In this document: positions 1 to 32,000 of the stretch, in pieces
Layout: each line of letters begins with the position of its first letter
Position numbering within the stretch: position 1 is the stretch's first letter
NCBI GenBank assembly: GCA_964648855.1
Contig: CAZYLT010000004.1
Location: 199,532 to 231,531 of the forward strand
Source: an uncultured archaeon
GTDB taxonomy: Archaea; Asgardarchaeota; Thorarchaeia; Thorarchaeales; Thorarchaeaceae
Direction of reading: 5' to 3'
DNA: 32,000 bases
Made by a program: the position numbers and the translations under genes
Notes under the pieces: generated by a model
Seen by the model: the letters and a program-made list of their open reading frames with translations, nothing else
Told to the model about the DNA's origin: nothing
Database searches by the model: none

Positions 1-286
1 ACGCAATACTGAGGCCAATTTGATTTCGAAGTGAATGATCCCCCTCAAAAAACAGCTCTCTTCCGTGCTTAATTAGTGAAAGTACCACCAAAGTCATGAC
101 ATAGTACTGGAACGAAACTACTACTGAGATAGCAAGTCCTTGGAACGGATCTGTTAGGTTCGGAGTCAGCGAACCAAAAATCAACAACCACCCTGATATG
201 ATTCCAGTGGATACCAACGCTAAAATGAAACTGAAGTTATACCACGAGTTTGTAAGCAATATCTTGAAACCTTTAATGAACCTCAT
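1..286 (-). CDS. Hypothetical membrane protein, partial (runs off left edge; alternative ATG at 301)
   Basis: Manual translation from ATG at 286: MRFIKGFKILLTNSWYNFSFILALVSTGIISGWLLIFGSLTPNLTDPFQGLAISVVVSFQYYVMTLVVLSLIKHG..., with no stop before position 1 and two hydrophobic stretches. Absent from the ORF track because it is incomplete. Confidence 0.65.
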   Translation of the reverse strand, partial: MRFIKGFKILLTNSWYNFSFILALVSTGIISGWLLIFGSLTPNLTDPFQGLAISVVVSFQYYVMTLVVLSLIKHGRELFFEGDHSLRNQIGLSIA

Positions 287-465
287 TCTTAACACGACCA
301 TTTCTTCGAAGGAACTGAAGGTAGTTCTCCGGTCGAAACGTAACGGAGTAATAATGTTGTCCGGGATGTATTCGAATTGATAGACACCAAAAGGGAATTA
401 CAGGCTCCGTTTCGATAGCTTGCTGAATAAACTAAACTCAAGTTATGGATATCTTTGGTCACTAG

Positions 466-480
466 GCAAGTTTTAAAAAC
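466..480. promoter_or_regulatory. Putative TATA box (palindromic TTTTAAAA at 471-478) between the divergent membrane gene and rpl3
   Basis: AT-rich box about 80 nt upstream of the rpl3 ATG; the same GTTTTAAAA core occurs upstream of the Lsm gene (5576-5584, minus). Confidence 0.4.
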
Positions 481-560
481 AGACTCCCACTTGGCGGCTG
501 TTGTAGTAGTATGAATAGCCCAGTCTAAAGGCCGTTCGTTACAATGAAAAGGTGTTGTAA

Positions 561-1568
561 ATGGCACACAGAAAGAAGCATGCACCAAAACGTGGCAGTC
601 TAGCTTTCTTGCCACGTGGCAGGGCTCCCAAATTTGTGCCTCGCATCAAGAACTGGCCTGAGTATGACGACTCGGCTGCAAAACTACTTGGATTCGTCGG
701 TTACAAGGCCGGCATGACACATGCAGTAGCGACTGTTAACAATCCCGATAGTCCATTCAAGGGGCAGGAAACTGTTATTCCAGTAACAGTGATTGATACT
801 CCCCCTGTACGGCCTTTCTCAATCCGGGGTTATGAAAGAACTCCATACGGGTTGAAACTAGTAACAGAGGTACTGGCAGAGGATCTATCAGAAGATCTTC
901 GCAGAGCTATGCCTTTGCCCAAGGAACATGACCGTGAAGCCAAGTTAGAAGAGCTCGAAGAAAGAATCGACTCAATTGCCGAGATTCGAATGCTGATACA
1001 TACTCAGCCACGACTTGCCGGGGTACCAAAGAAGAGACCCGATATTATGGAATACAAGATTGGCGCTCCTACAGTACAGGATGCCCTCGAATACGCAAAA
1101 GAAATACTTGGAACAGATGTCCGAGTTGCAGATATTTTTGAAGAGGGTATGCTCGTAGACTCAATAGCAGTTACAAAGGGTCACGGTTTCCAAGGCACTG
1201 TACGCAGATGGGGTGTCAGAATTCTTCAACATAAGTCGCGAAAGACTAAGCGTGGAATTGGATGCTTAGGCCCATGGTCTCCAACCAACATCAGATATAC
1301 TGTACCTCAACCAGGTCAAACTGGTTTCCATTCTCGTACCAACTTCAACAATGCTATTGTGAAGCTGGGAGAACGTGGAGAAGAGATTACACCTGATGGT
1401 GGTTTCGTAAACTTTGGAGTCATTCGTGGTGACTATGTGATGGTAAAGGGATCAGTCCCCGGACCGGTCAAGAGGCCGGTCAGACTCCGTTATCCAATAC
1501 GTCCTACTAAAGGGCATGAAGTCAAGCCATTAACTGTGAGCTACATCAGTACCACATCAAAGCAGTAG
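561..1568 (+). CDS. rpl3: 50S ribosomal protein L3 (uL3), archaeal type
   Basis: N-terminal HAPKRGSLAFLPR, GYKAGMTH, TKGHGFQGTVRRWG, GQTGFHSRT and KGSVPGP motifs. Confidence 0.97.
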   Translation: MAHRKKHAPKRGSLAFLPRGRAPKFVPRIKNWPEYDDSAAKLLGFVGYKAGMTHAVATVNNPDSPFKGQETVIPVTVIDTPPVRPFSIRGYERTPYGLKLVTEVLAEDLSEDLRRAMPLPKEHDREAKLEELEERIDSIAEIRMLIHTQPRLAGVPKKRPDIMEYKIGAPTVQDALEYAKEILGTDVRVADIFEEGMLVDSIAVTKGHGFQGTVRRWGVRILQHKSRKTKRGIGCLGPWSPTNIRYTVPQPGQTGFHSRTNFNNAIVKLGERGEEITPDGGFVNFGVIRGDYVMVKGSVPGPVKRPVRLRYPIRPTKGHEVKPLTVSYISTTSKQ

Positions 1569-1584
1569 GTGGAGTTGAGAATCG

Positions 1585-2373
1585 ATGGCAACTGTAAAAA
1601 CATATTCACTAAAGGGTAAGGCAGGTTCCAAGCTAGATTTACCACCCCAGTTTGAAACTCCTTATCGTCCAGATGTAATCAAGAGAGCAGTCTTAGCCCT
1701 CCGGTCCCGTAGGTATCAACCTCATGGCGTTGATGTCCGAGCCGGTAAGAAGACAACTGCTGAAAGCTGGGGTGTTGGTCATGGTCGTTCACGAATTCCG
1801 CGTGTAAAGGGCGGAGGAACTCCTGCAGCAAACAAGGCAGGACTTGCCCCTAGCACCGTTGGCGGCCGACAAGCACATCCTCCTGAAGCCAGAAAATCTC
1901 TTGTTGAACGAATTAACAAAAAGGAAAATCGTTTGGCTATCCGTTCCGCAATTGCAGCAACAGCAAATCCAGAGCGCGTTAGTTCTCGAGGTCATGTGAT
2001 TGATTCATTGCCCGAGCTTCCGTTGGTGATTGATGATAAGCTTCAGTCACTTACCACAACCAAAGAGGTTCAAGATGTAGTTGAATCTCTAGGGCTTGAC
2101 CAAGATTTACAGAGATCTATTCAAGGTCGTTCTGTTAGATCCGGCAAAGGCAAGATGCGTGGCCGAAAAATGAAGACCCCGAAATCATTTCTGATTGTTG
2201 TGGGCGAGGATCAAGGAATCGGGCAAGCAGCACGAAATCTCCCAGGAGTTGACATAGTTGAAGTGCATGGGCTTAATGCTGAGCTTTTAGCTCCAGGGAC
2301 ACATCCTGGACGACTTGTTTTGTGGACCAAGTCCGCAATGGAGCGGCTAAGAGAGGAGAATCTATTCAACTGA
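1585..2373 (+). CDS. rpl4: 50S ribosomal protein L4 (uL4)
   Basis: AESWGVGHGRSRIPRV, GKGKMRGR and LLAPGTHPGRL motifs; directly follows rpl3. Confidence 0.97.
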   Translation: MATVKTYSLKGKAGSKLDLPPQFETPYRPDVIKRAVLALRSRRYQPHGVDVRAGKKTTAESWGVGHGRSRIPRVKGGGTPAANKAGLAPSTVGGRQAHPPEARKSLVERINKKENRLAIRSAIAATANPERVSSRGHVIDSLPELPLVIDDKLQSLTTTKEVQDVVESLGLDQDLQRSIQGRSVRSGKGKMRGRKMKTPKSFLIVVGEDQGIGQAARNLPGVDIVEVHGLNAELLAPGTHPGRLVLWTKSAMERLREENLFN

Positions 2374-2384
2374 GGTGCTTATGA

Positions 2385-2648
2385 ATGAAGGATCCGAACT
2401 TGATAATTATACGGCCGGTGGTAACAGAAGCCAGTCTTGAGGGAGTAGACCAAGAGAACAAGTTGGCATTCTATGTTGACCGCAAAGCCAACAAGAACCA
2501 GATTCGATGGGCAGTTGAATCTCTCTATGAGGTCATCGTTGAGAAGGTGAATACACTAATCATGCCTGACGGAACAAAGAAGGCATTTGTGCGACTTGCA
2601 CCTGAATACAGTGCTGCTGAAGTTGCAACTAATCTGGGTATATTCTAG
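2385..2648 (+). CDS. rpl23: 50S ribosomal protein L23 (uL23)
   Basis: PVVTE...ENKLAFYVD..ANK, KVNTLI and KKAFVRL motifs; SD GAGGTG upstream. Confidence 0.96.
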   Translation: MKDPNLIIIRPVVTEASLEGVDQENKLAFYVDRKANKNQIRWAVESLYEVIVEKVNTLIMPDGTKKAFVRLAPEYSAAEVATNLGIF

Positions 2649-2659
2649 GAGGCGTTCAA

Positions 2660-3379
2660 ATGGGAAAACGAATTCTTGTTCAAAGAAAAGGTCGCGGAAC
2701 GCAACAATGGAGAAGTCCGAAGCACAAGAAGATTGCTCCGGCACGACACCCAAAATGGGCACCTGACAAGACGTATGTTGGAAAAATAACTCGTCTTGTG
2801 CATGAGCCTGGTCGAGGTGCTCCTCTGGCTGAGATTGACTATGAGGGGGTACAGAAGCTCCATCACATGGTCGCTCCAGAGGGATCGTATATCGGTCAGG
2901 AAATTGAATGTGGTGAGGATGCCCCACTCGCAAATGGGAACACTCTGATGCTTGAACACATTCCAGAGGGAACTCCCATCTTCAATATTGAAGGCAGTCC
3001 GGGTGATGGAGGCAAATTTGTTCGTTCTTCGGGGTTGACTGCAACAATTGTTTCAACCGATGAGAACAAATCTATGGTTAGATTACCCAGTGGGACTCAG
3101 AAAGTCTTCAGTCCACGCTGCAGGGCAACTATTGGCATTGTCGCCGGCGGCGGAAGACCCGAGAAGCCATTCCTAAAGGCTGGTTCAGTCTGGCATCACA
3201 CCCGTGGAAAGGCCCGTAAGTGGCCAGTGACCCGTGGTGCTGCAATGAACGCCGCATCGCACCCACATGGTGGCGGTTCACACCAGTCTCCTGGTAGGCC
3301 AACGACTGTAAGCAGAAATGCCCCCCCTGGAAGAAAAGTGGGTAACATTGCAGCCAGAAGAACTGGTAGGAAAAAGTAA
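2660..3379 (+). CDS. rpl2: 50S ribosomal protein L2 (uL2)
   Basis: MGKRILVQRKGRG, HEPGRGAPLA, RGAAMNAASHPHGGG and PPGRKVGNIAARRTG motifs; SD GGAGG. Confidence 0.97.
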   Translation: MGKRILVQRKGRGTQQWRSPKHKKIAPARHPKWAPDKTYVGKITRLVHEPGRGAPLAEIDYEGVQKLHHMVAPEGSYIGQEIECGEDAPLANGNTLMLEHIPEGTPIFNIEGSPGDGGKFVRSSGLTATIVSTDENKSMVRLPSGTQKVFSPRCRATIGIVAGGGRPEKPFLKAGSVWHHTRGKARKWPVTRGAAMNAASHPHGGGSHQSPGRPTTVSRNAPPGRKVGNIAARRTGRKK

Positions 3380-3389
3380 TACAGAAACT

Positions 3390-3421
3390 TGAGGAGAAGA
3401 CTCTCCTCATCTTCTTTCTTT
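3390..3421 (+). terminator. Hairpin plus pyrimidine tract ending the ribosomal protein cluster
   Basis: TGAGGAGA-agac-TCTCCTCA (8-bp stem, 3390-3409) followed by TCTTCTTTCTTT. Confidence 0.6.
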
Positions 3422-3525
3422 ATAGTATTGAATACAATCTCTATACCCTTTGTCAGAGTGAGCATTTCCAAGGTAATACATGGACACATATCCATCTATA
3501 ACCAGACCCTTACAGAGGCCTATCT

Positions 3526-3708
3526 ATGCGACTAATAGCCGTGCATCTTCCAGAGCGAATAATTGATGACATTGAGCGTCTGATAGAAAATGGACTCTAT
3601 CCGAATCGTTCCGAGGCCATACGAATTGCAATACGTGACTTGCTGAAACAGGAGCTTTGGGGACGCGGCACCGATCGCAATGCAAGGATGAGTGAAATCA
3701 TAGGATGA
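3526..3708 (+). CDS. Ribbon-helix-helix (CopG/Arc/MetJ) regulator, CdrS-like
   Basis: MRLIAVHLP beta-ribbon plus YPNRSEAIRIAIRDLL; its stop overlaps the ftsZ start (ATGA), the arrangement known for haloarchaeal cdrS-ftsZ2. Confidence 0.85.
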   Translation: MRLIAVHLPERIIDDIERLIENGLYPNRSEAIRIAIRDLLKQELWGRGTDRNARMSEIIG

Positions 3709-4970
3709 AGTCACTGATAGATGCGGCCAGAGAACATGGCCGTGGCGAGAGAAGAACCCCAGAGAAGCGTGATGTTGGTCAAGCTCGAATTGTTGTTGTA
3801 GGCTGTGGTGGTGCAGGAAACAACACCGTGAAGCGGCTGATGACTATAGGTGTTCAGGGTGCGGAGTGTATAGCTATCAATACTGACCGTCAACATCTTG
3901 CAGTTACGACTGCCCATCGAAAACTCCTGATTGGTGAAACAATCACACGTGGCTTGGGGGCTGGTGGATACCCTCACGTTGGGCAGGCTGCTGCAGAAGA
4001 GTCCGCACGTCAGATAACTGAATTACTTCGTGATGCAGACCTTGTGTTCATCGCGGCTGGTATGGGAGGAGGCACGGGGACTGGAAGTGCTCCCATCGTG
4101 GCAGAGATAGCAAAGAAAAACGATGCTATTGTTGTAGGCGTTGTCACAATGCCCTTCAGCCTTGAGAGGACACGCATTGACAAGGCTAAGGTTGGTCTTG
4201 CAAGGCTGCAGGAATATGCGGATACTGTGGTAGTAATTGATAATCAGAAGCTTATGGATTTAGTACCGGACTTACCTCTTGAGGAAGCTTTTGGAGTTGC
4301 AGACGAAGTACTTGCAGGAATGACGAAAGGAATCACTGAAACTATCACCATGCCCAGTCTAATCAATCTGGATTATGCGGATGTTCGCTCCATTATCTGC
4401 AATGGCGGTGTCGCTTTAGTAGGCTTGGGAGAAGCCAGCGGGTCCGATAGGGCTGAAGAAGCCATAGAGAATGCCCTGAATAGTCCTCTTCTGGAAGTAG
4501 AATGGTCGGGCTCGACAGGTGCATTGATTCATATCACGGGGGGGCCCGACATGTCACTGGCAGAGGCCAATGGCGTAGGCGAGAAAATATCAGAGAAGAT
4601 GAGCAAGGATGCCAATGTAATTTGGGGCGCCAGGGTTGACCCACGTCTAACAGGTATGCTCAGGGTTATGCTTATTCTGACAGGTGTCAAAAGCCCTCAA
4701 TTGCTTGCTCGGAGCAAGGAAGAGTCCGAAAAACCAAAGACAAGAAGTAGTCTCTCCCATCTAGGTGTTGCCCACTCTTCAGCCGGCTCGCTCGATCCTC
4801 GGAGGATAAAGGATGAATTCCGTTCGATTGGAAAGATACCCTCCACGGGCGCTCGTTCATGGGAAGAACGACTGAAGCCCCTGGAAAAACGGCTCTCGGG
4901 CAAGAAACCTGTCCCAGAACAAAAGAACAAGCAGAACCTTGATGACTTAGGACTACGAAGGATTCTGTAG
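3705..4970 (+). CDS. ftsZ: Cell division GTPase FtsZ (FtsZ2-like)
   Basis: [14 protein letters not shown], tubulin signature [10 protein letters not shown]7 loop [17 protein letters not shown] and NVIWGAR motifs; long C-terminal tail. Confidence 0.96.
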
Positions 4971-5083
4971 GCCTTTTCACTCCCTTACGGCTTGACACAG
5001 ATGTCTGATGTCTGTTTTTGTGGTCTACTTGAATCTAGTTTCGTCTAGTTGATAATTCCAATGTGATATTGGTTCATATCATA

Positions 5084-5518
5084 CTATTCGAGCAAGCCTC
5101 TATCTCGAAGCCATGGCTCCGCTACTTGCACAACCCGTTCATAGAGTGGTCCGACACCATCAACGCCCTCAGGCGTAATTCTGATTTTGTTCATAATTAC
5201 TATAACAGACGTTTCAGGAAAGTATCTCACACCACCAGGTGGGAATTGCTTTTCTAGTTCCTTGGCGAGGCCCTCAAGACTGACTTCTTTCTCTGCTACG
5301 GCAAAGGAAGTGATACTTTCACCATAGATGAACATCTTGGGAATCTCTTCGCCTTCACTTGGAATGACTTCAGAGAGAACGATACTCATGCTGTTTTGAT
5401 CGATTCCAACCAATGTACCCGTGTATTCCTTACCATTCTTCAATTCTACCGTAATGGTCGCGCCAACAACCTGTGCCATCTCGCGGTTGAAGGCTCTCAT
5501 AGCTGCTACATCAGACAT
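5084..5518 (-). CDS. Sm-like (Lsm) archaeal protein with C-terminal domain, SmAP3-type
   Basis: Sm1 motif ITVELKNGKEYTGTLVGID..MSIVL and Sm2 MFIYGESI, plus a ~70-aa C-terminal domain; 144 aa; SD AGGTGA. Confidence 0.85.
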   Translation of the reverse strand: MSDVAAMRAFNREMAQVVGATITVELKNGKEYTGTLVGIDQNSMSIVLSEVIPSEGEEIPKMFIYGESITSFAVAEKEVSLEGLAKELEKQFPPGGVRYFPETSVIVIMNKIRITPEGVDGVGPLYERVVQVAEPWLRDRGLLE

Positions 5519-5605
5519 CTTGTTTCACCTTGTAAGCTGTAAATCTGAGCTTACTCACACGGCGATTTGCTGTTGTTTTAAAACCTCTGCTGTAGCTAGT
5601 GAGGG

Positions 5606-5649
5606 AAAAAATAGAGGGGGCGAAGCAGAGAATGACGCTCTGCCTTCGC
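5606..5649 (-). terminator. GC-rich hairpin plus U-tract downstream of the repeat-peptide ORF
   Basis: Minus strand GCGAAGGCAGAG-cgtcatt-CTCTGCTTCGC (11 bp, one bulge), then CCCCTCTATTTTTT. Confidence 0.7.
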
Positions 5650-5673
5650 TGTGTATCACCCAGTAGAACTTCT

Positions 5674-5796
5674 CTACCAGGGTTCCTGTTCGCTATCTGG
5701 GGGAAAGTCGCCAGGTCCAATGGTCCATGGTTCTTGCTCAGAGTCTGGCGGGAAGTCGCCAGGTCCAATTTTCAGTTCGTCAGTGTTTGCGGTCAT
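5674..5796 (-). CDS. Unannotated 40-aa acidic tandem-repeat peptide MTANTDELK-IGPGDFPPDSEQEPW-T-IGPGDFPPDSEQEPW
   Basis: ATG at 5796, TAG at 5676-5674. The two 45-nt units differ at 9 nt in 7 codons, all synonymous in this frame, and a terminator follows. Below the ORF-track size cutoff. Confidence 0.85.
   Translation of the reverse strand: MTANTDELKIGPGDFPPDSEQEPWTIGPGDFPPDSEQEPW
5677..5769 (-). repeat. Imperfect direct repeat: 2 x 45 nt, period 48 nt
   Basis: Units 5769-5725 and 5721-5677 both begin ATTGGACCTGGCGACTT on the minus strand. Confidence 0.95.
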
Positions 5797-6058
5797 TTTT
5801 GTTCAGATATTAATTGGTATGTAGCACACTAAATCCCACATGAGAAGAAAGTCGAATTCTGATACCTCAAAGCAACATTCTGAGAACTAATCCCGGACCA
5901 AAAACACCGCAAGAAGACGTGGAGAATATATAGCTAGAAGTGAAACATATTGTTTCCGTTCATTTTAGACCCGACAAGAGTTCACCACCGAATGTTAATG
6001 TACACTGCTGTTGCCCTAGAGAATGTATTATTAGGCAACTACACTGAACTCGAACCAA

Positions 6059-6895
6059 GTGGCAAATATGTCTACGGCAAAGCACTTTGCATTAAAGTAT
6101 CTGCGTCAGGAAGCCTTACCAACGCCATTCTGCGCCGCCTGCGGCAACGGAATTATTGCCAACTCATTTCTCAAAGCCTTGAAGGACTTGGGTCATGAGG
6201 ATCTACGCAAGTTCGCCTTTGTTTCCGGGATTGGCTGCGGAGCTTGGTTGACATCCCCTCATTTTCAGGCTGACACGATTCATACGACTCATGGGCGCGC
6301 AGTTGCCTTTGCCACTGGCCTCAAAATGGCGCGACCAGAGCTACAAGTCGTCGTGATCTCCGGAGATGGAGATTTGGCTACTATCGGCGGAAATCATCTG
6401 ATTCATGCAGCTAGACGCAATATCGATATGACCGTAATCATGAGCAACAATCACAACTATGGCATGACCGGCGGACAAGTATCCGCAACTACATTCACTG
6501 GTGATACAACATCTACAACTCCATACGGCAACCCCGAGCGTCCCTTTGATATATCCCGCTTGGTGGCTGCTGCAGGGGCGAACTTTGTGGCCCGTTGGAC
6601 CACTGCCCACCCAAATCAAGCTGCACGAGCAATCAAGACCGCTTTGAGGAGAGAAGGGTTCTCATTTGTTGAGATGCTGAGCCAATGTCCAACAGCGTAC
6701 GGAAGAAGAGCCAAAATTGGCAAGCCTCAGGACTTCATTGATTGGTATAAGAAACTACCAATACGCAAGAGGGATGAACCTCTCACTCATACGATACCAA
6801 CGCCTGAGGGAACTGACCTTGGCGTGTTTGTGGATCGAAATGAGCCAGGATTCAAGAACGCCGTTGATGCCATGACGAAACGAGCTAAGGAGTAA
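6059..6895 (+). CDS. 2-oxoacid:ferredoxin oxidoreductase beta subunit (KorB-like, TPP-binding); start may be ATG 6068
   Basis: FCAACG, SGIGC, HTTHGRA, GDGD..IGGNH, NNHNYGMTGGQ and SQCPT motifs. Confidence 0.92.
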   Translation: MANMSTAKHFALKYLRQEALPTPFCAACGNGIIANSFLKALKDLGHEDLRKFAFVSGIGCGAWLTSPHFQADTIHTTHGRAVAFATGLKMARPELQVVVISGDGDLATIGGNHLIHAARRNIDMTVIMSNNHNYGMTGGQVSATTFTGDTTSTTPYGNPERPFDISRLVAAAGANFVARWTTAHPNQAARAIKTALRREGFSFVEMLSQCPTAYGRRAKIGKPQDFIDWYKKLPIRKRDEPLTHTIPTPEGTDLGVFVDRNEPGFKNAVDAMTKRAKE

Positions 6896-6901
6896 TCTGG
6901 A

Positions 6902-7429
6902 ATGCGAAAAGAAATACGAATTGCGGGAACCGGGGGTATGGGTGTAGTTCTTGCGGGTGTAATAGTCGGTCATGCGGCGGTGGTTCATGCTGGATTGAAT
7001 GCTGTTCAGAGTCAAAGCTATGGATCAGAGGCTCGAGGAACCGCAGCTAAGAGTGAGGTTATCATCAGCGATGGACAAATTAAATATCCAAAGGTTCGTG
7101 GCTCGGATTATTTTGTTGTAATGAGCCAGAAGGCATTGGAGTTATACATTGATGATTCTAAGAAGGGTAGCGTAGTCATAGCAGACCCTGATTTGGTAGA
7201 CTTCTCTTCTATTACTGAACAATACGAGGTAGTGCCCATTCAGGCCATTAAGACTGCAGATGAAATTGGATTACGCCTCGCTGCGAATATGGTCATGCTA
7301 GGCGCATTGGCGAAAAAATCGAGAATATTTTCAATCGAAGCATTAGAGAGAGCGGTTGCCGACATGGCTCCCAAAAAATACCTTGATAAAAACATAGAGG
7401 CGCTCAGAGCAGGAGTGGACCTGATTTAG
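6902..7429 (+). CDS. 2-oxoacid:ferredoxin oxidoreductase gamma subunit (KorC-like)
   Basis: IRIAGTGGMG, QSYGSEARG and ANMVMLGAL motifs; 6 nt after the beta subunit. Confidence 0.92.
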   Translation: MRKEIRIAGTGGMGVVLAGVIVGHAAVVHAGLNAVQSQSYGSEARGTAAKSEVIISDGQIKYPKVRGSDYFVVMSQKALELYIDDSKKGSVVIADPDLVDFSSITEQYEVVPIQAIKTADEIGLRLAANMVMLGALAKKSRIFSIEALERAVADMAPKKYLDKNIEALRAGVDLI

Positions 7430-7704
7430 CCACCATGTATAAGGGGAAGAATTACTACCTTGTCATCTGATTCGAGAATTGTATCAAGTCCATTCAACAT
7501 CTCGACATCTCGTTCATTTATCAATATCAGTGTCTCCCGACAAATCCTTTCGGGCACATGCCATTCCTTTCCTACCTCGGGATTACTGCCGATCAATTGT
7601 GCCAGTGCTTCTCCCACAGTACAGCCCTCTTGAATATCCAATGCAAGCGAACTAGAATCAATTCTTTTTGAAATTGGACCACGTATCGTGAAATGCACAA
7701 TCAT
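7426..7704 (-). CDS. Ubiquitin-like beta-grasp protein (MoaD/ThiS/SAMP family), Urm1-like
   Basis: 92 aa; LILINERDVEML..LDTILESDDKVVILPLIHGG with C-terminal diglycine. Confidence 0.85.
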   Translation of the reverse strand: MIVHFTIRGPISKRIDSSSLALDIQEGCTVGEALAQLIGSNPEVGKEWHVPERICRETLILINERDVEMLNGLDTILESDDKVVILPLIHGG

Positions 7705-8343
7705 CTAAATCCCTATTCCGCTAGCCCTTTCTCCTTGAAGGCGCATTTCAGAGTTTTCCTATCAGATAAATTTGTATTCATGACTATCATGGGAGAAGTA
7801 CTCATATGGGCAATAGGTATCCTCTGGTGGACATTAATCCTCTTCCCGCTCTATTTTGCTTACATGATTACTGATGTTGCAGTTTCATCATATCGCTCAC
7901 TAGTATTCATACATGAAGCAGTTGGACAAGAATGTAGTGGGATATGGGTTAAGAGATTTGACCCAGTGAAATGGACTCCCAGATTCAGAGTATTAGAGTT
8001 CTGTGGTTTCTTCTTCTATGTAATCTTAGCTCTCAATACGTTCATTTTTCCCTCTCCTTTTCACTCAGAAAATCTCTTGCGTCTACCTCTTCCTTTCACG
8101 GACTTACCTATAATCGAAATGCCCGCGGAGTCAGTTCTTCCCATGATAATCGTGTTTGTGCTCTTTGTTGTAACCGATGTGTTTGCCAATCTAGCAGATA
8201 TACTTACACAACGAGTCATGATTGCATTGGTCGGGGCAATACTAATTGCCAGAGGGTTTGGTTACCCCATTCCAAAAGCTGAAATCATAGTGCCAGCTCC
8301 TGAGAAAGAAGTCGAAGGAATTGAACAGCTAGAGGTCACGTAA
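7693..8343 (+). pseudogene. Truncated paralog of the downstream MFS transporter (C-terminal half only, internal in-frame deletion)
   Basis: Aligns by eye with the C-terminal half of 8370-9929 (LFPLYF.Y..TDVAVSSYR, W.PRFR, MP.ESVLPM, LTQRVMI, P.PKAE, terminal EVT). It lacks the N-terminal half and ~49 aa after TQRVMI. Start is uncertain. Confidence 0.6.
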
Positions 8344-8369
8344 CATTGTCGGATTATTTGGATTTCTAG

Positions 8370-9929
8370 TTGGCTTATCTTTCAACGTTAGCTGTGAAGA
8401 GGAGCAAATATCTGTTGGATACAGAAGAAACCATCAACCATCGGAAGGAGATACCCAATATAGATGACCGCAAAATTGTGCGTCATAGTATTCTTTCTCG
8501 GATTTTCGGATTCAGACAACCAACGGAAGCTGGTCTCACTTTGGCGCGAATACTAATTGTGTTGCTGCCAGCCTTTTCTGCATCTTTTCAGATATCCACA
8601 TCATTCTTCATGATCTACATTGCCGAGTCATTAGGTGGCGGCGATTACATAGCGGGACTGACTCTTGTAGGAATCTTGGTTGTAGTGCAAACCGCGGTTC
8701 AGACAGCATTAGACTATCCAACAGGTGTTCTAGGTGATTGGATTGGCCAACGTTTTGTTATTGCTTCTGCTCTAGTATCCTACGCACTTGCATTCTACAT
8801 CACTTCTACTGTGACGCAAAACACTCCCTTTGCGACCTTCTTGGTAATCTACATTCTAATGGGGTTTGCAAGCTCGCAGCAGAGTGGCTCATTCGAGGCA
8901 TGGTTTGATAATAATTACCGTGTTGCTATGCCCCATGATGAGGACAGAAAACAATACGGAGTATTCTGGGGAAAGCTTGGGATGTTGACCCAAGTGATGG
9001 CTACCTTGGTTCTAATACCTGGAAGTTGGCTGGCACTAGTTTTTTCAAGAACTTGGGTCTTTATGCTTCAGTCGATTCTTTGTATTATACTCTCCATTAT
9101 GGTCCTATTCCTTCTAAAAGACCTTCCAGGTGTCAGAGAAGAAAGAGAGGGCCGCCCCTCATTCTCAGAATATACAACCCTTCTCAAGGATGGTGTTAAG
9201 TTTCTATTTTCTGCGAAGTTCATCATTTTCATTATTCTGGGCGAAGTTTTCCTCTTTGCAGTTGGACCAGTCTGGTGGAACCTGTTACTATTTCCTCTCT
9301 ACTTTTCGTACCTGTTAACGGATGTAGCCGTGTCCTCTTATAGAACTCTAATTTTCATTCCTAATGCAGTTATGCAAGAACGGACAGGAGTTTGGGCACA
9401 AAAATTCGAACCGAAGAAGTGGATTCCACGGTTTCGGCTTTTCCAGTTCAATGGATTTATTGCCTTCCTGCTATTGGCGTTGCTAACATTCATATTTCCA
9501 ACTCCTCAGACATCCGAAACAATAGCTCTCTCAATCTTTGGATTTGATATAATCCAGATGCCCGTAGAATCCGTTCTTCCCATGACCATAATGTTCGCAA
9601 TCTTTGTTGTAAGTGGCATCTTTGGTGGCCTTGCAGGAATCCTTACCCAACGGGTCATGATTGATGTAGTCCCGAATCGGATTAGGAATAGTCTGTATTC
9701 TTTAAGACCAACTCTGGTGATGATTATGACCATGCCTCTTTTGGTCTTCTTCGGGTGGTTCATGCCTCTATTTGGTTTTCCGGCCACGTTCATTCTGACT
9801 TCGTTATTTGGACTGATAGGGACTGTATTGGTCAAGAAGGCATTTTCCCATCCCGTTCCAAAAGCAGAGGTTGTGACCATTGCCACTGAAAAAGAAACCG
9901 AAGAAGTAGAGGAAATGGAAGTCACTTAA
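8370..9929 (+). CDS. MFS transporter (start uncertain; TTG 8415 has an upstream AGGAG)
   Basis: Motif-A-like DYPTGVLGDWIGQR and about 12 hydrophobic segments. Confidence 0.85.
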   Translation: MAYLSTLAVKRSKYLLDTEETINHRKEIPNIDDRKIVRHSILSRIFGFRQPTEAGLTLARILIVLLPAFSASFQISTSFFMIYIAESLGGGDYIAGLTLVGILVVVQTAVQTALDYPTGVLGDWIGQRFVIASALVSYALAFYITSTVTQNTPFATFLVIYILMGFASSQQSGSFEAWFDNNYRVAMPHDEDRKQYGVFWGKLGMLTQVMATLVLIPGSWLALVFSRTWVFMLQSILCIILSIMVLFLLKDLPGVREEREGRPSFSEYTTLLKDGVKFLFSAKFIIFIILGEVFLFAVGPVWWNLLLFPLYFSYLLTDVAVSSYRTLIFIPNAVMQERTGVWAQKFEPKKWIPRFRLFQFNGFIAFLLLALLTFIFPTPQTSETIALSIFGFDIIQMPVESVLPMTIMFAIFVVSGIFGGLAGILTQRVMIDVVPNRIRNSLYSLRPTLVMIMTMPLLVFFGWFMPLFGFPATFILTSLFGLIGTVLVKKAFSHPVPKAEVVTIATEKETEEVEEMEVT

Positions 9930-9944
9930 GCATCTAAATCTCTC

Positions 9945-10958
9945 TCAATAGCTGCCTAGGACCTTTTTCAAGGCAGCAGAATCTATACTCCCCGCTGAAT
10001 AAGATTGCTGTGTTTCTATATCGGTAATTGTTGCTTCAGCAGGACCGAATATGAGCGAATCCATGTTTCCGTAACTGATATCAAAGTAGGTGCCTGAATT
10101 TCCGGATGGCACTTCGTGTTGTTCAGATGAAAAGGGAATCTCACTAGTGAGCCAATGTAGATCTTCTTCCTCTGTAGCTCTCACATAGAAAAACACACGC
10201 CCTCCGTACATAATGCACTCGTTAGAAATTTTAATCGCTTGCTTGTCATTTTTTGCCACCGGTGGTATTGGTGCCACACCATATGCACTTCTAACCTTGT
10301 CGGGATGAAATCCTAGTTTGTAGACCTTGAATATTCCCGACTCTATAATCCTAGAGGCAATCCGGATAGTTCCCACTTTTGACGCGGTGGGTGATACTAC
10401 ACAGAATAAATCTGATGGGTTAATTCCACATTTCTTTGACAGATACTCAACGACTTCGGGTGTTGGGATCTGCCGAGTATCCAGTAAAACCACACCTGAA
10501 TCTGAAGTTTCCTCACAACTAATCTTCCCAATGGGGGTATGCATCTTTGTTAACGCCTTTGCTGGTCCTGAAGCCATAGCGGTGAAATCGCCTATCTCTA
10601 TCTTCCAGTCTTCAAATTGTGAGCAAATGATTGCATGTGTTGGCATATCAGTTGCAACAATTGCTACAGGGAGAATCAACTCTCCGAACAAACCTCTACT
10701 GAGTTTCACAACTCCATGTCCACCCATTGCAATTTCAGCTACAAGCTGTCCAAGTTCTTGTGTTCCCTGCACATTTACGCCAACATCGATTATCTTAGCT
10801 TCATTGACCTCCTCTACGGCACAGTCGAAACGATCAGAATTATTCATGATCTTCTTGACGATTTCCGTTACAGCTTCATTCATATTCAACTGCATATTTA
10901 TCAGCCGGACATCTGAGAGAGTAATTCTTTTTGGATTCCCATTAGTGTCTGTTCTCAC
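9945..10958 (-). CDS. mch: Methenyltetrahydromethanopterin cyclohydrolase family protein, divergent (start may be ATG 10895)
   Basis: IIDVGV, AEIAMGG, SGPAKAL, PTAS.VG, SRIIESG, SAYGVAPIPP, YGG and FGPAE match the Mch pattern, with several substitutions. Confidence 0.8.
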   Translation of the reverse strand: MRTDTNGNPKRITLSDVRLINMQLNMNEAVTEIVKKIMNNSDRFDCAVEEVNEAKIIDVGVNVQGTQELGQLVAEIAMGGHGVVKLSRGLFGELILPVAIVATDMPTHAIICSQFEDWKIEIGDFTAMASGPAKALTKMHTPIGKISCEETSDSGVVLLDTRQIPTPEVVEYLSKKCGINPSDLFCVVSPTASKVGTIRIASRIIESGIFKVYKLGFHPDKVRSAYGVAPIPPVAKNDKQAIKISNECIMYGGRVFFYVRATEEEDLHWLTSEIPFSSEQHEVPSGNSGTYFDISYGNMDSLIFGPAEATITDIETQQSYSAGSIDSAALKKVLGSY

Positions 10959-11105
10959 CCTCTAAACCCCCTTACATTGATATAAGCAGTGGGTCCCTCT
11001 TCTTCATCGCCTTATTTCCTGTTTTCGTACACAAAATCACTAGACCGATTAATGTGCAAGGAGAAAACTTTATCTCGTGCTCAAGAGGGGGTGAGCACCA
11101 GAGAG

Positions 11106-11183
11106 GCCCCAGTAGCTCAGACTGGTTAGATCGCATCCTTGGTAAGGATGAGGCCGCGGGTTCAAATCCCGCCTGGGGCTCCA
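11106..11183 (+). tRNA. tRNA-Thr(GGT), CCA encoded
   Basis: Acceptor GCCCCAG/CTGGGGC, anticodon arm CATCC-TT GGT AA-GGATG, T-arm GCGGG-TTCAAAT-CCCGC, discriminator T, then CCA. Confidence 0.95.
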
Positions 11184-11187
11184 CTTC

Positions 11188-11559
11188 TTACTCAAACTTG
11201 ATTCTACCTGTATTCCTGACAATATCCTCTGTGTTGATGCCGCTTTCCAGCTTGACTCTTTCCCCCCTCTTTATCCTCGATAAAGACCGGATTACTAGAT
11301 GGGCACCAATGGCAGCTAGGCCTAAAATACCAAAAATCAATCCAATGATGAATACGAGAACTTGCTGAACGGAGTAATAACTTGAAGTAGCAATTAGAAT
11401 CGTTAGAAGCGACATAGGAATGGTCAGAATTCCTATGCCAGTTCTGAGTTCCGCCAAGTATGTCCTCTTTTCTGCCTCAAGTGTTCTGGTGATGGCCAGT
11501 TGTATTCTAATATCTGATGCGCTGATAGAGCGTTGTGCTACAGCTTCTTCTTCGCTCAA
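11188..11559 (-). CDS. Small membrane protein, DUF202/YidH-like
   Basis: Repeated LA..RT motif (LAITRTLEAEKRTYLAELRTG) followed by two TM helices; TTG start with GGGAG upstream. Confidence 0.7.
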   Translation of the reverse strand: MSEEEAVAQRSISASDIRIQLAITRTLEAEKRTYLAELRTGIGILTIPMSLLTILIATSSYYSVQQVLVFIIGLIFGILGLAAIGAHLVIRSLSRIKRGERVKLESGINTEDIVRNTGRIKFE

Positions 11560-11579
11560 CTACACACTCCCCCAGAAAC

Positions 11580-11840
11580 TTACTCCTGTTCCTCGCTCCT
11601 CTTTGCATTCAGCAGTTTTTCTGCTTTCTTCTCACCTACGAGACTGCTAAGTTTTCTAATCGCATCCGGGTCGTCTTCTCGTTCCAATAGATTCTCTACC
11701 CGCTTACGGACAGCAGGTGACAAGTCTCTGGCCAGTTTCTTTCTTCTTTCCTTTTTACTCAAGTCAAAATCATCTGGTCCAAGAAGACTCATTATTACCA
11801 CATGTAACTCTGCATCGAAAGGTTTTATGGGTTTTCGCAT
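11580..11840 (-). CDS. Hypothetical small charged protein (MRKPIKPFDAELH...)
   Basis: Co-oriented with and about 20 nt from the DUF202 gene; protein-like helical, charged composition. The ORF track extends it to 11873. Confidence 0.6.
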   Translation of the reverse strand: MRKPIKPFDAELHVVIMSLLGPDDFDLSKKERRKKLARDLSPAVRKRVENLLEREDDPDAIRKLSSLVGEKKAEKLLNAKRSEEQE

Positions 11841-11881
11841 GACTGAGTAATCCACAAAAGGGGGACATTGCATGAGAGTTT

Positions 11882-14236
11882 GTGGTCCAGTTGATGAAGG
11901 AAACTCTCGGTGATGTAGAAGAAATCACATCCGAAGAACACTACGTTGAAATTCATTGTGAGAATGGAAGTGCAAGAGTTACTATCGTAACCCCCAAGAT
12001 TGTTCGGCTTCAAATGACTACGACTGATGTTTACAGACATTTCGACTCATACGCAGTTAAAGGGCCACTCCCGGAAGGGAATTTCCTATTCGAAGAAGGT
12101 GAGGTTTCCAAAATAGCAACGGGAGAACTTACTCTGGAAGTCGGAAAAACTCCCTTCAGCTTCAGAGTACTAGACAAGTCCGGCAAAACAATCCAAGAAG
12201 ATGCTGAATCAGGGGGCATGCATTGGAAGGGCAAATCCTTTACCGTAACGAAGCGAATGAAGAAGAATACCTGCTTCTATGGAATGGGTGAGAAAGCACA
12301 TGGACTCAATAAGCGAGGCCTCCGCTATGTAATGTGGAACACTGATAACCCGGACTATGATTCTGAGTCAGATCCCCTGTATCAGAGTATTCCTTTCTTC
12401 ATAGTCTTGGATGATGACATGGCATATGGTGTCTTCTTAGACAACACGTACAAAACATGGTTTGATTTCGGACGTACTATAGCTGGCTCATATGCATTTG
12501 GCGCTCCTGATGGTCCAGTCGACTACTACATATTCTACGGCCCAACAATCCAGGATGTTATCGAAGGTTACACCAAAATCACAGGGAAACCACACTTCAT
12601 TCCCAAGTGGGCCTTGGGACATCAGCACTCACGTTGGATGGAATATGAGTCAGATGAAGATATCTTGAAAGTGGCCCGCGGTCTGAGGGAACACAAGATT
12701 CCATGTGACACAATAGTATTAGATATCCTGTATATGGATCAATTCAAGATATTCACATGGGACCCCGAAGTATTTCCCAACCCGCGGAAATTATCAAACC
12801 AGCTTTCCGAGAGGGGTTTTAAGACTATGACTATAATTGACCCAGGCGTAAAGAAAGAAGAAGGCTATTTCGTATTCGATGAAGGGGTCAAGAAGGATTA
12901 TTTCCTGAAGAAAGAAGACGGCTCCTTGTTTGTCGGTCTTGTTTGGCCTGGCTTGACAGTATTCCCTGTATTTTCAAGGCAGGAAGTCAGGAACTGGTTT
13001 GGAATCTACTATCAGAAGCAACCCAAATGGGGGGTTAGTAATAGCAGCTGGATAGATATGAACGAACCTAGTGTGCATGAAGGTCTTCAAAATGAATACT
13101 CCATCTCTGAGGCTGTCACTAAGGAGGGAGAACCTTGGGAACCACGTCTACGAAATGTCTACGGTCTTTGCATGGCAGAGGCTGCTTTCTACGGATTAAG
13201 AGAAGCGTATCCCGGAGAGAGACCCTTCCTTCTGACACGTTCAGGGTTTGCAGGTTATCAGCGATACTCGGCTACCTGGACAGGCGATAATAAGTCCACC
13301 TGGGAATATCTTCGCCTGTCCATCCCCATGATTCTGAATCTGGGTCTATCTGGAGTACCATTCAGTGGTGCCGACATTGGTGGTTTTGGTGGGGACGTCA
13401 CTGCTGAGTTATTGGCACGTTGGTATCAACTGGGTTCTTTCTACCCATTCTCTAGAAATCACTCCCAAATTGAAACAAGACGGCAAGAACCGTGGCTGTT
13501 TGGAGATGAGGTTTCACAAATCGCAAGCAAATATATCTCATTGCGATATCGATTCATGAGATATCTGTATTCACTTGCATGGTTGGCTTCTGAAACAGGA
13601 TCGCCCATCATGAAACCCTTAGTCTTGGAATTCCAAGAGGATGAAAACACTCATGAAATTGATACAGAGTTTCTCGTTGGCTCCTTCCTCTTAATAGCTC
13701 CCATATTACATGAGGGAAAAACTGAACGCAATGTGTATTTGCCAGAAGGTTTCTGGTATGATTACTGGACGAGTGAGAGATTTGAGGGTCCAATGTCCTT
13801 CGAAGTGTCCGCCCCACTTGATACAATGCCCATCTATTGTCGGGGCGGCTCAGTCCTTCCGGCAGGTCAAGTTATTCAGAATTGTCAAGAATCTCAAGGT
13901 GATGTCTTGCTGCTGATATACCCTGATGGAAATGGAAGTATCATTTTTTACCAAGATGATGGCATCTTGGAAGATGGTGCCTACGCAAAGACAAGGATAC
14001 AGGTTGAATCAGACGTAGAATCTGTCTTGATTCGACTGGACGAACGAGAAGGCACATGGAATCCACCGGCGGAGAAACTGATTCTTGAAGTTCGAGGATT
14101 GACTGAAGGTCCAAAGAAGGTAGTAATTGACAATAAGGAGCACAAGGTGTCAGATGTGTACCATTCGAATGCCAGTCTATGTCGGATTGAACTAGCCAAC
14201 GACGGTCGCCCCCATGAAGTGCTAATTGAGAGATAG
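11882..14236 (+). CDS. Glycoside hydrolase family 31 (alpha-glucosidase)
   Basis: LYQSIPF, nucleophile motif WIDMNEP, acid/base WTGDN, GADIGGF and FYPFSRNH. Confidence 0.95.
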   Translation: MVQLMKETLGDVEEITSEEHYVEIHCENGSARVTIVTPKIVRLQMTTTDVYRHFDSYAVKGPLPEGNFLFEEGEVSKIATGELTLEVGKTPFSFRVLDKSGKTIQEDAESGGMHWKGKSFTVTKRMKKNTCFYGMGEKAHGLNKRGLRYVMWNTDNPDYDSESDPLYQSIPFFIVLDDDMAYGVFLDNTYKTWFDFGRTIAGSYAFGAPDGPVDYYIFYGPTIQDVIEGYTKITGKPHFIPKWALGHQHSRWMEYESDEDILKVARGLREHKIPCDTIVLDILYMDQFKIFTWDPEVFPNPRKLSNQLSERGFKTMTIIDPGVKKEEGYFVFDEGVKKDYFLKKEDGSLFVGLVWPGLTVFPVFSRQEVRNWFGIYYQKQPKWGVSNSSWIDMNEPSVHEGLQNEYSISEAVTKEGEPWEPRLRNVYGLCMAEAAFYGLREAYPGERPFLLTRSGFAGYQRYSATWTGDNKSTWEYLRLSIPMILNLGLSGVPFSGADIGGFGGDVTAELLARWYQLGSFYPFSRNHSQIETRRQEPWLFGDEVSQIASKYISLRYRFMRYLYSLAWLASETGSPIMKPLVLEFQEDENTHEIDTEFLVGSFLLIAPILHEGKTERNVYLPEGFWYDYWTSERFEGPMSFEVSAPLDTMPIYCRGGSVLPAGQVIQNCQESQGDVLLLIYPDGNGSIIFYQDDGILEDGAYAKTRIQVESDVESVLIRLDEREGTWNPPAEKLILEVRGLTEGPKKVVIDNKEHKVSDVYHSNASLCRIELANDGRPHEVLIER

Positions 14237-14288
14237 AGTTGTGCTCCGCTATTCTTATAACATGAGATGAGGGAAACCGAAATTACAT

Positions 14289-14365
14289 GGGTCGGTGGTC
14301 TAGCTTGGCATGATTCTTGGTTTGGGTCCAAGGGATCGGGCGTTCAAATCGCCTCCGGCCCACCA
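14289..14365 (+). tRNA. tRNA-Pro(TGG), CCA encoded
   Basis: Acceptor GGGTCGG/CCGGCCC, anticodon arm CTTGG-TT TGG GT-CCAAG, T-arm GGGCG-TTCAAAT-CGCCT, then ACCA. Confidence 0.93.
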
Positions 14366-14484
14366 TTCTACAGCTTTTCGGACTTCTTTCCCGTCATTTT
14401 TCTTTCTTCGTTTCACATTAATACCAACAGATATTCGACAAAAGACGTAATCCTTATCTAATACTTCCTTCTCATCGTGATAAC

Positions 14485-15210
14485 ATGTCTATTCAGGCAT
14501 CCGTCAGAGAAAGGCTCGCTCGTCGTATCGCAGGTGAAATTGCCATTTCAGACCATCCTGGTCAAACAATGCGAATGTGGAGAGAGCGGTTTCGACTTCC
14601 TCAAATAGAACTGGCTGATTACATAGGAATCAGTCCAAGTGTAATCAGTGACTACGAGTCGGGTAGACGGAAATCTCCTGGAACAGCAACAATCCGTCGG
14701 TTTGTCATGGCGTTACTTGCTCTCGATGAAAAACATGGTGGACAAGTAATATCCGCTTTTGTGAGATTGATGGATGTCAGTCTTGTGGATCTAAATATTG
14801 TGTTGGCAATGAGTGATTTCACGGAGAGTATGACTGCGAAGGAATTCTGTGATCGGCTCAAATGCAATATTGAAGCAGGGAAAGAGCACCTTGACAAAGA
14901 GATTTTTGGTTATACTCTGGTGGACGTTGAACGAGCTGTAAAAGAACTGGATAGTGAAGCTTTCCTCAAATTGTTCGGAGCGACAACTGAACGCTGCTTG
15001 ATTTTTACTAGAGTCAATACTGGACGGGCTCCAATGATTGCAATAAAATCACAGGAATTCAAGCCTACGCTGGTAATTCTGCATGGGGTAGAAAAGGTTG
15101 ATCAGCTTGCACTAGACCTATCTGAACAAATGAGCATTCCACTTGCCGTCAGTAAAATCAATTCAATTGATGGGCTCACCCGGGAGCTGCATTCGATAAA
15201 ACCAGATTAG
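14485..15210 (+). CDS. Conserved archaeal XRE/Cro-type HTH transcriptional regulator
   Basis: IAGEI..SD.PGQTMRMWRERF..QIELADYIGISPSVISDYESGRRKSPG and a C-terminal GATTERCLIFT.V.TGRAPMIA motif. Confidence 0.85.
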   Translation: MSIQASVRERLARRIAGEIAISDHPGQTMRMWRERFRLPQIELADYIGISPSVISDYESGRRKSPGTATIRRFVMALLALDEKHGGQVISAFVRLMDVSLVDLNIVLAMSDFTESMTAKEFCDRLKCNIEAGKEHLDKEIFGYTLVDVERAVKELDSEAFLKLFGATTERCLIFTRVNTGRAPMIAIKSQEFKPTLVILHGVEKVDQLALDLSEQMSIPLAVSKINSIDGLTRELHSIKPD

Positions 15211-16121
15211 CTCAGCATCATGCTGAGAATAGCCATTCTGGTGACGACACCGCTATACACTTGTTCGAAGTACTTAGCTTGAGGTGTTGAATCTACTTCT
15301 GGACTAAGCTCATCAACTCTTGGTAATGGATGAAGAATAATAGCGTCCTTAGGCATAAGTGATACATCTTCCATCCCAATCCTAAACTTCCCTTTTATAG
15401 CCTCATATTCTCTAATATCTGGAAAACGTTCTTTCTGAATGCGTGTCATATATACAACATCTGCATCCTTTATTGCAGCTTCAATTGAATCCACCTCTTC
15501 TACCTCAATGCCCTTTTCCATCATTTCTTCAATTATGGCTGGTTTCATCCTGAGGGAATCTGGTGCAGCTAGTTTGATGGCAACATCATAGTTTGACAAT
15601 CCCATTCCCAGCGAGTGAACAGTCCTTCCGTATCTAAGGTCGCCACAAAGCGAAATACGTAGACTGTCAATACCACCTTTGAATTTAGCAATCGAATAGA
15701 GGTCGAGCAACGCTTGTGTTGGATGCTCTTCCGATCCGCTTCCTGCATTTATGACTGGAATACTTGAGAATTCCGAGGCAACCCGCGCAGATCCATCTAG
15801 GGGATGACGAATCACTATTACATCTGCGTATTTTTCAACAGTTCTGATTGTGTCAGCTAAGGTCTCTCCCTTGCCGCCTGCACTTGATGAAACGACATCG
15901 GCGAAGCCCAGTACTCCTCCCCCGAGTCTAATCATGGCGCTTTCGAAGGACAATCGGGTTCTTGTAGATGCCTCGAAAAACAGGCATGCCATTATTTTTC
16001 CCTTTAGTTCATCGCTTCTTTTTCTTGCGACGGCTTCCATCTCTGATGCTTTTCCAATTATCCGGTCAATGCCATCTCGGTCTAGGTCCTGTATGCTAAT
16101 CAGGTTATTGAGCCATTTCAT
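15207..16121 (-). CDS. pyrB: Aspartate carbamoyltransferase catalytic subunit
   Basis: FFEASTRTRLSF, HPTQALLD, GDLRYGRTVHSL, YMTRIQKER and HPLPR motifs. Confidence 0.96.
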   Translation of the reverse strand: MKWLNNLISIQDLDRDGIDRIIGKASEMEAVARKRSDELKGKIMACLFFEASTRTRLSFESAMIRLGGGVLGFADVVSSSAGGKGETLADTIRTVEKYADVIVIRHPLDGSARVASEFSSIPVINAGSGSEEHPTQALLDLYSIAKFKGGIDSLRISLCGDLRYGRTVHSLGMGLSNYDVAIKLAAPDSLRMKPAIIEEMMEKGIEVEEVDSIEAAIKDADVVYMTRIQKERFPDIREYEAIKGKFRIGMEDVSLMPKDAIILHPLPRVDELSPEVDSTPQAKYFEQVYSGVVTRMAILSMMLS

Positions 16122-16199
16122 CTCTTTTTTTCTCCCACTGACTACGAGGGTTGGAATCGTTAGTTCCTCATTAACCTTTCCGGCAAACTTGTCGACAGG

Positions 16200-16694
16200 T
16201 TACTCGGTGTCTGATTGACTGATTCCATGCTTTCGCTCCATGTCTATTTCTCGAATCTTCAGATTGGATTGCTGTACGAGCTCAATTGCCAACTCATCGG
16301 GATAGCCTTCGATGTAAATGACCTCTTTGATACCTGCGTTGATTATCATTTTTGTACAAATACTGCAGGGGAGTGTAGTGCAGTACACCTTTGCTCCCTT
16401 CACGCTCACGCCATGATATGCTGCTTGGATAATTGCATTTTGTTCTGCGTGCAATCCTCTACAAAGCTCATGCCTTTCTCCTGATTTTATTCCCGACCGT
16501 TCTCTCAAACATCCACCAAGTTCTTCACAGTGAGGTAACCCCTTCGGAGCCCCATTGTAACCGGTGGACAGGATTTGCCCATCCTTTACTATAACTGCTC
16601 CAACATGGTTTCGCAGACATGTGCTCCTTGTACTAACTAGGTCTGCAATCTCAGCGAAGTATACATCCTTGCTTTTTCTGGTCATCTCAAACAC
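16200..16694 (-). CDS. dCMP deaminase (ComEB family); likely ATG 16685
   Basis: RSTCLR..VGAVIV, GYNG.P, and Zn motifs HAEQNAI and PCSIC. Confidence 0.92.
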
Positions 16695-16821
16695 ATCTCT
16701 GTGAAGTAGCGAGCCGTCCTAGAATTCCCTGTCTTATGAAGTTCGCCCTACATGGCCGTGATACAGAGGAAAGATAAAAAGTAGACATAATCTGAACGTA
16801 GTAACATGAATCACGAATGAT

Positions 16822-17193
16822 ATGGAAGTTGCTTGCACCATGAGACAGAAGAACGGAAAAGTCATTATTTGGCCAGAATATCTGGATTCGGAACTGTCTA
16901 GGTCGGAAGGAAGACGAATTCCAAAGAACCTCGGAGCACCTGATGTCAACCTGAAAATTCTGAAGGAAGGTGCAGCTCTTGCTAATCTTGAAGCCCAAGT
17001 AGAAGCTGGGAAAAGACATCCACGCAGTCATGAAAACCGCGGTGGATACTTGATTGTGGATAATCCGGATGGCCACAAAAAAGGACGGCTCCTCCTAATG
17101 CTAGCAAAAGGAGTTCGTCGCGCGGTGGCAGAACGAATCAGAGCAAAGAAAGAAGCCGCGAAGGGCAAAGGTAGGCGCAGACGTAGAAGATAA
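16822..17193 (+). CDS. srp19: Signal recognition particle protein SRP19 (likely ATG 16840)
   Basis: IIWPEYLDS..SRSEGRRIPK and KRHPR motifs. Confidence 0.92.
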   Translation: MEVACTMRQKNGKVIIWPEYLDSELSRSEGRRIPKNLGAPDVNLKILKEGAALANLEAQVEAGKRHPRSHENRGGYLIVDNPDGHKKGRLLLMLAKGVRRAVAERIRAKKEAAKGKGRRRRRR

Positions 17194-17204
17194 ATCTGGC
17201 AGAA

Positions 17205-17465
17205 GTGATTTCCATGCGACGGTTAGGAAAAGTTCTACATATTAGCAAGCGCGGATCGATCATCGTTCGAACGAACCAAACACCTCCTATGAAAGCGAAC
17301 GTTGTGAATAAGAAGTCAGAGAATGTTGGCATTGTCAAAGACGTCTTTGGGCCCGTCAACGAACCATATGTTACGGTGCAGCCGAGAAAAAACATACAAA
17401 ATCCAGAGGGGCTCATTGGTCAGATGCTCTATCTCTATACAAAGAAACGTTATCGCAGAAATTAG
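17205..17465 (+). CDS. gar1: H/ACA RNP protein Gar1/Naf1 family
   Basis: LGKVLHIS..G.IIVR and VGIVKDVFGPVNEPYVTV motifs; follows srp19. Confidence 0.88.
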   Translation: MISMRRLGKVLHISKRGSIIVRTNQTPPMKANVVNKKSENVGIVKDVFGPVNEPYVTVQPRKNIQNPEGLIGQMLYLYTKKRYRRN

Positions 17466-17582
17466 CTGTTTTCACGGGTTTAATGTTCATTTATGTACAT
17501 CCTTGTTACCTCTTTAACATAATTTAAACAGCACCTTCCGTAAGTATTAATTTGGTCCATGTCATTCTGTAGCTGTTGACAT

Positions 17583-17957
17583 GTGTCTATTTCAAAGGTC
17601 ATGAAAATGGAAGACATAGTCGACGAAATGATTCACGCTTTCCGTGTTGTAGGTCGTCGAGGTCTTACCGTCGAACAATTGACCAAACAATTGGATTCCG
17701 ACACAAACGAAATCGCATCAACAATCAAACAATTGATAACGGAGAAACGTATTATGGAAAAAGCTGAATCGAAGGAGGCTCGATACTTCCTGAGAACACT
17801 CATGGATAACGAACAAGGCCAGACCGGCATTGGCGACCTCGATGGATGTCCGTGCTTCCACTGCCTTAAGATTGGCAAATGTGGAATACGACAACCAGAC
17901 TCACCAGTAGCCTGTCGCGAATTAGATCAGTGGATGGAGAGCTCTGACTCTAATTAG
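17583..17957 (+). CDS. Transcription factor E beta subunit / RPC34(C39)-like protein
   Basis: Winged-helix-like N-terminus plus C-terminal PCFHC-x5-C-x10-C-x-x-LDQWM, a 4Fe-4S-type motif with the SPxxC signature; 124 aa. Confidence 0.8.
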   Translation: MSISKVMKMEDIVDEMIHAFRVVGRRGLTVEQLTKQLDSDTNEIASTIKQLITEKRIMEKAESKEARYFLRTLMDNEQGQTGIGDLDGCPCFHCLKIGKCGIRQPDSPVACRELDQWMESSDSN

Positions 17958-17977
17958 TAAGTAGTCTATATGATGGT

Positions 17978-18565
17978 CTAAGCTGTTTTTGGACCAACAG
18001 CGAGAAGATAAATCTCGGCACTTGTTTTCCTAGAGGCATCGGGTTTGACAAGCTTAACTGAATTATATGATTTCTTAGTTGCTGTCATAAATTCCCTGAA
18101 ACCACGTCCCTGAAAGACCTTGGTTAAGACCTTTCCATTCTTTCCTAAGAGCCTATGTCCTATTTCGAGAGTAATTCCAGCCAAGTCAAGTTGCCTTGCC
18201 ACATCAATATCCCAGTGACCGGAAACGTTTGGAGAACAATCTGACAAGATGAGGTCTGCCGACCCTCTAGTGAGTTGTTCAATCTTCTCAAGTGTTTCTT
18301 CCTCAGTTATGTTTCCTTTGACAAATCTTACACCTGGTAGGGGCCTCATTGGATTAATATCCACAGCTACTATCTCCAAAGAATGATTTTTTTCACGCAA
18401 AACCTGCGTCCACCCTCCTGGACTGCTGCAGAGTTCCACGACCACATTAACCCCCTCTAACAGCCTATACTTCTTAATTATCTGCTTGAGTTTAAATGCT
18501 GATCTTGCCCGGTATCCTTGCTTCTTAGCCTGTCTGTAGTAATGATCCTTTTTTGGCCTAGGCAT
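17978..18565 (-). CDS. rlmE: RlmE/FtsJ-family RNA 2'-O-methyltransferase
   Basis: DHYYRQAK..GYRARSAFKL, ELCSSPGGW, SD.SPN, KVFQG and KP.ASR..SAEIY; K-D-K-E tetrad present. Confidence 0.9.
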   Translation of the reverse strand: MPRPKKDHYYRQAKKQGYRARSAFKLKQIIKKYRLLEGVNVVVELCSSPGGWTQVLREKNHSLEIVAVDINPMRPLPGVRFVKGNITEEETLEKIEQLTRGSADLILSDCSPNVSGHWDIDVARQLDLAGITLEIGHRLLGKNGKVLTKVFQGRGFREFMTATKKSYNSVKLVKPDASRKTSAEIYLLAVGPKTA

Positions 18566-18569
18566 CTTC

Positions 18570-19772
18570 TCATCTCTCTTCTACAATGTTTTTTACAACG
18601 TTCACTGTTTCCTTCACTGTTGCATTGGTTCTAATAGCTGTGGGTTTGAAATGCGACCTGACACACTGGTACCCTTTGTCTTTAAGATTCATAATCACAT
18701 TTTCTTGCTTAGGTGGAGGCCATGAATAGATATCACACATTTGATGTATATCTAAATAGAATCCCTGTATCGGCGCTTCTTGTGCGATGAGATTCAGCAT
18801 CAATTTGGATTTTCTACTCATTGAATCCTCATGGTTCTCCAGTGTTTCTGTTGTTCGTGCGACAAAATCTGGGTTCTGGATTGGACCAATCCACATTGGC
18901 CCTGCGACGTCCACTTTCTCTGGACAACTGGCTCTAATATGCTGGAACTCTGAAGACTGCTTTAATGTCAAAACGGGTATTATGTCCCAGGCCATGCAGT
19001 GACTACAATACCTTACAAACCCGATTCTTTCTGCAGCCTGATTCCCCTTGCTTTTGCTAGCCTTTGTTTCTACCCATACTCGAATATAGTGGTCGGTACT
19101 GAGAGATAGTAACGGCGATATCGAGAAATCATTCATTCCCGCCACAGAAAACGTCCCACCAATTACTAGTCTAAGAGCCAATTCATGAACAAATGGTGAC
19201 CTAATAGACAGACCACCGTATTTCCTTAGCGCTACTTTGGGGTAAACTCCACAAAGCGCTGGCATATCGGTCGCAGTAACGCCAATGAGGCCTCTGCGGG
19301 GGTTAATCGCTTGAATGGCTGCATTGAGGAACGGATTGGGACTGCCAAAAGGGTCAATATCTACAAAATCGAAACGCTTGCCTCTGCTCTCCGTGAGAAG
19401 CAGAACTCGTGCATCCCCTAAAATCACTTGAGCCCTTTCATCAAATCCATTTGACTCTAGATTCTTTCGCGCAATCTCTACAGCCTCGGAACTCGTATCA
19501 AACATTACGGAGCGAAAGCCGCCCCTTATTTCGTTCAAATACCGGAGGCTCCTAACCCCTGATCCCGTGAGTGGCTCACAAATCAAATCCACCTGATGTG
19601 TTTTGCAGTATGTGTCAAGAACTAAGACCGATAAATCCCTATTAGTTCTCATTCGCGGATTGTAAAACACTGGCATATCTGAAGTGGGTTGCCCCTTCTT
19701 CGAACTGTAGTGCTCCACATCTGCACTCAGGAAAGTGGTCTTTCCTTCTTGATATTCCTTCAGGACCGTCAT
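18570..19772 (-). CDS. trm1: tRNA (guanine26-N2)-dimethyltransferase
   Basis: VFYNPRM..NRDLSV, GSGVRSLRY, DIDPFGSP, TATD...LCG, DHYIRV and GPMWIG motifs. Confidence 0.93.
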   Translation of the reverse strand: MTVLKEYQEGKTTFLSADVEHYSSKKGQPTSDMPVFYNPRMRTNRDLSVLVLDTYCKTHQVDLICEPLTGSGVRSLRYLNEIRGGFRSVMFDTSSEAVEIARKNLESNGFDERAQVILGDARVLLLTESRGKRFDFVDIDPFGSPNPFLNAAIQAINPRRGLIGVTATDMPALCGVYPKVALRKYGGLSIRSPFVHELALRLVIGGTFSVAGMNDFSISPLLSLSTDHYIRVWVETKASKSKGNQAAERIGFVRYCSHCMAWDIIPVLTLKQSSEFQHIRASCPEKVDVAGPMWIGPIQNPDFVARTTETLENHEDSMSRKSKLMLNLIAQEAPIQGFYLDIHQMCDIYSWPPPKQENVIMNLKDKGYQCVRSHFKPTAIRTNATVKETVNVVKNIVEER

Positions 19773-19862
19773 AAAACAAGATGAACTCAGTATTCACTCT
19801 AATAAGGCAATAGGCTCCGCTAAAACCAACGTAGCATAACCTCTAAGTGGAAATGACTCTAT

Positions 19863-20381
19863 GTGCTGGATATGGTCGGGAACTTTAGTTCCTGCTTGGT
19901 GATGATCATGACGAAAGTAAAAATCAGAACAAAACATGGCGATATAGTTGCAGAACTATGGGATGATGAATCTCTAAACACTGTGAAGAATTTTGTTTCT
20001 CTTGCAAAAAGTGGATACTATGATGGTCTCACTTTTCATCGTGTTGTTGACAACTTCGTTGTACAAGGTGGCGACCCGAAAGGAACAGGGACTGGTGGGC
20101 CTGGCTATAAAGTACCATGTGAAACAGAAGGAGAGAAGCAAGTCCATGTTGATGGAGCATTTTCTATGGCACATGCAGGCCGTGATACCGGTGGCAGTCA
20201 GTTCTTTATTGTTCTAAATTCAGACAATTGCAGCCATCTTGATGGCAGACACACTGTATTTGGCAAGACTATTGAAGGCATGGACGTAGTTAGGAAGATT
20301 AAACAGGGTGACAAGATGCTCGAAGTTGAGGTCTTGGAGGTCGGTCCCTCCATTGAAGAGCATAAACTGAAAAAATTATGA
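19863..20381 (+). CDS. Cyclophilin-type peptidyl-prolyl isomerase (likely ATG 19908)
   Basis: YYDGLTFHRVV..FVVQGGDP, SMAHAG.DTGGSQFFI and HLDGRHTVFG motifs. Confidence 0.95.
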   Translation: MLDMVGNFSSCLVMIMTKVKIRTKHGDIVAELWDDESLNTVKNFVSLAKSGYYDGLTFHRVVDNFVVQGGDPKGTGTGGPGYKVPCETEGEKQVHVDGAFSMAHAGRDTGGSQFFIVLNSDNCSHLDGRHTVFGKTIEGMDVVRKIKQGDKMLEVEVLEVGPSIEEHKLKKL

Positions 20382-20445
20382 TTTACCAAACACTCTTTGA
20401 GTAGATAATAATTCTGCGGCTGTGCACAATAGTCCGCAGATAAGA

Positions 20446-20594
20446 GTATCTAGGGGAGCTGTGTGAAAAGTCAATGAATTGTATCTGATTAGAAATATTG
20501 GTACTGTGTTATGTCCGAATCCTACACTCATTATTTCTTTTTGTGAGTGTACTAGTTCATAGTTACGGACTTTTCACACAGGGCTGTATCTAGG
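20446..20594. mobile_element. MITE-like element, 131 bp (20455-20585), flanked by 9-bp direct repeats
   Basis: GTATCTAGG at 20446-20454 and 20586-20594. Perfect 14-bp inverted repeats CTGTGTGAAAAGTC (20459-20472) and GACTTTTCACACAG (20568-20581), each exactly 4 nt inside a direct repeat. No ORF. Confidence 0.7.
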
Positions 20595-20610
20595 AAAAAC
20601 GATATATAGA
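20593..20610 (+). promoter_or_regulatory. Putative BRE-TATA for the pyrophosphatase gene
   Basis: Purine run GGAAAAAC followed by GATATATAGA, about 40 nt upstream of ATG 20646. Confidence 0.5.
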
Positions 20611-20645
20611 AGGCCATTCGGCATCGAGATAAAGAGGCCAAATAA

Positions 20646-22787
20646 ATGTCCGAAGTGATTTTCCTTTCAGTAAGTATAATTTCTGGTTTCCTTGCAATCT
20701 TCGTTTCTCTTTTCACTTTTCAAAAGGTGAAATCCTACGATGAGGGGGGCGAAAGAATGCAGGAGGTCAGTAGACTGATAGAGGAAGGTGCGTACTCCTT
20801 TATCAATATTCAATATAAGATTCTAGGAATCTTTACTGCATTTCTTGCTGTGGTATTAGCCTTTGTCTTTGGAAACCTTGGAATCCCGATTGCAATCTCA
20901 TATATTCTAGGCTCTATTGCAAGTATGGCTGCAGGATACGTAGGCATTGTCATTGCGACAATTGCAAATAGACGTACTGCAGCTGCAGCAGAACGTGGCG
21001 GGCTTAACCCCGCATTCAATGTGGCGTTCAAAGCAGGTTCTGTGATGGGGCTTATGATTGCTGGTATTGCACTTGCGGGTCTAGGGCTCCTTTACGTTCT
21101 TTGGGACATCATATTTCCTGCCCTTACAACCGTACGGCTTTGGGAGATTGTCACCGGTTTTTCATTTGGGGCTAGTACTGTTGCCCTCTTCGCAAAGGCA
21201 GGTGGCGGTATCTTCACCAAGACCGCAGACCTTGCAGCTGATATTGTTGGTAAGATAGAACACCATATTCCTGAAGACGATCCCCGAAATCCTGCTGCGG
21301 TTGCTGATGCAGTAGGTGACAATGTTGGTGACGTTGCAGGCACCGGCGCTGATATTTTCGATAGCAATGTCGCTGCTATTCTTGCAGCCGCGATTTTAGG
21401 TGCAGCTATTGATGCTGCGTTTGCTCCAGTTGCCCCATTTGGACTGCTTCCCTTGATGATAGCAGGTCTAGGTACACTTGCATCTGTTATCGGAGTGTTT
21501 CTTGTTCGGGTCGATGAAACCGCAGACAAAGATCCAGGCCCCATACTGAATCGTGGAACGTATATTACGACCATCTTGTTTGCCATTTTTACAGTTGCAG
21601 TAACATGGGCTATGGGTATTGACTTGCTCATTGCTGGTGCTGCGGTCTTGGGTCTGTTTACTGGCGTGATCATTGGATTCACATCAGATGTATTCACGAA
21701 TGATAGAGGACTCGGCCCATTCAAACCAGTACCCAATATGGTCAAATCTGCAGAGAAGAGTGCTGCAAATCTAATCCTGTCGGGATACTCATATGGTCTT
21801 CTTAGCGCCGTTCCTTCAGTCATAATGATTGCAGTTGCTTTGGTTGGAGCTTTCCTACTTGGTTCTAGCGCAACTACCATTGGGTTGGGAACAACAGAGG
21901 GTGGAATTTATGCTGTTTCAATTGCTGCTGTTGGGTTGCTATCTACAAATGGTATGATTATGAGCTCGGATGCCTATGGTCCTATTGTAGATAATGCACG
22001 AGGCGTGATTGAGCAATCCGATGCCGACGAACAAGCAATTGTTGATTGTGATAAACTAGATGCGAGTGGAAATACAGCAAAGGCAATCACAAAGGGTTTT
22101 GCTATTGGTGCATCAGCAATCTCAGTATTGGCCCTATTTTCGGCCTTTCTTGAGTCTGCAAAACCGATTATTGGTGCTACAGAAATACAAGTGAATCTGG
22201 CGAGCCCCTTCATTCTTGCTGGCGCTTTCATTGGCTCCCTAGTACCAGCGGTATTCTCAGCAATATTGATTCTCGGAGTTGGACGTAACTCAGAGCGCAT
22301 GATTGCAGAGATTCGCCGTCAATTCAAGAATGATCCCGGTATTCTAGAGGGAACCTCCAAACCAGACTATCAAAAATGCATTGAGATTGCGACTTCGGGC
22401 GCATTGCGCGAATTGCTGCCTGGCACTATTCTCGCCATTGTGATTACAATAATCACAGGGATATTCCTTGGTATATCAGCACTTGCGGGTTACCTTGGTG
22501 GTGCAGTTTTGGTGGGCCTGATAATGGCACTACTCATGTCAAACTCCGGAGGAGCATGGGACAATACCAAGAAGATTATCGAGTCCCCAGAATCACCAAT
22601 ATTACCCGACGACCCCAGATACAATGAGGTGCACGATAACTCAGTACTCGGTGACATGGTTGGAGACCCGTTCAAAGATACCGCAGGCCCCTCCATCAAT
22701 ACATTGCTGGTTGTCATTTCCTTGACATCCACCTTGTTTCTCCCAGTAATTGCAGCACTTCATATAGCTCTTACGGCTCTATTCTAG
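20646..22787 (+). CDS. hppA: Membrane-bound ion-translocating pyrophosphatase, K+-independent signature
   Basis: GGGIFTK.AD..ADIVGKIE..IPEDDPRNPA, D.VGDNVGD, DAYGPIVDNA, GNTAKAITKGF, GGAWDN.KK and GD.VGDPFKDTAGPS motifs. Confidence 0.96.
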   Translation: MSEVIFLSVSIISGFLAIFVSLFTFQKVKSYDEGGERMQEVSRLIEEGAYSFINIQYKILGIFTAFLAVVLAFVFGNLGIPIAISYILGSIASMAAGYVGIVIATIANRRTAAAAERGGLNPAFNVAFKAGSVMGLMIAGIALAGLGLLYVLWDIIFPALTTVRLWEIVTGFSFGASTVALFAKAGGGIFTKTADLAADIVGKIEHHIPEDDPRNPAAVADAVGDNVGDVAGTGADIFDSNVAAILAAAILGAAIDAAFAPVAPFGLLPLMIAGLGTLASVIGVFLVRVDETADKDPGPILNRGTYITTILFAIFTVAVTWAMGIDLLIAGAAVLGLFTGVIIGFTSDVFTNDRGLGPFKPVPNMVKSAEKSAANLILSGYSYGLLSAVPSVIMIAVALVGAFLLGSSATTIGLGTTEGGIYAVSIAAVGLLSTNGMIMSSDAYGPIVDNARGVIEQSDADEQAIVDCDKLDASGNTAKAITKGFAIGASAISVLALFSAFLESAKPIIGATEIQVNLASPFILAGAFIGSLVPAVFSAILILGVGRNSERMIAEIRRQFKNDPGILEGTSKPDYQKCIEIATSGALRELLPGTILAIVITIITGIFLGISALAGYLGGAVLVGLIMALLMSNSGGAWDNTKKIIESPESPILPDDPRYNEVHDNSVLGDMVGDPFKDTAGPSINTLLVVISLTSTLFLPVIAALHIALTALF

Positions 22788-22845
22788 TTGATTTTGGAGC
22801 AATGGACGATCCTCTCGGGGGTCGTCCTCTCTTGGAGGTTTGCAG

Positions 22846-23733
22846 ATGCGTTTTGGCGTAGTTCCTTTAGAATTTCGACCTGCAGTCGAAAAAATCGTCG
22901 TAGATGGTGTGCCCGATTTTTCTAGATTTGACATCGTCCAGATAGTAGAACAGGCTTTAGACATTGCTCATATAACTGTCATTGAAATAACTCTAGATAT
23001 TGCATATATTATTCCAAATTCGTTAGGGCCTCGGGAAATCGACCGTCTCGTGGAATTGAAAGATGAGTATAGGCATTCATACACGGCGCACCTTCCGCTT
23101 TGGTCGGTGGAACCCTCAACCTTTAACCACCGTATTCGACACGCCAGTGTGAATACAATCGTCGAATCAATAGAACTTGCTCGTCCACTAGAACCAGAAT
23201 TCTACGTGCTTCACTCCACTGGTTCATTGGCATCGGAGTTCTCACGTCTTGGTTTTCACGGTACAATGCAGAATGTCATCTCTGCTGCACTGGCAGGATT
23301 CTCTGCAAATAGCGTCGAGGAAATTATATCCCAATCCGAAATCGATCCACAAAAGATTGCAATAGAAAATGTCGAGTTCCCCTTTGAATTCACATTACAA
23401 ATTGCAGAGGAATATGGTACTACAATTTGTTTCGATACAGGACATCTCCTTGCAAGATTTTCAGGAGATGAAAACACACTCGATTTCTATAAGCAGCATA
23501 AAGATGTTATCTCTGAGATTCATCTCAATGATGGAATCTATCTTGAAAAACACGGAGTGAAGATTGTGGACGATCATTTGGCCCTTGGACAAGGGCAACT
23601 ACCAGTCAAGCCGTTTCTTACACAACTCACCAAGGACAACTTTAAGGGGCCTCTCATATTTGAGCTCACCACTGAAGAGGTGCTGGAATCTTTAAAGCTG
23701 ATACAGCATGAAGCTCCTGAAGCCTTGGTGTGA
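22846..23733 (+). CDS. AP-endonuclease-2/xylose-isomerase-like TIM-barrel metalloprotein (CbiR-like)
   Basis: Metal-ligand pattern AHLP, YVLH, IENV, CFDTGH, EIHLNDG, DHL.LG.G and IFEL; SD GGAGGT before ATG 22846. Confidence 0.75.
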   Translation: MRFGVVPLEFRPAVEKIVVDGVPDFSRFDIVQIVEQALDIAHITVIEITLDIAYIIPNSLGPREIDRLVELKDEYRHSYTAHLPLWSVEPSTFNHRIRHASVNTIVESIELARPLEPEFYVLHSTGSLASEFSRLGFHGTMQNVISAALAGFSANSVEEIISQSEIDPQKIAIENVEFPFEFTLQIAEEYGTTICFDTGHLLARFSGDENTLDFYKQHKDVISEIHLNDGIYLEKHGVKIVDDHLALGQGQLPVKPFLTQLTKDNFKGPLIFELTTEEVLESLKLIQHEAPEALV

Positions 23734-23826
23734 TTTATGTTTCCAAGCGTGGTGAAGCATAACCAAAGTGCAATGTCACAACGTTTTTATCAGCTATAGC
23801 CGTGCAAGAGTCCGTAACAAGTATCC

Positions 23827-23936
23827 GGGCCCGTGGCATAGACTGGTTATTGCACCGCTCTGATATGCGGGCGAGAGTCATAATCGCCCCCTCCGAGAGG
23901 CGGGGGCCGAGTGTTCAAATCACTCCGGGCCCACCA
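23827..23936 (+). tRNA. tRNA-Ile(GAT) with a 32-nt intron at position 37/38 (23866-23897)
   Basis: Acceptor GGGCCCG/CGGGCCC-ACCA, anticodon arm CCGCT-CT GAT A^A-GGCGG, T-arm GAGTG-TTCAAAT-CACTC; intron hairpin GGGCGA/TCGCCC. Confidence 0.88.
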
Positions 23937-24013
23937 CTTCTCCTCAATCATTTTCCCTATGGCTATAGCAATATTATTCAGATTGTGTATTGCTACAGTA
24001 GGAATAGGTCATC

Positions 24014-24478
24014 ATGAACCCAAATAGTAACAAAGATGTGGGATTTGAAGACATTGCGGGCAAGTTGGAGCAGAAGCTCTCTAGTGATGCATCGGATACT
24101 GTCGCCAATGGTCAGCTGAATGAAATTACAGGAAAAAAGGAGTTCTCGGTCATAAAGAAACCCAAGACAACCCTGCTTCTCATCTATCGGCCTCAGTGCC
24201 CACACTGCAAACAGCTTCTTCCAAAAATGAGAGAGCTTGCAGAAGCCTATGCCTCGAAGGTTTATTTCGCAAAGGTAAATGTGAATGAAATCCCAGAAGT
24301 TACAGAGAAATTTGCTGTCGTCGGCATTCCTCTAGTGATTGCTTTGAAGAAAGGCGTCCCAGTGGCACGTATTGAGGGTTTAAGAAATATTGACATCTAC
24401 GACGAGTGGATACAACGAATCCATAGAGGCATTATACCGATGGATATCGAATCTGGCCCAACAAGTGACATAGAGTAG
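24014..24478 (+). CDS. Thioredoxin-family protein
   Basis: CPHC active site, FAKVNV and cis-Pro loop VVGIP. Confidence 0.88.
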   Translation: MNPNSNKDVGFEDIAGKLEQKLSSDASDTVANGQLNEITGKKEFSVIKKPKTTLLLIYRPQCPHCKQLLPKMRELAEAYASKVYFAKVNVNEIPEVTEKFAVVGIPLVIALKKGVPVARIEGLRNIDIYDEWIQRIHRGIIPMDIESGPTSDIE

Positions 24479-24573
24479 TAAATATCCCAATTTCGAGCGC
24501 TATTCTAGGATACCAACATAACTCAGTGAATATTCCAACGGGCCCGCAAGTAGTCTGACTTCTGACATCATCC

Positions 24574-26463
24574 CTACAGTTTGAGAGTGAAGACATATTC
24601 TTCATCAGCCATAGACAACTTGCTCTCAACCACTTTTCCAGTTTTATGCAGAAATCGGATCATGGGTTGATTTCGAGGATGAACATATGCGATGAATGCG
24701 TCTACGCCTTTACTTTTTGCAATGCGCATGAGATGGTTGAGCAAGAATGTACCAACGCCCTTGTCTTGATACTCATCCTGAATGACTATAGCAAACTCTG
24801 CTTGGTTTGTGCTTCGATTAAGCAGATAGCGTCCAGCACCAATTATCTTCTCTGTTTCTTCCTCTCTATCAGGACGAATAACTGCAACAATGGACACATC
24901 ACGGTCTTGGTCTACGTCATAAAAGTCCTGCAATGTTTGTCTGCGAAGGCTTCTAAGTGGAGTTAGGAACCGGAAGAATATGGACTCCTCCGACAAGTCA
25001 TAAAAGAGTTCCTTGATTCTGTCAGAGTCATCAGGTCTGATAAGTCTGAAGCGGACATTAATCTCCCCTCCATCGGGCCCCTGGAAGGTTTCCTGAGTTT
25101 CATATTCTGAAGCAAAATAGGTTCCAGTTGCCTTGAAGGGCACCTGGTCTTCGAAAACATATCTCATCTTCTTTGCTGCCTCCAGAAGTTCGTTTCTAAA
25201 ATCGGGATGGGCAATAGCTATGAGTGAGAGTACTCTCTCTCGAATCGTTTTGCCATGTAATGTTGCCAAGCCATACTCTGTGATTACAACGTCAACGTCT
25301 CCACGAGTTGTTACAACTCCCGCCCCCTCACTCAACCTAGGCACTATTCTGGAAACTTCTCCATCCATTGCAGTTGAACGCATACAGATGATGGCTTTTC
25401 CGTTTGTAGATCTCTCCGCACCTCGAATGAAGTCCACTTGACCTCCGATTCCGCTGTAGAACTTATGCCCAATTGAGTCTGCACATACTTGACCAGTGAG
25501 GTCAATTTCCAAAGCCGAGTTGATTGCTATCATCTTCCTATTCTGACCAATTATATATGGGTCGTTAACGTACGCCGTGTCTCGGAACTCAAACATGGGA
25601 TTATCGTGGATATACTCGTATAGCTTTTTTGATCCCATTGCGAAACTTGCAATCACTTTGTCCTTGTTGATGCTCTTTTTTCGATTAGTGACAATTCCCT
25701 CCTGTATTAGCGGAATCAGACTATCACTGAACATTTCCGTGTGGATGCCCAAGTCTTGAACACCAGTTTCTTGTAGACTATCACAGACCGCCTGTGGGAG
25801 GGCACCGATTCCTAGTTCGAGTGTAGATTCGTTTTCAATTAATCGTGCCACATAAGCTCCAATTTGGTCAATAGTTTTCCCACCGGGCTCTCCCTCAAAT
25901 TCCCGTAGAGGCTCGTCATATGGGACCAAATAGTCCAAATCTCTAAGATTAAAGAAAGAATCTCCATGAGTTATGGGCATCCGTTCATTCACTTGTGCAA
26001 TAACTAAATCCGCGCTCTCAGCTGCCGATTTTGTTATATCAACTGATATGCCTAGAGAACAATATCCGTGTTCGTCAGGCGGACTTACTTGAATGAGAGC
26101 TACATCAAGCGGCATTCTTTTCGATCGGAACAGAGTTGGAATTTCAGAAAGCATCATTGGCGTATAATCAGCTCTCCCTTCAGCCACAGCCTCCCTTATA
26201 TTCTCAAATACAAAAAATGTATTGTGTCTATATTGGGCCTGAAATTCAGGGTCTGCGGATGGAGTATCTCCCAAGGTTAGAAGATGTACAATCTCATTGT
26301 CAGACATGTTCTCTGCATTCTTTGCCAGCTCTTGTACCAAATGATAGGGTACGCCACAACCTGTACCAAGAAAGATTCTGGTTCCGCGTCTGATCTTCTT
26401 GATAGCTGCAGATGCATTCAAGACCTTTTTCTTGTATTTTTGTGTCCAATCTTCAGGGGCCAT
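24574..26463 (-). CDS. Acetyl-CoA hydrolase/family I CoA-transferase fused to a C-terminal Pat-type GNAT acetyltransferase
   Basis: SPPDEHGYCSLG.SVD, LGIG.LP, catalytic HTEMFSD, GIGGQVDFIRGA and TEYG.A.L.GK motifs; then RLIRPDD..LSEESIFFRF...AEFAIVIQDEYQDKGVG (acetyl-CoA binding). ATG 26463 has SD AGGTGAGG. Confidence 0.92.
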   Translation of the reverse strand: MAPEDWTQKYKKKVLNASAAIKKIRRGTRIFLGTGCGVPYHLVQELAKNAENMSDNEIVHLLTLGDTPSADPEFQAQYRHNTFFVFENIREAVAEGRADYTPMMLSEIPTLFRSKRMPLDVALIQVSPPDEHGYCSLGISVDITKSAAESADLVIAQVNERMPITHGDSFFNLRDLDYLVPYDEPLREFEGEPGGKTIDQIGAYVARLIENESTLELGIGALPQAVCDSLQETGVQDLGIHTEMFSDSLIPLIQEGIVTNRKKSINKDKVIASFAMGSKKLYEYIHDNPMFEFRDTAYVNDPYIIGQNRKMIAINSALEIDLTGQVCADSIGHKFYSGIGGQVDFIRGAERSTNGKAIICMRSTAMDGEVSRIVPRLSEGAGVVTTRGDVDVVITEYGLATLHGKTIRERVLSLIAIAHPDFRNELLEAAKKMRYVFEDQVPFKATGTYFASEYETQETFQGPDGGEINVRFRLIRPDDSDRIKELFYDLSEESIFFRFLTPLRSLRRQTLQDFYDVDQDRDVSIVAVIRPDREEETEKIIGAGRYLLNRSTNQAEFAIVIQDEYQDKGVGTFLLNHLMRIAKSKGVDAFIAYVHPRNQPMIRFLHKTGKVVESKLSMADEEYVFTLKL

Positions 26464-26639
26464 AACTGTCCTCACCTAAGCGCCGTCTTACATCAATTAC
26501 CTACTCCCTATATCTATTTCCAAATGCATGTGAACTTGAATGCCATGATTGTCATTTTGTGACGCTTGTCGGAAGGCTTAAAGTACCGTTTCAATCGCTG
26601 ACCAGTTAACACAAGACAAACTATTTGGTGTGAAAAAAA

Positions 26640-27920
26640 ATGTCTGAATCTGTGGGAAATCGTTACTTAGTCATGCTCGGGGCTATAATAGTCCAGCTAT
26701 GTCTAGGCACTATTTATGCATGGTCTGAATTTCAGAACACGCTGACCTTGGTGAGTTCTGAAGGCGGCCTCTATGGATGGGCTGCACTCAGCACTCAGTG
26801 GCCATTTGCTGCCGGTCTTGCATCCTTTGCCATATTCATGGTGATAGCAGGCCGTTGGCAGGATAATATTGGACCGCGAAAAGTAGCCACGTTTGGTGGC
26901 ATTCTTTTAGGTGCTGGATATATTCTGGCTTCATTCATTGATACCTTGGCACTCAACGAAATGATGGGAACACTATACTTGATCGTCACCTACGGTATAA
27001 TTGGTGGTGCTGGCATTGGTTTTGCGTATGTTTGTCCCATAGCCGCTCTAGTCAAGTGGTTTCCGGATAAGAAGGGAAGCGTTTCAGGGATTGCTGTAGC
27101 TGGCTTCGGCGGTGGTGCCCTAATATTCCTCTATGTTGAACAGTATTTGATTGAAATGGCTAGCGGTCGTATTGGTCAACCCTTCCTTATTCTCGGTGTC
27201 GTCTATCTAATCGGTGTTGTATTAGGAGCTCAAATCCTTGTTGAACCTCCCAAGGGGTGGACCCCAGAGGGATATACTCCTCCTGAAACAACTGCTGATG
27301 GGTCTGGCAGTGGAATGCTTCCTGGCGAAATGATTCGCACTGGCACATTCTGGTTGCTCTGGCTTGCCTTTATTTTCGCTGCAACAGCAGGCCTTATGAC
27401 TCTCGGCAACGTGAAGAGTGCAGCTGCAGAGGTTGATCCGCTTGTCGTACCCCTCGGTCTTGGTGCTGCCATTGGAGGCATCATGTCGATATTCAATGCT
27501 GCAGGCAGAATCTTTTGGGGTTCAGTATCTGATAAATTGGGCCGAGTTATGACCATGATGCTCATGTTCATTGTGCTTGCGGTTGCGATGTTCACTTTTG
27601 GATACATGGTGACGCTACCCGCTGAAGAAGGAATGTGGATATCAATCACTGGAATTGCGTCTGTCATTGGCTTTTGCTTTGGCGGTAATTTTGCCTTATT
27701 CCCGTCCGCAACAGCTGATAACTTTGGCTCTGAGAATGTAGGCAAGAACTACGGAGTAATGTTCACCGCCTACGGCATTGCAGGCATAGTAGGTGCATTG
27801 GTTGCAGGGTCCTTTGTTGACTTCACGGGAAGTTACTTCCTAGCTTTTGTAACCACTGGTATCCTTGGTATCCTGGCTGTTATACTAACCATCATCTTGA
27901 AGATGAAGGGTAATAACTAG
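26640..27920 (+). CDS. MFS transporter, OFA (oxalate/formate, monocarboxylate) family
   Basis: LG.IYAWS, GRWQD.IGPR, KWFPDKKG..SGIAVAGFGGGA, GRIFWGSVSDKLGR and FG...GKNYG..FTAYG motifs. Confidence 0.9.
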   Translation: MSESVGNRYLVMLGAIIVQLCLGTIYAWSEFQNTLTLVSSEGGLYGWAALSTQWPFAAGLASFAIFMVIAGRWQDNIGPRKVATFGGILLGAGYILASFIDTLALNEMMGTLYLIVTYGIIGGAGIGFAYVCPIAALVKWFPDKKGSVSGIAVAGFGGGALIFLYVEQYLIEMASGRIGQPFLILGVVYLIGVVLGAQILVEPPKGWTPEGYTPPETTADGSGSGMLPGEMIRTGTFWLLWLAFIFAATAGLMTLGNVKSAAAEVDPLVVPLGLGAAIGGIMSIFNAAGRIFWGSVSDKLGRVMTMMLMFIVLAVAMFTFGYMVTLPAEEGMWISITGIASVIGFCFGGNFALFPSATADNFGSENVGKNYGVMFTAYGIAGIVGALVAGSFVDFTGSYFLAFVTTGILGILAVILTIILKMKGNN

Positions 27921-27934
27921 TGAACTGAATTCAC

Positions 27935-27972
27935 GGGAAGAAATCATCTTTCTTCCCTTCTCTCCTTTTTTT
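27935..27972 (+). terminator. Hairpin plus U-tract after the OFA transporter
   Basis: GGGAAGAAA-tcatc-TTTCTTCCC followed by a pyrimidine run ending in T7. Confidence 0.65.
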
Positions 27973-28120
27973 CTTAAATCTTGCACTGATTCGAAACACG
28001 AATAGGCCTAACCCTCTGCAAGAGGCCATATCTTTTCTATGAAATGTGGTGTTGGACAAGCTTTTTATCTCGGAATTTTGCGCGGCTACAAAAAGCATCG
28101 ACGCTTCTTGGTGACCAAGA

Positions 28121-30106
28121 ATGTCAGAAGATAAAATTACAGTAGTTTCAGGAGAAGAACGTCTGTTTCAACCTCCTAAGAGCTTTGTCAAAAAGGCTTA
28201 CATCAAAAGCCATGAAGAACGAATGAAGCTCTGGAAGGAGTCTATTGAGAAACCTGACGAATTCTGGCTGAAAATCGCAAAAGAATTATGTTATTGGAAA
28301 AAAGAACCTACTAAGGGCTTTGAATGGAAGGACCCCGAGAGCGCCCGTTTCACCTGGTTTGAAGATGGGGTCACCAACATGGCCTACAACTGTCTAGACA
28401 AACATGTCGAGGCAGGCAAAGGCGATCAGGTGGCACTTATTTGGCAGGGCGAACCCTTGGAAGAGGCACGAACATACACGTACCAACAGCTTCTATCTGA
28501 AGTCAGTAAGGCAGCAAATGTGCTGAAGAATCTTGGTATAGAAAAGGGTGACAGAGTCACATTCTATCTCCCAATGATTCCTGAATTAGCAATTCTCATG
28601 CTGGCTTGTGTACGCATTGGGGCGGTTCACAGTATAGTTTTCGGTGGATTCAGCTCTGATTCAGTTAGGGATAGAATCCTTGATTGTGAAGGTACAATCC
28701 TCATCACTGCAGACGGCTATTACCGCAGTGGCAAAACTATCCAACAGAAGGCGGGTGCTGATGACGCAGTAGAAGGTCTTGACCTAATTGAGAAAGTACT
28801 CGTCGTCAAGCGCCTCGGTCTGGACATCCCTTGGGATGACGATCGAGATGTCTGGTATCATGAAGAGATGAAAAAGGTTGACGACGAATGTGAACCGGAA
28901 TGGATGAACGCTGAAGATCCCCTGTTTATCCTATATACTTCAGGTTCAACTGGCAAGCCAAAAGGTGTTCTTCACACAGTGGGCGGATATATGGTATACA
29001 CAACCCACACTTTCCTGAACATCTTTGATTGGCATCCTGGTGATGTCTACTGGTGTACAGCTGACATTGGCTGGATTACTGGACACTCATACATCACCTA
29101 TGGCCCACTTTCTGCTGGAGCGACAACCATGATGTTTGAGGGCGTACCAACCTATCCTGATGTAGACCGATTTTGGTTAGAGGTTGAACGCTGGAAGGTC
29201 AATCAGTTCTACACGGCACCCACTGCCATTCGAGCTTTAATGCGATATGGCGAGGAACCCGTGGAGAAACACGATCTTTCTAGCTTGAACTTATTGGGTA
29301 CAGTTGGGGAACCAATTAACCCCGCCGCTTGGACATGGTATCATGAGATTGTTGGCAAGGAAAATTGTCCTATTGTTGATACTTATTGGCAGACCGAAAC
29401 TGGCGGTGTAGTTATCACTCCATTGCCCGGTGCAGATGCCACCATTCCTGGCAGTGCCACCTTCCCATACTTCGGCATCGATCCAATAATTGTGGATGCT
29501 GAGGGTGAAGAGCTTGGTGCTGATGAGGGCGGTTATCTCTGTATCAAAAAACCATGGCCTGGTCTCATGAGATCCGTCTATGGTGACCATGAGCGGTTTG
29601 TCAATACTTACTGGGCTCAATACAAGAATCCTGAAACTGGTCATCCAATGTATATGACTGGTGATGGTGCCAGATTCAACGAAGATGGTTACTTTTTCAT
29701 CATGGGACGTATCGATGATGTACTTAAGGTATCAGGCCACAGGCTCGGTACGGCTGAAATCGAATCCGCCCTAGTTAAGCATCCAAAGGTATCAGAGACC
29801 GCTGTCGTTGGAATGCCGCATGACATTAAGGGTGAGGCCATTTATTGCTTTGTTACCCTGAAGTCTGGTATAGAAGGCGATGAGGCTCTCGTCCAAGAGC
29901 TGAAGAAGCATGTACGCAGTGAGATAGGTCCCATCGCGACTCCGGAGAAAATCCAGTTTGCAGATTCCCTCCCCAAGACCCGGTCCGGCAAAATCATGAG
30001 GAGAATCCTCAAGAAGATTGCAGCGGGTCAGATTGAAGATTTGGGCGATACAACCACCTTGGCTGATCCAACAGTTGTTGAAACTCTCATCAAAGAGCGC
30101 AAGTAG
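28121..30106 (+). CDS. acs: AMP-forming acetyl-CoA synthetase
   Basis: YTSGSTGKPKG, WCTADIGWITGHSY, VGEPINP, DTYWQTETGG, GRIDDV.KVSGHR and PKTRSGKIMRR motifs. Confidence 0.97.
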   Translation: MSEDKITVVSGEERLFQPPKSFVKKAYIKSHEERMKLWKESIEKPDEFWLKIAKELCYWKKEPTKGFEWKDPESARFTWFEDGVTNMAYNCLDKHVEAGKGDQVALIWQGEPLEEARTYTYQQLLSEVSKAANVLKNLGIEKGDRVTFYLPMIPELAILMLACVRIGAVHSIVFGGFSSDSVRDRILDCEGTILITADGYYRSGKTIQQKAGADDAVEGLDLIEKVLVVKRLGLDIPWDDDRDVWYHEEMKKVDDECEPEWMNAEDPLFILYTSGSTGKPKGVLHTVGGYMVYTTHTFLNIFDWHPGDVYWCTADIGWITGHSYITYGPLSAGATTMMFEGVPTYPDVDRFWLEVERWKVNQFYTAPTAIRALMRYGEEPVEKHDLSSLNLLGTVGEPINPAAWTWYHEIVGKENCPIVDTYWQTETGGVVITPLPGADATIPGSATFPYFGIDPIIVDAEGEELGADEGGYLCIKKPWPGLMRSVYGDHERFVNTYWAQYKNPETGHPMYMTGDGARFNEDGYFFIMGRIDDVLKVSGHRLGTAEIESALVKHPKVSETAVVGMPHDIKGEAIYCFVTLKSGIEGDEALVQELKKHVRSEIGPIATPEKIQFADSLPKTRSGKIMRRILKKIAAGQIEDLGDTTTLADPTVVETLIKERK

Positions 30107-30120
30107 AATAGATAGCATAG

Positions 30121-30157
30121 GGGCGGTCCATTCCGCCCTCATCTTTCTTTATTTTTT
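30121..30157 (+). terminator. Hairpin plus U-tract after acs
   Basis: GGGCGG-tccatt-CCGCCC followed by TCATCTTTCTTTATTTTTT. Confidence 0.65.
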
Positions 30158-30340
30158 CATTTCGAACCTCTATAAACAGTCAAGACAGTCTTATTTCAGG
30201 CGCGAGGTACCAATCTAGATGCCAAACAATAGCTGGTGCCTATAGCGAGATGACGGGGTCACGTCAAATATACAAATATCACATAAATTCACTTATAACT
30301 GGGCATTGTCAATAGTTAATTAGCATGGAGAATACGCAAT

Positions 30341-30889
30341 ATGAATAAGAAAGCAGTCGCTGTAATCGTTATAATAGTCGGTGCTATCGCACTTGCCCCA
30401 GTTGCGATGTACGGATTGGAAGTACAGGTTGCCGATGTCAGTATGACTCTAGGCATTAGCAGTGTATTAGGTTCTTCAAGATTCAATCCGGCACAGGTTC
30501 CGAGTTTCGATATTGGGCTTCCACAGGTACAGATTGAAGTCAGTTCTCAGAGTTCCTACGAATATGCACTATCACGTGTCACAGGCAGAACCGAAACAAG
30601 CGAATCGGACTCAAATACTCCTGCGAATGTTCAGATAACTATAGAATTTACACTGACTACGCCATCCAATCAAACTATAACCTTTACTCTGAATCCCGGA
30701 CAGATGCAAGGAACTGGAGAAAAACAGGTGAATACTATTTTGGGTCCAGACGAAGGCATTTCTATGACGGGCGAGTTTCATTTGACTATAGTCATCTCGA
30801 TTCAGGTAACACCCCCGACATTTGATACTCCCGTGGTTGACTTAGAGCTCACCCCCGTCAATCGCACTTTCACCATTCCGAGCAGCTGA
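30341..30889 (+). CDS. Hypothetical exported or membrane-anchored protein
   Basis: MNKK plus a hydrophobic N-terminal helix; Ser/Thr-rich beta-strand-patterned body; SD GGAG; downstream hairpin at 30909-30929. Confidence 0.75.
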   Translation: MNKKAVAVIVIIVGAIALAPVAMYGLEVQVADVSMTLGISSVLGSSRFNPAQVPSFDIGLPQVQIEVSSQSSYEYALSRVTGRTETSESDSNTPANVQITIEFTLTTPSNQTITFTLNPGQMQGTGEKQVNTILGPDEGISMTGEFHLTIVISIQVTPPTFDTPVVDLELTPVNRTFTIPSS

Positions 30890-30908
30890 ATTCATTAAGG
30901 CCATCTTG

Positions 30909-30939
30909 CGGAGAGCCCTAGGCTCTCCGTTCATCTTTC
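30909..30939 (+). terminator. Hairpin after the hypothetical exported protein
   Basis: CGGAGAGCC-cta-GGCTCTCCG (9-bp stem) followed by TTCATCTTTC. Confidence 0.55.
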
Positions 30940-31222
30940 ATGGGCTTCTCCTCGAATTATAATGCCACATAGATAGTTGGTCTGTTATCTGGCTTGCCAA
31001 GTGTTTCAACAGATTAGAACATCCACGATTTTTCTTTTACCTAATTTTTTAGAAATGTGGCTATCAGCTCTACAGGAGAGAATAACAGTGAATGCTTCGA
31101 TGGAATCTGGTCAAGATTCAAAAAGAGAAAGCTTCAGAATCTCTCAAGTCAAGGAAGACAAGTTTAGCAGCGCATATGCTAATTGAGTTTGATTAGATAG
31201 TGAATGGAGAAGTGTATGAGAA

Positions 31223-32000
31223 ATGACAGATGAGCCTCTCAAAACCGTCTGTGCGGGCCTCGGATTTGTGGGATGGCAAGCGCACGTCCCATCCTTTAGA
31301 AAAGTTGACAACTCTAAGCTTTTGGGGGTTGTTGCGAGAAAAGGACGGGAAAGCGAGAAGAAAGCAACCAAGCTGAAAGAGAAGTATGGAACCAAAATAT
31401 ACTATGATTGGAGTAGAGTATGCAGCAATCCTGAGATTGATGCGGTATGTGTTGCAACTCCAACACCCTTCCATTATCCCATGGCAAAGGAAGCACTTGA
31501 GGGGGGCAAGAATGTCTACTTGGAAATGCCAATTGCACCTGAACTCAACGCTGCAGAGAAATTAGGGAAGTTGGCTAAGAAGAAAGGTTTGATTCTCATG
31601 CCCGTTCTGAATTTCAGGAGATGCCCAGGTTATGTGAAGGCAAAAGAAATTCTTGAAACCGGTGCCATTGGCGACCCAATCGCAATCACCTTTAGAGAAT
31701 TTATAGCAGCTGAGGAATTATCTGAACAATGGCCGTCATCTTCTTGGGCATGGGATAAGGATCGAAGTGGAGGGTATCCAGACTATACATTGTCATTATG
31801 GTCTCTAGATATGTTCAGGTGGTTCTTTGACACCGAGATTGAGAATGCGTGTTGGGCTGCCAACTACGTACCAATCGAAGGTATTGATAATTTCAAGGGA
31901 TATCAGACTGTGGGTATTATCAGATTCAAGAACCGTGTTGTAGGGAATCTGATCTATGGGTCCACTGTTGCAAAAGGTCAAGACACGAGCCAGTTCGAAA
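31223..32000 (+). CDS. Gfo/Idh/MocA-family oxidoreductase-like protein, partial (runs off right edge)
   Basis: Manual translation: MTDEPLKTVCAGLGFVG (Rossmann), IDAVCVATPTPFH, GKNVYLEMP, NFRRCP; open to the window end. Confidence 0.88.
   Translation, partial: MTDEPLKTVCAGLGFVGWQAHVPSFRKVDNSKLLGVVARKGRESEKKATKLKEKYGTKIYYDWSRVCSNPEIDAVCVATPTPFHYPMAKEALEGGKNVYLEMPIAPELNAAEKLGKLAKKKGLILMPVLNFRRCPGYVKAKEILETGAIGDPIAITFREFIAAEELSEQWPSSSWAWDKDRSGGYPDYTLSLWSLDMFRWFFDTEIENACWAANYVPIEGIDNFKGYQTVGIIRFKNRVVGNLIYGSTVAKGQDTSQFE

Follow-up and report, generated by a model that had tools for sequence, protein, structure and literature searches.

Locus organization and coding potential

The window analysed here, a 32,000-nucleotide stretch of a Thorarchaeota genome (G000), carries on its minus strand a 40-codon reading frame encoding MTANTDELK-IGPGDFPPDSEQEPW-T-IGPGDFPPDSEQEPW (full peptide MTANTDELKIGPGDFPPDSEQEPWTIGPGDFPPDSEQEPW), in which two identical 15-residue units are joined by a single threonine (Table 1). 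The frame measures only 42 codons from stop to stop and offers one possible start. The product contains 10 acidic residues and 1 basic residue, lacks a hydrophobic N-terminal signal, and ends right after the tryptophan of its second unit, all as the original prediction had read it. At the nucleotide level a repeat search found the two units to be 80% identical. Our recount of their differences agrees with the earlier one: nine substitutions are spread over seven codons, including a TCT/AGC serine switch, and all nine are synonymous. When nine random substitutions were simulated, the peptide was kept in none of 200,000 trials. The same 15 residues occur a third time in a paralog on contig C3 of this genome, where the codons depart from those of the two window units by 5 and 10 synonymous changes. 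A chance reading frame or a non-coding repeat was ruled out because the copies differ at synonymous sites only. Together these comparisons strongly support the view that the frame truly codes for protein and that selection preserves its precise peptide sequence; the earlier claim of such selection is upheld by the C3 unit and by genes of the same build in many relatives. Units have degenerated in a few places, namely in the second half of the C3 paralog and at the last position of the genes in genomes G014 and G047.

Table 1. Features of the micropeptide gene and its flanks (positions in the window).
Feature	Position	Strand	Evidence or remark
Two-unit PW-tail micropeptide micro-gene, 40 codons	5674..5796	-	ATG 5794-5796, TAG 5674-5676; same build in 10 other genes found by pattern
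Leader MTANTDELK, 9 N-terminal codons	5770..5796	-	Least constrained part; differs from paralog leader MTNCNTLPETVR
Unit 1, IGPGDFPPDSEQEPW	5725..5769	-	Repeat search
Threonine spacer, one codon	5722..5724	-	
Unit 2, IGPGDFPPDSEQEPW	5677..5721	-	Repeat search; Trp followed directly by the stop codon
GC-rich hairpin, likely terminator stem	5620..5649	-	24 nt 3' of the stop; dG -15 kcal/mol, z -3.5
T6 run, putative archaeal termination signal	5606..5611	-	8 nt past the hairpin
TATA-like box TATATATT, putative promoter	5925..5932	-	~130 nt 5' of the ATG; position shared by the genes of the genus

The gene also appears to have its own transcription signals. None of 200 shuffled sequences was as stable as the hairpin behind the stop codon, and this structure with its T-run is the likely counterpart of the terminator that had been proposed for the gene. 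A scan for sigma-70 promoters and terminators made no minus-strand calls, and the hairpin escaped the simple terminator scan because its T-run begins more than 2 nt from the stem. Upstream, a TATA-like box occurs at the same position in all four genes of the genus (window copy, C3 copy, and the copies in genome G001 and at locus L115: CTATATATT, GCATATAAT, CTATTTAAT and CTATTTAAT), and its distance from the ATG would give a 5' UTR of about 100 nt. The window copy has no obvious Shine-Dalgarno box, and an Rfam search at E <= 1 returned zero matches.

The window gene is an unlinked segmental duplicate, extending from promoter to terminator, of the copy on C3, which belongs to a cluster with the gene of a fast-evolving cytoplasmic protein of about 660 residues that we call c0. 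On sequence L007 from G000, the ThiF, GH3 and c0 genes of this cluster occupy 10433-11326, 11327-13009 and 13205-15193. The two copies share the unit, and the C3 paralog has a related hairpin on its 3' side. Genome G001 likewise has an unlinked two-unit copy in the same gap between the Lsm and OFOR genes, in inverted orientation, with unit and spacer identical to those of the cluster copy at L115; all seven nonsynonymous codon changes within this G001/L115 pair fall in the leader, and the units and spacer have none. c0 was not found in the 90%-complete assembly of G001. A search for inverted repeats around the cassette, whose orientation differs between G000 and G001, found none that was convincing. 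A function connected with the adjacent Lsm gene was rejected: the G001 copy is inverted, and the 78 nt upstream of Lsm form a separate region with 99% conservation between the two genomes. A link to the TrpRS gene adjoining the C3 locus was dropped as well, since the other loci give it no support.

The PW-tail peptide family

The original prediction had proposed a sequence search for relatives. Searches with the 40-mer and with an alignment of the two paralogs gave zero matches outside this genome, whether against 41 relatives, 5.8 billion proteins of near and longer lengths, or collections of genome contigs and metagenome contigs. The family was reached solely through synteny and a degenerate nucleotide pattern, GARCCNTGG-N15-45-GARCCNTGGTRR, that fixes only EPW...EPW-stop. 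Applied to 86 related genomes, the pattern matched 11 genes, as against 1 match for a reversed control, and every gap was in frame. The unit bodies, which the pattern leaves free, are identical in 10 of the 11 genes, with 1-9 synonymous differences. Over 19 sets of within-genome duplicates, identical units differ at 96 nucleotide positions; the tally of synonymous and nonsynonymous changes across these sets is partly circular because the units were delimited by amino-acid identity.

We refer to these Pro/Asp/Glu-rich products as PW-tail peptides; they constitute an undescribed peptide family that occurs in a single family of Thorarchaeota only. The commonest form is an ORF of 11-15 codons with a variable body and an invariant tail, (E/D)-x-P-[W/F], and no leader. 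This single-unit ORF is the ancestral form, and multi-unit genes, which contain 2-4 units, arose from it repeatedly, with different spacers (T, TT, NT, NK, SCKT, RFDT, TLKAV and SYVAVTCN in the relatives). Divergent genera end in PW or PF, and some members have 2 extra residues after the Trp. No hydrophobic N-terminal segment or signal peptide was found in any member examined. A Shine-Dalgarno box, GGTGA or GTGA, precedes the start codon of c0-linked ORFs by 6-9 nt, and many of these ORFs have a hairpin and a T-rich stretch behind them, which are signs of translation and of an independent transcription unit. Every multi-unit gene has a hairpin on its 3' side, in several cases with a T-run beyond it. 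The earlier suggestion that the motif might be a fragment of a known repeat protein was checked: no larger protein among the 5.8 billion was found to contain the motif, which is weak evidence against it. Pfam and NCBIfam gave no match for the tail micropeptides, for c0 or for the 83-residue protein discussed below, and no description of any of the three was found in the literature searched.

c0, a conserved genomic partner

That no partner or maturase had been seen in the window fits with c0 lying on another contig. In six of the nine pattern loci from other genomes, c0 is encoded on the same strand about 150-190 nt downstream of the peptide; across loci the distance is mostly about 150-230 nt. 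Reading in the other direction, 30 of 31 c0 loci from other genomes have an upstream micro-ORF ending in [E/T]PW plus 0-2 residues. Of the 86 genomes of the family, 75 encode c0, in 1-3 copies each, and c0 loci number about 130; in a sample from across the phylum, 65 of 70 genomes belonging to this family have c0, versus 1 of 230 others.

In sequence, c0 matches no Pfam family at E <= 10 (HTH, AsnC and TPR included) and no NCBIfam at E <= 0.01, and it has no transmembrane segments. Its predicted structure is more informative. Residues 321-659 superpose on the HTH and RAM tandem of the siroheme decarboxylase NirDL (4ch7; Z 10.9, rmsd 5.5 over 271 residues; Foldseek E 2.8e-6), so that the C-terminal half of c0 is predicted to fold, at fold level only, like a tandem Lrp/AsnC-type winged-HTH plus RAM protein. 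The matches to this half comprise the enzyme as well as regulators, and Atlas neighbours of c0 with HTH_24/HTH_AsnC domains (scores 0.81-0.90) are a lead only. The N-terminal region of about 350 residues, beta and helical, found no solved fold at Z 5 or above (best Z 4.3) and none in Foldseek at E <= 0.001; weak rows for peptidase domains in this half were dismissed as not meaningful. The Lrp/AsnC fold class typically oligomerises, and the small-ligand sites of RAM domains lie where the subunits of the oligomer meet. From the modelled fold, c0 looks like a ligand-regulated DNA binder. It differs from Lrp/AsnC regulators and from NirDL/AhbAB in lacking a Pfam HTH or AsnC sequence match, in having the extra N-terminal region, and in its presumed ligand, which would be a gene-encoded peptide in place of an amino acid.

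The peptide as a candidate ligand of c0

The relationship between peptide and c0 is seen most clearly at one pair of syntenic loci. L115 and the G000 cluster match in gene order, with protein identities of 89% for GH3, 75% for ThiF and 54-93% for the flanking ORFs, yet their c0 proteins are just 41% identical and the peptide unit has been replaced by DPFDPYNPEPW. At this locus pair the peptide and c0 are shown, at the sequence level, to co-diversify. Structure prediction of c0 together with the window peptide gave a median complex score of 0.48 (runs 0.48, 0.02 and 0.56), with 0.01 for the best control; this lies in the weak range, for although the mark set for such scores is reached by 58 of 80 solved complexes and 2 of 110 mismatched pairs, those reaching it at 0.60 or below are 7 of the 80 solved complexes and both passing mismatches. 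Contact agreement between runs was at least 22% and the pLDDT of the partner at least 28.

The reading we favour, to which we give somewhat less than an even chance, is that PW-tail peptides act in trans as cognate ligands of c0. A conserved pocket of c0 would receive the invariant tail, and the variable body would determine lineage specificity. More units, whether in one ORF or in tandem genes, would increase valency or dose with respect to an oligomeric c0, and c0 would in turn control transcription. The unlinked copies in G000 and G001, whose units equal those of the cluster copies, speak for action in trans; the lack of c0 in the G001 assembly and of an obvious Shine-Dalgarno box at the window copy count against the reading. 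Of the three roles that the original prediction had considered, the best fit is its bivalent motif peptide that binds an oligomeric target, because c0 has a tandem half of a typically oligomerising fold class and co-diversifies with the peptide. The bivalent part of that proposal fares less well: at a second locus of this genome, on contig C37, the identical peptide is encoded by two separate genes, which argues for dose and against bivalency.

The nearest parallel to such a ligand-receptor pair is found in the RRNPP cassettes of Firmicutes and phages (Rap-Phr, PlcR-PapR, NprR-NprX, Rgg-SHP and AimR-AimP), an analogy rather than a homology. There too a tiny peptide gene adjoins the gene of a large cytoplasmic HTH protein, several paralogous cassettes may occur per genome, peptide and partner diversify together by lineage, and the active part is the peptide C-terminus, as we propose for PW-tail peptides. 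Unlike RRNPP receptors, c0 has no TPR sensor (no TPR structure was among its fold matches) and instead combines an Lrp/AsnC-like half with an unmatched fold; PW-tail peptides lack a secretion signal, their cassettes contain neither an Opp importer nor a processing protease (no Opp genes are among the annotated neighbours), and the host is an archaeon.

A second cassette and the precursor alternative

The C37 locus belongs to a second kind of tail-peptide cassette, without c0, and c0 therefore cannot be the sole partner of the tail motif. Here the tail micro-ORFs lie 32-61 nt upstream of a gene for an 83-residue protein, and 29 of 30 loci also include an MFS transporter. The cassette further couples a protein of about 48 residues whose helical N-terminus is conserved and which ends in ...VVQPPCEDPxPF, a build resembling a leader joined to a core. 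The 83-residue protein had no Pfam match and no usable Atlas match. Kinship of this protein to c0 was rejected (hhalign probability 0.2%), and the MFS genes of the window proved unrelated to that of the C37 cassette.

A rather unlikely alternative is that the multi-unit genes encode multi-core precursors, RiPP-like or pheromone-like, whose units are released as short peptides ending in -P-W/F, with c0, the 83-residue protein or GH3/ThiF as maturase or scaffold. Each of the 1-4 identical units closes with the same end residue and the stop codon usually follows the last Trp or Phe directly; the separate-gene duplicates in C37 point to product dose, and the MFS coupling and the leader-plus-core-like protein would suit an exported product. 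Candidate enzymes can also be named. c0 itself could be a peptide-acting enzyme, since its fold matches an enzyme, it has no Pfam HTH and one half is without a known fold and could be catalytic. In G000, G008 and G015, which represent three genera, and at L115, GH3 and an E1-like ThiF adjoin the peptide and c0, and both E1-like and GH3 enzymes activate carboxylates through adenylation. However, orthologs of the GH3-ThiF pair occur in just 6 of 41 genomes searched, compared with a near-universal peptide-c0 pair, and enzymes of the protease, YcaO, radical-SAM, ATP-grasp and lanthipeptide classes are missing from the recurrent neighbours. Single-unit genes, the usual form, encode just 11-15 residues without a leader, and where a leader exists in two-unit genes it is their most variable part, contrary to RiPP leaders. 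The members with residues past the Trp, the missing signal peptide, and the fact that multi-core RiPPs do not need strictly identical units also count against processing. The RiPP-style reading of the original prediction is weakened by the variable or missing leader and, less clearly, by conserved neighbours that include no known maturase family, and we keep the general idea of a precursor at the level stated. The yeast alpha-factor gene MFalpha1, cyanobactin PatE and fungal dikaritin UstA share tandem identical short units with short spacers in one ORF, the units being the same within a gene and different between species; the PW-tail genes differ from them in having no secretion signal, Kex2-type or cyanobactin sites, or conserved leader, and in that their commonest member is one unit that makes up essentially the whole ORF.

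Combining the two cassettes gives a more elaborate reading, which we regard as improbable, in which 11-15-residue P-W/F peptides, in some cases multimerised, would be exported by the MFS transporter and sensed by c0 as a 'pherotype' specificity system. If true, it would give Archaea their first case of cell-cell signalling or kin recognition by ribosomal peptides, with components unrelated to the bacterial ones.

Leader-peptide and conjugation-tag readings

Translation sensing, the third role originally considered, would fit the gene layout. An ORF with a Shine-Dalgarno box is followed by a hairpin and T-run and then by c0 or the 83-residue protein gene at the distances given above, and pausing on the body or at P-E-P-W-stop (sensing aIF5A, Trp or termination) could control read-through into c0 or the 83-aa/MFS genes. 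P-D/E-P strings translate slowly without EF-P/aIF5A, and the invariant residues abut the stop codon; TnaC-type arrest peptides likewise carry theirs at the very C-terminus. TnaC, trpL and SecM are similar in being short upstream ORFs with invariant C-terminal residues, Trp and Pro included, and a hairpin/T-run behind. A stalling leader requires just its C-terminal part, whereas purifying selection acts on every body residue of PW-tail duplicates while bodies differ between lineages. Position gives a divided picture: most c0-linked ORFs and all those linked to the 83-residue protein are short upstream ORFs, but the window copy (followed by its own hairpin/T-run and then by a separately conserved Lsm promoter), the inverted G001 copy and the copies downstream of c0 in G008, G012, G015 and probably G096 are not. 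The distance from stop to hairpin, judged by eye, varies from about 18 to more than 50 nt, with a single hairpin seen, and a conserved AAYTCTAAAATG box suggests that c0 may have its own promoter. With whole-body selection, unlinked 'orphan' copies and copies behind c0 against it, a cis-acting leader is disfavoured and quite improbable.

A C-terminal conjugation tag of the Pup, SAMP or ubiquitin-like kind, its Trp or Phe carboxylate adenylated by ThiF, GH3 or both and joined to an amine of a protein or metabolite, with c0 as reader or target, is very unlikely: shortness, acidity, disorder and an invariant C-terminus would suit a tag, and the G000 cluster copy lies about 300 nt downstream of ThiF, but GH3-ThiF is missing from most genomes with the peptide-c0 pair, internal units and members with two further residues have no free Trp carboxylate, and the cluster contains no E2, JAB or deconjugating enzyme. 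Microcin C (7-codon mccA with ThiF-like MccB) and PaaA offer a precedent for a very small ORF adjoining a ThiF/E1-like enzyme, as in G000 on C3, G008, G015 and L115. Unlike microcin C, PW-tail peptides end in Trp or Phe, with no terminal Asn found, and are accompanied by a GH3 ligase and c0 instead of MccC-E genes.

Implications

Thorarchaeota are an Asgard group near the origin of eukaryotes, and the modules described here are near-universal yet restricted to one family of them. They bring together three unannotated and uncharacterised gene families: the tail micropeptides, the 660-residue c0 and the 83-residue protein. Duplicate copies encode exactly identical peptides while their synonymous sites approach saturation, and peptide and partner are replaced together between close relatives; such a combination is typical of co-evolving recognition pairs, and no report of it for archaeal micropeptides was found in the sources searched. 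If c0 is a peptide-controlled regulator, as in the reading we prefer, an Lrp/AsnC-type fold would be controlled in a new way; export or conjugation of the peptides would mean new archaeal peptide chemistry or signalling. PW-tail genes also exemplify functional coding sequence below 50 codons that gene callers miss. Among the RNA runs, X4 carries a strain variant with compensating indels at 5733-5743, and X8, the sole run covering part of the window, spans 5439-5596, which is the 5' end of the Lsm gene and lies outside the peptide gene; its loose end matches G001-type sequence.

A PW-tail micropeptide gene in the window and its relatives

The analysis showed that the window ORF is a real coding gene of a lineage-restricted family, which we call the PW-tail peptides. 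Reading of the ORF bore out the 40-codon, two-unit gene of the original prediction, and its 45-nt units indeed differ at 9 positions in 7 codons, 100% of them synonymous and including a TCT/AGC serine switch. When 9 random substitutions were simulated on these units, the peptide was kept in 0 of 200,000 trials. The open frame is 42 codons only and has one possible start. The gene is also followed by a likely terminator of its own, a hairpin and T6 run past the stop, and no RNA family was found at the locus in Rfam. The sole RNA run touching the region covers the 5' end of the neighboring Lsm gene and is from a strain resembling G001, a genome of the same genus. The host genome, G000, comprises 3.1 Mb in 62 contigs and is 94.6% complete; the names carried by homologs of a neighboring protein point to a Thorarchaeote. 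Over window positions 5639-5803, sequencing run X4 from an independent microbial-mat metagenome (2021) contains two alleles of the peptide gene: the reference, and another with 14 differences plus compensating indels at ~5733-5743 (DSEQE codons of unit 1).

Coordinates of the features discussed in the text
Feature	Location	Strand	Description
Two-unit micropeptide gene	window 5674-5796	minus	40-codon ORF, MTANTDELK-[IGPGDFPPDSEQEPW]-T-[IGPGDFPPDSEQEPW]-stop
Hairpin	window 5620-5649		24 nt past the stop of the window gene; dG -15 kcal/mol, z -3.5
T6 run	8 nt beyond the hairpin at 5620-5649		follows the window gene
Lsm+Lsm_C gene	window 5084-5518	minus	
Lsm upstream region	window 5519-5596		78 nt
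Second cassette	G000 C37:34-2392 (L122)		48-aa ORF, two 13-mer genes, 83-aa protein, MFS transporter, in order
GH3 + ThiF operon	L007:10433-13009 (G000 C3); also L091, L092, L093, L094, L115		
114-aa ORF	L007:9460-9804 (G000 C3)	plus	putative
Beta-grasp gene	window 7426-7704	minus	92 aa, ThiS/Urm1-like, ending Gly-Gly
216-aa ORF	window 7693-8343	plus	
MFS transporter	window 8370-9929	plus	519 aa

The suggested search for relatives was run: direct sequence searches with the window peptide had no match outside its own genome, and the family was reached by synteny and a degenerate pattern. This pattern fixed only "EPW, 5-15 codons, EPW, stop" and left the unit bodies free; in 86 family genomes it matched 11 times vs 1 for a reversed control, with every gap in frame. 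Ten of the 11 genes encode two or three protein-identical units that are 1-9 synonymous nucleotides apart, which is the non-circular version of the selection test and upholds the proposal that the duplication is under selection on the exact peptide. Across 19 within-genome duplicate-unit sets, identical units differ at 96 nt positions, or about half of their synonymous sites, a tally that is partly circular because amino-acid identity was used to delimit the units. Degenerate units are found in the second half of the paralog on contig C3 and as the last units of G014 and G047. Unit bodies vary greatly between species (FDPGDPDDEPW, VPTGRPPEPW, DNPFTPPPEPW and others), and what stays constant across the pattern genes is only the ...(P)EPW ending, with the stop codon immediately behind the last Trp. 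Six-frame ORFs ending in EPW number only 8 in the whole of G000.

The C3 paralog, found by searching the window's own genome, has 38 codons, MTNCNTLPETVR-[IGPGDFPPDSEQEPW]-TFKLGYIHEPW-stop, and its unit is protein-identical to both window units, from which it is 5 and 10 synonymous nucleotides apart. Their downstream hairpins are related, their 5' regions conserved, and each has a TATA-like box ~130 nt upstream; the two genes are therefore segmental duplicates, promoter to terminator. Convergent with the paralog is the 114-aa ORF, which ends ...ISEPW, lacks a Pfam match and overlaps a 153-aa ORF on the opposite strand. Synteny located a further copy in G001, in the same Lsm/OFOR intergenic gap as the window gene but on the opposite strand: MTAKFHERTECI-[DPFDPYNPEPW]-TLKAV-[DPFDPYNPEPW]-stop. 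The Lsm upstream region, which includes TTTTAAAA and AGGTGA boxes, is 99% identical between G000 and G001 (L015), and the ~400 nt past it, with the peptide gene inside, are unalignable and inverted.

The peptide family is genomically paired with a conserved protein, c0

Neighbor clustering identified a ~660-aa protein, c0: in 6 of 9 loci from other genomes its gene lies ~150-190 nt downstream of the peptide, on the same strand, and the c0 homolog of G000 is located at the C3 paralog locus. Of the 86 family genomes, 75 carry c0, at 1-3 copies each, and at 30 of 31 c0 loci from other genomes an ORF upstream of it ends in [E/T]PW plus 0-2 residues. Peptide family and c0 are thus genomically paired. 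Most of these upstream ORFs are single units of 11-15 codons (e.g. MKPGEPSCPEPW, MRPSPQESDPEPWNR, MKSKHPGRPFYPEPW), with a Shine-Dalgarno box (GGTGA/GTGA) 6-9 nt before the ATG and, in many cases, a GC-rich hairpin and T-rich stretch after the stop. In many loci (spacers L066-L089), the c0 start is preceded at ~45-55 nt by a conserved AAYTCTAAAATG box, which could be a promoter element or operator. The peptide lies downstream of c0 in G008, G012, G015 and probably G096. In the more divergent genera the peptide ends in PW or PF, and the check on repeat number gave 1 to 4 units per gene there: G004 has A-B-A-B units, G014 three identical and one divergent, and G047 and G015 two. The single-unit micro-ORF is therefore the common form, and multi-unit genes, that of the window included, arose several times, with different spacers. 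Within the 3-kb locus L113 (G047), unit DPSDPLTEPF occurs in four copies, two of them in the ORF read, and there may be a second peptide gene nearby.

Among 1.84 billion representative proteins, a profile search recovered only 166 relatives of c0, and in a phylum-wide sample c0 was present in 65 of 70 genomes of the family vs 1 of 230 others. The sole match outside the family (G264:C292, L089; E 1.9e-223), with MRPGEPGLPEPWNH upstream, comes from a genome with 8% contamination, on a contig of 2.6 kb, and mis-binning is more likely than transfer. No Pfam match (even at E = 10), NCBIfam match or TM segment was detected in c0. In its AlphaFold model (pLDDT 82), residues 321-659 match a tandem Lrp/AsnC HTH+RAM fold, that of the siroheme decarboxylase NirDL (Foldseek E 2.8e-6; Z 10.9 and rmsd 5.5 over 271 aligned residues), and the N-terminal 350 residues, modelled apart (pLDDT 90.7), matched no solved fold (best Z 4.3). 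Its Atlas neighbors, a lead only, are archaeal hypothetical proteins with HTH_24/HTH_AsnC domains. Other neighbors of c0 loci vary (TFB paralogs, a giant Ig-like protein, rubrerythrin, GH1 glycosidase).

At one pair of syntenic loci, replacement of the peptide went with replacement of c0. L115, a metagenomic contig from another sample, carries c0 homolog P0004 and is syntenic with the C3 cluster of G000, with genes for ThiF and GH3 proteins on one strand, divergent from c0. Protein identity with G000 is 89% for GH3, 75% for ThiF and 54-93% for flanking ORFs, but only 41% for c0, the most diverged syntenic gene where comparable; its divergence is spread along the whole protein. The L115 peptide downstream of ThiF, MKTINHEKVECV-[DPFDPYNPEPW]-TLKAV-[DPFDPYNPEPW]-stop, has the unit and spacer of the unlinked G001 copy, so a cluster copy and an unlinked copy share one unit in each of two lineages. 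Between the L115 and G001 genes, nonsynonymous codon changes number 7, and the 12-codon leader contains them all, whereas units and spacer have synonymous changes only. No c0 was found in G001 itself.

We infer that the peptide is a cognate ligand of c0. It would act in trans, with the invariant tail as anchor and the body setting specificity, and unit repetition would raise valency or dose. This reading is close to the earlier proposal of a bivalent peptide for an oligomeric target, with dose as an alternative to valency. Complex prediction for c0 and the window peptide weakly supports it: the median was 0.48 (runs 0.48, 0.02, 0.56) vs 0.01 for the best control. Of 80 solved complexes 58 cleared the mark, as did 2 of 110 mismatched pairs, but only 7 of the 80 did so with a score of 0.60 or less, a range that also contained both passing mismatches. 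Contact agreement between the runs is at least 22%, with partner pLDDT of at least 28.

Alternative roles and a second cassette

The tail also occurs in a second cassette, represented on contig C37 of G000, where the 48-aa ORF ends ...VVQPPCEDPSPF and two separate SD-preceded genes both encode MEPDLGAPSPEPF, with 13 nt differences, including TTG vs ATG starts, that leave the peptide unchanged. Of the 86 family genomes, 75 encode the 83-aa protein, which has no Pfam match and is unrelated to c0. Among 30 loci fetched, 29 have a tail micro-ORF (e.g. MNPGSDECPEPW, MKVDPISPDPEPF) 32-61 nt upstream of the 83-aa gene and a ...PPCE/DxxPF/Y protein further upstream, the remaining locus being truncated by a contig end; an MFS homolog follows the 83-aa gene in 29 of the 30. 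Several small-protein classes of the lineage therefore have the acidic, Pro-rich ...P-W/F-COOH tail as a common signature. This MFS cassette and the duplication as separate genes favor the main rival reading, in which the gene encodes a multi-core precursor and the product is a peptide that is processed, modified or exported. So does the adjacency of a conserved two-gene operon for a GH3-family adenylating enzyme (560 aa) and a ThiF/E1-like protein (297 aa, nearest model PRK08223), which adjoins c0 and peptide in G000, G008, G015 and L115 (three genera and one metagenomic contig). Against a precursor, the leader is missing or variable, and the neighbor check that had been called for, now run, returned c0 as the recurring partner and no recurring known peptide-maturation enzyme at c0/peptide loci. 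A leader peptide acting in cis accounts for the arrangement around c0, but leaves unexplained the whole-body selection between duplicates, the unlinked copies and those downstream of c0. A conjugation tag of the Pup/SAMP kind may apply, but only in the minority of genomes with ThiF/GH3; most genomes carrying the pair gave no match to this operon, and in G003 and G018 it is sited away from c0 and peptide.

No description of a peptide-protein system like that of c0 and its putative ligand was found in the literature. PW-tail peptides differ from RiPP precursors and from RRNPP cassettes in at least one tested defining feature of each, as the peptide-c0 family does from MccA/MccB. They may yet belong with the leader-peptide attenuators. 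The pair is therefore filed as a new kind of micropeptide-protein module with a putative mechanism.

Other features of the window

The beta-grasp gene and the convergent 2-oxoacid:ferredoxin oxidoreductase gamma gene share 4 nt at their 3' ends, and at its 5' end the beta-grasp gene runs into the start of the next gene. The 216-aa ORF duplicates the C-terminal part of the MFS transporter in the window; the place corresponding to 7693-9929 is occupied in G001 by two full-length MFS copies.
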